Below are positions 1-47,216 of a stretch of DNA of 47,216 nt, one piece after another. Each line of letters starts with the position of its first letter. Positions within the stretch are counted from its first letter, which is position 1. Made by a program: the position numbers and the translations under genes. The DNA comes from a virus (taxonomy: Duplodnaviria > Caudoviricetes), in IMG/VR virus record IMGVR_UViG_3300048896_000171, positions 1 through 47,216 of that record. The stretch is one strand, 5' to 3'. The notes under the pieces were generated by a model. It searched no databases, was not told the DNA's origin, and was given only the letters and a program-made list of their open reading frames with translations.

Positions 1-127
1 CGGGGATGATCCGGTCGTCGATCATTGGCCGGCGGCCTTGGCGCGGTCGTCGTTCACGCGGTCGTAGATGCCCAGGGCCTGGGAGACCATCGCGGCCTCA
101 ATCTCCGCCGACTGCTCGAGCGTCGCG
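1..127. repeat. 127-bp terminal direct repeat (left copy), circular-assembly overlap
   Basis: Identical to 47090-47216; ORF 22..252 stop overlaps the start of ORF 46857..47114 across the join. Confidence 0.97.
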
Positions 128-252
128 CCCATGGCCAGGCAGAGCGCCGCCGCGCGGGCCACGGCGTCGTAGTAGGCCGGTAGGTTGATCGTCTTGAGCT
201 TGGTGTACATCGCGTCGCGTCGGGCGCGCGCGGTCTTGTCCTTGGTCGGCAT
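22..252 (-). CDS. hypothetical protein (76 aa)
   Basis: Stop/start overlaps with neighbours on both sides; helical protein-like composition. Confidence 0.75.
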   Translation of the reverse strand: MPTKDKTARARRDAMYTKLKTINLPAYYDAVARAAALCLAMGATLEQSAEIEAAMVSQALGIYDRVNDDRAKAAGQ

Positions 253-542
253 CAGTCCTCCGGAATCGGGCCGCTCGGGACCCAGTGTCGTCGCGCGACG
301 TCGTAGGCCGCCTCGGTGGCCGCCGTCCAGGGCACCGTCGCGCTGTAGACGCGAACGACGTGTTCAAATTCCCAGCCCTGGGCCTCCTCGGGCCGGAGCA
401 CGATCACGTACTCGCGCCCGTCGACGGTCCAGTACCGCCGGTTCTGGGGGGCCATCTTCGCCAGGGGCCGGCCGTAGAAGTACGCTTCGCCGGCGGCCAG
501 GGTCGGCGCCACAATCGCGATGGGCTTGCGCGGCGCCACCAC
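252..542 (-). CDS. hypothetical protein (96 aa)
   Basis: GGAGGAG SD upstream; TGATG coupling to 22..252. Confidence 0.75.
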   Translation of the reverse strand: MVAPRKPIAIVAPTLAAGEAYFYGRPLAKMAPQNRRYWTVDGREYVIVLRPEEAQGWEFEHVVRVYSATVPWTAATEAAYDVARRHWVPSGPIPED

Positions 543-559
543 CTCAGCTCCTCCCAGAT

Positions 560-963
560 TTGCACGCCGCGCGGCCCTGGGCTTTCACCAGGTTTCCGGT
601 CCTACCGTGGGGACTCCAGCGCGCGCCGGTCCTCCGCGGGTTCGGCGTCCACAGCCCACCGCCAGTCCATGAGCAACAACCCATTACGACCCTCACCAGA
701 CGCGCGCGTTCCAGCCGGCCTTGGCCAACCGATCCACGTCGCGCCGGCGTTCTAGGGCCAGCGATTTCCTGCGCCCGAGTGTCCACCATCCCCACATGGC
801 GACGAGCGGATCGTAACAACCGGTCCGCCCGCGGCGGGCTTTCCGTGCCCGCTTTCTAGCCCCTCGTTCGCGCCGCCCTGGTCTCTTGCGTCTCATAGAG
901 TGCGGTTAGCCTGGCCTACTGCGCGGGACCCGTCATTGCTGACGGTCGCCGCGCGGCGTGCAA
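560..963 (-). ncRNA. candidate large structured non-coding RNA (~404 nt)
   Basis: Perfect 16-bp inverted repeat 560-575/948-963 encloses the whole intergenic space; several internal helices with G-U pairs and a GCAA tetraloop on the minus strand; only poor ORFs. Confidence 0.65.
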
Positions 964-964
964 C

Positions 965-1189
965 TCAGCGCGGCTCCTCCGCGCGTAACTCCTCGGTCGA
1001 CTGCTCGGCCCGCGCTTCGCGCCGCGCCCGGCCGAGCCACAACTCGAAAGCGTGAAGGGTCTCCGGCTCCAGCACGATCCGATTGGTCGTCTGGATCCCG
1101 TCCTCCGTCGTGAGCACGACGCCGCCGGCCTCGTCGACCACCACGTACACGCCGTCGCCCAGGTAGTCCTTGCTAAAACGGCGTCGCAT
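965..1189 (-). CDS. conserved phage hypothetical protein (74 aa)
   Basis: YLGDGVY...LTT.DG....N.I.LEP pattern recalled from small phage proteins; GAGGAAGAGG SD. Confidence 0.8.
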   Translation of the reverse strand: MRRRFSKDYLGDGVYVVVDEAGGVVLTTEDGIQTTNRIVLEPETLHAFELWLGRARREARAEQSTEELRAEEPR

Positions 1190-1703
1190 CCTCTTCCTCC
1201 TCGGGCGGGGCCGTGTCGTCGGCCATCTGACTGGCGCGCGTGTAGGTCGACGGGACGGCCAGCTTTTTCTTATCCTTCGGGAGCGGCATCATCACCAGGA
1301 CCTCGGCGTACGTTTCGCCGCGCCGGTCCCGGTGCCCGATGTTCGCCAGCGCGTTCACCCCGATCAACCGCTCCAGGTCGAACGTCGCCGCGTCCTCCTC
1401 GCTGATGGGCTTGCCGCGCCACATATTCAGGTCGCGCCGCAGGCTGCTCCGCTCGTGCAGCGAGTAGGTGTACCGCTTCGTGAGGAGGAACATCTGGCCG
1501 TTCGGGGCCGTGTGTTCCGAGAGCCACCGGAGCTGGACTTTGTGCTTGACCTTGGGATGGCCGCCCCAGGTGTCGGTCACCATCCCCAGGTCCACCACGT
1601 CGCAGCAGACAATCCGTTGCACGCCTTCGGGACACAGCGCGCGCCGGCCGTCCTCGCTCCGGGGTCCGCCGGTGCTCTTCCCAGTGCCGGGAATCATCGC
1701 CAT
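1173..1703 (-). CDS. SSB-like phage replication protein (NGO0469-like family)
   Basis: VVDLG...KRYTYSLHERSSLRRDL..WRGK...FDLERLIG motif and acidic C-terminal tail ending EEEEDATPF; GGAGG SD before ATG 1703. Confidence 0.75.
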   Translation of the reverse strand: MAMIPGTGKSTGGPRSEDGRRALCPEGVQRIVCCDVVDLGMVTDTWGGHPKVKHKVQLRWLSEHTAPNGQMFLLTKRYTYSLHERSSLRRDLNMWRGKPISEEDAATFDLERLIGVNALANIGHRDRRGETYAEVLVMMPLPKDKKKLAVPSTYTRASQMADDTAPPEEEEDATPF

Positions 1704-1852
1704 CAGCGTTCGTACCTCCGTCGCGTGCGCCCGCAGGCCAGGCAAATGTCGACGACGTCGTGCGGCCAGTGCCGGTACGCCAGCAAGACCCACCGGTGCC
1801 GGCGCAGCCGCACCCAGCAGGCCCGGGGCCAGATCGTTCGCGACCAGACCAT
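1703..1852 (-). CDS. small Cys/His protein (49 aa), below ORF-track cutoff
   Basis: MVWSRTIWPRACWVRLRRHRW...DICLACGRTRRRYER; TGATG overlaps at both ends. Confidence 0.65.
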   Translation of the reverse strand: MVWSRTIWPRACWVRLRRHRWVLLAYRHWPHDVVDICLACGRTRRRYER

Positions 1853-2253
1853 CAGGCCGGCTCCCAGGTCACAATCAGCGTGCCGTCCGACGTGTGGGCC
1901 GCGTGCGATCCGTCGTGGCCGAGCGGCCGCGTGCAGCAGTACGGCGCGACCGGCATCGGCGCACTACGCGCGCCACACGACACGATCCCCGGCGCCGCCA
2001 TCTGGTGGGCCAGTCGTTCACCGAGCGAGGAAGCCGCGGGCCAGAAGGCCGGCGGCGGCGTCGCGTCGCCCGTCAGCTCCGGGTGGCGCGCGTAGTACTC
2101 GTCGAGCGCCTTGAGCTCACAGGCCGGACAGACCCACGGGCCGGCCGGCAACGGGCAATGCTCGGCATCGATCCGGCAGGTGAGGACATTCCCGCAGCGG
2201 CAGACGTGGTGATGGGTGCCCGGTCGACGGGGCGGCAAGTCTCGAGGGTCCAT
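1852..2253 (-). CDS. Cys/His-rich putative Zn-binding protein (133 aa)
   Basis: CAGGAG SD before ATG 2253; HxCxC, CPAC and C...GHDGSH motifs. Confidence 0.75.
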   Translation of the reverse strand: MDPRDLPPRRPGTHHHVCRCGNVLTCRIDAEHCPLPAGPWVCPACELKALDEYYARHPELTGDATPPPAFWPAASSLGERLAHQMAAPGIVSCGARSAPMPVAPYCCTRPLGHDGSHAAHTSDGTLIVTWEPA

Positions 2254-2290
2254 GCGACTCCTGAGTGAGTGTGACCCGGGCGGGGGAAAG

Positions 2291-2343
2291 GCCCGCACCG
2301 CTTCACTCGGGAGAGTGTGCGCCCGCACCGCTTCCCCTGTCAA
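2291..2343 (-). promoter_or_regulatory. sigma70-type promoter TTGACA-N18-CACACT with a 14-bp direct repeat (GAAGCGGTGCGGGC x2)
   Basis: -35 at 2338-2343, -10 at 2314-2319; repeat copies 2291-2304 and 2321-2334. Confidence 0.6.
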
Positions 2344-2373
2344 GGGGAAAACGGCGCGGGTGAGTGTGGTGGC

Positions 2374-2796
2374 CTAGTTTTCGTCGCCGGCGTCCGACCA
2401 GGCCGGGTCGACGTCTCGAGGCAGGCCCTGGTCCACCTGGTCGCGCGTCAGCCCGGACCCGTGGTAGCCGCCGCGCCGCGTGCCCACGCGCAGCCAGCGC
2501 GCATCCAGCCCCTGGGCGCGCCGCTCCCAGCGTTTGGTGAGTCTCGTGAGGTTCGCCCGCTCGTGCTTGTCCCAGCCGCCGACGATGCCGTGTTGCATCA
2601 GCAGGGGGATCGACGCGTGGAGCCAGGTGTCGCAGGCCAGCCAGTATTCGCGCGCCGCTGCCTCGCTGAGTATCGTCGGTTCGGCCGGCAGCAAGCGGTA
2701 GAACCGCGCCGAGTGCAACGGGCGCTTCACGCCGGGCCGTCGCGCCGGCAGGGCCGGCCGCGCGTCGCGCCAGGGGTTCCGCCGGGCCCCGCTCAC
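2374..2796 (-). CDS. hypothetical protein (start uncertain: GTG 2796 or 2730)
   Basis: GTGA overlap with upstream stop; protein-like C-terminal two-thirds. Confidence 0.7.
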   Translation of the reverse strand: MSGARRNPWRDARPALPARRPGVKRPLHSARFYRLLPAEPTILSEAAAREYWLACDTWLHASIPLLMQHGIVGGWDKHERANLTRLTKRWERRAQGLDARWLRVGTRRGGYHGSGLTRDQVDQGLPRDVDPAWSDAGDEN

Positions 2797-3026
2797 TGGG
2801 CCCCCGGACGCGTGTCGTCCTCGGCGCGTAGCTGCTGTTCGACCTCCACGATCAGGTCGACCTCGGTCACTTCGTACCGTCGCGGCATGTCGGCGAAGAA
2901 CGTCACGATCCGGGGCACGACAGCCACCAGGCGCGCCGGCTCGGCCTCGCGCAGCACGCGCGCCACCGCTTCGCCGATCCACTCCCGGCCGCGCCGTTCC
3001 ACTGTCAGATTGATCAAGGCCTTCAT
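2793..3026 (-). CDS. hypothetical protein (77 aa)
   Basis: AAGGAGG SD, ATGA overlap. Confidence 0.75.
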   Translation of the reverse strand: MKALINLTVERRGREWIGEAVARVLREAEPARLVAVVPRIVTFFADMPRRYEVTEVDLIVEVEQQLRAEDDTRPGAQ

Positions 3027-3223
3027 CGGTCCTCCTTGGGCTCGTCCGGGGCCGCCGGACACGGGCCCCCGCAATCGGGGCAATGCCGGCCGCCGCAGTC
3101 CTCGCAGGCCGGGACGTTCGCTGGGTCGTCCCAGCAGGTCTGGCAGTCGTAGCACGCCGCGGGGTAGGTCCCCTGGGCCCGGCCGCAGCTCGGGCAATCT
3201 GGCGCGCCGCACATACACGGCAT
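3023..3223 (-). CDS. very Cys-rich small protein (66 aa), putative multi-metal binder
   Basis: 12 Cys in CxC/CxxC pairs; AGGAGG SD. Confidence 0.75.
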   Translation of the reverse strand: MPCMCGAPDCPSCGRAQGTYPAACYDCQTCWDDPANVPACEDCGGRHCPDCGGPCPAAPDEPKEDR

Positions 3224-3236
3224 GGTTGCTACCCTC

Positions 3237-3377
3237 CTAGCGGGGTTCTCCTGGCGTGTCGATCACCACGTAGAGCGCCAGCCAGCGCAGCGCGAACCGG
3301 CCCGGCCGGCGCGTCCAGCCCGGTCGCCAGTACCAGGGGTACGAGAACCGGTCCCACTCCACACGGATCGTCTTCAT
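3237..3377 (-). CDS. small Trp/Arg-rich protein (46 aa)
   Basis: AGGAGG SD and ATGA overlap; MKTIRVEWDRFSYPWYW... Confidence 0.6.
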   Translation of the reverse strand: MKTIRVEWDRFSYPWYWRPGWTRRPGRFALRWLALYVVIDTPGEPR

Positions 3378-3571
3378 GGGGCCTCCTGGCTGAACAGCCG
3401 GCGCGCGTTCAGCGCGTCCGCTTGTCCCTGGGCGGCCTCGGCCGTCTTGTGCTGGCCGATGATGTCGCGGGCCTCCGCGTCGACGACGTACCACCAGCCG
3501 CTCCCCGGCAGGACGGTATAGACCGGCCAGGTCGGCGAGTCTCGTCTGGGGAACAGAATGACCTTAGCCAC
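3374..3571 (-). CDS. hypothetical protein (65 aa)
   Basis: GAGGA SD; in operon chain. Confidence 0.7.
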   Translation of the reverse strand: MAKVILFPRRDSPTWPVYTVLPGSGWWYVVDAEARDIIGQHKTAEAAQGQADALNARRLFSQEAP

Positions 3572-3577
3572 GGATCC

Positions 3578-3871
3578 TCACCTTCTCCCGGCCGTCCAGC
3601 GGCTCGCCAGGTTGTCACGCCAGTCCGGTTGATCGTCCTTGGCGTCGACGGTTAGCTCGGTCGTGTCGAAGTACAGGCCGGCAATCCGCTCGCGAACCGC
3701 CTCGATAAAGGCGTCGTGCTCGCCAGACGGGCCCCCAGGATGGGCCAGGTCCTCGTCGGGGTAGCAATCGCGGATCTGGGCAATGACGGCGCCGCGGGAC
3801 GTCCCCAACAGGACGAAGGGGACTTCTTGGGTTCGGTCGTCAACAATCGCAACGTGTAGACGGACGCGCAT
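3578..3871 (-). CDS. hypothetical acidic protein (97 aa)
   Basis: AAGGAG SD before ATG 3871 (MRVRLHVAIVDD...). Confidence 0.75.
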   Translation of the reverse strand: MRVRLHVAIVDDRTQEVPFVLLGTSRGAVIAQIRDCYPDEDLAHPGGPSGEHDAFIEAVRERIAGLYFDTTELTVDAKDDQPDWRDNLASRWTAGRR

Positions 3872-3890
3872 CGGGTTCGCTCCTTTTGGG

Positions 3891-4424
3891 TTAGTGAGTA
3901 CAGAGGCCGCGGTAATTCGGGCCGTGACTGCGTTCGCACTCCGGGCACGCCGCCGGCGCCAGGTCCTCCGCGTCGACGTCTTCCGGATCGCGCACGACGT
4001 ACCCCGCGCGCCGGAGAATGGCCGCGATGGTATCGAGCGTGTCGGGGCTCCACTCCTGGCCATCCAGCGCGCGCGCAATCTCCGCCAGCGCGCCGGCGCG
4101 CGCGTGTTGCTGGGCCGCCAGGATCCGGTCCCGGATCCGATGGCAATTCCCGCAGGTCACTTTCGACCAGTCGGCAATGACGTACTGCTCCTGCTCGGTC
4201 CGGCTTGCCATGCCGGCTTGACAGACGGCCGGGCCCATCTCCAGGCGCGCGCCGCTCTCCACGGGAGAGGCCCCCGAGTGAAAGTGCCACACGGGCCCGT
4301 CCGCGCGCCGGCGCCTCGCGGGGGCCGGGCCGGTGAACTGATAGCCACACGTCAGGCACCGCCGGGTCCCGGCGCGCCGATTGATCGTGTAGGACGTCGG
4401 GTGCTGGCAGGGCGCGCCGATCAC
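3891..4424 (-). CDS. multi-Zn-ribbon hypothetical protein (177 aa)
   Basis: GTGA overlap start; CQH..CLTC, CGNC, CPEC..C.H motifs. Confidence 0.7.
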   Translation of the reverse strand: MIGAPCQHPTSYTINRRAGTRRCLTCGYQFTGPAPARRRRADGPVWHFHSGASPVESGARLEMGPAVCQAGMASRTEQEQYVIADWSKVTCGNCHRIRDRILAAQQHARAGALAEIARALDGQEWSPDTLDTIAAILRRAGYVVRDPEDVDAEDLAPAACPECERSHGPNYRGLCTH

Positions 4425-5035
4425 AAGGCACCCCCGCAATGCGGGCACGCGCGCCGCTTGGCGACCGGTTTGCTGTCCGGGCACGGCCCCAGCACGTACG
4501 CTTCGCCCGCCAGCCAGGCCCGGACGCAATCGCGGAGATGCTCGGCGTACTCCCGCGCGCGCGGGGTTTCTTTCCGGCCTTCGACCTCGTTCAACAGCCA
4601 CCAGTACCGCTGCGTCAGGTCCGCCGGCAACGGCACCGCGCGCCCCTCGCGCAGCGCGAACAGGCAATCGCCGGCCACGGTTCGCGCCTTGTACCACGCG
4701 CGCGCGTCGGTTTCGTTCAGGTCCGCCGGCGCCTTGGGGCCCACGTACGGCGGCCGGCCCGGATCGTCGTCTTCCGGGCATCCGGGCACGACAGCATCCG
4801 GGCTGACAAGTACCTCGGGCTCGGACGCGTGAGTTTCGTTGAGTGAGTGAGTATCGTCGGGCTCGGGCTCGGCCTCGCGCACCGGCTCGGCCGGCTCGGC
4901 CGGGGCCAGGCAGGCCTCGGGTTCGGGGGCCCGGTCGGGGGCCAGGTCGACGTCGACGGGGGCCGGCGCCGCCACGGGCTGGGCCGGGACGGCGGACGGG
5001 TCTAGCAGGGCCAACACGGCATTGATCGCGTACAT
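4421..5035 (-). CDS. hypothetical protein (204 aa) with Pro/acidic N-terminal half and C-terminal CPHC
   Basis: AGGGAG SD; protein-like ORF. Confidence 0.8.
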   Translation of the reverse strand: MYAINAVLALLDPSAVPAQPVAAPAPVDVDLAPDRAPEPEACLAPAEPAEPVREAEPEPDDTHSLNETHASEPEVLVSPDAVVPGCPEDDDPGRPPYVGPKAPADLNETDARAWYKARTVAGDCLFALREGRAVPLPADLTQRYWWLLNEVEGRKETPRAREYAEHLRDCVRAWLAGEAYVLGPCPDSKPVAKRRACPHCGGAL

Positions 5036-5056
5036 GGTCGGGTACTCCCTTGGAAG

Positions 5057-5097
5057 GGCCGCCGGGTCTAGGCTGGAAGGGCCCAGACCCGGCGGCC
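5057..5097 (-). promoter_or_regulatory. CCUUCCA-loop leader hairpin, copy 3 (17-bp stem)
   Basis: GGCCGCCGGGUCUGGGC-CCUUCCA-GCCUAGACCCGGCGGCC upstream of the SD of 4421..5035. Confidence 0.75.
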
Positions 5098-5107
5098 AGG
5101 TTGCCGA

Positions 5108-5560
5108 TTAGAACGGGTCGACGGTGGCGGCCAGCCCGGCCACGGGGGCCGGCGCCGGCGCCACCATGGGCCCGGGCACGGTCGCGATCACGGTCGACCC
5201 GTAGGACACCGTCAGCCGGTCCGGCGCCGGGTCGACGTCGACGGGGGCCGGCGCCACGGGCTGGGCCGCCGGCGCGTCGTACGCGTCCGCATAGGCCGCC
5301 AGGATGGCGCGCCGGATCGGTTCCTGGGCCAAGCTATCGGCCACGGGCCGCAGTAACGCGTAGGATCGGCGCCCGCCATTCACCGTGTACTGGCGCGCCG
5401 GCATGGTGACGTTGCGGCCGCCGTTGCGCCGTTCCCAGACTCCGAACCCGGCCAGCTTGAGGCCGGCCAGGGGGCCGGCGCCGGCGCCGAAGTGTATTTC
5501 TGCGTCCGCCAGCTTGCCGGCCGGGCCGCCACTATCCGTTACAAACTTGATCGTCAGCAT
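5108..5560 (-). CDS. SpoVG-like nucleic-acid-binding protein
   Basis: GKLADAEIHF...GLKL.GF.VWERR.GGRNVT.PARQY...RSYALLRP...IRRAIL.AY resembles the SpoVG-like pattern; low-complexity tail ending DPF. Confidence 0.65.
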   Translation of the reverse strand: MLTIKFVTDSGGPAGKLADAEIHFGAGAGPLAGLKLAGFGVWERRNGGRNVTMPARQYTVNGGRRSYALLRPVADSLAQEPIRRAILAAYADAYDAPAAQPVAPAPVDVDPAPDRLTVSYGSTVIATVPGPMVAPAPAPVAGLAATVDPF

Positions 5561-5604
5561 GATCGCTCCAATGCCGGCGCCAGGGCCGGCGGAAAACGTG
5601 CCCC

Positions 5605-6045
5605 CTAGAACGGATCGTCTGTGGCCGGCCGGGACACCTGCAGGGCCGCCGGCGCCGCCGGGCCCACGGGGGCCGGGACGCGCGGCACCTTGCCGGACGG
5701 GGGCCCGATGTCCTCCGGCGCCGGCGCGTCAATCGTGACGCGCGCGGCCTCCGTCAGCCGGGCCCAACACGTATCGACCAGGTCCGCCACACGGGCCCGG
5801 GCCCGGACCGCGGCCCCCAGGATGCGCCGGGCCTCCTGGAGACGTTCCCGGGCCGCGTCTGAGATGTCCGGAATGGCCACGGCCGCCACGGACGCATGTT
5901 CGGCGATGGCCAGGTCCTCGTCTGAGAAGTACCCCGTACCGTACGGATCGGCGACTAGGGCCAGGAAGACGCGCCGGCCCCAGACCGCGGCGTGCTCTCC
6001 GGGCTGACGGACGGGCACCGTCTCCGGAGTAAGAAACGTCGACAT
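5605..6045 (-). CDS. hypothetical protein (146 aa), C-terminus DDPF
   Basis: GGAGG SD; SSB-tail-like acidic/Phe end. Confidence 0.8.
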   Translation of the reverse strand: MSTFLTPETVPVRQPGEHAAVWGRRVFLALVADPYGTGYFSDEDLAIAEHASVAAVAIPDISDAARERLQEARRILGAAVRARARVADLVDTCWARLTEAARVTIDAPAPEDIGPPSGKVPRVPAPVGPAAPAALQVSRPATDDPF

Positions 6046-6059
6046 TGGACTATCCTCCC

Positions 6060-6094
6060 GGCCCGGGCCAGCGTGGAAGGCGCCAGCCCGGGCC
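6060..6094 (-). promoter_or_regulatory. CCUUCCA-loop leader hairpin, copy 2 (14-bp stem)
   Basis: GGCCCGGGCUGGCG-CCUUCCA-CGCUGGCCCGGGCC directly abutting the GGAGG SD of 5605..6045. Confidence 0.75.
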
Positions 6095-6108
6095 CACTTG
6101 GAAACGGA

Positions 6109-6225
6109 CTACCGAATCAATTCCGCGCGGATACACTCCGCGCGCGTGCGATGCGCCGGCCGGGCGTCGACGTCCCGGAGGACGGCCAACACGGCCAGGG
6201 CCAGGAGGCCGGCCAGGACGATCAA
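6109..6225 (-). CDS. small membrane peptide (38 aa)
   Basis: TTG start overlapping upstream stop; MIVLAGLLALAVLAVLRD... Confidence 0.45.
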   Translation of the reverse strand: MIVLAGLLALAVLAVLRDVDARPAHRTRAECIRAELIR

Positions 6226-6431
6226 GGCCGGCCCCCGCGGTCTAGGGCCAGGAGCACGCGCGCGCATCGCGCCAGCTCGCGACCGTACCGCCGTGACAGT
6301 AGATCATGGTCGAACGAAGGCCGGCCCGGCCGGCCCAGCGATTGCACCTGGCGGACGATGCGCGCGGCCTCCCGGGTGACGGACCGGTGTAGGTCCGCCC
6401 GGGAGGCCGAGAACGTGTAGACGCGCGTCAT
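6222..6431 (-). CDS. hypothetical protein (69 aa)
   Basis: ATGA overlap with 6428..6625; MTRVYTFSASRADLHRS... Confidence 0.6.
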   Translation of the reverse strand: MTRVYTFSASRADLHRSVTREAARIVRQVQSLGRPGRPSFDHDLLSRRYGRELARCARVLLALDRGGRP

Positions 6432-6625
6432 ACCTGGCCCCCAGGATCGGCCACGGCCTCTAACGGGTGCTCCGTGGCGCGCCGGAACCGTTTCAAGTAG
6501 CAGGATGTCCGCTCCAAAAGGCGCCGGCATTGGGGGCACCGGGCCAGCCGGAGTAACGGCCGGCCGGCCCACTGGTAGTACAGCTTGCATCGCGTGCACT
6601 TGCCCTGCGTCACCCGGGCCGCCAT
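6428..6625 (-). CDS. Zn-ribbon protein (65 aa)
   Basis: CTRC...CPQC; starts immediately after the DUF932 stop. Confidence 0.7.
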   Translation of the reverse strand: MAARVTQGKCTRCKLYYQWAGRPLLRLARCPQCRRLLERTSCYLKRFRRATEHPLEAVADPGGQV

Positions 6626-7669
6626 CTAGGCCGCCACCAATTGACGCGCCGCAACCAGGGCCCGGGCCTTGACGTCGTTATAGCCCCCGAACAAGGCCGA
6701 AGACTGGGCCGCCTTGCGCGCGTTGTCGGTTTTCGCCTCCGCCGGCCGGACATGGTCGAAGTACTCCGTCACGGCATTCCACACGGCCCATGGCGTGGTG
6801 TTCCCGTCCGCCGTCGACCCGGCCAGGTCCGCGCCCTTCCCCAGCCACACTAACTGGGAAATCGTCTGGCGCCGGGCCTTGAGGATCGGCGACACAATCG
6901 GCGCGCCGGTCTTGACGTCCGTCTCCGTCGACGGGAATACCGTTTGAATGTAGCGCGCGACGTCCGCCGGCCCGATGATGCGGTTCCGGAGACTGGCGAA
7001 GGTTTCCCCGGTCTTGATCGCGGCCTCCGTCAGCCCGGACAGCACGGCCTCCGCATCGTGCAAGCGTTCGGCCGCGTTCGCGCGATGCATGACGCGCGCG
7101 ACCGATCCGGCCTTGCCGAGCAGGTCCGCCAGGGCCGCGTTGTACGTGTTCTGGCAGACCACGCGGATCAGCGTCAGGTCGACCAGGTACGACAGATTGC
7201 CAGTGTGCCCCCAGCGCAGGAACGCGTAGCCCTTGACGGTGTCCCCGGTGCCCCCGACATCGATCAAGGCGTCCGGCATTTGGACCAGGGCCCAGCATTC
7301 CGACCCGTTCCCTAACGCGCCGGCCGTGGCCACCTGGCACCCCAGCCGGGTCACCATGTCCTCTAGCGTCCGCATGGCGTCCTCGTTTTGGATCACGGTG
7401 TAGTCCGGGCCCACCGAGGACAAGTAGACGGGCCCGGCGGCCGAGGACCGCAGGACCGCTTGCGTGTCCTTCACCGTCACCCAGCCGGACGGGCTGGGGT
7501 ACCCCATGGGGGCCAGGGAAACTTGCCAGTCAAGGCCGGCGGCCTTCCGGACCGCGTCGACGTCCCGGGCCATCTCCGGGGTAATTTTGGTGCCCAGCCC
7601 GTGCCATGGCGTCTGGCCCAGATAGGCAATGCTCACGCGTCCGTCAATTTCCGCAAGGTTTGCAGGCAT
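6626..7669 (-). CDS. DUF932 / TIGR03299-like phage-plasmid protein
   Basis: PWHGLG, AGLDW.V, Y.VIQN, TAGAL..G, IRVVCQNT and W..WNAVTEYFDH motifs; AGGAG SD. Confidence 0.92.
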   Translation of the reverse strand: MPANLAEIDGRVSIAYLGQTPWHGLGTKITPEMARDVDAVRKAAGLDWQVSLAPMGYPSPSGWVTVKDTQAVLRSSAAGPVYLSSVGPDYTVIQNEDAMRTLEDMVTRLGCQVATAGALGNGSECWALVQMPDALIDVGGTGDTVKGYAFLRWGHTGNLSYLVDLTLIRVVCQNTYNAALADLLGKAGSVARVMHRANAAERLHDAEAVLSGLTEAAIKTGETFASLRNRIIGPADVARYIQTVFPSTETDVKTGAPIVSPILKARRQTISQLVWLGKGADLAGSTADGNTTPWAVWNAVTEYFDHVRPAEAKTDNARKAAQSSALFGGYNDVKARALVAARQLVAA

Positions 7670-7695
7670 TTGGAAGACTCCTAAACGACAGATTC

Positions 7696-7741
7696 GGCCC
7701 CCGTTCCGGACTAGCGTGGAAGGCGCTAGACCGCGGGGGCC
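7696..7741 (-). promoter_or_regulatory. CCUUCCA-loop leader hairpin, copy 1, at the predicted 5' end of the early transcript
   Basis: CUAGCG-CCUUCCA-CGCUAG core inside a GGCCCCCG/CGGGGGCC outer stem. Confidence 0.75.
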
Positions 7742-7746
7742 TTGTC

Positions 7747-7776
7747 ATTCTGAGGCCGGCCGCCGGCCCGTGTCAA
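7747..7776 (-). promoter_or_regulatory. sigma70-type early promoter TTGACA-N18-CAGAAT
   Basis: Consensus -35 at 7771-7776, -10 at 7747-7752, upstream of the DUF932 operon. Confidence 0.7.
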
Positions 7777-7980
7777 GTACCGCGATTGTCAGATTGTCGC
7801 AAGATGGCGCGCGCGTGAGCCTTGCAGGTTCGGTGCCAGCCAGCCCGGCGCGCCCCGACGATCAAGCCCGTCCCGGCCCGGCCTTAGACCGCGGACCGGT
7901 CCGGCCCCAGCCCGGCCTCAGCCCGTCCCCGTCCCCCAGCCCGGCAAGTCTTTTCCGGGCCGCCCCGGGCCGGTACGGGC

Positions 7981-8008
7981 ATTGTAGGCCGTTCCCGGGC
8001 CGTGTCAA
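7981..8008 (-). promoter_or_regulatory. sigma70-type early promoter TTGACA-N16-TACAAT
   Basis: Near-consensus hexamers within an otherwise extremely GC-rich tract. Confidence 0.65.
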
Positions 8009-8409
8009 GGGGAATCGGTCCGCCCGGCCCGGACACGGGCCGCCACGGCCCGGCCGGCCCGGCCTCCCGGGCCCGGCCACGGCCCGGCCCCGGGCCGGGG
8101 GAGGCCCCCGCGCGGCCCGGCCCGGTCCGGTCGGGGGGTCGGCCCGGGAGATTTTACGGTCCGAGGTCGGGAATGGCCGGACCGAGTGCGGGCCGGGCGG
8201 GCCGTAGTCAGGACCGGGCACGGGCCGGCGCAGGCCTGGCGCGGCGGGGCGAATCAGGCTGCTGGCGGCCTGGACGCAGGCCGGGGCGACGATCGTCGTT
8301 CCTGGGGCCTTCTGGCGGGTTCTGTGTTATGAGCCGTTGCAGCCTCGAGCGCAGCGAGAGTGCTCTCGGCCCGGTGGGGGCAATGACCGCGAAATTTTCA
8401 CGGGGAGGG

Positions 8410-8439
8410 TGGACACGGACGGGGCCGGTCCGGTAGGAT
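8410..8439 (+). promoter_or_regulatory. possible promoter TGGACA-N18-TAGGAT
   Basis: Hexamer match upstream of ORF 8621. Confidence 0.4.
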
Positions 8440-8620
8440 GCATTCGGGCCGAGACAGGCCGCGGGCCGAGCAATCAGGCCGCGGAACCTTTCGGACCGAG
8501 GCGCGGACGCGGGCGGGCCCTTGAGGCCGACGCGGACCGTGAACGTCTCCGCCCGAGACTCCCGGGCCGGGTCGCGTTGGAAAGCGTCCCGTCCGTGCCT
8601 CAGTCCGTGGGCCCCCAGTT

Positions 8621-8893
8621 ATGCGGCAGCTTGAGCTGTTGCACGCCGACGTCCCACCCGCCTCCCTCCCGGTGGTGATTCTCGTCCTGCGTGACGCCTA
8701 TAAGAAATTCGGCCGGCCCCAGACCGACGGCGAGCGCCGCACGGTCGGGGCGTGGTGTCGCGCCGAAGTGGAACGGCGCTTGAAGGCCGAAGGGGCCGCG
8801 GCCGACCGGCCGGCGGCCGTGCGCGTCGCCTATGGGGAGCTCGCCAGCGCGGTCGCCGAATCGGGCGGCGTGCCGGATGAACCGGCCTTTTGA
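8621..8893 (+). CDS. hypothetical protein (90 aa)
   Basis: Protein-like helical ORF; weak SD. Confidence 0.55.
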   Translation: MRQLELLHADVPPASLPVVILVLRDAYKKFGRPQTDGERRTVGAWCRAEVERRLKAEGAAADRPAAVRVAYGELASAVAESGGVPDEPAF

Positions 8894-8948
8894 CGCTTAC
8901 CAGACGCGGACGACCCAGGCCCAGACGGCCCGGGCCCAGCGCGTCAGC

Positions 8949-9278
8949 CTAGAGCGCCACCGTGCGAAAGTTGGTGGGGACGCCGCACCCCGTCAGCGTC
9001 AACCCGACGACGACCGGCGTCCGGCCCGGCACGCGGACCGTGAAGCTGTGGCCGCCCTGCGCGGGCGGTTCGGTCGACCCGACGACCTCACTCACCGCGA
9101 TCGTGCACGAGAACGGGCTCGAGAGATTCGCGACCGTGGGGCCGATTTGCCGCTCGGCGCCCCCATCGAAACTCACGAAATAGGGCCCCGCTTGCGCGGC
9201 GGCTAGGTCCGAGGCCGGTTGGTCCCAGGCGACGGCGGTGGTGGCGTAGTCAGCGGCGGCGACGTTGAGATTGTCCAT
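8949..9278 (-). CDS. small beta-sandwich (Fn3/Ig-like) protein (109 aa)
   Basis: AWDQP...YFVSFDG...SPFSC...GGHSFTV...PTNFR pattern; own promoter 9 nt upstream of ATG 9278. Confidence 0.65.
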   Translation of the reverse strand: MDNLNVAAADYATTAVAWDQPASDLAAAQAGPYFVSFDGGAERQIGPTVANLSSPFSCTIAVSEVVGSTEPPAQGGHSFTVRVPGRTPVVVGLTLTGCGVPTNFRTVAL

Positions 9279-9287
9279 GGGCGCGGG

Positions 9288-9316
9288 AGGATACCGGGTC
9301 GGCGTCCGCCCGTCAA
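9288..9316 (-). promoter_or_regulatory. promoter TTGACG-N17-TATCCT (near-leaderless)
   Basis: Hexamers at 9311-9316 and 9288-9293. Confidence 0.65.
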
Positions 9317-9380
9317 CACAGCCGGACAACCTGGCGGCCAGCCCTTGCTCGAGCAAGCATCCCGATCACACTTCCGGGGC

Positions 9381-9409
9381 TTGACAAGCCGCGCCGACGG
9401 GCGCATTCT
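9381..9409 (+). promoter_or_regulatory. promoter TTGACA-N17-CATTCT (near-leaderless), heading the packaging operon
   Basis: Hexamers at 9381-9386 and 9404-9409; ATG at 9419 with no SD. Confidence 0.65.
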
Positions 9410-9418
9410 CTCGCGCGT

Positions 9419-9919
9419 ATGAGCGACCCCGACCCCGTCTACAACCTCGAGCACAGCTCTCCGGACGATTTGCGTCGCCTGCGCGAGGCCATCGAAGTCG
9501 AATGGCACCGCCGCGGAGCGTTGTCGATCGAGGGGCCGTTCAAACCCGCGGAAACGGCGGCCGACGCGCTTTATAACCAGCGCGATAACCACCGCGTGAC
9601 CCGCGGCGCCGGCGCGGCGACCATGCTCGGCGCGGGGCGCCTCAGCCCCCCGCCCACCAAGGCGCTCACACCCCAGGCGCCCATCCCCACGATTACGGCC
9701 CTGATTTCCACCCTCGGCCAAAACGCGCAGGAACTGTTCAGCCTCGTCAGTGAGCTAGAAGAGCGCCTGGCGTTCGTGATCGCCCCCTCGGGTCCGGGGC
9801 CGGAGCGGGACCGGATGCCGGCGAATACGGCCGTCGGTGAGGGGCTCTCGGCGCTCCATTACGACCTCGGGCAGCTCGCCACGCGCCTCCGGGCGCTCAT
9901 TGAGCGGGTCGCCCTCTAG
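9419..9919 (+). CDS. hypothetical protein (166 aa), coiled-coil C-terminus
   Basis: Protein-like ORF downstream of the promoter. Confidence 0.8.
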   Translation: MSDPDPVYNLEHSSPDDLRRLREAIEVEWHRRGALSIEGPFKPAETAADALYNQRDNHRVTRGAGAATMLGAGRLSPPPTKALTPQAPIPTITALISTLGQNAQELFSLVSELEERLAFVIAPSGPGPERDRMPANTAVGEGLSALHYDLGQLATRLRALIERVAL

Positions 9920-9925
9920 GCCCCC

Positions 9926-10534
9926 ATGGCGGACGTCGTCTCGACTCCGGAGTCGCTCCCCGCCCCGCCCGACGCGGAGGCGCTTCGTGCGTTTACCGAC
10001 GACGCGGCGCGGGAGAATCTCCGCCGGCGGCTCGACTACGTCAAAGACCTCCAGGCGAGCGTCCGCAATCGCGCCGGCCGCATCAAGAAAGCCAAATTCA
10101 AGGCCGCCGTGCTCGCGCTGCGGTGGGAAAAGTTCACGATCGCCCAGACGGCCGACATCCTCGGGGAGACGGTCGGCGCCGTGGAGTCCGCGCTCCGGTC
10201 GCTGCGCGACGCGGCGGAGCTCGACGACCACATCAAGACCATTGACCACGAAATTCTGCCGATTGCCGTCGATAATCTGGCGCGCGCGGTGCTCGACGGC
10301 AACGTCGGCGTCAGCGAGCGCATTGCGCGCGGCCGCGGCCTCCTCCGGACGTTCAAGCAAGTCGAAAGCTCGATCACCAAACGGACCATGAAGCTCACGA
10401 TCGACGTCAAAATGACGGCCCCCGACGGGTCGCTGCTGTCGAACGTCGTGCGCGCGGGGACGATTGTCGGCGCCGCGGCCAACCCCACGGAATTCGACGA
10501 AACGGTCGGCGCGGCCCTGGAGGCGAAAAAGTAG
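9926..10534 (+). CDS. terS: terminase small subunit (putative)
   Basis: HTH-like segment (FTIAQTADILGETVGAVESAL), helical body, position upstream of TerL. Confidence 0.6.
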   Translation: MADVVSTPESLPAPPDAEALRAFTDDAARENLRRRLDYVKDLQASVRNRAGRIKKAKFKAAVLALRWEKFTIAQTADILGETVGAVESALRSLRDAAELDDHIKTIDHEILPIAVDNLARAVLDGNVGVSERIARGRGLLRTFKQVESSITKRTMKLTIDVKMTAPDGSLLSNVVRAGTIVGAAANPTEFDETVGAALEAKK

Positions 10535-10537
10535 GCC

Positions 10538-10711
10538 ATGGAAAAAATCTTTCAAGTCGCCGTTGTGCTCATCGTCCTGTGGCTCGGCTGGGTCAGCATC
10601 GACCAGCTCCCCGGCCCACAGCCCGGCCCGGGCCCCATCAAACCGGCGCTCAAATTGCTCGCCGTAATCGCGGCCGCGTGGATGTGCCTGCGGATTGTGG
10701 GCCTGGCGTGA
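10538..10711 (+). CDS. small two-TM membrane protein (57 aa)
   Basis: MEKIFQVAVVLIVLWLGW...PIKPALKLLAVIAAAWMCLRIVGLA; below ORF-track cutoff. Confidence 0.7.
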   Translation: MEKIFQVAVVLIVLWLGWVSIDQLPGPQPGPGPIKPALKLLAVIAAAWMCLRIVGLA

Positions 10712-10905
10712 GCGCGCCGGCGTGGCCGACGACGGCCGAGATTATCCTCGGGAATCTTGGGCCGCGGCTGCCGTGGCGTGCGCGCGTCGCCCGCGCGCTG
10801 TGGTGGCCGATCTTGGTCCGGCGGTACTGGGTGGCCGGGCATAGCCTCCGCACCGCCTGCCGCTTCACGCAGTACGCGATCTGGCACGAGCCGCGCCGTG
10901 GGTGA
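10708..10905 (+). CDS. hypothetical protein (65 aa)
   Basis: GTGA overlap start. Confidence 0.55.
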   Translation: MSAPAWPTTAEIILGNLGPRLPWRARVARALWWPILVRRYWVAGHSLRTACRFTQYAIWHEPRRG

Positions 10906-11104
10906 CGGGCGCGGGTTTGTGAGCCAGGCCCAACGGACGAAATGGCAACAGCTCGTCTCGGAGGGCCGCGTCACGCAGGCGCAGTTCGACGAGCGCGAGG
11001 CCGCCAGTCCGAAGAATCTCCCCCCGCGCGCCACGCCGCGGCCGCGGACCGTGGGGGCGTCCCGATCGGCCGCCACCGCTCGACCTTCTGCTGCGAGGTA
11101 CTGA
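10898..11104 (+). CDS. small basic phage protein with S-x-A-Q motif (68 aa)
   Basis: FVSQAQRTKW..L..EG......D....PKNLP; resembles 35282..35479. Confidence 0.65.
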   Translation: MGDGRGFVSQAQRTKWQQLVSEGRVTQAQFDEREAASPKNLPPRATPRPRTVGASRSAATARPSAARY

Positions 11105-11106
11105 CT

Positions 11107-11319
11107 GTGCATCGCTCCCCCCTGACCGAAATCGTCCCGCTCTTTGGGGCGGACGGCGGCTTTGTCGCCGATGCGATTGTCCCGATTCACACCGGCCCGC
11201 GCGCGTCGCTCGTCCTCTGGCGCGGCCGGTACTTTCACGCTGACGCGCACGGCTTTTACGTGGAGTGCCCGCCGCTCCACGCCGATAACGACGTGCCGAT
11301 GCTCCACGCGACCGCATGA
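11107..11319 (+). CDS. hypothetical protein (70 aa)
   Basis: GAGGT SD before GTG 11107; ATGA overlap downstream. Confidence 0.6.
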   Translation: MHRSPLTEIVPLFGADGGFVADAIVPIHTGPRASLVLWRGRYFHADAHGFYVECPPLHADNDVPMLHATA

Positions 11320-11747
11320 CACCGCCGCGCGACTACCGCCGCCGGCTCGGCCATATCGCCGTCCAGGTCCGGGCGCATGACGCGCTCCCGTGGACGACGA
11401 TCGACCGCACCGACAACCCGCGCGAGGCCGCCGGCCGCAGCCAGGGCCTGGCGCCGGCGCACCCGCACGTCCGCGTCGTCGATCGCCAGGGCCACGTCCG
11501 CATCGAATACGCCGAGGGGATCCGGCTCCAGTCGGCCGGCGCGCGCGAGCCCGAGGAAGAAACCTACCGCGAGCGGCAAACGCGGCGCGCGCAGCAAGCG
11601 GACGCCGAGCGCGCGCGGATTGACAGCCTGCGCGCGGCCCCGCCGGCGCGCGTCTATCGCACGGTCGTCGCCGACGGGCGGGAATTCGTGTCGATCTGGG
11701 ATGGGAAAGGCGCGCTCCCGGGCGCGCGCATCCCGGGCGAGTGGTGA
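11316..11747 (+). CDS. hypothetical protein (143 aa)
   Basis: Coupled ORF in packaging operon. Confidence 0.7.
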   Translation: MTPPRDYRRRLGHIAVQVRAHDALPWTTIDRTDNPREAAGRSQGLAPAHPHVRVVDRQGHVRIEYAEGIRLQSAGAREPEEETYRERQTRRAQQADAERARIDSLRAAPPARVYRTVVADGREFVSIWDGKGALPGARIPGEW

Positions 11748-11965
11748 CGCGCGTTCGGGTCACGGCGGCCCTGCTGCGGCCGGGCGACCGGATTGTGCTC
11801 CGCGTCGGCCCGGCCGGCACGCCGTTTCCGGTCGAAGTGATTCACACGACGGAGCGGATCGCGGAGGGGAAGATCGAAATCTTCGCGCTCCGCGAGGACG
11901 GCGCGACGAACGTGTACGATGTGGCCGCCACGGCGACGCTGGAAGCGGATCGCCCCGGCGCCTAG
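11741..11965 (+). CDS. small beta-rich hypothetical protein (74 aa)
   Basis: A..LRPGD.I pattern; abuts the TerL start. Confidence 0.7.
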   Translation: MVTRVRVTAALLRPGDRIVLRVGPAGTPFPVEVIHTTERIAEGKIEIFALREDGATNVYDVAATATLEADRPGA

Positions 11966-13516
11966 ATGGCCCGCACGCGCCCCACTAATCCCGGCGAGCT
12001 CGTTGAGCTCAAATACAACCCCTACCTCTGGTCGTTCCTGGAAGCGCGGCGCGCGCGCGTCTGCCCGAACAATTGCCAGGCCGCCGACGGGACCCATCTC
12101 CGGTGGTCGATGCTCGAGCGGCTGACGTGCCCCCTCTGTGACGCGTACGGCCTGCGCGCGTTTTACCGGATGTTCATGCGCGCCGGCCGGCAGAGCGGCA
12201 AGACGCGCGGCGGCTCGCTCTCGGCCGTGGAAGAGGCGACCGTCCCGAACTCGATCGGGTGGTGTGTCGCGCCCACCGTGCCCGAGCTCGAGGACTACGT
12301 CATGCCGGCGTTCTTCGCGCAGCTCCCGCAGACCTGGTTCGAACAGTCGGACTGGAGCGAGGACCGCAAGACGCTCGTCTTGCCCAACGGCGCGCAGGTG
12401 GGCTTTCGATCGTTCGACGACCCGAACAAGGCCGTCGGCGCGACGCTCGATTGGCTCTGGCTCGACGAAGCGCGGAAAATGCAGGAGCTGGCCTGGCAGC
12501 TCGCGCGCGCGATGCTCGTCGTCAAAAACGGCGCCTGCTGGGTCACCTCGTCGCCCGACTGGGGCGAGGACTGGTGCCATCGCAATTTCTGGATTCCCGC
12601 GGCCGACGGCCATCCCGGGTTCTGGGCGGCCAGCTTCAAGACCATCGACAACCCCGTGATCAATCCGGCCATCATCGAACGCGACCGCGCGACGATGCCG
12701 CCCGAGCTCTTCCGCCGCGAGTACGAGGCGTCGATCGAATACCCGACGGGCACCATCTACGGGGACCTGGTCGACCGCTGCGTCGCCGACGACGACCAGA
12801 TCCGCCGCTGGATTCCCGAGTGGCCGCACATCTCGACCAACCGCCCGCGGATTATCGCGCTCGACCCGGGCTCCGACCATCCGTTCGCGGCCACCGACAT
12901 CGTGGCGACGCCCGCGGGCCTCGTGATCGCGCACGAATACGAACAGCGCCAGAAGCTCTTCAAGACCCACGCGTCCAGCATCCTCCAGCTCGTGACGCCG
13001 CTCGGCGGCGACGTGCGGTGGTGCATCGACCGATCGCAGAAACAGGCGGCGTACGAGCTGTCGCAGTACGGGATCTTCGCGCAGGGCGCCGAGAACGACG
13101 TCGACGCCGGCATTCAGCGCGTGTACGCCTGGCTGGCGAGCGGCCAGCTCCTCATCAGCCGGAAGAACTGCCCGCTGACCGCGCGCCGGCTCAAGGCGTA
13201 CCGGTACGCGGAAGGCCAGGAAACGCGGCACGGCCTCACGAAACCTGAGCCCTACAAAAAAGACGACGACCTCTGTGACGCCGTCCGGTACGGGCTGATG
13301 ACGTGGCCCGAGCTGCCGAAGAAAGGCCCGGCGCTTGAGGCCGCGGGCCCGCGTCAGCAGGCCGTCCTCACGCAGAAAGAACGCTGGGAGCTCGAGCTCA
13401 ACAGCGACGCGCCGCTCTCGACCGATGGGCTGGTCCGCGTGACGGACAGCTTCGACCCGATCGACCCCGGGTACCGGCGCGTCGGCGACGGCGGCGTCGG
13501 CCAATTCTTCGACTGA
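11966..13516 (+). CDS. terL: terminase large subunit
   Basis: Walker A AGRQSGKT, Walker B WLWLDEA, FRREYEA, nuclease IIALDPG and DDLCDAVRY motifs. Confidence 0.97.
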   Translation: MARTRPTNPGELVELKYNPYLWSFLEARRARVCPNNCQAADGTHLRWSMLERLTCPLCDAYGLRAFYRMFMRAGRQSGKTRGGSLSAVEEATVPNSIGWCVAPTVPELEDYVMPAFFAQLPQTWFEQSDWSEDRKTLVLPNGAQVGFRSFDDPNKAVGATLDWLWLDEARKMQELAWQLARAMLVVKNGACWVTSSPDWGEDWCHRNFWIPAADGHPGFWAASFKTIDNPVINPAIIERDRATMPPELFRREYEASIEYPTGTIYGDLVDRCVADDDQIRRWIPEWPHISTNRPRIIALDPGSDHPFAATDIVATPAGLVIAHEYEQRQKLFKTHASSILQLVTPLGGDVRWCIDRSQKQAAYELSQYGIFAQGAENDVDAGIQRVYAWLASGQLLISRKNCPLTARRLKAYRYAEGQETRHGLTKPEPYKKDDDLCDAVRYGLMTWPELPKKGPALEAAGPRQQAVLTQKERWELELNSDAPLSTDGLVRVTDSFDPIDPGYRRVGDGGVGQFFD

Positions 13517-13520
13517 ACGC

Positions 13521-13549
13521 TTGACGATACGGCCGAGGCTCCGTAGACT
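13521..13549 (+). promoter_or_regulatory. promoter TTGACG-N17-TAGACT
   Basis: Hexamers fill the TerL-13565 gap. Confidence 0.65.
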
Positions 13550-13564
13550 GTCGGCCCATTACCG

Positions 13565-13981
13565 ATGGGCTGGCGCCTGGTCCGCACGAAGGACTTCGAC
13601 GAGCTCCGCGACGCGCTGAAAGCGGAACGCGCGCTGACGGCCACACTCCAGACCCACCTCCGCGAGATGGAACGCACGGCCGGCGATCTGAAAGCTGACG
13701 CGCGCGCGGCGCAAGCGACCCGGGACCAGGTGCTGATTCGCCTCAATCAGCTCGAGGCCGAACAAGCCCAGGTCCGCAGTCGCGAGAAGGGCATCAAGGC
13801 GGTCGCGCCGCTGCAGGTCACGAGCAATCAGCCGGCCATTCCCTCGGGAGGCACCGTGAGTTTTGAAGACGTGGGCGACGAACGCGCGGCCGAGCTCAAG
13901 GCCGCCGGGCTCCTGCACGACGTCGACGAAAACGACGGCGTCGGCGGGATGGACGCGCTCGAGGCGCGGGTCCCGCTCTAA
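13565..13981 (+). CDS. coiled-coil hypothetical protein between TerL and portal
   Basis: 138-aa ORF with heptad pattern. Confidence 0.8.
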   Translation: MGWRLVRTKDFDELRDALKAERALTATLQTHLREMERTAGDLKADARAAQATRDQVLIRLNQLEAEQAQVRSREKGIKAVAPLQVTSNQPAIPSGGTVSFEDVGDERAAELKAAGLLHDVDENDGVGGMDALEARVPL

Positions 13982-13984
13982 CGC

Positions 13985-16414
13985 ATGTTTCCCCCCGGCT
14001 CGGATTCACAGGCTCCCCTGGGCGGCGCGGCCGGCATGTTAGCCGGCCTGACGATGCGCTCGCCGATGATGCAGTCGGCGCCGATGCAGCTCCGGCCCGT
14101 CCCGGGCCAGGACCAGGCCGAGAACCCGTTCTACGCCGCGCTGGCCGCCGGCGACAAGACCGCCGAACAGACCTTCCGCAAGGTCTACCAGGACGTCCGC
14201 CAGGCCTCGCTCGAGGGCCGCTCGCTGCTCGAAAAATCCTGGTGGGAAAAGCTGCTGTACGTCAACGACCGCCAGTGGATCGTCTACACGGCGCGGAACG
14301 GCTGGGTCGACAAGCGCCTGGAACGCTGGATTCCCCGGCCCGTGACGAACATTTGCGCGCCGACCGTCGAAACGATTCGCGCGATGCTCTCCGGCTCGCA
14401 GCCCTCCGCGCGGTGTCGCCCGAACGGGCCCGACCCCATCAACGCGACGACGGCCGGCATTGTCGACCAGCTCGGCCCGGTGATGCAGGAAGAGCACGAG
14501 ATGGCGCGCGTCTATTTCGAGGCCGATTGGTGGGCCCCGACGCTCGGCTGCCTCTGGCTCCATCCCCACTGGGACCGCGACGACGTCACGAACAAGGAAT
14601 TCGTCCAGGCGATGCAATGCCCGAGCTGCCAGTACCTGGCGCACCCGCTCGACCTGGCGCCCCAGGGCGACCTGGAGGCCTGCCCCCAGTGCGGCGGGGA
14701 GACGGCGGCGTTCCGGCTCGCGGAAGACGCCGGCGGCAAGGTGGGAAGCTGGGAAGTGATCGGGAAGGGTGTGACAGACGTGGTCACACCGCTCGAAATC
14801 CTGATTCCGACCTACTTCCAACGATGGCCGGACGTGACCGAGCTCATTCGCCTGCGGTGGCGGCCGATTAACTACTACGACGGCCGGCCGTACCGGAACG
14901 AAATCCGCGGCACGACCCAGCCCCAGGACAATTCGCTGGCGATGTACCGCTCGCTCGCGACCATGACCGGGGCCACCAAGGGCGTGGCGGCGGGGACCCA
15001 GATCCAACAGTCGAAAGTCGAAGGCGTGGTGGAGGCCGAGCTCTGGAAAAAGCCGTCCGCGGAGTACCCGCAAGGGCTCTGGGGACGCCTGGTCGGCGGC
15101 ACCAACGGGAATGCCTTCCTCATCAACGACCCGGAGCGCGGGATCGTGCCCGGGCCGCTGCCGTACGTCGATCGCGTGGAGAAAAAGCCGCTCTGGCCGT
15201 GGGCGTACTACCCGTACCGGTACTCCGGCGGGAAGCTCTTCCCCGAGGGCGCGCTCCTGGGCCTCATCCAGAAGCAAAACGCCATCAATCGCAACGATTC
15301 GATGGTCGAACTCGCCATGCAGCGCATGGCCAACCCGATTTGGCTCGAGCCGAAGGGCGCCGAAGTGCAACGGCTGACCGGCGAGCCCGGGATCGTGGTC
15401 CGGTACTCGACTGTAGCGGGCACGACGGCCAAACCGGAGCGCCTGGAGGGCCTCAATCCGCCGCAGGCCTTCTTCACGCTCCGCGCGCAGCACTTCGAAG
15501 ACGCCGAACGGCTCGCCGGCACGCGCGACGTGCTCAAAGGGCAGACCCCGACGGGCGTCGAAGCGTTTTCGGCGCTCAACCTACTCGTCGAACAGTCGCA
15601 GAAGGGCTTTACGTCGCTCTTCAAGCAACGCGGCGAGGCTCATCGGGTCTGTTTCGAGCTCCAGGTGTTGCTCGAGCGGTCGTACGGGCCCCAGACGCGC
15701 ATTCGGGCCGTGGCGGGGAAGAACAACAATTACACGTTCCTCACGTTCAACCGCCAACAGCTCGACGGGTCGGTGTCGATCATCATCGAAGACGGATCGG
15801 AGACGCCCAAGACGGCCCTGGGACGCCGCGCGGCGTATTCGGACGCGAACAACCTCGGCGTCTTCAAAATGCCGCCCGCGCAGCAGTACAAGGCGCTCGA
15901 TCAGCTCGGAATTCCCGACGCGGCGCCGGCGCTCGACGTGCACACGCGCGCGGCCATCAACGAGCAGGAGCAATACCTCGACTGGGTCAAGGGCGGCCGG
16001 ACAGGCAACAAGGGCGTCAACCCGCTCCGCGTCGACGCCTGGCAGAATCACCCGATCCACATCGAACAGCTCGATTTGTGGGCCAATAGCGACGAAATCC
16101 GGCAAATGACGCTCCTGGACCCGGACGTGAGCCAGGACATCCTGAAACACCGCGTGGAGCACGTCGCGGCGACCACGAACATCTTCGGGATCCCCACCGG
16201 CCAGGCCGGCATGGCCCCAGGAGCGGGGGCGCCGATGGGCGCCAGGCCGCCTGGACCGGGGGGATCCGCACCCGCGCCGGCCGGGCCGCAACCGCCCCAG
16301 CCGGTCGGCGCCGATCGCGCCATGATGAATTCGAACCGCGAGTCCGGCCATCCGGACACGCTGCCGGGCCACCCGAACAACAACGGCGCCGGCAACATGG
16401 GCGCGCCGGCCTAG
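13985..16414 (+). CDS. portal protein (podovirus-type)
   Basis: 809 aa, follows TerL; LIQKQNAINR...MANP.WL.P.G, PG.VVRY and Pro/Gly-rich tail typical of P22-like portals. Confidence 0.9.
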   Translation: MFPPGSDSQAPLGGAAGMLAGLTMRSPMMQSAPMQLRPVPGQDQAENPFYAALAAGDKTAEQTFRKVYQDVRQASLEGRSLLEKSWWEKLLYVNDRQWIVYTARNGWVDKRLERWIPRPVTNICAPTVETIRAMLSGSQPSARCRPNGPDPINATTAGIVDQLGPVMQEEHEMARVYFEADWWAPTLGCLWLHPHWDRDDVTNKEFVQAMQCPSCQYLAHPLDLAPQGDLEACPQCGGETAAFRLAEDAGGKVGSWEVIGKGVTDVVTPLEILIPTYFQRWPDVTELIRLRWRPINYYDGRPYRNEIRGTTQPQDNSLAMYRSLATMTGATKGVAAGTQIQQSKVEGVVEAELWKKPSAEYPQGLWGRLVGGTNGNAFLINDPERGIVPGPLPYVDRVEKKPLWPWAYYPYRYSGGKLFPEGALLGLIQKQNAINRNDSMVELAMQRMANPIWLEPKGAEVQRLTGEPGIVVRYSTVAGTTAKPERLEGLNPPQAFFTLRAQHFEDAERLAGTRDVLKGQTPTGVEAFSALNLLVEQSQKGFTSLFKQRGEAHRVCFELQVLLERSYGPQTRIRAVAGKNNNYTFLTFNRQQLDGSVSIIIEDGSETPKTALGRRAAYSDANNLGVFKMPPAQQYKALDQLGIPDAAPALDVHTRAAINEQEQYLDWVKGGRTGNKGVNPLRVDAWQNHPIHIEQLDLWANSDEIRQMTLLDPDVSQDILKHRVEHVAATTNIFGIPTGQAGMAPGAGAPMGARPPGPGGSAPAPAGPQPPQPVGADRAMMNSNRESGHPDTLPGHPNNNGAGNMGAPA

Positions 16415-16416
16415 AG

Positions 16417-16485
16417 TTGGACCCTCGGGTCCAAATTGTCCCTCCCGGGCCAAATTTGACGTTACGGGTCACAGTCCCGTAATCT
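16417..16485 (+). promoter_or_regulatory. hairpin plus promoter TTGACG-N18-TAATCT containing palindrome TTACGGG-N7-CCCGTAA
   Basis: TTGGACCC/GGGTCCAA 16417-16434; -35 16456-16461; palindrome 16462-16482; -10 16480-16485. Confidence 0.65.
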
Positions 16486-16541
16486 CTCGCGCCAGATCCC
16501 GCGCTGGAACCAGACCAGCACAACAAAAGGGAAGGATCACG

Positions 16542-17411
16542 ATGCGAAAGGCCCTGTTTTACCTCTGCTACGCGCCCGAAGGCGCACCGTCTGGCGGCGG
16601 CCCCGCCGGCGCTCCCGACCCGAGCCCGTCACCTGCACCCGCACCCGCCGCACCGGCGCCGTCCGGTGGAGGGGCGCCTGGCCCGAGTGGGACGCCTGGA
16701 GGACCAGCCTCGCCGGCGTTTACCTACCCCGAAGATCGGGGCGATTGGATTCCGCCACACCGTTTCAAGGAACACCGTCAGCAGCTCGAGCGGTTGCAGC
16801 GCCAGTACGACATCGAACGCGCGCGCGTGCGGTCGCTCGCGGGATTCGAGCCGGAAACCCGGCGCGACCCGGCCCAGGAACAGCTCCGGAATGCATTTTC
16901 CGAAGTGATGCCGGAGCTCAAGCTGTTGAGTAATCCCAATCTCCAGAAAGTGCTCGAGCTCGCCGAATCTGGCCAGCTCGACCAGGTGCTGGGATTGGAG
17001 CGCGCGTACTGGGGCCGGCAGGCCCACAGCTACGGGCGTCAGCTCGTCGACACCTACGCGAAGGCGATCGAAGTCGACGCGAAGACCCTCCCCCCAACGA
17101 CGATGCGCCGCATGGCCTCGTTGTTCCAGCAATTCGTGGGGGAGGACCCGACGGGCGAACGGGTGACGCGGTACGAGAACGAAGATCCGAGCCTGTTGTC
17201 CGAATTCGTCAACGACATCACTGGGGTCTTCATCGAACCGCAGCGACGCGCCGCCGTGACCGCGGCGGCCGCCACCGTGGAAGGCAATCGCCGGCTGCCG
17301 CAACAGGGTCCGCGCGGGGGCGTCCCGCCGCCGACTCCACAGCCGAAACTCGGGGCCAAAGAACGCCGCGAAGCTGCACGCGAATTCGTGCGGCAGAAGG
17401 CCGGCCAGTAG
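16542..17411 (+). CDS. capsid scaffolding protein (putative)
   Basis: Between portal and capsid; Pro/Gly-rich N-terminus, IP..RFKE motif, helical, basic C-terminal helix. Confidence 0.8.
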   Translation: MRKALFYLCYAPEGAPSGGGPAGAPDPSPSPAPAPAAPAPSGGGAPGPSGTPGGPASPAFTYPEDRGDWIPPHRFKEHRQQLERLQRQYDIERARVRSLAGFEPETRRDPAQEQLRNAFSEVMPELKLLSNPNLQKVLELAESGQLDQVLGLERAYWGRQAHSYGRQLVDTYAKAIEVDAKTLPPTTMRRMASLFQQFVGEDPTGERVTRYENEDPSLLSEFVNDITGVFIEPQRRAAVTAAAATVEGNRRLPQQGPRGGVPPPTPQPKLGAKERREAAREFVRQKAGQ

Positions 17412-17437
17412 GCCGGCCGTTTCGAGGTACCTGACCT

Positions 17438-18916
17438 ATGCGTTATCCGACCCGTTACCAGACCCCCGCCTCCCGCTGGGACTGGTTGACGTCTCCCTGG
17501 TTCCGTGTCGCGCTCGCCGCCCTCGCCCTGGTCGTCTTTGCCTGCAAGGGCAATCACGCGGCCGGCGCCGGCGTTGCGATGCTGGCCCTCACGACCGACG
17601 GCGGCACGGCCACGATCGACGGCCTGCTCCGCGAGTTCTACGACGACGAGTTCATCGCGGAAGGCGTGAACAACAAAAACCCGCTCAAGGACGTCATCGA
17701 AGACAAGCTGATGGAGAAGACCTACGGCGGGCGCCACGTCGTGTACCCGTTCCACACCGCCCGCAACCGGTCGCCGTTTGCCTCCGCTGAGTACGGCCTG
17801 TTTGCCGAGGCCGACGTCCAGACCGTGATCCAGGTCGTCGTGGAAGCGCGAAAGATGATGGCCCGGACCATCCTGACGCCGGAAGCGATCGCGGACTCCG
17901 CGCGCTCGGAAATGGCGTTCGAAGACGCGGAAGAATTGAACTTCACGAAGATGATCGACGACCTGGCGCGGCGCGACGAGCTCTTTACGTCGTACTCGGG
18001 TCGCGGCACCCTCGCGCTGATCAACACCGCGACCCCGAACGCCTCGTCGACGATGGCCGTCGACGCGCCGGCGGGCATCACCGGATCCGTCTTCGGAAAC
18101 CGGTTCTTCCAGTCGGGGACCTATGTCGGCGCCATCAACCCGGCGACCGGCGGCCTCCGCGCGACGATCCGCAAGGTGCTCTCGCTCTCGAGCGACGGCA
18201 ATTCGATCGCCATGGACGACGTCGGCGGCGCGACCTGGGCCGAGAACGACATCTTGGTCAAGGCCGCTAACGCCAACGTCACCGACGCGATCAACACCGA
18301 GTACGAAAACTGGTGGTGGGGGATGCTCGGCATCTTCGACGACGGCACGTATCGCGCCGACTACGGCGGCATCGACCGCACCGTGATCGACAACGCGAAC
18401 ACGTACGTCAACCCGTCGACGGGCACCCTCTCGATCGACACGCTGCAGATGCTGGCCGACGCCATGGACACCCGCTGCGGCGGGATCACGTCCCTGATGC
18501 TCTGCCACAACAGCGTTCGCCGGCTCGTGATCAAGCTCACCCAGCCGGACCGCCGGTACATGGGCGAGAGCCTGAGCAAGCCGGACCCGGGCACGGTCGC
18601 ATTCAAACAGGGCGACATCACGATCGGCGAAGTGCCCATCAAGGCGATCCGGGACTTCGCGTTCGGGACGCTGCTCGGCATCGACGTCGAAGGATCGAAG
18701 CTGCGCCGCTACGTGTCCACGAAGGGCGAATGGGTCCGGTGGAAGGACGGCGACATCGCGAAGCCGGTCGGCATCGGCGCCGACGCGCGCGACGCGTTCG
18801 AAGCGTGGTACCGGATGCGGTACCAGAACTGGGCGAAGGAGCCGGCGTACGCGTGGCGTGCGGACGGCATCACCGGCGCGACGATCCCGATCGTCCGGCC
18901 GCTGGGCGACCAGTAA
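17438..18916 (+). CDS. major capsid protein with N-terminal hydrophobic extension
   Basis: LLREFY...N..NPL, GGR.V.YP.H..RN, D...DLARR, GEVPI..RD, AFEAW motifs of podoviral HK97-fold capsids; GAGGT SD at 17438. Confidence 0.9.
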   Translation: MRYPTRYQTPASRWDWLTSPWFRVALAALALVVFACKGNHAAGAGVAMLALTTDGGTATIDGLLREFYDDEFIAEGVNNKNPLKDVIEDKLMEKTYGGRHVVYPFHTARNRSPFASAEYGLFAEADVQTVIQVVVEARKMMARTILTPEAIADSARSEMAFEDAEELNFTKMIDDLARRDELFTSYSGRGTLALINTATPNASSTMAVDAPAGITGSVFGNRFFQSGTYVGAINPATGGLRATIRKVLSLSSDGNSIAMDDVGGATWAENDILVKAANANVTDAINTEYENWWWGMLGIFDDGTYRADYGGIDRTVIDNANTYVNPSTGTLSIDTLQMLADAMDTRCGGITSLMLCHNSVRRLVIKLTQPDRRYMGESLSKPDPGTVAFKQGDITIGEVPIKAIRDFAFGTLLGIDVEGSKLRRYVSTKGEWVRWKDGDIAKPVGIGADARDAFEAWYRMRYQNWAKEPAYAWRADGITGATIPIVRPLGDQ

Positions 18917-18970
18917 ACAGACCGACCGCGGGGCGTTGCTGAAACTCGTGCCCGCGGAATGGTGAACGGT

Positions 18971-19005
18971 GGGGGCCGGCGTACCCGACGGGGGCGCCGG
19001 CTCCC
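18971..19005 (+). terminator. GC-rich hairpin after capsid gene (terminator or stabiliser)
   Basis: GGGGCCGGCG...CGCCGGCTCC followed by GTATTT; weak U tract. Confidence 0.4.
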
Positions 19006-19023
19006 GTATTTGGAGGCCAGATC

Positions 19024-19500
19024 ATGGGATTTCTCGGCGATATGCTCAACGGCGGCCGACGTCGGACCCTGGGGATCGACGTCAGCCGGCAGATCGAAGT
19101 CATCAACCGCACGTCGCGCCGGCTGACGGCTACCGTCGACGGCCGCACCTTCACGCTCGAGCCCGGGAAAAACATGCTGCCGTCGGTCGCGGTGGTCTAC
19201 GCGATCCGCCAGAACCCGCGCTGGGGCACGTTCGACGAAAGCGGCTTGACGGGCGAGTCGTTGATCGCCGTCCCCGGCTTCACGCCCGAGAGCGAATGCG
19301 GGATGATCGAGCCGAGCAAGGAACACAAGGGCAAGGAGCGGTTTGACCGCGACGCGAACCCGCTCCAGGGCCCGCACCAGACGATCACGCTGCCCAAGCG
19401 CGCCCGGCCGGACGAACAGCTTGACCTCAGCCAGGAGAAGAGCGCGATTGAAGTGGCCAACGACAGCGCGGAGACGTTCCGGCTGCCCCCGACCCAGTGA
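19024..19500 (+). CDS. hypothetical protein, head region (158 aa)
   Basis: GGAGG SD; position after MCP. Confidence 0.8.
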   Translation: MGFLGDMLNGGRRRTLGIDVSRQIEVINRTSRRLTATVDGRTFTLEPGKNMLPSVAVVYAIRQNPRWGTFDESGLTGESLIAVPGFTPESECGMIEPSKEHKGKERFDRDANPLQGPHQTITLPKRARPDEQLDLSQEKSAIEVANDSAETFRLPPTQ

Positions 19501-20081
19501 ACACGACGTACCTGGACCTGCCGTCCCCGTTCGGCCTGGCGAAGCTCTCGGACAGCTTCTGCAAGGTCATCGCCGCGTACGATCCGGACCTGGTGATCTT
19601 CCCGTCCCAGAAACACCCGTTCTATCGTCTGGCCCGGCCCGTGCGTCACGGGTCGGTCCGCAATTGGACGCTCTATAAGAAACTGCCCGGGGTGACCGAC
19701 GACATCCGGATCATGCTCGACCGGCAGCTAATCGCGCTGCCCTTCGCGCTGCCGGCGAAGATTGCCACGGGGAGCCCGGAGCACGTCGTCGCGACGATTC
19801 GGGCCCGGGATACCTGGGCGTTTGGCGGCCCCACTGGCGCGGGCGATCGGGCCGCGGACGCCCTCGAAGCGAAGGAAAAAGCGACCCAGAAAGCCATCGA
19901 CGACCGGTACACCGACGAGATGCGCCAACGAAAAAAGGCGGCCGGGATTGCATTTTTGTATCGAACTGGTGCTAGAGTGTCGCTCGTCAGCCCGCGGCGC
20001 ATGGTCGCGCCGCCGGAATCCTCGACGCAGACGGGGCCGGATCGACAGGACCCGGCCGGCTGCTCGACGCAGGAGCCCTGA
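19497..20081 (+). CDS. hypothetical protein (194 aa)
   Basis: GTGA and TGATG coupling. Confidence 0.8.
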   Translation: MNTTYLDLPSPFGLAKLSDSFCKVIAAYDPDLVIFPSQKHPFYRLARPVRHGSVRNWTLYKKLPGVTDDIRIMLDRQLIALPFALPAKIATGSPEHVVATIRARDTWAFGGPTGAGDRAADALEAKEKATQKAIDDRYTDEMRQRKKAAGIAFLYRTGARVSLVSPRRMVAPPESSTQTGPDRQDPAGCSTQEP

Positions 20082-20554
20082 TGTCCCTCTCGCTCAAGAC
20101 CCCGACCCTCGCCAAGCAAGCGTTTTTCCGATCGGCCGTCATCACGAGCGGCGGCGCGATTCTCGGTCTGGCCAACGCCCTCTTCTCGTTCCTGAATCAA
20201 CAGGGCGCGATGCCGGCTGGCGGCCCCGAGCTCCAAGTCACGAGCGACGGCCCGCTGACGTCGACCGAGTCCGTCTTTGCGGACGCGCCGTGCAAAATCT
20301 TTGGGATCGCCATCTACAAGCCGACGGCGACCGCGACGTTCTTCAAGGCCACCGACAGCGCGACGACCAGCTCTGATGCGGACTCGGAAATCCGCCAGAA
20401 GGTCGCCGGCGCCGGCAACTCGATGCTGCTCGCCTATCCCAAGGGAATGGCGATGGCGGCCGGCGTGACCTGCCAGGGCAACACGGCGGCGTCCACCGGC
20501 ACCGGATCGGGCGCGAACGGCCCGGTCGTGACCATGGTCATCGGCAGGCCCTAA
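20081..20554 (+). CDS. putative virion structural protein (157 aa)
   Basis: AGGAG SD; Ala/Thr/Gly-rich beta protein. Confidence 0.7.
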   Translation: MSLSLKTPTLAKQAFFRSAVITSGGAILGLANALFSFLNQQGAMPAGGPELQVTSDGPLTSTESVFADAPCKIFGIAIYKPTATATFFKATDSATTSSDADSEIRQKVAGAGNSMLLAYPKGMAMAAGVTCQGNTAASTGTGSGANGPVVTMVIGRP

Positions 20555-20593
20555 CCGGCAGACGGGCGGGGGCTGAGGGTCCCCCCCATCCCC

Positions 20594-21187
20594 ATGGCCC
20601 TCTTCCCCACGTCCGACAGCGTCGACAACATCTCCGTCCAAGGTCCGGGCGGCGTCGCGCGTCCCGCGGCCGGCCTGAGCTTCGATTCGGAAACCCAGGA
20701 CCTGCTCATCCGGGACCCGGTCACCCAGGAAATCGTCCGCGCCGCCACCGCGCGGAAGATGATCAAAGTCGACATCATCCACCCGGCCGGCGCCGCGGTG
20801 GAGACCGACGCGTTCATCCTGGCGGACCGCAGCATCGTCACGCAGATGTACCTCAACGTGATCACGCCCGAGGTGAGCGGCAACACGAAACTGCTCCACG
20901 TCGGCCTGAAAGCGAGCGAGGGCGGCGACAGCCAGGGGTTCGCCACGTTCTCGGTAGCGACGGCTGGCGTGTACATTCCGCGCCTGGATACGCAGACCAT
21001 CGCGACGTACTTCAAAGACACGGCCAGCATTTCGGGCGGCCCAGGGAGCGAGACCTCGCACTCCCAGGCCCCGTACCAGACGGTGAGCAACGCGGCGCGC
21101 ACCGTCACCTACACGGCCGCCAGTAACAATTTCGCCGAGCTCGTCGCCGAGCTCTGGATTGAGGTCGTGTTGTTCTCGGGTTTGTAA
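20594..21187 (+). CDS. putative capsid decoration/cement protein, paralog A
   Basis: Shares RDPVT, TK..VG...E.GGD..GF...SVAT and AR...YT..SN.F.ELVA with 21248..21883. Confidence 0.65.
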   Translation: MALFPTSDSVDNISVQGPGGVARPAAGLSFDSETQDLLIRDPVTQEIVRAATARKMIKVDIIHPAGAAVETDAFILADRSIVTQMYLNVITPEVSGNTKLLHVGLKASEGGDSQGFATFSVATAGVYIPRLDTQTIATYFKDTASISGGPGSETSHSQAPYQTVSNAARTVTYTAASNNFAELVAELWIEVVLFSGL

Positions 21188-21247
21188 GCCGATCGTTCAC
21201 CCTGCCCCGCGGCCGCGCCTGCGGGGCCTTTCTCAGGAGATGCGCGA

Positions 21248-21883
21248 ATGTCCACTCGCTATATCAAATCCGGCACCAACGCGGCCGACGTCGCCCAGGC
21301 CATTCCGTCCGGCGCCTCGCTTTCGGGCGAGTCCGCCGGCTTCGCGTACCAGGAAGACATCCAGGCCCTGGCGGTTCGGGACCCGGTCACAAATGACCTG
21401 CTCCGGATCTTCACGAGCCCCGCTGGCGAGTCGGTCGCCGAGCGGATCAAGGTCATCCCGATCACCGTGGTCGCGTCGACCGCCGAGCAAGACACGGGCG
21501 TCGACCTGCCGGCGACCGCGGTCGTCCTCGACGCGTACGTCCAGGTCCTCACCGCCGAGGCCACCGGCACCACCAAGACGGTGGACGTCGGCACGCTCTC
21601 GACCGAGTCGGGCGGCGACGCCGACGGGTTCCTCGACGGCATCAGCGTCGCGACCCCGACGGGCGTCAAGGTGCCCTCGCTCGTCGCCGGCGCGGTGACG
21701 CGCGGCGTCCTGCTCAAGGAAACCGTGACCGACAGCGCGGCGGCGACGCACTCGTCTCCGCTGCCCTACACCACGGCGGCGCACCCCTCGGCGCGCTCGA
21801 TTTCGTACACGCTGGGGTCGAACGATTTCGTCGAACTGGTGGCGAAAATCGTGATCCGGTACCTCGAGTTCGGCATCGCGTAG
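21248..21883 (+). CDS. putative capsid decoration/cement protein, paralog B
   Basis: Full-length similarity to 20594..21187; AGGAG SD. Confidence 0.65.
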   Translation: MSTRYIKSGTNAADVAQAIPSGASLSGESAGFAYQEDIQALAVRDPVTNDLLRIFTSPAGESVAERIKVIPITVVASTAEQDTGVDLPATAVVLDAYVQVLTAEATGTTKTVDVGTLSTESGGDADGFLDGISVATPTGVKVPSLVAGAVTRGVLLKETVTDSAAATHSSPLPYTTAAHPSARSISYTLGSNDFVELVAKIVIRYLEFGIA

Positions 21884-21986
21884 GGCCATCTCCGTCTCGC
21901 GCGGGGCGCGGGCGCTGGGAACGGCGGCCGCCCCGGCTGCCGGGCTCTCGGCCCCGCGCGGACGGGACTTTGGGGGAGATTGAGGC

Positions 21987-22415
21987 ATGAGCCAAATGGG
22001 ACGCCTGCATTACCTGTTCACGCAGTTTTCGCGGCTCGTCAGCGAGGCCCTGACCAGCGAGACCAGCAAGACCCTCGCGACGACCGACGACTACACCACC
22101 AACCCGTACGTGTTCAAAGCCGCGCCCGGGGCGGGGTATAGCTTCTACCTCACGCGCATCGTCTTCGCGGTGACCACGGCCGACAAGACCAAGAGCATTC
22201 AGATCCTGGCCGGGTCGACCGTGATCGCGACGATTCTCGGGACCCAGGACCCGACGGCCGCGAACAGCGTCGTCGGCGTCGCGCCGATCGTGGATTTCGG
22301 GCCGGACGGCTTCAAGTGCCCGGCCAACCAGGCGCTGCAGCTCAAGAACAGCGCGACCGGCCTGGCGGGCTCGATCTTCGTGATGGGCTACTCGCGGCAG
22401 AACCCGACGACGTAG
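21987..22415 (+). CDS. putative virion structural protein (142 aa)
   Basis: Beta-rich jelly-roll-like pattern (DFGPDG.......AL.L); GAGG SD. Confidence 0.7.
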   Translation: MSQMGRLHYLFTQFSRLVSEALTSETSKTLATTDDYTTNPYVFKAAPGAGYSFYLTRIVFAVTTADKTKSIQILAGSTVIATILGTQDPTAANSVVGVAPIVDFGPDGFKCPANQALQLKNSATGLAGSIFVMGYSRQNPTT

Positions 22416-22426
22416 ACTAGCGCGCG

Positions 22427-23185
22427 ATGGCCACGGTCATTCAGGAGATCATCGACGGGGCGCGGATTGACCTGCTCGCCGACGGGAACGTCCTGGCGGG
22501 CAACGTCAAGGACGAGTACTGGACCGACGATGAGCTCTTCGGGCACTTCCGCGACGGCGCGAAGGAAATGTGGCGCGCCATCCTCGACCTGTACAAGGGC
22601 CACTTCCTCACCATCGACAAGACGAACATGTCGATCGCGGCGGACAACGACCTGGTCGTCGGCGTGCCGGAGGGGCTCTTTCGCGTTGACCTGATTCGCC
22701 CGCGCGTCATCGGCTTCCAGTCCGGGTCGCGCGGGCTCGTCTTCAAGCCGGTCGACAACATCACCCACCCGCGCTTCGTCCAGGCCCAGGCCTACGGCTC
22801 CGTCTCGGCGCGGAACAACGTGATTTGGTATGCGGTCATCAACGCCGGCTCGCCGACGACGACGCCCGACATCATCATCGCGCCGACGCTCTCCTCGGAC
22901 CTGGACCTGTACGTCGGCTATGAGGGGATCCTGCCGCCGACGCTCAACATCGACTCCGTCAACCCCATCCCGGGCGAGTCCGACCGCGCGCTCCGGGCCT
23001 ACACGGCGGCGTACGCGCGCTGCAAGGACCGCGAGGACCGGAGCCCCGATCCGGAGTTTCTGTCGATCTACGCGACGGAGAAAAAGGGCATTCTCACCGC
23101 CCTGACGCCGCGCTCCATTCAGGAGGCCGAGACCGTCGTCGGCATGTGGGAAGCGACCGACGCCGGCGACGGCATCGGGTACTGA
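22427..23185 (+). CDS. head-tail adaptor protein (podovirus type)
   Basis: MATVIQEIIDGARIDL...YWTDDEL....DG..E.W N-terminus and C-terminal AL..Y.AAYA..K helix. Confidence 0.75.
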   Translation: MATVIQEIIDGARIDLLADGNVLAGNVKDEYWTDDELFGHFRDGAKEMWRAILDLYKGHFLTIDKTNMSIAADNDLVVGVPEGLFRVDLIRPRVIGFQSGSRGLVFKPVDNITHPRFVQAQAYGSVSARNNVIWYAVINAGSPTTTPDIIIAPTLSSDLDLYVGYEGILPPTLNIDSVNPIPGESDRALRAYTAAYARCKDREDRSPDPEFLSIYATEKKGILTALTPRSIQEAETVVGMWEATDAGDGIGY

Positions 23186-23188
23186 CCC

Positions 23189-24478
23189 GTGGCCGACGAA
23201 CAGCCCGAATACCTCCTCGGCGACCGCGGCGTCAACATCGTCGCGTCGCCCCTCCACACGCCCGAGCATGGGCTCCTCGTCGCGAAAAACGTCGAATTCA
23301 AGCGCGTCATGGGGATCGGGGGCATCGGCACGCGCGACGGGATCCGGTTCCTCAATGAAGACGTCCTGGCCGGGCCCGTGATGGCCCTGGTCGACGTGCC
23401 CCTGGACACCGACATCATTCCGGGCGGCGGGGGCGGCGGGACGCGCGCCACGGGCATCTACCTCGCCATCAACCCGGGCGGCGGCGGCGAGCTGTGGCTC
23501 TACTCAGCCGACGGCATCACGTTCAACCTGCTCCCGACGGCGACGCTCCCGTACGGCTGCGGCCCGATCTTCGCGGGCTCCGTCCAGGGCTACCCGGGCC
23601 ATCGCGTCCTCACGCGGAGCGGCGTGTTGTTCTTCGTGTCGGTCGACCCAGTGCCCGGGAGCGTCTCGCTCGTGTCGTACGACGGCGCGACGGTCCTGGT
23701 CCGCGTGCCGGCGTTGCCGGCCCAATTGACCGTGGCGCCGTTGTCGGATTTCAGCGACATGATCGTCGGCGACGGCGGGATCTACTTCGTGTCGCGCGCG
23801 GGCAGCTCGCCGGCCAATTCCGCGCCGTACTTCTACAACCCGACCACCGGCGCCGTGACCGCGCTCGCGATTGCCTCGAGCCCGCTCGAGACGGGCAACG
23901 TCGAAAGCCTGACGGCGGGGCTGGGCTTCCTGTGGTGGAACGATGGCCAGGGCCAGATCCTGCGCGCGCAGCGGCCCGGCGGCGCGATGGTGTTCTTCCA
24001 GACGGCCCCGCTCGACGTGAATAACATCTTTGCGGGCTCGGTCACCTTCGAAGGCCTCGTGTACATCGCGGAAAGCGCGGCCGGCCCGGCCTTCGGGACC
24101 GTCAACGTCTACGTCGTGCCGGACCCGAGCTCGGGCCTCATCGTGAGCGACACCGAGCCCGTGACGGCCTCGGGCGACGGCTACGGCCAGGGCATTGTGT
24201 ACGGCGGCGACCTGTACTGGAGCTTCCGCGATGGCACCGTCCCGACCCAGAAGATTAAGATTTTCTCGGGCGGCGCCTGGAGCGACGATCTTGACCTCGT
24301 GGCCATGTTCGCCACGCCGTCGACGGCCGTGCCGGAAGTACCGTTCATCTTCGGCAGCGATTTGTTCTGGCCCTACAAAGACGGCGCGGCCGGCTTCCTG
24401 CTGAAAAAGTCGGGCGGCGTCTGGACCCAGGTCCTCACCAACAAAAACCTCCGCGGGTTCGGCGGGGTGGTCTCGTGA
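23189..24478 (+). CDS. beta-propeller tail protein with nozzle-like N-terminus
   Basis: GVN...SPL......L.A.NV.....G.I..R.G start; repeated beta blades. Confidence 0.6.
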   Translation: MADEQPEYLLGDRGVNIVASPLHTPEHGLLVAKNVEFKRVMGIGGIGTRDGIRFLNEDVLAGPVMALVDVPLDTDIIPGGGGGGTRATGIYLAINPGGGGELWLYSADGITFNLLPTATLPYGCGPIFAGSVQGYPGHRVLTRSGVLFFVSVDPVPGSVSLVSYDGATVLVRVPALPAQLTVAPLSDFSDMIVGDGGIYFVSRAGSSPANSAPYFYNPTTGAVTALAIASSPLETGNVESLTAGLGFLWWNDGQGQILRAQRPGGAMVFFQTAPLDVNNIFAGSVTFEGLVYIAESAAGPAFGTVNVYVVPDPSSGLIVSDTEPVTASGDGYGQGIVYGGDLYWSFRDGTVPTQKIKIFSGGAWSDDLDLVAMFATPSTAVPEVPFIFGSDLFWPYKDGAAGFLLKKSGGVWTQVLTNKNLRGFGGVVS

Positions 24479-26160
24479 GCTTCTACCTCGCGCAGGCCGG
24501 CTCCGCGCTCCAGGCGATTTCGACCGATGGATCGACCATCGTGACGCTCACGCTCCCGGCCGGCGTCACCATCGACGCGACGAAGCGCGGGTGGTTTACG
24601 GTCCTCAATCACAGCGTGCAGTTCTTCTACGCGCCGTCGATCAATCTGCTGATTCTGCCGGCGAGCCTGACGGTCATTCCGTTGTCGATTCTCGCCCCGA
24701 CCAGTGGGCCCACGCTCGCGGTGGGGGCCGGGACCGGGCTGACGGGGACCTACCGCGCGGCGGTCTCGTACATCATCAAAGACGCCGACGGGAACACGAT
24801 CAACGAAAGCCCGCGGACCGACATCAGCCCGGCGATCACGCTCGCCAACAACAGCCTCGAGTACGACAACCTGCCGATTCCGACCGATCCGAGCGTGACC
24901 GGGCGCCGGCTGTACCGCACGGCCGCCGGCGGGACGGACCTGTTCCAGGTGGTCGACATCGACGACGTGGTGACGACGACCTTCGACGATTCGACCAGCG
25001 ACGACGATCTGGAGCTCCTCCCGGCCGACCCGACGATCGAAGCGCCCCCGGGCGCCGCGCCGGGCACGGCCATCCAAATCGCGGTCGTCCACAAGGAGCG
25101 GATCTTTGCAGTCGGCGCGGGCCGCAACGAGCGCGACGAAGTGATCTGGTCCGAAGTCGGCAAGCCCTACGCCTTCGCCTCGGATAACGGCCTCAACGCG
25201 CCGCCGGTAGGCGTCGACACCTTCGGGGTGACGGGGTTCCTGAGCCGGCGCGACTCGCTCGGCTGCATCAAGCGCCGCTCGTTCAATCGCCTGATTGGCG
25301 ACACGAACGAAGACTTCGGGATGCTCAACGACCGGAACGAAATCGGGTGCTACGCGCCGCACTCCTGCGTCGTGATCGACAACCAGGGGTACTTCCTGGG
25401 GATCGATGGCGTCTATCGCTGGAACGACGACGGCGTCGTCTGCATCACCGAGGACACGGTCGATGGGTGGTTCACCTCGGACACGTTTTTCAACCGGACC
25501 GAGTTCCCGAACGCCATCGGCGGCTGGAACAACGTCGTCAACGCGTACGTCCTGGGCCTCTGCTCGCCGGGCTCCACGGCCATCGATCGCTGGGTCAAAT
25601 TTATGATCGACGCGAACAACGGCCGGGGCGAATGGCTCGGGCCAGACGAGACGGACGCGTTCGATTCGACGATTCGCGCGCGCCTCACCGATGCCAATGG
25701 CGTCGTGCGCTCGGCCATCGGCGCGGCCGACGGGTTTGTCTACCTCGAGAACGCGAACCAGCCCAAGGACACGGAGGGCGACCTGGGCAGCGGCCCGGAA
25801 GATTTCCCGATCGATAGCGTCGTGTTCCCGCGGTTCCACTTCGAAAACGACCCGAGCCAGGAGCACGTCTGGGGCCGCCTGTTCCTGGCCTACCGGCAGG
25901 AGGACGCCGGCGTGCTGGAAGTCACGCCGTACGTGGGCGACGTGAAGGTCGAAGGCGACCAGGTCACCCCGGACGGCTCGATCGCGCAAACCGTCATCGA
26001 CGTCGATCTAACCCTCGATCACACGTTCACGCGCCGATTCCGCGTCGGCCGCGTCGCGACGATGAAATTCCAGACCGCGGCCGCCGAGACCGGCCAGTTC
26101 TATCAGTGGCTGATTTACGGCTACAACCTGCCCGTCTTCTCGGCGGGCACCCGGAAATAG
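24475..26160 (+). CDS. tail nozzle / DNA stabilisation protein (P22 gp10-like)
   Basis: RIF.VG....VIWSE...P..F and IGC.APHS......YFL..DGVY motifs; inserted RRLYRT beta domain. Confidence 0.75.
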   Translation: MSFYLAQAGSALQAISTDGSTIVTLTLPAGVTIDATKRGWFTVLNHSVQFFYAPSINLLILPASLTVIPLSILAPTSGPTLAVGAGTGLTGTYRAAVSYIIKDADGNTINESPRTDISPAITLANNSLEYDNLPIPTDPSVTGRRLYRTAAGGTDLFQVVDIDDVVTTTFDDSTSDDDLELLPADPTIEAPPGAAPGTAIQIAVVHKERIFAVGAGRNERDEVIWSEVGKPYAFASDNGLNAPPVGVDTFGVTGFLSRRDSLGCIKRRSFNRLIGDTNEDFGMLNDRNEIGCYAPHSCVVIDNQGYFLGIDGVYRWNDDGVVCITEDTVDGWFTSDTFFNRTEFPNAIGGWNNVVNAYVLGLCSPGSTAIDRWVKFMIDANNGRGEWLGPDETDAFDSTIRARLTDANGVVRSAIGAADGFVYLENANQPKDTEGDLGSGPEDFPIDSVVFPRFHFENDPSQEHVWGRLFLAYRQEDAGVLEVTPYVGDVKVEGDQVTPDGSIAQTVIDVDLTLDHTFTRRFRVGRVATMKFQTAAAETGQFYQWLIYGYNLPVFSAGTRK

Positions 26161-26163
26161 GCC

Positions 26164-28059
26164 GTGGCGAACCAGGGGACGCGCAGCGCGCTCCGGTGGC
26201 CGATTCCGCGCACCTGGGCCCCCGAGACCGCGCAGTCGATCGAAGATAACTTTCTCGCGATTTTTTCCTCGGTCGCGACGCTGCAGACCCAGATCACCGC
26301 GGCCGGCGGCGGGGGCGGCGGCACGGCCGCCAGCAACATCCTCACGCTCAACCCGGCCGCCGGGGATCTCATCTTCGGCGTCTCGGCCGGCGTGTTCGGG
26401 CTGCTCCCGTTTGTGGCCACGGCCCAGCGCGCCCTGGTCAATGACGGCGGGTCGCCGTCTTGGGGCCAGATCGACCTGTCGACCGGCGTCACGGGCAACC
26501 TGGGCGTCGCGCATCTCAACAGCGGCACCGGCGCCAGCGCGACGACGTTCTGGCGCGGCGACGCGACGTGGACGTCCATCGACCTGTCAACGGCGCAGGT
26601 CACCGGGAACCTGGGCGTCGCGCACCTCAACAGCGGCACGGGCGCCAGCGCGAACACGTTCTGGCAGGGCGACGCGACCTGGGCGTCGATCGATCTGTCG
26701 ACGGCCGACGTCACAAACACGCTGCCGGCCACCAAGGGCGGGACGGGCCAGTCCACGGTCGCGGTGGGCGACACGCTCTACGGCTCGGCGGCGAACGTCT
26801 GGTCGAAGCTCGCCTTCGTCGCGACCGCGACGCGCTACCTGGCCAACACCGGCAGCGGCGCCACCGTCCCCGCGTGGGACCAGGTCAACCTCTCGAATGG
26901 CGTCACCAACACGCTCCTCACCGACCACGGAGGGACGGGGGTCACGACCTACACGGCCGGCGACGTGCTGTACTACACGAGCGGGACGGCGCTCTCGAAG
27001 CTCGCCTTCGTGAGCACGCAAAAGCGGTACATCGGGAACAGCGGCAGCGGCAACACCGTCCCCGACTGGCAGCAGGTCGATCTGGGGGTGGGCGTGACCG
27101 GCGTGCTGCCGGGGACGAACGGCGGGACCGGCTTGTCCACGACAGCCGTGGGCGACCTGCTCGTCGGCATCACGTCCAACGGGTGGTCGAAGCTCGCGTT
27201 CGACTCGACGGCCACGCGCGCGCTGTGCAACACGGGCGGCGGCGGGACGCCGACCTGGGACACCGTCAACCTGGCGAACGGCGTCCAGGGCAACCTCGGC
27301 GTCTCGCATCTCAACAGCGGGACCAGCGCGAGCGCCTCGACGTTCTGGCGCGGGGACGCGACCTGGGCCACGCCGACCGGGACCGGTGACGTCGATCTGA
27401 TCGCGTTCAAGTGGCGCGCCATTCTCGCCCAGGGTAGCGCCATCTCCTATAGCGGCATCGGTCTCGGCACGGTCAGCCTGACGGGCGGCACCATCGCGGC
27501 CGACCCGCGCGCGGACGGGCAGTACACCTCGCAAACCTCGGGCGCCACCGCCGGCAACGGCAGCACGATCGCGAGCGCGGAGGCCTCGGTCTTTACGAAT
27601 TTCGATTGGACGTGGGAATGCGTCGTCTACACCGACCCCACGGCCGTCACCGGCGTCCGGTACTTCTTCGGCGTCGGCCAGAACACGCCGACCAACAGCG
27701 ACGCGATCACCAGCCGGAAAGTGATGTTCCGCTTTTCGACGGTCGCCGGCGACGCGGGCTGGGTGCCGACGACGGCCGACGGCACGACGCAGCACACCGA
27801 CACCGCGATCGGGACCGTGGCCGCGGCGACGCGGTACCTACTGAAAATCAGGTTTGTCTCGAGCGGGACGCCGACCGCGTTTTTCAGTGTCAACGGCGGG
27901 GCGGAGACGAGCGTCACGGCGAACCTGCCGGCCACCGGCAGTACCAACAGCATGAATATGCTCGAGGGCGGCGTGTTCAACACCGCAGGCGGCGCGGGGA
28001 GCAATCGCGCGTTTTCGTTCGCGGTCTGTCAGCTTCACTACGGCTCGACAGCTAGATAA
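26164..28059 (+). CDS. tail fibre / receptor-binding protein
   Basis: 631 aa Gly/Thr-rich; repeats GNLGV.HLNSGT.ASA.TFW.GDATW x3 and GGTG...GD.L x3; lectin-like C-terminal domain. Confidence 0.85.
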
Positions 28060-28068
28060 GGGGTTTTT

Positions 28069-28374
28069 ATGGTACTGGGCTGCGTCACGCACGGAACGCC
28101 TTACATCGACCAAAACACCGGTCAGCTCTTCTTCGATCTCGAGTACTCGACGACGAGCAACCCTCCTGGCACAACGAAAGGCTCATTCAAGATCGCGGAC
28201 CCTCCGGACTACGATCCGACGGACATCTACGGGCCAGGCGTGTCGACGCTCTTCGACATCGCGGCGTACTGGGTGCTCAACGTCGCGGCGGGCGCGGTTG
28301 GCCAGGGTCCAGCGACGAGCGACACAATCCTCGTCATTGGGCCGGACAGCTTCGCTCTCTACGCCGTCCCCTAA
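28069..28374 (+). CDS. hypothetical protein downstream of fibre (101 aa)
   Basis: AAGGGG SD; more A/T-ending codons than neighbours. Confidence 0.7.
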   Translation: MVLGCVTHGTPYIDQNTGQLFFDLEYSTTSNPPGTTKGSFKIADPPDYDPTDIYGPGVSTLFDIAAYWVLNVAAGAVGQGPATSDTILVIGPDSFALYAVP

Positions 28375-28398
28375 CGCGCGGGAGTAGAATACGCAGCC

Positions 28399-28830
28399 AT
28401 GAAAGTCAACCGGAAGGCGTTCGAACGAACGACGATGAAGATCGATCGCGGCCAGGGCCCGCTCACGGTCCAGGATCTGCAGGACATCTTCGGCGGCGAC
28501 GCCATCCAGGCGCTCCTGTCGAAAGGCGCGGCGCCGGCCCACTGTCGCAAGTGCGGCGCGGCGCTCCCCGAGCGCAAACCGATCACGCTCGCCGGCGGGT
28601 ACACCGCCGAGCTGTGCGAAGGCTGCCACAACGGCTGGCTCGAGGTCGCCCAGGGCGACGCGCGGTCGGTGACCTGGCTCCGCGAGAACCGCCGGCTGCA
28701 GCAGCTCACCCAGGCCGGCAAATCGATCGCGGAAGTCGACGATTTGAAATTGATGCGCGCCGCGCAGGCGATGTTCCGCTTCGCGCGCGACTACGTGCAG
28801 GAACGCCCGAAAGTGACGAAAGGATCCTAA
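28399..28830 (+). CDS. Zn-finger hypothetical protein (143 aa)
   Basis: CRKC...CEGC. Confidence 0.75.
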   Translation: MKVNRKAFERTTMKIDRGQGPLTVQDLQDIFGGDAIQALLSKGAAPAHCRKCGAALPERKPITLAGGYTAELCEGCHNGWLEVAQGDARSVTWLRENRRLQQLTQAGKSIAEVDDLKLMRAAQAMFRFARDYVQERPKVTKGS

Positions 28831-28832
28831 CC

Positions 28833-29618
28833 ATGGCGGCGTTGTACGGGAGCAATGACCGGGGGCAAGTCGTCAGCAACAAGCCCAAGCAAAACCCGAT
28901 GGTGCCGGGCGCGCCCGACTACTACGCCCAGCCCATGGAGATTCCGACGGATATGTTCGGGAACCCGACCGGCGTCCGCCGGCCGGTCAGCCCGACGTAC
29001 ACGACGGACCCGAACACCGGCTACCAGGATCGCTTCGACCCAGTCACCGGCACCTGGTCGCCGATTGGCGGCGGCGGGAGCGGCAGCGGCACGCGGCGCA
29101 CGTCCGGCGCCGGCGGCGAGCTCTCGGCCAGCGACAAGCTGGGCCCGGCCTCCCTGGCGGCGCTCCAGCAGCTCTACCAGCCCACGCCGCTCCCGGACGC
29201 GCCGGGCGATTTCACCGCGCCATCGCGGCCCATCAGTGGGCCCGAGGAAACACAGGCCGAGGCCGCGGCGCTCACGACGGCGCGCGAACGCAGCGGCCGC
29301 CGCTCGCAAGCGGCCCTCCGCACGCTGGCCGGCCTGGACGCCGCCAACGGCCGGTACGGGTCGCGGCTCGAGCACGCCGACCAGCGCAGCATCCTCGAGT
29401 CCGGGCTCTCGGACATGAACGACACCGAGCGCCAGCTCCTCGAGAACCGCGCCAACCGGAACGCCAGCATCAGCGACCAGGATTTCAGCGCGGCGGACCG
29501 CGCCGGCGAGCTCACGTACAACACCAAGAGCCAATTCCCGATGCAGCTCTACGATGCGCGCATTCGGGATAAGCAGCGCATCGCGACGCTCCTCGGGTCG
29601 TTCGGGCTGATGTACTAG
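28833..29618 (+). CDS. putative internal virion / DNA ejection protein (261 aa)
   Basis: AAGGA SD before ATG 28833; low-complexity then helical; position after fibre. Confidence 0.65.
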   Translation: MAALYGSNDRGQVVSNKPKQNPMVPGAPDYYAQPMEIPTDMFGNPTGVRRPVSPTYTTDPNTGYQDRFDPVTGTWSPIGGGGSGSGTRRTSGAGGELSASDKLGPASLAALQQLYQPTPLPDAPGDFTAPSRPISGPEETQAEAAALTTARERSGRRSQAALRTLAGLDAANGRYGSRLEHADQRSILESGLSDMNDTERQLLENRANRNASISDQDFSAADRAGELTYNTKSQFPMQLYDARIRDKQRIATLLGSFGLMY

Positions 29619-29620
29619 CC

Positions 29621-29818
29621 ATGGCGACCCCCAAAGGCGGCGGCTCGTCGTCGGCGCTCCAAGCCCTCGCAGCCCTGGCTCAGGGGCTGCCCGAGGAAGA
29701 AGGCACGACGCCGGGCGTCCGGCAGCCCGAGCTCAATCGGGACCTCTCGAGCCCGGACACGCCGGCCTCGACGCGCGCGCTCCAGGAACTGCTCCGGCAG
29801 AAAGGACGGGTCTACTGA
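29621..29818 (+). CDS. small putative internal virion protein (65 aa)
   Basis: Coupled ORF; two ALQ.L motifs. Confidence 0.65.
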   Translation: MATPKGGGSSSALQALAALAQGLPEEEGTTPGVRQPELNRDLSSPDTPASTRALQELLRQKGRVY

Positions 29819-30369
29819 TGCAGGGCTTTCAGGACAAGACGAGCTGGCTCGGGCGGAACCCGTACATGGCCGGCGCCAACGGCCGGCCCAGCCTCTCGGC
29901 GCTCTCGAAGCTGTCGCAGCTCCAGGGCGTCTCGCCGACCGACGCGCCGTACTCGGACGAGGAGTCCGAGCTCGCCTTTGGCCAGCAGGCCGACGAGGCC
30001 GAAGGTCGCATGAACGACTGGGCGGCGAGCGGCGGCGCGACCATGAGCCCGATGCAAGAGCGCGCGCGCGGGAACGCCCTCGGCGGCGGCCAGTGGGCCG
30101 ATTTCTCCGACGCGCTCGATCGCTCGCAGCTCATGGCGGCCAATCGCGGCCTCAAGTCGCGGATCGACCTGATTGGCCAGGGCCCGGGCACCGGGACCGG
30201 GCTGGGGCGGTGGTCCGCGCAGCAGGGGCACGCGAACCCGTTCGGATCGTTCTCGAGCACCGAGCCGGACGTCGACGTCGAAGGGCTGACCAGCGACGCG
30301 TCGACCGGCCCGGACCCGTACACGCGTAGCACCGCACTCCAGGCGCTCCGGCGCCTGTTCGGGAGGTAG
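29818..30369 (+). CDS. putative internal virion protein (183 aa)
   Basis: TGATG coupling; Gly/Ser/Ala-rich. Confidence 0.65.
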   Translation: MQGFQDKTSWLGRNPYMAGANGRPSLSALSKLSQLQGVSPTDAPYSDEESELAFGQQADEAEGRMNDWAASGGATMSPMQERARGNALGGGQWADFSDALDRSQLMAANRGLKSRIDLIGQGPGTGTGLGRWSAQQGHANPFGSFSSTEPDVDVEGLTSDASTGPDPYTRSTALQALRRLFGR

Positions 30370-30373
30370 TCCG

Positions 30374-31243
30374 ATGCCGCAGGCGTACCGAGGGAAAGCC
30401 ATTCTGCCGCAGTCGCTGGCCGCGCTCGCGGCCCTGGGCGGGGACGGCGGCGACGTCGGCCTGGGCCCGGGCGGGGGGATCTTCGCGACGATGCGCCCCG
30501 GGCTCCGCAACGCGCTCTCTGACGCCGCCGGCGAACAGGCCCTGTCTGACCTGGAAGACCGGCAGCCGACCGTCTTTCACCGCCCCGGCTCGAGCGTACT
30601 TCCGGGGTTCCTGGGCCAGCCGATGGACGAGGTCTACGACCCGGACACCGACGCGCCCATCGCGGCCGCCGAACGCGATCGGCAGCGCGCCGCGCGGGCC
30701 GTCGACTACGCGAACAGCGAGGCCGACATCTACGACCCGCTCCAGGCCACGCGGGAACAGCGATTGAAAGATATTGGCGCCGCCGGGGATCTGTCGCGCT
30801 ACTGGGACCCGTCCGAGCAGGCGCGCCAGACCCAGGAATTCGGCCGCAAGTACGACCTGACGACCGACCCGGCGCGCATCGCGGCCGGCAACCGTCTCGA
30901 TGTCGCCAACGTGGCCGGCGGCGCCAAGGTCGAGGCGGCCCAGGCCGGCCGGGCCATGCCGAATTTCGCCCAGCTCTTCAAGTCCATCGCGGACACCTAC
31001 CCGAAGGACCCGCGCACCGGCGAGGCCCAACTCCCGCCGCAGATTCAGACCTTGCGGGATGCGCTCGTCAACTTCGCGGGCCAGGGCGTCAACAACCCGC
31101 CGGCCCAGCCGGCGCCGGCCGTCCCCTCGGGGCCGCCCCTCACGCCGGGGCAAATGCAGATCCTGACGTCGAAGCTCCTCGACGAGGGCTACTCGGCCGA
31201 CGAAATTCGCGCGTACCTGCGCCAGCGGAACGGCGGAGCGTAG
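30374..31243 (+). CDS. putative DNA ejection protein (289 aa)
   Basis: GGAGG SD; Ala/Gln-rich helical; C-terminal L..EGYS.DEI..YL motif. Confidence 0.65.
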   Translation: MPQAYRGKAILPQSLAALAALGGDGGDVGLGPGGGIFATMRPGLRNALSDAAGEQALSDLEDRQPTVFHRPGSSVLPGFLGQPMDEVYDPDTDAPIAAAERDRQRAARAVDYANSEADIYDPLQATREQRLKDIGAAGDLSRYWDPSEQARQTQEFGRKYDLTTDPARIAAGNRLDVANVAGGAKVEAAQAGRAMPNFAQLFKSIADTYPKDPRTGEAQLPPQIQTLRDALVNFAGQGVNNPPAQPAPAVPSGPPLTPGQMQILTSKLLDEGYSADEIRAYLRQRNGGA

Positions 31244-31246
31244 CCG

Positions 31247-34200
31247 GTGCCGCCGCAGAAGGTCCGCCGCCCCATCGGAGAGATTGAGGCCGAAGTCCTC
31301 GGCCCGGGTGGGGCGGGGACTGTTCCCCGTGGAACATCGGACACGTCCACGGCGCCGGCCGGCGACCAGGGCGGCGGCTGGCTGGACATGATCAGCAGCC
31401 CGCGCCGGGCCCTGGGGACCGGGACGCGGCTCATCTCGAGCTGGCTCGCGGGCATCCCCTCGGTCGAGCCTGGCGTGGGCTCGGCGATTGGCGCCGGCAT
31501 CGGCGGCGCCGGCGAGTCGCTCGCGGAATTGATCGAAGGGCGCGACCAGGACCTGGGCGCCATCGCCACGTCCGGGGCGCTCGGCGCGGTCCCGCTCGGG
31601 AAGCTCCTCGGCACCGCGAAAGCCCTGATGCCGGGCGCCTCGCTCCTCACGAAGGCCGCGACCGTCGGCAAGGACGTCCTGGGCAATGCCCTCAAGCTGG
31701 GCGGCGTCAACGCGGCCGCCGACCTGACGTACCGGCTCACCAAAGGCCAGCTCCCGGGCATCGACTACGACTGGTCGGACCTGTCGGCCCCGTTTGCGAT
31801 TGGCGCCGGCGGCGGCGCGGCGCTCTCGGCCGGCGCCCGGGCCATCCCGGCGGTCGGTCGGATGCTCGCCGGCGGCGAAGAGGGCGGCGCGATCGGTGGC
31901 CCGAAGCCGGTCGGCGCGGCGCGGACACCCTCAGCGGCGGCCCAGGCAGCGGCCGCGGGCCAGGGCGACCTGCTCTCGGCGGCGGACCGCGGCGCGACCG
32001 GTGCGGCGACCCCTGTGGAGCTCGCCAGGGCGCGCGCGATGCTCAAGGACCCACAGGCCCAGCAGGCCTTCGATCGCCTCTGGGGCGACGTGGGAGCCGC
32101 CCCGCCGAGGCCGGTACGCGTCACTCCGACCGCGCCGCCCGAGCCCCTGACGCCTGGCCTGGAAGCGAAGAAGTACCCGGCCTACCCGGCCGAACAGACG
32201 GGCGACCTGGCGGTGACCCGGCCGACGCGGGCCGCCCAGGCGCCGCCGACCCGTCCGGTCCAGACCCGGACCCCAGCCCAGCTCGTCGATGATTGGTTTC
32301 AGCGCGCGAGCGGGCGGACGCCGGTCGCCGACGCGCTGACGGCCGACGAAGCGAACGCGATGGGCGGGGAGCGGCTCACGGCGCCGGACTGGGGATCCCC
32401 GGCCGCCACGGCCGAACCGATGTTCGGCGGCGCCGAGCCCGCGCCGCGCGAGCTGCCGCTCTCGGGCACCAGTGCCCAGCCGGACCTGTTCGGGCGTCGC
32501 CCGATGGCCGCGATCGAGGCGGAAGTGACCGGCAGCGCGTCACCCGCCGCCCCGGCCGCGCCGGCGGCTCCGCGCGAGCCCACCGCGGCCGAGCTCGTGC
32601 AGCAGTACCTGTCCGGGGAGAAAGCCCTCCCGGACGTCGAAAGCGTCGCGCCCGAGGGCATCCAGGGGAACTACAGCGGCGAGTCGGCGGCCTCCACCGA
32701 GGCCATGAACCGCGCGTCTGGGATGGCCCAACGCGGCGAGCAATTCGTCATCTATGACCGGACGGGCGCGCGGCGCGTGTTGCCGAACACGCCGGACTCG
32801 GTCGACGTCTTCCCGCGCGCCGGAGAGACCAAGGGCATCGAAGACGCGTCCGGCAATTTCCGGATGTTGGACGACAACGGCGGCCGGCCTCCGCGCGGCG
32901 GCGCGCCCACGGCCCCGCCGGCCCCGACGCCGGCCGAACCGACCGCGCCCGGGGCCGTCGACCTGACGGCGGCCGAGCCGGGCCCGCAGAACGACATCGA
33001 AGAGCTCCTATCCGGCTCACCCCAGGGCCAGAAGATCCTGGCGCTCTACCGCGAGCTCCAGCCGCGCTGGGCGGAGACGGCGCGCGGGGTCGAGGACGTC
33101 GCGTCGTTCGGGCACGTCAATCCGAACCAGTCGGCCGAGGAGTTCACCAATCGGCTGTTGAACGAGCCGCCGCGCCAATTGATGGGCAAGGAGCGCGCGC
33201 TCCGGCGTGAGCTCGAGGCCGGCGGATTCAAGCTGCCGCCCGACATGCCGCCGGACACCGGCGAGGCGGTGCAGAAACTGGTCGCGGCCGGCAAACTGCC
33301 CGACCCGAACGATCCCGAGCTCGGCTTTGCAACGCGCGAGCTGCTCCGGACGCTCGGCGGCGCGGCCGTGGGCGGCGTCACCGGCGGCGCGCTCGAGCCA
33401 GAGCACCCGGTCGTCGGCGGCGGCCTGGGCGCGATTCTCGGGGCGCTCATCACCAACCCGTCGCTGGCGCGCGGCTACCTGCCGTACCAGTACGAGGCCA
33501 TGTTGTCGGGTGCCGCGCTGCCGAAGAACGTCGCCGGCGTGACCGGCTCGATTGCCGGCGCGGCCCTGGAACACCCCGAGCTCGGCGGCGACATCGCGCG
33601 CGCGGCCCTCAGCCCGAAGACGCTCGAGACGCTCCGGAAATCGTTTGTCTCGCCGGCGGGGGAAACGCGCTGGACCGAGGGCACCACGTCGAGCCAGTTC
33701 CGCGGGCCCTTTACTCGGATGATGGGCGCGGTCGATACGGCCGGGAACGATGTGCTGCAGCGCGCCGGCCTGCCGGAAGGCTACGCGCGCCGGCTCACGG
33801 CGACGAGCGAGCCGCGCTCGAAGACCGGCGGGGCCCTGGTCAGCCTGGCGCGCGAAGCGCCGATGCTGCTGCCCTTCGCCCGCACGGGCGTCAACCTTGT
33901 CGAGCGTGGCCTGGAGCGCACGCCCGGCGTCAATCTGCTTCCCGCCGTCGATCGCATGACTGCCGAAGACTCGCGCCCGCTCCTTGAGGGAGGCTCGTCT
34001 CGCGGCGGGTCGACCCGGACCCGGCGTAGCTTGCTCGGCTTGGCTGCGCTCGCGGCGGGGGCAGGCTATGGCGCGGCCTCGGGCCCCGGCGGCCCGCTCG
34101 AGGATTATCGCGGGGGCCTGGCGGAAAAAATCGCGATGCCGGCGGCCGGCCTCTACGCGCTGCCGATGGCCCTGGGCGCGGCCGGCGTGCGCGGGGTCCA

Positions 34201-34480
34201 GACCGCGAAGAAATCCCCGGCCTCGGTGAGCGCCCTGCGCGAGCTGGCGCGCGAATTCTTCAACCAGCTCCCGCTCCCCGAGGAAGCCGGCCCGGAACGC
34301 TATTTGCAGCGGAACGCGCCCGCGATCGGCACCATGTTCAGCCCCGTCGCCCCGAGCGAGTTCGACACCAGCGGGGGTACGTTTGACCCGATGCTCGCCC
34401 GGATTCCGTTACTCAACGAGCTACTGTTGCCGCGGAAACGCAAAACACCTGGGCCCACCGCGCGCCGACGGAGACCCTGA
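31247..34480 (+). CDS. large putative DNA ejection / internal core protein (1077 aa)
   Basis: Largest ORF, Gly/Ala-rich hydrophobic glycine-zipper segments, LLPFART..N...RGLERTPG motif; last gene before lysis. Confidence 0.75.
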   Translation: MPPQKVRRPIGEIEAEVLGPGGAGTVPRGTSDTSTAPAGDQGGGWLDMISSPRRALGTGTRLISSWLAGIPSVEPGVGSAIGAGIGGAGESLAELIEGRDQDLGAIATSGALGAVPLGKLLGTAKALMPGASLLTKAATVGKDVLGNALKLGGVNAAADLTYRLTKGQLPGIDYDWSDLSAPFAIGAGGGAALSAGARAIPAVGRMLAGGEEGGAIGGPKPVGAARTPSAAAQAAAAGQGDLLSAADRGATGAATPVELARARAMLKDPQAQQAFDRLWGDVGAAPPRPVRVTPTAPPEPLTPGLEAKKYPAYPAEQTGDLAVTRPTRAAQAPPTRPVQTRTPAQLVDDWFQRASGRTPVADALTADEANAMGGERLTAPDWGSPAATAEPMFGGAEPAPRELPLSGTSAQPDLFGRRPMAAIEAEVTGSASPAAPAAPAAPREPTAAELVQQYLSGEKALPDVESVAPEGIQGNYSGESAASTEAMNRASGMAQRGEQFVIYDRTGARRVLPNTPDSVDVFPRAGETKGIEDASGNFRMLDDNGGRPPRGGAPTAPPAPTPAEPTAPGAVDLTAAEPGPQNDIEELLSGSPQGQKILALYRELQPRWAETARGVEDVASFGHVNPNQSAEEFTNRLLNEPPRQLMGKERALRRELEAGGFKLPPDMPPDTGEAVQKLVAAGKLPDPNDPELGFATRELLRTLGGAAVGGVTGGALEPEHPVVGGGLGAILGALITNPSLARGYLPYQYEAMLSGAALPKNVAGVTGSIAGAALEHPELGGDIARAALSPKTLETLRKSFVSPAGETRWTEGTTSSQFRGPFTRMMGAVDTAGNDVLQRAGLPEGYARRLTATSEPRSKTGGALVSLAREAPMLLPFARTGVNLVERGLERTPGVNLLPAVDRMTAEDSRPLLEGGSSRGGSTRTRRSLLGLAALAAGAGYGAASGPGGPLEDYRGGLAEKIAMPAAGLYALPMALGAAGVRGVQTAKKSPASVSALRELAREFFNQLPLPEEAGPERYLQRNAPAIGTMFSPVAPSEFDTSGGTFDPMLARIPLLNELLLPRKRKTPGPTARRRRP

Positions 34481-34482
34481 CG

Positions 34483-34890
34483 ATGGCCGACGATTTGCTC
34501 CCCAGCAATGGCGGAGGCAACGGCGATATGAAAGTGAACGGCGGACTGGCGAACGTCTTCATCCCGGGGGCCTCGGACCTGGTGAAGACCGTCTTCAACC
34601 TCGGCGCCGGCGCGGTCCTGTCGTTTGTCGCGGTCCTGCTGATTTATCAGCTCTCCGCGCGCACCGACCGGCAGTCGGCCGCGGCCCTGGACATGCTCAC
34701 GCAGCACGCGGAGGAGACGAAGGCGATCCGCGCGCTGATTGAGACCGGGAACGCGACCGCGCGACAGGTGCTCTCCACGCAACAGGCGCTCTGTGTGAAT
34801 GACGCCATCAGCAACGCGGCCAAGCTGGACCCGAACACCGCGATCCGGCGCTGCCTGGGCATCATCCCACCAGCCGACAAGGAACGCTGA
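34483..34890 (+). CDS. single-TM lysis-region protein (holin-like)
   Basis: TM segment LGAGAVLSFVAVLLIY followed by coiled coil; coupled to endolysin. Confidence 0.55.
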   Translation: MADDLLPSNGGGNGDMKVNGGLANVFIPGASDLVKTVFNLGAGAVLSFVAVLLIYQLSARTDRQSAAALDMLTQHAEETKAIRALIETGNATARQVLSTQQALCVNDAISNAAKLDPNTAIRRCLGIIPPADKER

Positions 34891-35279
34891 TGGGCGTGCT
34901 CAGGTTCAAGGACGGCTGCGAAATCAGTGGGCCGCCCTCGCCGGCGCAGGCGCGGATCCTGGGCGTCGCCGACTCGATCGCGCAGGCCGGCCCGGACGTC
35001 TGGGTGACCTGTCTCGAGGACGGCCACGGCGAGGAGGACCCGCACACCCTCCGCAAGGCCGCCGACATTCGGACCCACGATCGCGCGCCGGCCGACGTCG
35101 TCAAGATGTACCGGTTATTTGGCGCGTATCTGGGCGCCGGCTGGACCGTGCTCTACGAAGCGCCGGCGCCGGTGGTCGAGCCCGAGCTGCGCGCGATTTG
35201 GTACGGGCCCAGCGGCGCGACCGCGGCCCACCTGCACATCCAGGTCAAGATCGGCGAGACCTTCCCACCCGAGGAGTAA
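34890..35279 (+). CDS. endolysin, Zn peptidase of M15/Hedgehog-DD-peptidase fold
   Basis: VTC..DGH.....H....AAD.R and HLHIQ metal-binding motifs. Confidence 0.8.
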   Translation: MGVLRFKDGCEISGPPSPAQARILGVADSIAQAGPDVWVTCLEDGHGEEDPHTLRKAADIRTHDRAPADVVKMYRLFGAYLGAGWTVLYEAPAPVVEPELRAIWYGPSGATAAHLHIQVKIGETFPPEE

Positions 35280-35281
35280 CC

Positions 35282-35479
35282 ATGCCGCCGTACACGCCCG
35301 TCACGTCCAAAGCGCAGTCCCGGAAACTCTTCGTGCTCGAGAAGGAGGGCAAACTGGCCCCAGGCGAGGCCGAAGGAAAGACGCGCGCCGCGAATTTCAA
35401 ATCCCTCCCGCAGCACGCGCACCAGCACCCCGGGGTCAAGGCCCTCGGGCGCGTGGGCCACAAGCGCCCTAGCCGCTAG
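35282..35479 (+). CDS. small basic phage protein with SKAQ motif (65 aa)
   Basis: GAGGAG SD; TSKAQSRKLF.L..EG...KSLP.H. Confidence 0.75.
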   Translation: MPPYTPVTSKAQSRKLFVLEKEGKLAPGEAEGKTRAANFKSLPQHAHQHPGVKALGRVGHKRPSR

Positions 35480-35487
35480 GCGTCTCG

Positions 35488-35817
35488 TTAGCCCTTCTTG
35501 ACGTTCCCGAGGTCGTCGGGCATCTCGCCACCGAAGCCGGCGGCGGTGAGGATCCACGCGGCCACGTCCTCGGGCGAGCCCCAGGAGCGCCCCGGCGCTT
35601 CGAACATGAGGAACTTCACGAGCCGCACCAGGACGTCGCCGGCGTCGAGCTCCGAGCACCGCGCGACCGCATCCCGCAGATTGTTCTCGAGCACCGCCGT
35701 CAGAAACCCGCCCGGCTTGATGCCGCCTTCGAAGTAGCGCCGCAGCCCCGGCCGGTACATCAGGCGAACGCCGTACTGGGTGAACAGGTCGTCCCACTGG
35801 TCGTCGTTGAGCTTCAT
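35488..35817 (-). CDS. conserved phage hypothetical protein (109 aa)
   Basis: RY...GI.PGGFLTAVL.N.L..AV...AP..SWGS.E.V..W motif; GGAGG SD, ATGA overlap. Confidence 0.85.
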   Translation of the reverse strand: MKLNDDQWDDLFTQYGVRLMYRPGLRRYFEGGIKPGGFLTAVLENNLRDAVARCSELDAGDVLVRLVKFLMFEAPGRSWGSPEDVAAWILTAAGFGGEMPDDLGNVKKG

Positions 35818-36038
35818 GGTTCCTCCGGGCTGACGAGAATCATCGGCGGTTTGTGCTCGCACTTCGGGCAGTACGGGCTCTTGCAGCAGGTCGTCGGCGT
35901 CAGCCCCTGGGCCCACCACATGCCGGGCCGGATCGTCGCCAGGTGCCAGGTATAGCCACAGCCCGGGCAGCGGCCGACGACCGGGATGTCAGCGCCGCCG
36001 GGGTGGGTCTGGAGCGTCGGGAGGCGGGGTTGTCTCAC
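35814..36038 (-). CDS. Zn-ribbon protein (74 aa)
   Basis: CPGC...CPKC; GGAGG SD before GTG. Confidence 0.7.
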   Translation of the reverse strand: MRQPRLPTLQTHPGGADIPVVGRCPGCGYTWHLATIRPGMWWAQGLTPTTCCKSPYCPKCEHKPPMILVSPEEP

Positions 36039-36370
36039 GGTCCCTCCGGTCGAACCGGCGTTCGGCCTCTTCGATTTCCTCGAGCGTCACCGGGCGGCCG
36101 AGGACCACCTCCGCGACCTGTTCCGCTAGGCGCCGCGGCAGGAGCGCCCCGCTCAGGGCCCCGCAAATCTCCCGCCATTGCTGATACGTCAAAGACATCG
36201 ATCGGGGGATCCAGCCCCAGGTGACGCGCCATGCTCCAGAGCGCGCTCCGAATACAGGCCGCCGGCGTGACCCAGCCGCCGGCCTGCAGCATCGCTAGGA
36301 GCATCTCCACGCCTCGCTCGTCGAACCCCGACTGCACGACGAGGGCGGGCCGTCGGGCCCGCGGGCTCAC
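36035..36370 (-). CDS. putative ribbon-helix-helix regulator (111 aa)
   Basis: GTGA overlaps at both ends; LVVQSGFDERGVEMLLAML..G...TPAACIRSAL resembles the RHH pattern. Confidence 0.45.
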   Translation of the reverse strand: MSPRARRPALVVQSGFDERGVEMLLAMLQAGGWVTPAACIRSALWSMARHLGLDPPIDVFDVSAMAGDLRGPERGAPAAAPSGTGRGGGPRPPGDARGNRRGRTPVRPEGP

Positions 36371-36771
36371 TGGACGCGGTCGGGCTTGGCGGCTTCGACG
36401 ACGGTGCCCGCGGCCGGCCGCTTCGCGCCCTTGGGCTCGTCGACCTTGATGTACGGGGCGACCGAGGTCGGCACGGTGCATTTCGCGATCACTTCCGGCG
36501 CGACGCCGGCCTGCGCGAGGAGCACGGGGTCGACCGTCAGCCGGTCCTGGGACCGCACGATCTGGATCACGGTCCCATCCTCGAGCTGCTGGCGGTCGGT
36601 GGGAATGGACCGCATGTAGTGCATCAGCGTTGCGTTGTAGAGCTTGCCGGCGGCCTCGGCCTCGTTCTTGACGTCGAGCCAGCGGCGGCGCGCCTGGAGG
36701 ATGGCCGGGAGATTCTCGGCGGTGATGGTCGCGATCGGCTGGGGGGCGTCCGGCAGTTTCTTCTCAGACAT
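36367..36771 (-). CDS. hypothetical protein (134 aa)
   Basis: GGAGGAG SD before ATG 36771 (MSEKKLPD...). Confidence 0.8.
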   Translation of the reverse strand: MSEKKLPDAPQPIATITAENLPAILQARRRWLDVKNEAEAAGKLYNATLMHYMRSIPTDRQQLEDGTVIQIVRSQDRLTVDPVLLAQAGVAPEVIAKCTVPTSVAPYIKVDEPKGAKRPAAGTVVEAAKPDRVQ

Positions 36772-36793
36772 GGGGTGACTCCTCCGAAAGTGG

Positions 36794-36861
36794 GGTCCTG
36801 GGCAGCCGGGGAAAGCCGACCCGCCCAGGACCAGTCTAGCGCGTTCCCGAACGACGTACAA
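36794..36861 (-). promoter_or_regulatory. promoter TTGTAC-N17-TAGACT followed by leader hairpin with CUUUCC loop
   Basis: -35 36856-36861, -10 36833-36838; GGTCCTGGGC/GCCCAGGACC stem 36794-36832. Confidence 0.55.
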
Positions 36862-36868
36862 CCTGGGC

Positions 36869-37015
36869 TCAGAACCAGATGATCGCCAGCAGAGCCATGA
36901 CGGTAATCCCCATCATCTCCGCGACGACGAGCAACCCGCAGGCGTAGCTGCCCCCGCAGCCGTCGCTCCACTGGGCCGCGGTGATGGCCGCCATGATCAT
37001 TTCCGGTGAAATCAT
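36869..37015 (-). CDS. small membrane protein (48 aa)
   Basis: AGGAGG SD; MISPEMIMAA...MMGITVMALLAIIWF. Confidence 0.6.
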   Translation of the reverse strand: MISPEMIMAAITAAQWSDGCGGSYACGLLVVAEMMGITVMALLAIIWF

Positions 37016-37071
37016 CGTTCTACCCCTCCTCCTGCACGCGCGGCCGCGGGAATTCGCGGGCCGCGGTGGTC

Positions 37072-37455
37072 CTACGCGCGGCGCGCCGCGTTGGCCCGCG
37101 CCAGCGTGTCGTGATACTGCGGCAGCGCATCGGCGAGCGCGTTCGACGCGGCCGGGTTCGCGTGGATCCAGTCCAGAATGCGTTGAATCACGGCGTCGTA
37201 GAGCTCCGGATGCGCCTTGAGATACCCCAGGACCGCGTCGAGGAGCATCACCAGGTAAAACGGCAGGCGCGCGGTCGGGACGGCCTTGACCGCGTTGGCA
37301 ATCGTCGCCGCCGCGTGCTTCTGCTCGCCAGCCTCGGTGGCCGGGAACGGGGTCGCCTTCTCGCTGCCGTTGTCCTCCTGCGCGTGCCCGTGCCCGGTGT
37401 GGTGGGTCTTGTCGTCGTGCCCGGTCTTCTCGTTGTCCTTGTCAGTCTTGGCCAT
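37072..37455 (-). CDS. hypothetical protein (127 aa) with His/charged N-terminus
   Basis: AAGGAGG SD before ATG 37455. Confidence 0.8.
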   Translation of the reverse strand: MAKTDKDNEKTGHDDKTHHTGHGHAQEDNGSEKATPFPATEAGEQKHAAATIANAVKAVPTARLPFYLVMLLDAVLGYLKAHPELYDAVIQRILDWIHANPAASNALADALPQYHDTLARANAARRA

Positions 37456-37489
37456 TAGGGCCTCCTTTTGCGGGGGAACCACGCGCGGG

Positions 37490-38662
37490 CTAGCTGCCAC
37501 CCACGATTGAGAACGACATCGACAGCGAGACCGAGCCGCTCAGGCTCAAGCGCACGCAGAGCGACTGGCCGATATAACTGGCCTTGACGAACGTCACCGG
37601 GACGCCGGCCGGCAGCGGCACAGGCGCGTTGAGCTCGTGCGGCGTGGCCGTCTCGCAGCCACTGACGATCACCGCGGTCTGGGTCTGATTGCCCGGCAGC
37701 TTCGCCGACGTCAACATCACCGCCGCCACGGTCCGCGCGCCGGCGACCGGCGGCTGGACGACGGTAACGAGCTGCGTCAGCGCGCCGTTGGAATTCTGTT
37801 CGAAGAGCGCGCCGCCGGGATTGCCCTGGACGCCCTGCGGTCCCGGGTCGCCCTTGGGGCCGGGGTCGCCCTTGCCGCCCGGGAGGCCCTGGACGCCCGG
37901 CGTCCCCTGGACGCCCGGCGCGCCCGGGTCGCCCTTGTCGCCTTTGTCGCCCTTCTGACCCGGGACGCCCTGCTGGCCTTGCACGCCAGGCGTGCCGGGG
38001 ATGCCCTGTGAGCCTGGCTGGCCGGGGTCGCCTTTGTCGCCCTTCTGCCCGGGCACGCCCTGTTGGCCCTGCGTCCCCTGGATGCCCGGCGCGCCGGCGT
38101 CACCCTTGTCGCCTTTGTCGCCCTTCTGACCGGGGACGCCCTGTTGCCCCTGCGTGCCCTGGACGCCCGGCGTCCCTTGCTGCCCGGGGTCGCCTTTGTC
38201 GCCTTTGTCCCCTTTGTCCCCCGCGGGTCCAGCCGGCCCCGGCGGCCCAGGGGGTCCAGGCGGCCCAGGGGGTCCAGGCGGCCCTTGCCCGCCGCCGCCC
38301 GTCTGGTCGCCGTTCGCGACGTTGATCGCGATCATTGGGGCGCTCGCCAGGTCGTCGTCGGCAATCGCCTTGAGGAGGTACGCCCCGTTGTAGAGCGTGC
38401 CCAGGTGGACACTCCCCGACCACGCGGTCGGGCCGCCGTTGGCCAGGCACTCGCAGACGATCGTGAAATCCGCGCGGCGGACTTCGAAGACCATCTTCGT
38501 CACCGGGACGTCGGTCGTGACATCGACGCGCGTCTCGCCGGCGACGACGGCCTGGGGGAGCGGATTGGTAATCGTGACGACGGCCGGCGTCTGGGGGAGC
38601 GCCGAGACCAGCGCGGTCACCAGCGCGAAGAGCGACACGAACAGGGGACGAACGAAGGTCAT
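37490..38662 (-). CDS. exported Ig-like + collagen triple-helix protein
   Basis: N-terminal signal peptide, Big-like domain (V.IT.P....V.G...NG.Y.L.A.A.D), ~50 uninterrupted Gly-X-Y triplets, small C-terminal domain. Confidence 0.88.
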
Positions 38663-38680
38663 GCGGACTCCAGTGGTGGT

Positions 38681-38792
38681 GCGGGCGAAGCAAGGACGGG
38701 AGGCGTTGTCCGTGAGGACAGGCTCCCCAGCCTTCGGGATTGTGCTGCTTGCGATTCAGCGGTCCCGACGTTCCCGTCCCTGCTTCTCCCGC
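38681..38792. ncRNA. candidate four-way-junction structured RNA (~112 nt)
   Basis: 21-bp closing stem with 1-2 mismatches enclosing three hairpins, one with a GUGA tetraloop on the + strand. Confidence 0.5.
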
Positions 38793-38798
38793 GCGGGG

Positions 38799-39080
38799 CT
38801 AGTTCTGCCGGCGTGAAAACTTCCAGCGGGCCCAGTCCCAGACGGCCTTACAGACGGCGCCGACCCAGTAGACAAACGCCATAGGCGGGGCATGATACAC
38901 CCGCGGCCGGACGTTTCCCTCCATGTGGACGCGCGACGCGATGATCAGCCGCGGGACCGGCCGGACCACACGTTCAATCGAGGCCTGCTGCGCGTGCCGG
39001 CTCGCCGGCGTCCGCCAGACGCTGCCGTCGCGCAGGAAGTAGTACACCGGGGCGTCGGCTTTCATCAGAAAGCGGGTCAT
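38799..39080 (-). CDS. hypothetical protein (93 aa)
   Basis: GGAG SD, ATGA overlap. Confidence 0.65.
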   Translation of the reverse strand: MTRFLMKADAPVYYFLRDGSVWRTPASRHAQQASIERVVRPVPRLIIASRVHMEGNVRPRVYHAPPMAFVYWVGAVCKAVWDWARWKFSRRQN

Positions 39081-40048
39081 CGGCTGCCGTCTCCAAACCC
39101 GAGAATCATCCCGCGGGCCATCATGTCGTGCCCCCAGGTGATCCCCGGCTCCATGCTCGGCGTCTGGCCGTGGTGGCGCCAGTACGACGCGTACTCATAG
39201 CCCAGCGCGCGCAACCGGCGCCCGCGGCCGCTCGTCGTCGGCCAGTCGTTGATGCCCTTGTCGAAGTGCTCCTGCACGTAGTCGACGTCGAACAGGAACT
39301 GCTGTTCGCGGTCCTCGCCCATCATCGACGACTGGTAGAGGAACCCGTCGACGTAGGGCGCGACATTCCGCCAGGCGGGGCCGTCCGGGACGTCCGGCGG
39401 GTCCGCGTTCGGGTCACCGTCACACGGCGCGTTGTGGTTCGGCGACATATGGATCGCGCGCCAGGCGTCCGGGAAGATGTCGGCTTGCCACTTCACTGCG
39501 TCGACGTACACCTGGTTCCGCGTGTCCGGCGGCGGCTCCCAGAAGGCGGCCGCGCGGTCAATCGCCGCCTGGACGCCCGGATGGGTAAAGACCGGCTCCA
39601 GGTCCCGCTTGACGAGCTTCCAGTCCCAGCCGTCGCGGGGGCCGAGCCAGTACGGGAACCGGTCGGGCAACGGGTGAAACACAAACCGCTTGCCGTAGGC
39701 CCGAATGCGCCACAGCACCGCGGCGTACTCGTCGGCGCGCCCGATCCAATTGGTGTCCGGGTAGAGCCGGTCGTAGCCCGGCGCGATGATGCCGCCGGCC
39801 GGCAGGTCGCGCCAGGGGTAGAGGGCCATCACCTTGGCGAGGTCCTCCTCGCTGAAATTGTCCAGCTCGTCGAGGAAGATGCACTGGGTCGCCGTGCCCG
39901 GCCGCGCGCCCCACGGGATGTTGAGCCCGCGCCCGTCGAACACAATCGTCAGGCTGCACCGGAGCCGCTCGCACTCGTCGAAGGACAACCGCCCCGGGTC
40001 CGGCGTCGCGCCGGCGAGCGCCAGGCGGGAGCGCAGGTCGAGGCGCAT
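39077..40048 (-). CDS. hypothetical alpha/beta protein, possibly glycoside-hydrolase-like TIM barrel (323 aa)
   Basis: TGATG coupling at 40048; Trp/Asp-rich alternating beta/alpha, FWEP and GYEY candidate acid residues. Confidence 0.6.
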   Translation of the reverse strand: MRLDLRSRLALAGATPDPGRLSFDECERLRCSLTIVFDGRGLNIPWGARPGTATQCIFLDELDNFSEEDLAKVMALYPWRDLPAGGIIAPGYDRLYPDTNWIGRADEYAAVLWRIRAYGKRFVFHPLPDRFPYWLGPRDGWDWKLVKRDLEPVFTHPGVQAAIDRAAAFWEPPPDTRNQVYVDAVKWQADIFPDAWRAIHMSPNHNAPCDGDPNADPPDVPDGPAWRNVAPYVDGFLYQSSMMGEDREQQFLFDVDYVQEHFDKGINDWPTTSGRGRRLRALGYEYASYWRHHGQTPSMEPGITWGHDMMARGMILGFGDGSR

Positions 40049-42102
40049 CAGCGGCCGCCGTAGATGAACCCGAACGTCGACGTCGGCCAGACCGAGCCGT
40101 CCGGGTTCGCGTTGTGCGGCGTGACGAATGCGACGCCGCCCATCTTGCGGAAGGTGCCGAACGTCCCGAGGTTGTGCACGTCGCGGTCGTTGACCGACAG
40201 GGCCCAGCAGGTCCCCTGGGGCCGCACGATCAGCCAGTAGTCCCCGTCCGGCGCGGGCGCCGGCGGATTGCTGTCGTAGAGCGGCAGGCGCCACTGGCCG
40301 GAGCCGGCCGGCGATTCGATCATCCCCAGCCCGTCGAATGGGCACTCGGCCGGGATGTGGAGCTTGATCCCGTAGTTCCCGCCGCCCGCGTCGATCAACT
40401 GCGCCTCGCTGAAATTCGCGTTCCCGTTCACACTCGCCATAGCCAGCAGCTTTCTCGCCGCCAAGCCGGGCGGCGTCGGAGGGGGCGGCGTCGGCGGCCC
40501 GATGGGGATGGGCAGCGGCGCGGCCACGCCGTTATAGAACGCAAGGACCGTGTCGTCAATCGACGGCTTGTGATCGCTCGTGCCCATGCGGAAGAGGCCC
40601 ACGCCCACGCGCCAGGGCCCGCGCCCATGGATCGCCGGGTCGCGCCGCGCCCGTGCGATTTCCTGGGACGCAATCGCCAGGGCCTGCTCGGCCTCGTCGC
40701 TCGTGACGGAGATTTTGCCGTCCGGGTAGTACCGCTCCACGCAGCCGCAGGTCACCGCGACGACCACGTCCGGCCCCGCCAGGCTGAGGCACGTCTCGAG
40801 CTCCGTCCGGAACCGCGTCCGGAAGGCCTCGAGTGACTCGCCCGGCTCGCGGTAGACCCAGGGCGAGACCACGTCGCCCTTGCGCGCGCCGGTGAGCGCC
40901 GTCATCACCGCCGGCGAGGGGGTCACGATCACGATGCCTTTGCCGAAGGCCGCCGCGGCGGCCGTGTGCGCGCGGTCGAGCTTCGCGGCCACGTCCGTCA
41001 CCCCTTCCAGGTCGCAAAAGAAGTAATCGACATCCTTGGGGTGGAGGTTGAAGGTGGCCGCGTCGGCCGGGTCCAGCATGAGCTTGTAGCCATGGCCCAG
41101 GAGCGCCTGGAGCTGGCTCGCATTCGGCCGGATGGGTAGGGCGGTGTTGCCCAGCACCTGCGTCACGCCGTCGAAGGCGAACACGTAGAAGAGCGTCGGC
41201 GTCTCGAGGCTGACGACCGGCAGGCCGTTCAGGTCCTCCGTGATCGAGTCCTCCGACAGCACGTCCGGGTCGAACACCGTCTGACCAATCGTCCCGAGCG
41301 CCTCGCCAGGCGCCGACGACCAGACGACGCGCACGGTCTCGTCGCTGCCGGTCATCGCGGTAATCGCATCGATCGCGAACGTCAGCTCGCCGGGCGGCGT
41401 GAGCTCAATCCCGCGGATCGAGTCTGACAGCCGCGCCGTCAGTCGGTCCGTCGCTTCAATCAGCACGCAGCGGCCGTCCAGGAGGGGCACCGGGACGCAC
41501 GCGGAGACGCCCTCCGTCCGCGCTGGGACGGGGAGCTGGCCGACCCCAAGCTCGTACAGGTACGACTGGCCGAGCGAGACCCAGCTCACGAACTTTTTCC
41601 GCACGCGCGCCGCCCAGGTGCCGGCCACCGCGTCGAAGTACAGCGGGCCGGCGTTGGGCAGCGACACAATCGGCGTCCCGTCCGACTGGAGGATGGCGAG
41701 GCCCATGCCGTTGTAGCCCGGCTGCAGCGCGACGATCCCCTCGTGACTGACGTCGACCAGGTCCCAGCCGGGATACTCGAGCACGAACGGCGGAGCCGTC
41801 CGCGGCGGGTCGGGGTACATCCGGACCCCGCCGATGATGCCAGGCCACGCGGTAATCACCCCGCCCCCGCAGCGCGCGCGGTTCGCGGTCTCCGCGTCGA
41901 TGGCGCGCATCGCCCCGGTTCGAATGTTGAGCTCGGCCAAGACGAAGGCGGTCCCCGTGATGATCATGTTCGCGACGATGGTCTCGTCGTCGAGCCAGGA
42001 GAGCGAGCCCACGCCGGCCGCGTTCGGATTGAGGATGCCGGCCTCCGTGCCGACGCCGGCGGCGGAGGCCCAGCCGATGGTTCCTGCAGCGGAAAATTTC
42101 AT
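40048..42102 (-). CDS. large multidomain hypothetical protein (684 aa)
   Basis: Beta-rich N-terminal half, alpha/beta middle, PPTPPPPTPP linker, small C-terminal domain; AAGGAG SD. Confidence 0.8.
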   Translation of the reverse strand: MKFSAAGTIGWASAAGVGTEAGILNPNAAGVGSLSWLDDETIVANMIITGTAFVLAELNIRTGAMRAIDAETANRARCGGGVITAWPGIIGGVRMYPDPPRTAPPFVLEYPGWDLVDVSHEGIVALQPGYNGMGLAILQSDGTPIVSLPNAGPLYFDAVAGTWAARVRKKFVSWVSLGQSYLYELGVGQLPVPARTEGVSACVPVPLLDGRCVLIEATDRLTARLSDSIRGIELTPPGELTFAIDAITAMTGSDETVRVVWSSAPGEALGTIGQTVFDPDVLSEDSITEDLNGLPVVSLETPTLFYVFAFDGVTQVLGNTALPIRPNASQLQALLGHGYKLMLDPADAATFNLHPKDVDYFFCDLEGVTDVAAKLDRAHTAAAAAFGKGIVIVTPSPAVMTALTGARKGDVVSPWVYREPGESLEAFRTRFRTELETCLSLAGPDVVVAVTCGCVERYYPDGKISVTSDEAEQALAIASQEIARARRDPAIHGRGPWRVGVGLFRMGTSDHKPSIDDTVLAFYNGVAAPLPIPIGPPTPPPPTPPGLAARKLLAMASVNGNANFSEAQLIDAGGGNYGIKLHIPAECPFDGLGMIESPAGSGQWRLPLYDSNPPAPAPDGDYWLIVRPQGTCWALSVNDRDVHNLGTFGTFRKMGGVAFVTPHNANPDGSVWPTSTFGFIYGGR

Positions 42103-42482
42103 GGTTGTTTCTCTCCTTCAGGCGGCTCCGGTGGGGCGGGGAGCGGCATGGATTCGATCCGAACTTCAGCCGCAAACGAAGCCATCCACACGGCGATGTC
42201 GTTCTCAAGTGGCGTGTGCTTGATGAACCGCTCGTATAGCGGGGACGCTTCGACCTGCCTACGCGCCTCTCGAAGCAATTGGACATAGTTCTTCGGCTTC
42301 GGCTGCCAGCCCGTCTCCGCGACGGGGAGCGCCAGTAGGTAGGTGTGAATCACTTCTTCAAGCGCCAGCCGCCGATCTGGTGCCATTTCCACATGGTTGA
42401 GGCGGAGCACGAGGCAAATGTCGCGCACCAAGTCTGGCAGCAGTTTCTCTATCGCGGCGGCGCGGGGGTCAGCAGGGGTCAC
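42099..42482 (-). CDS. hypothetical protein (127 aa)
   Basis: Coupled ORF; RFI..TPLENDIAVWMA.F motif; visibly lower GC. Confidence 0.75.
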   Translation of the reverse strand: MTPADPRAAAIEKLLPDLVRDICLVLRLNHVEMAPDRRLALEEVIHTYLLALPVAETGWQPKPKNYVQLLREARRQVEASPLYERFIKHTPLENDIAVWMASFAAEVRIESMPLPAPPEPPEGEKQP

Positions 42483-42889
42483 TGGATCACCTGTTTTCTC
42501 GGAACCAGTGATTCGCCCAGCCGGGCGACATTCTGTTGGCCCTCGGCCAATGCGACGTGCAGGTCTTCGAGGCCCTGGACGATCTGATGGCGCCGCGCCA
42601 GGAGCATCGCGTCATACCGCGCGCGCTCCTCGGCGGCCTGGCCATCAGGTAGGAGGTCGATCTGCTGACGGGTGACCATGTCGGCCTCCATGATGCCGTG
42701 GTACTGCTCGAGGAGCTGTTCAACGAGCCGCACGGCGCCGGCCACACAGACCCGCGGCAGCTCCTGGGCCTCCAAGCCGGCCATCTTGCCGCCGTAGAGC
42801 GCCGTCAGGTACACCAAGTGGATCGCCTCGTCGACGCGGCGCGAGGCCTCGCGTTCGGCGGCGTCCTTCCGAGCCTTCGCCTCACCCAC
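42479..42889 (-). CDS. hypothetical helical protein (136 aa)
   Basis: GAGGAGG SD before GTG 42889 (MGEAKARK...). Confidence 0.75.
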   Translation of the reverse strand: MGEAKARKDAAEREASRRVDEAIHLVYLTALYGGKMAGLEAQELPRVCVAGAVRLVEQLLEQYHGIMEADMVTRQQIDLLPDGQAAEERARYDAMLLARRHQIVQGLEDLHVALAEGQQNVARLGESLVPRKQVIQ

Positions 42890-43322
42890 GGGGCGCCTCC
42901 TCAAGTTCCACCAGGCACTGGGCCCGGTCGCCGTACCGCTTTAAGGCGGTGACCTTGTTGACCTGGGCGTCATCCCGGAACGCCACGCCGGTCAGACCGT
43001 CGAGCACCGCGCGGACCAGCTTGTCGAGATCCGGCTTGACGGTGTGAAACGGCCTGGCCTTGGCGCTGACCGAGGCGGGGCGGACAAAATCGAACGTCAC
43101 GCGGACCGCAATCCCACCCTCCAGCACGCGCGCGCCGGCCCTGGCGGCCTCGGCGCCGATGGCGTGCTGCCAGGACCGCAGTTCGGCCTTGTTGTCGGCC
43201 GTGACGGTGGCCACCGCGACCGGTTGGCCGCGCTTGTTGAACTTCCCAGGGATCACACGCGCGAACGCGCGCATCGAGCCTTTCTGGACCGGCACGCCAG
43301 CGACGACAAATTGCAGGGTCAC
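42882..43322 (-). CDS. rusA: RusA-family Holliday junction resolvase
   Basis: F.V.G.PVQKGS, KPDLDKLVRAVLDGLTG.AF.DDAQV and KRY motifs; GTGA overlap start. Confidence 0.93.
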   Translation of the reverse strand: MTLQFVVAGVPVQKGSMRAFARVIPGKFNKRGQPVAVATVTADNKAELRSWQHAIGAEAARAGARVLEGGIAVRVTFDFVRPASVSAKARPFHTVKPDLDKLVRAVLDGLTGVAFRDDAQVNKVTALKRYGDRAQCLVELEEAPRG

Positions 43323-43774
43323 TTCGCCGGCTCCGGGTACTCGGCCGCGACCTCGGTCATCAGGCGCAGCGTCCGGTCCGCGCCCCACTCGGGAAACTCC
43401 GGGAACGGCTGGCTCGGCTCGAGCGTGTTGACGGTGTCGAGCATCGACTCGGCGCTCGCCGCCATCTCCTCGGACGCCCGCACGACCAGGCGCAGCAGGC
43501 GCTGGGTCTGCCACTTGGGCGCCGCCGCCCAATTAAGCTCGCGGAGCATCACATGGGCGGCCGCCATCGGCAGCCAGAACGCGTGGTCGCCGACGCCGGT
43601 CACTTCGATCAACGTCCGGGTGATGGCGACGATCCGGACGCAGGAGGGCTCGAAAAGCTGGGCCTCCAGGAATTCCTTGGCCTGGTCGACGTTGTCGAAC
43701 TGTTCCTCGCGGACTTCCTCGCCCAGTTCAGTCGCCGGGTCCGGCGTCGTCGGGTCGGTCGGGGGTCTCTCCAT
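43319..43774 (-). CDS. hypothetical acidic protein (151 aa)
   Basis: GAGG SD; coupled to RusA. Confidence 0.75.
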   Translation of the reverse strand: MERPPTDPTTPDPATELGEEVREEQFDNVDQAKEFLEAQLFEPSCVRIVAITRTLIEVTGVGDHAFWLPMAAAHVMLRELNWAAAPKWQTQRLLRLVVRASEEMAASAESMLDTVNTLEPSQPFPEFPEWGADRTLRLMTEVAAEYPEPAK

Positions 43775-44495
43775 CCTCGTACAGCTCCTCTCGGTGTCTG
43801 GCCGCGTAGTCTCGCACGTTCGCCCACCAATCGCGCAGCTCGTCCGCGGTGAACGTCAGCCGCCAGCCGAGGGCCTTCGCTAGCCGGCCCTGGGATTTGT
43901 CTTTGTAGTCCGCATTCACGAACAGGGCCCGGATCCGCCCTTCGGTCACCTTGTGCGGCACCCACTCCGCGGCGGCCGCGTCGCCGGCGACGAAGGCGAA
44001 CTGCTGCCGGAGCTCTTCCTGCTGCATCGCGCAGTACGTCTTGGTCTGGCAGATCCAGTACGCGAACTTCCGGGTCCGCTCGAGGACGGTCGGGTCGGTG
44101 TCGAGCCCGGGGACAATCGACATCCAGGTCGCTTTGATTTCTTCGATGATCGTGTGGTCCCGCCAGACGTAGTTCGGTTCCTCGTACACCCAGCGCGCCC
44201 ATTCGATGTCTGGCGCGCCGATCACGCCGTCGACCGTGCGCTCGGCCTTGCCCTGGCGCCGGTACTCGGGCGGCTCAATCGACCGGGCCGCCAGGAACTC
44301 CTCCCACAGGTGCCCCAGCTCCCAATTGGCCTCCCGTCCCGGCTCCAGGTTCCCGTAGTGCGCGAAGTCGCGCGGCGCGGCCTGTTTCAGCATCGCCGTA
44401 ATGACTTTCGACACATGCACGCCCGCGGTACGGGGCGGCTTGTCCGGGGCCCGGAGCCAGGTCGGGAGGTGACTTTCGATCAGCTCAACAATCAC
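43728..44495 (-). CDS. PD-(D/E)XK-family (Cas4/exonuclease-like) nuclease
   Basis: HVS, G..WE, G.PD, EEIKATW and Q...YC motifs. Confidence 0.85.
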   Translation of the reverse strand: MIVELIESHLPTWLRAPDKPPRTAGVHVSKVITAMLKQAAPRDFAHYGNLEPGREANWELGHLWEEFLAARSIEPPEYRRQGKAERTVDGVIGAPDIEWARWVYEEPNYVWRDHTIIEEIKATWMSIVPGLDTDPTVLERTRKFAYWICQTKTYCAMQQEELRQQFAFVAGDAAAAEWVPHKVTEGRIRALFVNADYKDKSQGRLAKALGWRLTFTADELRDWWANVRDYAARHREELYEDGETPDRPDDAGPGD

Positions 44496-44499
44496 GCGA

Positions 44500-44643
44500 T
44501 TAGCCCCAAATGATCCACGACGCGACGACCGTCATCCCCACAAACGCCCAGCTAATTTGGGCCAGCATCTGTTCGATGATGGCCTGAGACCCCTCGGCGC
44601 TCTTGTCGACAATCGCCGCCAAATACGCGGAGTATTCGATCAT
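44500..44643 (-). CDS. small membrane protein (47 aa)
   Basis: MIEYSAYLAAIVDK...ISWAFVGMTVVASWIIWG; fills the gap between initiator and nuclease. Confidence 0.55.
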   Translation of the reverse strand: MIEYSAYLAAIVDKSAEGSQAIIEQMLAQISWAFVGMTVVASWIIWG

Positions 44644-44670
44644 GTTCCCCACCCCCCTTCGTCCGGAGAT

Positions 44671-45891
44671 TTACCGCCGCAGTCGCCGCGTCAACACGAC
44701 GCGGTCGAGCTCTTTCCCTTGAATCGTGAAATGGTCCGGCTGGGCCTCCAGGAGCCGCCGGCTCCAGGCCCGCGACATAATGTCGTCGCGCTGCTCCTCG
44801 GTGGCGTTCGGGTAGCGGTTCTGGAACAGCGACCAGACCTCGGCCCGCATGTCGTCCATCGGCATCGGGACGCCGGCATTCCGCTCGAGGACGTCGATCA
44901 CCAGCCGCGTCGCGACCTCGCTCGGCCCCAGGTTCGACTGTTGCGCCAGGGCCCGGTCGAGCACCTTGCGGGCCCGCGTGGAATCGTACGGGACCCGCGC
45001 CACCGCCGCTTTGCGCTTCAAGGCCTCCATCGCGTCGATGGCATCGAATTTCCCGCCGGGCAGCTCGTCCAGGACGGTGTGGGCCAGCTTCAACAGGGCG
45101 CGGTCAGGGTCGGGCATCAGGTCGCCTGTGGAAAACTCGTCGGCGCGAGCCGACTGCTTTTGATCTACTGCTCTTCGCTCTTCTGCTCTCTCTGTACTGC
45201 TCTTAGTCTCCGGTAGTGCTCTTTCCTCTAGTAGCTCGGTTTCGTCGCTGCCTGGCTGAATTCGAACGGGCCGCCCAGCAAACGGGTCGTTTCGTTCGAC
45301 GGGTCGTTGGGCGTCTCGTTCGAACGACGGGGCAACGGGAGGGGCCAGCTCTCGGGCCCACCAGTCTTCGGCCTCTCGGACGTCGCGCCGTTGGGCCTCT
45401 CGTTCGGGCTCCGTTCGAACGGACCCGCTAACGAGCGAGTCGTCTCGTTCGGCGTCTCGTTCGACGTCTCGTTCGGCAGGTCGTTCGAACAGCCGGCCGA
45501 ACAGGCCGCCCCGCTTGGCCGCGCTCGCCTTGCCGGCGGCCGTGCGCTGGGCCCGCAGGGCGGACTCCGCGTCGGTCGCCTCGGTGAGCTGATGGCGGAG
45601 CAGGAGCATCCACGGGTCGACCAGGCCGCCCCCCTGCGCCGGCTGGAAGAACCCCTGGAGCTCCGCCCAGGCCTCGGCCCAGAGCTCGCGGTCGATACAC
45701 CGGGCAATCGTCGCCTGGGCGCGTGCGTCGACCGGCAGGGCCCGGCCCTGGTCCCAGGACCAGAGCAGGAGCCGGAGGTAGAACGTGGCCGCCGTCGGGC
45801 TCAGGTGGGCCGTGCGCCGGTCCCAGGCCACCGGGTCGAGGGGAAACGCGTTGCCGTCCATCATCGGCTTGGTCCTCCGCCGCCGGGCCAT
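44671..45891 (-). CDS. replication initiator, DUF1376/YdaU-like N-terminal domain
   Basis: FPLDP..W...TAHLS......Y.RLL..SW.....LP.D....A.IA pattern; internal iteron-like repeats as in lambda O-type genes. Confidence 0.8.
   Translation of the reverse strand: MARRRRTKPMMDGNAFPLDPVAWDRRTAHLSPTAATFYLRLLLWSWDQGRALPVDARAQATIARCIDRELWAEAWAELQGFFQPAQGGGLVDPWMLLLRHQLTEATDAESALRAQRTAAGKASAAKRGGLFGRLFERPAERDVERDAERDDSLVSGSVRTEPEREAQRRDVREAEDWWARELAPPVAPSFERDAQRPVERNDPFAGRPVRIQPGSDETELLEERALPETKSSTERAEERRAVDQKQSARADEFSTGDLMPDPDRALLKLAHTVLDELPGGKFDAIDAMEALKRKAAVARVPYDSTRARKVLDRALAQQSNLGPSEVATRLVIDVLERNAGVPMPMDDMRAEVWSLFQNRYPNATEEQRDDIMSRAWSRRLLEAQPDHFTIQGKELDRVVLTRRLRR
45155..45490. other. putative replication origin inside the initiator gene (iterons plus lower-GC strand-biased tract)
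   Basis: CGTCTCGTTCG(G/A) x3 tandem 45441-45476, further copies near 45312 and 45397, GTTCGAAC palindromes at 45318, 45413, 45483; pyrimidine-rich tract 45155-45243. Confidence 0.7.
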
Positions 45892-46113
45892 CTACTCGCC
45901 ATTGATCGCCGGGGTCTCCTGGGTCCAGGTCCCCGCTTTGATGTGCTTCGCCATCGACCGGAACGCCCGCCGGGCCACACGGCGCCGGCTGTACGGGTCT
46001 ACCGACTGGGCCAGGACGCGGCCGTTGACGACGAACTTCCACCCGTACAGTGGGGCCCCAGGTGTCCCCAGCGCGCGAAACGTCTCTAGGTGTGCGCGGT
46101 GTTTCTTGGGCAT
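45892..46113 (-). CDS. YegP/DUF1508-like small protein
   Basis: Y.WKF..NGRVLA.S...YS....A.RA pattern. Confidence 0.6.
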   Translation of the reverse strand: MPKKHRAHLETFRALGTPGAPLYGWKFVVNGRVLAQSVDPYSRRRVARRAFRSMAKHIKAGTWTQETPAINGE

Positions 46114-46529
46114 CAGAAGGGCTCCTCGGTCGGCGGTGCGGTCTCGAGCGTCGCCGGCGGCTCGGCCGGCGCCGGCTCCGCGTCATTCAGCCGGAGCGCC
46201 TCGTCAACGTCGACCTCTCGGATCGTCAGCGCCTTGTCGACGCCCGGCCAGGACGGCCGCGGCTCCATGGGAATCGGGCCGGGGATCTTTGGGCCGGGCA
46301 TCATCAGCGGCTTGAGGAAGGCCCGCAGCTCGGTTAGGGTCACGATTGCCCGCGGGAACTCGAGCGACCCGTCAGGCCCTTCCACGCGCCACGTCACTTG
46401 GATTGACGTCGTGTCGCCGGCGGCGTCGTGATCGAACTCCACCTGCGTCGCCCGGCCGCCGTCGCCGAAGGCGTGCGTGTGGAGCGTCGGCTGGCCGGAA
46501 ATCGCCGAGGAAACGGTGACGAAATACAT
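46113..46529 (-). CDS. hypothetical protein (138 aa), C-terminus EEPF
   Basis: TAATG/TGATG coupling. Confidence 0.75.
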   Translation of the reverse strand: MYFVTVSSAISGQPTLHTHAFGDGGRATQVEFDHDAAGDTTSIQVTWRVEGPDGSLEFPRAIVTLTELRAFLKPLMMPGPKIPGPIPMEPRPSWPGVDKALTIREVDVDEALRLNDAEPAPAEPPATLETAPPTEEPF

Positions 46530-46879
46530 TAGTGGGTCACCTCGTCGGCGGCCTTCTTCGCCTTCTTGGCCCGGCGCGGCTTTGCGGGCTTGTCGTCGGC
46601 CTGTTCGATGTCGCCGCCGCTCGTGGTCCGGACGCGCAGCTTGACGTCGCCCGGCACCAGGACCAGCTCCACCCCGCGATGCTTGTAGACCGTCCGCTCG
46701 TGGTGCTGCATGTGTTTCAGGGCGCGATTAATGGCCGCGGCCTCGTCGGCCCGGAGCTGATTCATCTGCTCCCGGATGTCGCCGATCGCGACGCAGTCCC
46801 GGTCGAGCGCCCCGAATCGGACGTCTTCCATCCCGGGCAGCTCCCGGTCGCTGGGGTTACTCGCTTTGCTTTTCGCCAT
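46529..46879 (-). CDS. hypothetical phage protein (116 aa)
   Basis: GAGGAG SD; ELPGME...coiled helix...Y...GVE......KLRV. Confidence 0.8.
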   Translation of the reverse strand: MAKSKASNPSDRELPGMEDVRFGALDRDCVAIGDIREQMNQLRADEAAAINRALKHMQHHERTVYKHRGVELVLVPGDVKLRVRTTSGGDIEQADDKPAKPRRAKKAKKAADEVTH

Positions 46880-47114
46880 CGCGTCGCTCCTCGGCCTCCA
46901 TGGCCTGTTCGTAGGTGTCGTCGTCCCACTGGGCGTCGCGCCCGCAGCGGGGGCATTTCCACAGGTCGTCGACCCGGCTGATTTGCCGGGTGTACTCCTC
47001 GCGCGTGAGATAGATCAGGCCCTCGCGCGGGCAGTTCACCGCCCAGGCCGTGGGCGTCGGGCTCTCCGCGCCGGCGTCGGGCGGAGGGTCGGGGATGATC
47101 CGGTCGTCGATCAT
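46857..47114 (-). CDS. Zn-ribbon protein (85 aa)
   Basis: CP..G..YLT.EEY..Q......W.CP.CG. Confidence 0.75.
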   Translation of the reverse strand: MIDDRIIPDPPPDAGAESPTPTAWAVNCPREGLIYLTREEYTRQISRVDDLWKCPRCGRDAQWDDDTYEQAMEAEERRDGEKQSE

Positions 47115-47216
47115 TGGCCGGCGGCCTTGGCGCGGTCGTCGTTCACGCGGTCGTAGATGCCCAGGGCCTGGGAGACCATCGCGGCCTCAATCTCCGCCGA
47201 CTGCTCGAGCGTCGCG
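47090..47216. repeat. 127-bp terminal direct repeat (right copy)
   Basis: Identical to 1-127. Confidence 0.97.

Follow-up and report, generated by a model that had tools for sequence, protein, structure and literature searches.

A candidate structured RNA with a tRNA-like outer frame between two early genes of a soil podophage-like genome

What occupies the long gap between two adjacent genes in the minus-strand early region of a soil phage genome? The window analyzed here, 47,216 nucleotides in length, is a complete podophage-like genome of 47 kb from soil, with 127-nt direct terminal repeats and a G+C content of 69%. Its plus strand encodes a terminase, a P22-like portal and a major head protein (Pfam and PHROG scans), and its minus strand carries a long series of small, tightly packed genes; a collagen-like triple-helix repeat protein is encoded at 37490–38662, also on the minus strand. 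The gap, at 543–964, separates the end of a 74-aa gene (965) from the start of a 96-aa gene (542):

965..1189, minus strand: upstream gene, 74 aa, assigned to PHROG 11545 (function unknown); whole in related phages without the insert described below.
252..556, minus strand: downstream gene, 96 aa, family unknown, with its start at 542 and a ribosome-binding site at about 556–550.

This gap is non-coding: six candidate frames within it and one sub-frame have codon scores of −0.10 to −0.85, as compared with an average of +0.41 and a minimum of 0.00 among 36 phage genes. Nearly all of it is taken up by a 404-nt insert (560–963), which is present in a single copy in the genome. The surrounding stretch (200–1700) is found in soil metagenomes, which make up all 18 of the runs listed as holding it; at least half of its words occur in five of them, two of which may be the source, and none of the listed runs is an RNA run. 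In four runs with a small share of the stretch, short identical pieces are all that is found, with no real joint. An assembly titled Acidobacteriota includes a contig that encodes a relative of the head protein (68% identity), which does not by itself establish the phage host.

The two ends of the insert, read on the minus strand, form an outer frame consisting of a long helix and two small hairpins:

948..963, minus strand: 5′ strand of the closing helix (P1), a perfect complement of 560–575 with no G–U pair, beginning 1 nt past the upstream stop codon.
560..575, minus strand: 3′ strand of P1, finishing 3–4 nt ahead of the downstream ribosome-binding site.
930..945, minus strand: 6-bp hairpin with a GCAA (GNRA) loop, 2 nt inside P1, at the D-arm position of a cloverleaf-like frame; pairing probability 0.86.
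576..592, minus strand: 5-bp hairpin with the 7-nt loop UGAAAGC, a T-loop of the YGNRA-NY type, abutting the 3′ strand of P1; pairing probability 0.92.

A preliminary description of the locus had proposed a perfect 16-bp helix enclosing nearly the whole gap, together with the hairpins CCGUCA-GCAA-UGACGG (945–930) and CCUGG-UGAAAGC-CCAGG (592–576). All three were confirmed, the helix being a perfect 16-bp inverted repeat (560–575/948–963) with a mean pairing probability of 0.98. The loop UGAAAGC was matched to the (YGNRA)NY T-loop consensus of 10.1101/2022.12.26.521914.

Because perfect inverted repeats of 16 bp within 500 nt also turn up in 9 of 100 simulated genomes, the helix on its own is modest evidence. 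The excess over chance lies in the placement of P1 at both ends of the gap and in the two hairpins set against it. With descriptors picked after inspection of the sequence, dinucleotide shuffling yields both the GNRA and the T-loop hairpin in 3 of 20,000 sequences; genome-wide, the 6-bp GNRA hairpin descriptor has two matches on the minus strand (one of them 945–930) and seven on the plus strand, while 592–576 is the sole T-loop hairpin that the strict descriptor finds on either strand. A looser T-loop descriptor, applied to 844 kb of 122 other loci, gave 59 occurrences, of which three (two distinct) are accompanied by even an 8-bp stacked closing helix. For the outer frame, selection seems to have acted on the RNA of the minus strand.

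Inverted repeats are clustered elsewhere in the early region as well. A second perfect 16-bp repeat has its arms 1.5 kb apart (6230–6245/7726–7741), which together with P1 makes two within 1.5 kb genome-wide; at least two such repeats are found in 2 of 100 simulated genomes. Three 14-bp inverted repeats (5568/6533, 5998/7039 and 1963/2096) also fall in this region.

P1 and the two outer hairpins, as modeled, would give a tRNA-like frame in which some 320–330 nt replace the anticodon arm. The insert shares features with the tRNA-like domains of tmRNA and bacterial Y RNA: its ends are paired, a 2-nt linker leads to a D-arm-like hairpin, and a large insertion stands at the position of the anticodon arm, followed by a 5–6-nt linker and a 5-bp stem whose 7-nt T-loop arm is stacked on the closing helix. 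Unlike tRNA and tmRNA, however, the insert has a closing helix of 16 bp rather than 7, no 3′ CCA, and a GNRA tetraloop at the D position; the canonical T-arm pattern is absent, and the T-loop is of the YGNRA type of riboswitches and introns, not the UUCRA type (for their distribution, see 10.1101/2022.12.26.521914). ARAGORN found neither tRNA nor tmRNA genes in the phage genome. On the strength of the long stem, the missing CCA, the non-canonical T-loop and the ARAGORN result, identity as a tRNA or tmRNA was rejected.

The whole element has a folding z-score of −3.25 on the minus strand and −2.70 on the plus strand (−4.1 in a separate run), as against only −0.9 once the closing helix is removed. 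Values of −2.9 to −3.6 are also attained by 3 of 17 control tiles taken elsewhere in this genome. The interior itself comprises the following features:

599..929, minus strand: interior, about 330 nt long, with a possible 4-bp opening helix (929–926/602–599) and two incompatible long-range folds 10.7 kcal/mol apart.
786..852, minus strand: three adjacent stable hairpins (852–834, 832–802 and 799–786), with pairing probabilities of 0.95, 0.96 and 0.93.
607..689, minus strand: segments complementary to upstream loops or strands (689–684/816–811, 673–669/896–892, 611–607/795–791 and 667–664/615–612), all Watson–Crick; candidate pseudoknots or intermolecular kisses.

A hierarchical fold had been proposed for this region, in which a GGUCC/GGACC helix joins the two outer hairpins, long helices at 921–903/731–712 and 707–695/630–619 close two domains, and a GGACU/AGUCC pseudoknot is possible. 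The segments concerned are all complementary as written, but the pairing probabilities are 0.02 for the joining helix (which is reduced to the 4 bp named above if the GCAA stem keeps its 6 bp), 0.00 for each of the two long helices, and 0.00–0.02 for the pseudoknot; none of them has support from folding. Imposing the two long helices raises the energy by 10.7 kcal/mol, from −211.2 for the minimum-energy fold to −200.5 (ViennaRNA), and the hierarchical arrangement is not supported in this calculation.

Given that earlier fold, perfect complements of three hairpin loops (816–811, 896–892 and 795–791) lie in unpaired 3′ segments (689–684, 673–669 and 611–607, respectively), beside the proposed pseudoknot. 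Loop–strand pairings of this kind would account for the failure of a program restricted to nested folds to find such an interior. The joint probability of the complements, calculated post hoc and conditional on the earlier fold, is 0.0008 for three loops chosen out of five and 0.015 for all five. Nevertheless, the three pairings fail unbiased controls: one fold-independent test recovers no loops, and a second recovers one, with at least one recovered in 43 of 200 shuffles. A fully pseudoknotted model, with strands kept single and helices forced, costs about 30 kcal/mol relative to the minimum-energy fold, the contribution of the knots not included; as isolated duplexes, the core knots have energies of −2 to −7 kcal/mol and their extended forms −9 to −15 kcal/mol. 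Both of the incompatible long-range folds are candidates for the interior.

No homolog of the insert was found in any collection searched, and the RNA is known from one sequence. The preliminary description had suggested that a match to a known Rfam family would remove its novelty; no Rfam 15 family matches the window at the gathering score (cmscan), and at an E-value of 10 the 801 nt at 400–1200 give only two weak matches, a c-di-GMP-I aptamer and a nematode snoRNA (E-values of 2.2 and 5.1, respectively), both far under threshold and rejected. Searches by blastn of 50,697 phage and 72,556 plasmid records returned short chance matches only, in 3 and 66 records, and BLAST of 19 related viral records gave matches of at most 27 nt, in six of them. 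A BLAST search of genome G020 and 285 genomes of its class or phylum (two sets equal in size) gave one 34-nt match. Motif patterns had 5 and 17 matches in viral contigs and 35 in metagenome contigs, none alignable. Translations of the internal open reading frames, used as degenerate probes, passed 2 of 38 and 0 of 68 candidates in viral contigs, both passes being attributable to chance, and 0 of 600 in genome contigs. Three covariance models built from the single sequence gave best non-self scores of 18.9, 10.6 and 13.1 bits on other loci, and 0, 4 and 1 partial hits of 18–26 bits, without retention of the structure, in 151 genomes each; the 18.9-bit hit lies in G001, where it overlaps an open reading frame predicted beside a repressor-like gene, and was set aside. 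Single-sequence models and exact patterns are insensitive, and the failure of these searches does not show that homologs are absent.

A cloverleaf descriptor likewise found no true relative on other loci. A small structured element, conserved and intergenic, is common to five viral contigs (L042, L051, L056, L057 and L058; about 90 kb and 64 kb) at about 560–640; it has a T-loop-like hairpin immediately ahead of an A-rich leader and is unrelated to the insert. In the literature, we found no paper on a phage RNA in which a cloverleaf frames a large insertion. The available portions of 10.64898/2026.09.22.753630 and PMC10085705 do not concern this architecture, and short motifs of the insert are absent from supplements 3–6 of PMC10690425 (10,000 viral RNA candidates), the alignment archives of which lay outside the search and could list the element.

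Related phages are represented by 549 head-protein relatives and 18 viral loci. Two related phages lack the insert at the corresponding position. One (G009) has relatives of both upstream genes, their order unchanged, and behind them packed genes without a long gap; the other (G006), with one of the upstream-gene relatives, likewise has no such gap. A sister strain is represented by a 29,264-nt contig (taken as single) and a 7,512-nt contig. Its flanking proteins are otherwise about 97–98% identical to those of the window, with just 1 and 2 further differences, but the upstream protein differs at its last residue and the downstream protein at its first four; the change of the last residue from Arg to Lys requires that all three codon bases differ. 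Since these changes fall exactly at both junctions, the protein ends suggest that the intervening segment has been exchanged or is missing in the sister strain, as would be the case for a swappable cassette. A 47,086-nt contig probably keeps the insert, because it has the downstream protein of the window and nearly the length of the window without the repeat.

Short direct repeats are found around the junctions. A 6-nt repeat containing a stop codon (969–964 and 548–543, minus strand) flanks the insert plus 11 nt; loss of one copy along with the segment would leave a normal stop–start junction, in which the purine-rich end of the upstream gene would be the ribosome-binding site. A 7-nt word occurs at both 974–968 and 534–528 (minus strand), as well as within both arms of P1. 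In one phase it encodes Pro-Arg before the upstream stop and at the downstream start, such that skipping the segment would fuse the two open reading frames in frame. Ribosomal hopping or splicing between these in-phase repeats (974/534) was considered and rejected: the sister strain is without the matching codons, and the upstream protein is separate in relatives.

With regard to expression, the nearest candidate signal lies well upstream:

2314..2343, minus strand: nearest upstream sigma70-like promoter match, a putative promoter by pattern, about 1.4 kb before the insert.

The minus-strand promoter-like matches nearest the insert are those at 2343, 7776 and 8008; a stricter scan finds no promoter in 1–3000 and no minus-strand terminator. 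As it has no promoter or terminator match of its own, the insert is probably transcribed within a polycistronic early message. The sigma70-like matches at 7747–7776 and 7981–8008 (minus strand) and at 9381 (plus strand) point outward from a control region at 8–9 kb; an internal one at 2343 (2290–2343, minus strand) is overlapped by a tandem 14-nt direct repeat, possibly an operator. Intergenic leaders of the early operon also contain minus-strand hairpins with an identical 7-nt loop, at 5051–5080 (two, near 5051–5074), 6064–6092 (6074) and 7707–7735 (7717). These recurrent hairpins could be binding sites or processing signals, and no Rfam family matches in 5400–9000.

Our preferred reading, to which we would give about an even chance, is that the insert is an accessory RNA gene, co-transcribed early and cut out at P1 as a stable folded RNA of about 380–400 nt that acts as a scaffold or decoy. 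The insert occupies the space from stop codon to ribosome-binding site. With its ends paired, these two sites would lie within about 5 nt of one another, such that the insert would hardly disturb the packed operon. Transcription would be driven by the upstream minus-strand promoters, and P1, extended by the stacked 5-bp T-loop stem, could be the stem at which a host nuclease, RNase III for example, processes the transcript. RNase III cleaves the duplexes on either side of 16S and 23S rRNA and removes intervening sequences that form stems (PMC8708148). Like these stems and the T7 early sites described in the same source, P1 is a long terminal duplex enclosing RNA within a longer transcript; it differs from them in being 16 bp long and in lying between protein genes, and its cleavage is presumed by analogy.

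RNA tertiary structures use GNRA loops, T-loops and kissing loops as docking modules. In the proposed scheme, the GNRA loop, the T-loop and the loop–strand pairings are predicted to dock, making of the interior a compact RNA-only particle, possibly self-associating, in the manner of GOLLD and ROOL. This particle would benefit the infecting phage, its most likely role being that of scaffold or decoy toward a host RNA-binding factor. The insert would be dispensable, moving among phages as a recombination cassette.

Several other explanations must be weighed against this one. It is possible, if unlikely, that the fold never leaves the message and instead serves in cis as a processing or stabilizing point between early genes, in the style of the RNase III sites of T7, with no free RNA produced. 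RNase III is known to target T7 R1.1 (PMC8708148), the insert fits precisely into the space from a stop codon to a ribosome-binding site, other intergenic hairpins with a common loop recur in the same operon, and good support is limited to the outer frame and local hairpins, all of which would fit such a spacer; 404 nt, however, far exceeds what a cleavage stem needs, the element is single-copy and missing at the same position in related phages, and the ribosome-binding site falls outside the helix in computed folds, offering no obvious switch. An improbable alternative dispenses with RNA function altogether and regards the insert as a DNA-level insertion or decayed sequence (a MITE or recombination junk), the folding of which is a by-product of 69% G+C. 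The perfect 16-bp terminal inverted repeats, the apparent strain variability, the interior z-score of −0.9, the frequency of such repeats in simulated genomes and the failure to find relatives suit this reading. Dispersed copies with target-site duplications would, by the preliminary description, have marked a MITE, but there is one copy in the genome and none in the collections searched, no flush target-site duplication (the 6- and 7-nt repeats near the junctions being offset) and no transposase among the 70 window proteins scanned with Pfam, and the strand-specific GNRA and T-loop hairpins abut the helix, an arrangement rare in shuffles.

That the insert is an atypical self-splicing intron or ribozyme, removing or circularizing itself and leaving the operon intact, is very unlikely. 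The size, optional presence and placement of the insert and its GNRA and T-loop docking motifs are shared with group I and group II introns, and the candidate pseudoknot 667–664/615–612 bears a loose resemblance to the group I P7 helix. Upon inspection, however, the positions of P4–P6 and P8 around that pseudoknot offer only about 27 nt and 3 nt, respectively, too little for either. No gene is split, the upstream protein being full length in relatives, and no Rfam intron or ribozyme matches the 801 nt even at an E-value of 10, although Rfam can miss divergent introns. Crude descriptors of the conserved cores of group I (R/S), group II (domain V), RNase P and hammerhead RNAs match nothing on either strand; together with Rfam and ARAGORN, they agree with the preliminary description, which had seen no RNase P, tmRNA, group II domain V or group I core. 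No homing nuclease or maturase was found among the Pfam-scanned proteins, and no reverse transcriptase family among 70 proteins (Pfam) or 25 (PHROGs), a set that does not cover every open reading frame; nor was an adjacent reverse transcriptase gene, as expected of a retron, found. Scarcely credible, finally, is a small protein gene within a structured leader and trailer, whether ORF 693–896 (67 aa, Arg-rich) or ORF 544–819 (91 aa). The 3′ half of the former has a GC3 of 0.82 and a codon score of −0.10, near that of the weakest real gene, and the latter stops 1 nt before the next start codon; yet the whole-ORF codon scores are −0.37 and −0.65, respectively, and no ribosome-binding site precedes 896. 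A conserved protein in either frame had been named as contrary to an RNA, and neither has a Pfam or PHROG family or a protein relative in the searches made, or is a called gene in a 15-billion collection. A suspected likeness of the end of ORF 693–896 to a Vsr-type nuclease was not borne out by the Pfam and protein-relative searches.

Taking the excised accessory RNA and the cis-acting spacer together, it is likely that the insert is a real structured RNA, uncatalogued in the sense of being absent from Rfam. Its likeness to GOLLD and ROOL is conceptual only. Those phage RNAs form assemblies or cages held together by kissing loops and A-minor contacts, they are larger (659 nt for the solved ROOL and more than 800 nt for many GOLLD RNAs, versus 404 nt here), and they are often, if not always, encoded near tRNA islands (PMC12286853), whereas this phage has no tRNA genes. 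Nor does the insert match their covariance models, at the gathering score on the window or at an E-value of 10 on 400–1200. It is an orphan among large phage RNAs, and a single-sequence candidate.

Large, intricately folded RNAs of bacteria and phages are rare, and the few that have been solved (GOLLD, ROOL and OLE) proved to be unexpected RNA-only assemblies of unknown function. A bolder reading, which we hold with little confidence, is that the insert represents a new RNA class: a tRNA-shaped frame in which a 330-nt domain with four pseudoknots stands in for the anticodon arm, carried as a stop-to-start cassette that the closing helix hides from translation, and acting as an RNA-only decoy, particle or catalyst. 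If this is true, a 400-nt, tRNA-framed RNA swapped between strains would add a new architecture to this small group, and the swapping itself would offer a natural comparison, with and without the element, for what such RNAs do.
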